DNA from: Naegleria gruberi
Taxonomy: Eukaryota
NCBI GenBank assembly: GCA_000004985.1
Contig: GG739367.1
Reading direction: 5' to 3' (one strand)
DNA length: 1,617 nt
Positions 1 through 1,617 of the stretch are shown piece after piece. How positions within the stretch are numbered: position 1 is the stretch's first letter; each line of letters opens with the position of its first letter. The position numbers and the translations under genes were made by a program. The notes beneath the pieces are model-generated. The model ran no database searches. It saw only the letters and a list, made by a program, of their open reading frames with translations, and was not told the origin of the DNA.

Positions 1-271
1 ATCCAAGTTATGGCAATGAGAAAATAAAGATTATAATGGATTTGGTGTCGTCTCATTTTTTTGTGAACATTCAATCCCATTTTGATATTCGGATCAAATT
101 CCTTGTAAAAGTTTAAATCCACACCATCTAATTTCACAGAAAAATATTTTGCAAGAGTGAAAAGGTGAAGAACATGATGGTGGCATGAATTAAATTGCTA
201 AAAATTGTAACTATTATGAGATTGCCGTAAAACAACCAATTTATAATTTTCATCATGAAAAATTATTTCTA

Positions 272-357
272 CTATTTAATACTGATGATGATGGTGAAGT
301 GAAAGGATAGTGATGTAAAACCACTCCGAAAATCAAAGGACCATTTGTTGAATATTT
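272..357 (+). repeat. Degenerate direct repeat, copy A: ctattta..tgatgatg...tttgttgaatattt.
   Basis: It shares a ctattta + tgatgatg(a) 5' module and an exact 14-mer, tttgttgaatattt (344..357 and 933..946), with copy B at 879..946. The middle of the two copies has diverged. Confidence 0.5.
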
Positions 358-651
358 TTTTCCTTGAATCATAAAAGTGGTTTGCATTCATTATTCTTAG
401 GTATCTTCTGGTGGAATCTCAGTTAGCTCGTCCTTCATTAAATTGTCATAATTTCCTTTTTTCTTTAGCCATTGATCGACTCATCTCGTAACAAGTTAGT
501 TCTTCTTGCTTTTCAAATATATCTCCATTTCTTCTTTTTGGACTTGCTGTCAAGAAAATCTTTTTGCATTAAAATAGTGAGCTTAATCAATTATAACTAT
601 ATCCAACCCTTTTGGTAAACTTTCTATACATTGAAATCCAGGATTTGGGTG

Positions 652-694
652 TTAACAATGACCAGCTCTTGGCGTGATGGTTGCAACGAAGCTT
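652..694 (+). repeat. Short degenerate direct repeat, copy X: ttaac...gcgtgatggttgcaacgaa.
   Basis: It aligns with 944..993 (ttaacggtcag...gcggtgatggttggcgcgaa). Both copies begin with ttaac and carry the core g(g)tgatggttg followed by cgaa. Confidence 0.4.
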
Positions 695-712
695 ATTAAA
701 TGCGTTGGACAA

Positions 713-724
713 GTTTGTTGTTTT
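713..724 (+). repeat. Exact 12-mer gtttgttgtttt, also present at 919..930 inside copy B.
   Basis: The two sites match exactly, and their downstream flanks are related: cgaaataatat at 725..735 versus gaatatttaa at 940..949. Confidence 0.35.
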
Positions 725-878
725 CGAAATAATATATGGTTCTGGAATTTTGTGGGCTATACTTTCAAAGTAAGTAGAAGTGAATACCAACACTTATCTA
801 GAAGATGTTTTGGTGAATGGCTGGTGTAGAAGGAAGCAAAGGGAGAACTCTCACGGTGCAGGTTGGATAAATAGGTTA

Positions 879-946
879 CCTATTTAGCAGGGTGATGATG
901 AAATCATGATGAGTAATTGTTTGTTGTTTTTTTTTGTTGAATATTT
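879..946 (+). repeat. Degenerate direct repeat, copy B, partner of 272..357.
   Basis: cctatttagcagggtgatgatgaaatcatgatgag...tttgttgaatattt aligns to copy A in the same orientation, about 608 bp away. It also contains the exact 12-mer gtttgttgtttt (919..930), which recurs at 713..724. Confidence 0.5.
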
Positions 947-993
947 AACGGTCAGAACAAACAACTTTCAGCGGTGATGGTTGGCGCGAAATC
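944..993 (+). repeat. Short degenerate direct repeat, copy Y, partner of 652..694. It directly abuts repeat copy B.
   Basis: Same alignment as copy X, spacing about 300 bp. Confidence 0.4.
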
Positions 994-1029
994 TTTGACC
1001 TAGTGAATGTTAGTGAACCAAGAGAATCA

Positions 1030-1110
1030 TGACTTGAGTTATAAGTGGATGTAGAGCAATAAATATTCAGAAATAGTATCAAAACTGATTGAAAGTTAGG
1101 AAGTTTCCAT
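1030..1110 (-). terminator. Putative 3' UTR and polyadenylation region of the minus-strand gene.
   Basis: It lies immediately downstream of the TAA on the minus strand. The reverse complement contains AT-rich TATTTATT and ATACTATTT elements, which resemble yeast efficiency/positioning elements. This is a compositional argument only. Confidence 0.25.
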
Positions 1111-1608
1111 TTATTTGTTAAACAATGTTTTTAGAGAATAGAGAACCAAGCCAGTCAACCCAATTTTCACAATAGTTTTCAATACTTTCCAAATAATAAA
1201 CAAAGTTGGAGAAAGAGTTTCCTTCAGCATTTCATCAATATCCAACTTGGTTGGGATTTCTCTTTTAGAATTGAGATTAAAACTTCTATTTCCTTGAAGT
1301 TTTTCATCGAATAGAGATCGCAATAGGAATGAGGCAACATCCTGACGAGTAACTTTGGATGAACCTTTCGGATAATTATTATCCTCTCCATATTCGAAAT
1401 CTAGAGTTATTGGTGAGTCCACCAATTGAGGAGGTCTTACAATGGCATAAGTAATTTTGGAATCTTTGGTCAATTGGCACAAGGTTCTTTCAGAATTTGC
1501 CAAATCTTGATAAACATTGTGGATAATATACTTTTTAAGGATATTATCAAAAAACCATGATTGTTTCACATCGAGAATGCCAGCCGACGTAATAATTGCA
1601 ATTCTCAT
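1111..1608 (-). CDS. C-terminal portion of a NAD(P)-binding Rossmann-fold atypical SDR (flavin reductase/BLVRB-like, fungal YMR090W-like). The stop codon TAA (rc of tta at 1111..1113) is included. The 5' end is probably incomplete, with an upstream exon beyond the window edge.
   Basis: This is a 165-aa stop-free ORF in AT-rich DNA; a random open run of that length is unlikely there. The peptide matches, by recall, the C-terminal half of the BLVRB/NmrA-like family: IAIITSAG resembles VVACTSAF, TYAIVRPPQLVDSP resembles KYVAVMPPHIGDQP, and SKVTRQDVASFLLRSLFDEK resembles [20 protein letters not shown] (yeast YMR090W has NREDVASF). Codon usage is yeast-like (AGA Arg, TTG Leu). The first Met has a weak context (C at -3). 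An in-frame TAG lies at 1612..1614 (rc), so the missing N-terminal GxxGxxG half must sit in an upstream exon or has been lost. Confidence 0.62.
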   Translation of the reverse strand: MRIAIITSAGILDVKQSWFFDNILKKYIIHNVYQDLANSERTLCQLTKDSKITYAIVRPPQLVDSPITLDFEYGEDNNYPKGSSKVTRQDVASFLLRSLFDEKLQGNRSFNLNSKREIPTKLDIDEMLKETLSPTLFIIWKVLKTIVKIGLTGLVLYSLKTLFNK

Positions 1609-1617
1609 TGGCTATCC

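Follow-up and report, generated by a model that had tools for sequence, protein, structure and literature searches.

A BLVRB-like NAD(P)H-binding protein of Naegleria gruberi carries a conserved, putatively membrane-anchoring C-terminal tail

Introduction

Flavin/biliverdin reductases of the BLVRB type, like their relatives in bacteria, are regarded as small, soluble enzymes. Human BLVRB (biliverdin IX-beta reductase / NADPH flavin reductase; PDB 1HDO, 5OOG, 7ER7) is a single-domain Rossmann protein of the Pfam family NAD_binding_10, in which the arginine after beta-2 confers NADP(H) preference and in which Ser111 and His153 are presumably the substrate-site residues. The bacterial proteins of this family (PF13460) named 'putative NADH-flavin reductase' (ChuY, 5FFQ; SP1627, 4R01; YlbE, 3DQP) have the same domain with a catalytic part of similar length, and stop 20-22 residues past an R-x-D-V/L-A motif without a hydrophobic tail.

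Rossmann reductases have commonly acquired a terminal membrane anchor in evolution. In FAR1 and DHRS7B, an NAD(P)H-dependent reductase domain that faces the cytosol sits on an organelle membrane via a single terminal hydrophobic segment, which in DHRS7B is at the N-terminus. FAR1 is among the PEX19-binding tail-anchored proteins (PMC5450235), and DHRS7B is an SDR with a transmembrane domain (TMD; PMC7517302). Both proteins belong to other Rossmann subfamilies (NAD_binding_4, classical SDR). Literature searches combining BLVRB with tail-anchored, and NAD_binding_10 with transmembrane, returned no description of a terminal anchor in the BLVRB-like subfamily. Here, we analyzed a locus of Naegleria gruberi that encodes a BLVRB-like domain followed by a long C-terminal tail. 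Searches by locus tag, accession and the name 'FM182' found no paper mentioning this locus or its paralogues.

Results

The window holds a truncated copy of a predicted reductase gene

The window, i.e., the stretch of DNA analyzed here, is a whole 1,617-bp scaffold of the amoeboflagellate N. gruberi, not yeast DNA as the original prediction had assumed. The encoded protein was identified from the minus-strand ORF, whose computed translation agreed with the one first given and is 100% identical to EFC35320.1 / XP_002668064.1 (NAEGRDRAFT_77026). The features of the gene and its catalytic domain are as follows.

1612..1617, minus strand: putative 3' end of an intron, 6 nt (ggatAG) at the contig end (sequence and comparison with the full-length copy)
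1111..1611, minus strand: coding exon of the BLVRB-like NAD(P)H-binding protein NAEGRDRAFT_77026 (translation and match to EFC35320.1 / EFC47061.1)
1111..1608, minus strand: ORF of 165 aa, ATG at 1608 and stop at 1111-1113 (ORF list and translation)
1306..1605, minus strand: C-terminal half of the NAD_binding_10 domain (BLVRB-like, atypical SDR), ORF residues 2-101 (Pfam PF13460)
1267..1287, minus strand: last beta-strand, RSFNLNS, ORF residues 108-114, the end point of soluble relatives (AF2 strand 220-226 of the full-length protein)
1111..1113, minus strand: stop codon TAA, with a second in-frame TAA 4 codons further (translation)

A second N. gruberi copy in the same 90% cluster, EFC47061.1 (NAEGRDRAFT_47369; 277 aa), is located on a 602-kb scaffold. 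The two proteins differ at three positions over the 165 shared residues (T/A, Y/F, S/T), all of them in the catalytic domain, and their tails are identical (56/56 residues). As judged from this alignment, NAEGRDRAFT_77026 is a 5'-truncated near-copy of NAEGRDRAFT_47369, cut at full-length residue 112. The frame upstream of the ATG at 1608 reads G-stop-P-M where NAEGRDRAFT_47369 continues ...AMLKQDK and then PMRIAII, thus the ggatAG is most simply explained as the 3' end of an intron. The contig probably ends inside this intron and retains its last 6 nt, as far as 6 nt can tell, and the in-frame TAG upstream of the ATG would be created by the intron end. The true NAEGRDRAFT_77026 frame probably begins at the Pro codon (1609-1611), ahead of the annotated ATG. 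In the remainder of the window (1-1110), no Pfam, Rfam, tRNA or tandem-repeat signal was detected; this part contains short two-copy repeats only.

The catalytic domain is BLVRB-like

The PF13460 profile matched the window ORF with 40.9 bits (cut-off 27.2; profile positions 92-183 of 184) and the full-length EFC47061.1 with 90.4 bits (residues 15-213; profile positions 1-183 of 184). Both are members of NAD_binding_10 and are BLVRB-like in fold. The human BLVRB entries were the best PDB matches by sequence (E about 1e-7, identity 23-24%) and represent the closest solved structure by fold as well. To compare the folds, an AlphaFold2 (AF2) model of full-length EFC47061.1 was built from a 15-sequence alignment (pLDDT 89, pTM 0.81), and its single-domain Rossmann fold superimposed on BLVRB in Foldseek with an E-value of 1e-15, a target-normalised TM-score of 0.84-0.89 and an rmsd of 2.6-3.3 A. 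Against a target-normalised value of 0.87-0.89, the query-normalised TM-score was only 0.66, because the BLVRB structures leave the tail uncovered.

The glycine-rich dinucleotide-binding motif (LLGATQGVG in EFC47061.1, aligned to FGATGQTG in BLVRB), the Arg after beta-2 in VLxR (VLARNPS, aligned to VLVRDSS) and the Ser in (I/C)TSA are common to the two proteins. The first two were read from the full-length copy, in a region that lies outside the window. The Ser corresponds to Ser111 of BLVRB (IITSAG vs ACTSAF), and His153 is replaced by Gln (RPPQLVD/PPQLVD vs MPPHIGD/PPHIGD). The domain likely acts as an NADPH-dependent reductase, because the glycine-rich motif, the Arg and the Ser111 equivalent are kept, though His153 is not. 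We refer to the protein as a predicted, BLVRB-like reductase, and not as a BLVRB orthologue or a biliverdin or flavin reductase.

The alignment to BLVRB stops at ...LQGNRSF, at residue 222 of 277 and opposite BLVRB residues 200-204 of 206. BLVRB, which is soluble, ends 2-6 residues past this point, whereas the Naegleria protein runs about 55 residues further.

The tail is kept in a group of relatives

To find relatives with and without the tail, we scanned 1.84 billion representative proteins exhaustively with HMMER, retrieved 59 relatives at E <= 1e-3, and measured the tail of each as the number of residues after the conserved R-x-D-V/L-A motif. Word-indexed protein searches had returned only 2-6 relatives, and it was the exhaustive scan that revealed the tailed clade. 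Bacterial NAD(P)H-binding proteins of PF13460 made up most of the homologues found. About 40 relatives end 20-22 aa past the motif, as expected of the soluble form, and 15 carry 57-105 aa past it, including a hydrophobic segment.

The original prediction had proposed to look for the tail in related organisms, and it is kept in two N. gruberi paralogues (NAEGRDRAFT_69441 and NAEGRDRAFT_71868, the latter with the UniProt name 'FM182'), N. fowleri (FDP41_011037), N. lovaniensis (C9374_007945) and Willaertia magna (ABK040_016318). The two paralogues and the N. fowleri and W. magna proteins share the domain and a colinear tail with the window protein at 41-51% identity. A hydrophobic C-terminal extension is also present in an Arcella intermedia transcript and in several metagenome proteins. 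The tails of Naegleria, Willaertia and some metagenome proteins align colinearly to the very C-terminus, in the order of an F-N-L/V-N/D strand, K-(L/V/I)-D, a short helix with M/I-x-x-L-K/R-x-x-x-P, a basic residue, a hydrophobic segment with a conserved Gly, and L-Y/F-x-L-K-x-L-F. In a crude neighbour-joining tree of the domain only (tails removed, without bootstrap support), all tailed proteins form one clade, suggesting a single origin of the tail.

The only closer relative is a protein of 74% identity from a read-level protein assembly of a soil run, which ends before the tail (at ...LQGNR). It was considered as a tail-less orthologue and rejected, as it stops 16 aa past the motif; this precedes the soluble-fold end at 20-22 aa, and the protein is therefore an incomplete assembly and uninformative. 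A scan of JGI metagenomes with a profile of the close relatives retrieved only tail-less proteins of the bacterial type (identity <=33%) and no closer orthologue.

Anatomy of the tail

The fold ends at ...GNRSFNLNS, with 51 residues beyond, or about 55 when counted from the end of the BLVRB alignment (GNRSF). A tail beyond the reductase fold had been predicted originally, correctly in kind and too short in extent (about 45 aa). The features of the tail are as follows.

about 1281..1114, minus strand: C-terminal tail of ~55 aa, ORF residues ~110-165 (full-length 223-277, window 1278..1114)
1240..1266, minus strand: polar linker KREIPTKLD, ORF residues 115-123 (AF2 coil; tail alignment)
1216..1239, minus strand: short conserved helix IDEMLKET, ORF residues 124-131 (AF2 helix 236-243)
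1117..1209, minus strand: long hydrophobic/amphipathic helix PTLFIIWKVLKTIVKIGLTGLVLYSLKTLFN, a putative membrane anchor, ORF residues 134-164 (AF2 helix 246-276)

The K-(L/V/I)-D motif of the linker is common to the paralogues. The short helix is followed by a conserved Pro (LSP) and corresponds to the M/I-x-x-L-K/R-x-x-x-P element of the relatives. The hydrophobic, Lys-studded stretch that had drawn attention to this locus, PTLFIIWKVLKTIVKIGLTGLVLYSLKTLF, is located at 1120..1209. It had been expected to be helical, and AF2 indeed predicts a 31-residue helix here (246-276; pLDDT 73-83) that ends 1 residue short of the C-terminus. The N-terminal part of this helix is amphipathic, with Lys141, Lys144 and Lys148 (K253, K256 and K260 of the full-length protein) on one face; its core, IGLTGLVLYSL, comprises 11 residues without charge, and the C-terminal flank (KTLFNK) is basic. 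The same architecture was obtained in AF2 models of full-length NAEGRDRAFT_47369 and the FM182 paralogue. The latter has a strand at 216-222, helices at 232-239 and 242-274, and an additional helix at 280-295. The window protein is without this last helix and ends six residues (KTLFNK) past the hydrophobic segment.

No Pfam family matched the tail.

Membrane propensity of the long helix

The homologous segments of the paralogues have 19-21 consecutive charge-free residues, a KD 19-mer value of 1.75-1.8 and a Wimley-White octanol energy of -8 to -10 kcal/mol, and look like ordinary TMDs of the tail-anchor type, flanked by basic residues. They are about 3 residues longer than the segment of the window protein and are followed by 22-28 more residues that form another helix. 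Tail-anchored membrane proteins have one TM segment within about 30-40 residues of the C-terminus, lack an N-terminal signal peptide and any further TMD, and are inserted post-translationally by GET/TRC40, PEX19 or unassisted pathways with the N-terminal domain in the cytosol; by their charge-free segments and octanol energies, the paralogues clearly qualify on the first point. The window protein has K253, K256 and K260 inside its shorter segment, and D, E, K, R, H, N and Q are absent from at most 11 consecutive residues, IGLTGLVLYSL. On the KD scale its best 19-mer reaches 1.63, and the simple Hessa calculation gives a sum of +5 kcal/mol. With -3.2 kcal/mol on the Wimley-White octanol scale, it lies close to the best 19-mers of soluble relatives, which have a median of -2.0 and a range of -8.0 to +3.7. 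No other segment of the family is weaker; its capacity to span a membrane is marginal, and its amphipathicity is strong.

A helix is classed as lipid-binding by a HeliQuest-type criterion when D = 0.944*muH + 0.33*z is above 1.34. Residues 243-261, with muH of 0.46, <H> of 0.86-0.95 and a net charge of +3, have a discriminant of 1.42 and thus qualify as an amphipathic lipid-binding helix. For a helix that is only peripheral, the <H> of these residues is exceptionally high. The three lysines fall at 280-340 degrees on the helical wheel, and from residue 261 on, the helix is apolar throughout. The stretch had been described from the start as either an amphipathic membrane-binding helix or a tail anchor, and these values are compatible with either. 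Of the helix and TM propensity that had been anticipated, the helix (AF2) and its amphipathicity were recovered clearly, and the TM propensity is only marginal in this protein.

Apart from the tail, the full-length protein has a single hydrophobic 19-mer, at residues 11-29, which corresponds to beta1-alphaA of the Rossmann fold. The protein is predicted to have no other TMD, and no N-terminal signal because the Rossmann fold (beta-1) starts at residue 9-10. With no such signal and with a hydrophobic helix at the C-terminus, the protein is most simply modeled as a reductase that faces the cytosol and is tethered to the surface of an organelle.

Proposed membrane anchoring and its alternatives

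We consider the tail most probably a genuine, conserved C-terminal membrane-anchoring module on a BLVRB-like NADPH-dependent reductase (probability about 0.68), with membrane binding inferred from the conserved hydrophobic helix. Within this reading, we slightly favor a true tail anchor, though overall at less than even odds. In the proposed arrangement, the last beta-strand would be followed by the polar linker, the short helix and a single helix of ~31 residues, and this long helix may have been a TM segment of the tail-anchor type in the ancestor, as it appears to be in the paralogues. In NAEGRDRAFT_47369/77026 the segment would have become 3 residues shorter, with three lysines on one face and with loss of the helix that follows in the paralogues, and it would most likely now serve as a weak tail anchor or as an amphipathic helix inserted obliquely or in the plane of the membrane. 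As a weak tail anchor, its lysines could snorkel to the cytosolic interface. In both cases, the catalytic domain would be kept at the cytosolic side of an organelle membrane, and the tethered enzyme could there reduce a substrate that is associated with the membrane or produced nearby.

The same 0.68 also covers a purely peripheral helix, i.e., a monotopic, in-plane amphipathic helix that never spans the bilayer and possibly lies on lipid droplets or a curved membrane, the ancestral TM segment having been converted into a surface-binding helix in NAEGRDRAFT_47369/77026. The i, i+3, i+7 spacing of the lysines along one face, the muH and discriminant of residues 243-261, the barely favorable octanol energy, the run of only 11 residues that lack a charged or strongly polar side chain and the lost post-TM helix all point in this direction. 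There is also a precedent in Far1, whose hydrophobic C-terminal region reportedly takes up a different topology when on lipid droplets (bioRxiv 10.1101/373530). Set against these observations, the homologous segments of all close paralogues resemble ordinary TMDs, the C-terminal half (IGLTGLVLYSL) is uniformly apolar with muH <0.1 for windows 256-275, and lysines near the cytosolic interface are able to snorkel. We therefore regard an exclusively in-plane helix as possible and hold it only tentatively.

It is improbable that the long helix is instead a soluble element for interaction or self-association (oligomerisation, docking of a partner, or an autoinhibitory lid) with no role as a membrane anchor. 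The marginal hydrophobicity of the window paralogue would allow such a role, and a docking helix could well show a pLDDT of 73-83. However, its <H> of 0.86-0.95 (Fauchere-Pliska) and an apolar surface of ~260 degrees of the wheel are far above those of soluble helices, its polar positions show no heptad pattern, and the 19-21 charge-free residues of the paralogues are rich in G, S, A and F and typical of TMDs, with basic flanks.

Returning to the membrane-anchor reading, the organelle concerned may be narrowed down by the properties of the candidate TMD (residues 254-271), which has a GRAVY of about 1.58 and is followed by a tail with a charge of +2. In yeast and mammals, tail-anchored proteins that combine a TMD of low hydrophobicity with a basic tail go to mitochondria or peroxisomes (PMC5450235). 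By analogy, the candidate TMD would favor mitochondria or peroxisomes over the ER, although these rules come from yeast and mammals and may not hold in Heterolobosea.

The tail is coding sequence

The original prediction put the chance of such a stop-free run at a few percent and took the tail to be probably real coding sequence. For 55 codons without a stop, we computed a chance of 1.7% from the base composition and an empirical 1.1% over all six frames of the non-coding-looking part of the window (1..1100), in line with that estimate, and stops are present in all five other frames of the tail region. The conservation among the relatives from the exhaustive scan is more decisive for coding than this chance. 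A cryptic intron was examined as a candidate and rejected, given that no 5' splice-site motif (GT[AG][AT]G[TA]) occurs within the tail region and that the protein is conserved to its last residues. On a genomic contig with 99% identity to the FM182 paralogue, a single uninterrupted ORF encodes the whole 296-aa protein including its tail, and we saw no sign of the intron or frameshift that the original prediction had named as what could remove the tail. By sequence, then, the tail is real coding sequence, its early assignment being borne out by the low stop-free chance together with the tails kept in relatives.

That the tail is untranslated, either as 3' UTR or intron read through in gene prediction or because the window copy is a dead fragment, is very improbable: such a reading would draw on the AT-rich DNA, on the 5' truncation of the window copy at the contig end with its in-frame TAG upstream, and on the soil-assembled relative, which is an incomplete assembly and not a natural terminus, and it is opposed by the conservation of the entire tail as protein in three Naegleria species, in Willaertia and in three N. 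gruberi paralogues, by the stop-free run (chance 1-2%), by the uninterrupted ORF of the FM182 paralogue and by the tailed Arcella homologue, which derives from a transcriptome.

Discussion

The protein resembles FAR1 and DHRS7B in the putative placement of a reductase domain at a membrane by one terminal hydrophobic segment. No homology between the Naegleria tail and the anchors of these proteins was found, and none was expected; the likeness is a design analogy and not a family membership. The original prediction held that a membrane-tethered member of this normally soluble family would be unusual. An anchor-like tail is indeed present on a protein of the normally soluble type, but the variant is modest and involves nothing mechanistically unexpected.

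If the membrane-anchor reading is correct, a conserved clade of protists with a C-terminal anchor would put BLVRB-type chemistry at a membrane surface. This could provide a handle on function in Naegleria, among whose species the pathogen N. fowleri also has a tailed homologue. The three N. gruberi paralogues, which range from a clean TM segment to a lysine-striped helix, offer a possible natural series for relating the hydrophobicity and charge of a tail anchor to membrane association in a deep-branching eukaryote.

More speculatively, heteroloboseans (and, distantly, Arcella and uncultured protists) may have an undescribed subfamily of organelle-tethered, BLVRB-like NADPH reductases, in which NAEGRDRAFT_47369/77026 would represent a transition from a TM anchor to a lysine-striped in-plane helix; we consider this full scenario less likely than not. 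If true, the candidate sites would include the mitochondrial outer membrane, peroxisomes, lipid droplets and, given the name 'FM182', flagellum-associated membranes, the substrate could be membrane-resident, such as a quinone, a tetrapyrrole or a flavin, and the transition from TM to in-plane would change the membrane or organelle specificity of NAEGRDRAFT_47369/77026.

As for that name, we take 'FM' to stand for flagellar-motility-associated, denoting a profile restricted to flagellated eukaryotes in the 2010 N. gruberi genome paper. Only the paralogue NAEGRDRAFT_71868 bears it, and the tailed homologue in the non-flagellate Arcella argues against a strict flagellate profile for the wider family.

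A near-duplicate of NAEGRDRAFT_47369

The window scaffold is close to a duplicate of the gene for NAEGRDRAFT_47369 (P0003, the 277-aa full-length N. gruberi copy), which is located on a 602-kb scaffold. The two proteins differ at 3 of 165 residues, all of them within the reductase domain, and the window scaffold probably represents either a haplotype left unmerged or a copy of that gene duplicated very recently. The deposited 165-aa protein, NAEGRDRAFT_77026, is a fragment whose start is an internal Met, corresponding to residue 113 of the 277-aa copy. Only 9 nt of the contig remain 5' of the annotated ATG, with the following feature:

1609-1617, minus strand: in-frame TAG directly 5' of the annotated ATG

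The final 6 nt of the contig resemble the 3' terminus of an intron, with its closing AG.

Tail helices and incomplete relatives

In most close relatives (P0063/P0065, P0004, P0005 and P0062), the C-terminus extends 22-28 residues past the hydrophobic segment, a stretch of the long tail helix that is a putative membrane anchor. These extra residues are predicted to form one more helix, placed at 280-295 in the model of the N. gruberi paralogue FM182 (P0065), and this helix is lost in the window protein.

Two further relatives have incomplete sequences. The gene model of N. lovaniensis C9374_007945 (P0021, 222 aa) is missing the central part of the Rossmann domain, approximately the part that corresponds to residues 85-170 of P0003, with both the N-terminus and the tail kept; the gap probably reflects a mis-predicted exon structure and not a real deletion. 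A protein fragment from soil (P0002, run SRR3989338) shares 74% identity with the window protein over 108 residues, indicating an unsampled Naegleria-like organism. The fragment ends before the tail, whose conservation could best be tested with the orthologue from that organism.

The FM182 paralogue

UniProt lists NAEGRDRAFT_71868 (P0065 / L001) as 'Uncharacterized protein FM182'. The 'FM' names are reported to come from the catalogue of flagellar-motility-associated genes in the N. gruberi genome paper, and such an origin would be a hint that the reductase family containing FM182 has a role connected with the flagellum. However, a tail-bearing homologue is also present in Arcella, which is non-flagellate.

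DNA 3' of the gene

In the ~1.1 kb 3' of the gene (window 1-1110), the longest ORF is at most 68 aa, and no Pfam, Rfam or tRNA matches and no tandem repeats were found. This stretch may be intergenic, UTR or part of an intron-containing neighbouring gene. The GC skew is strongly positive (0.43) at window ~700-1000, and a T-rich run lies at ~920-940.
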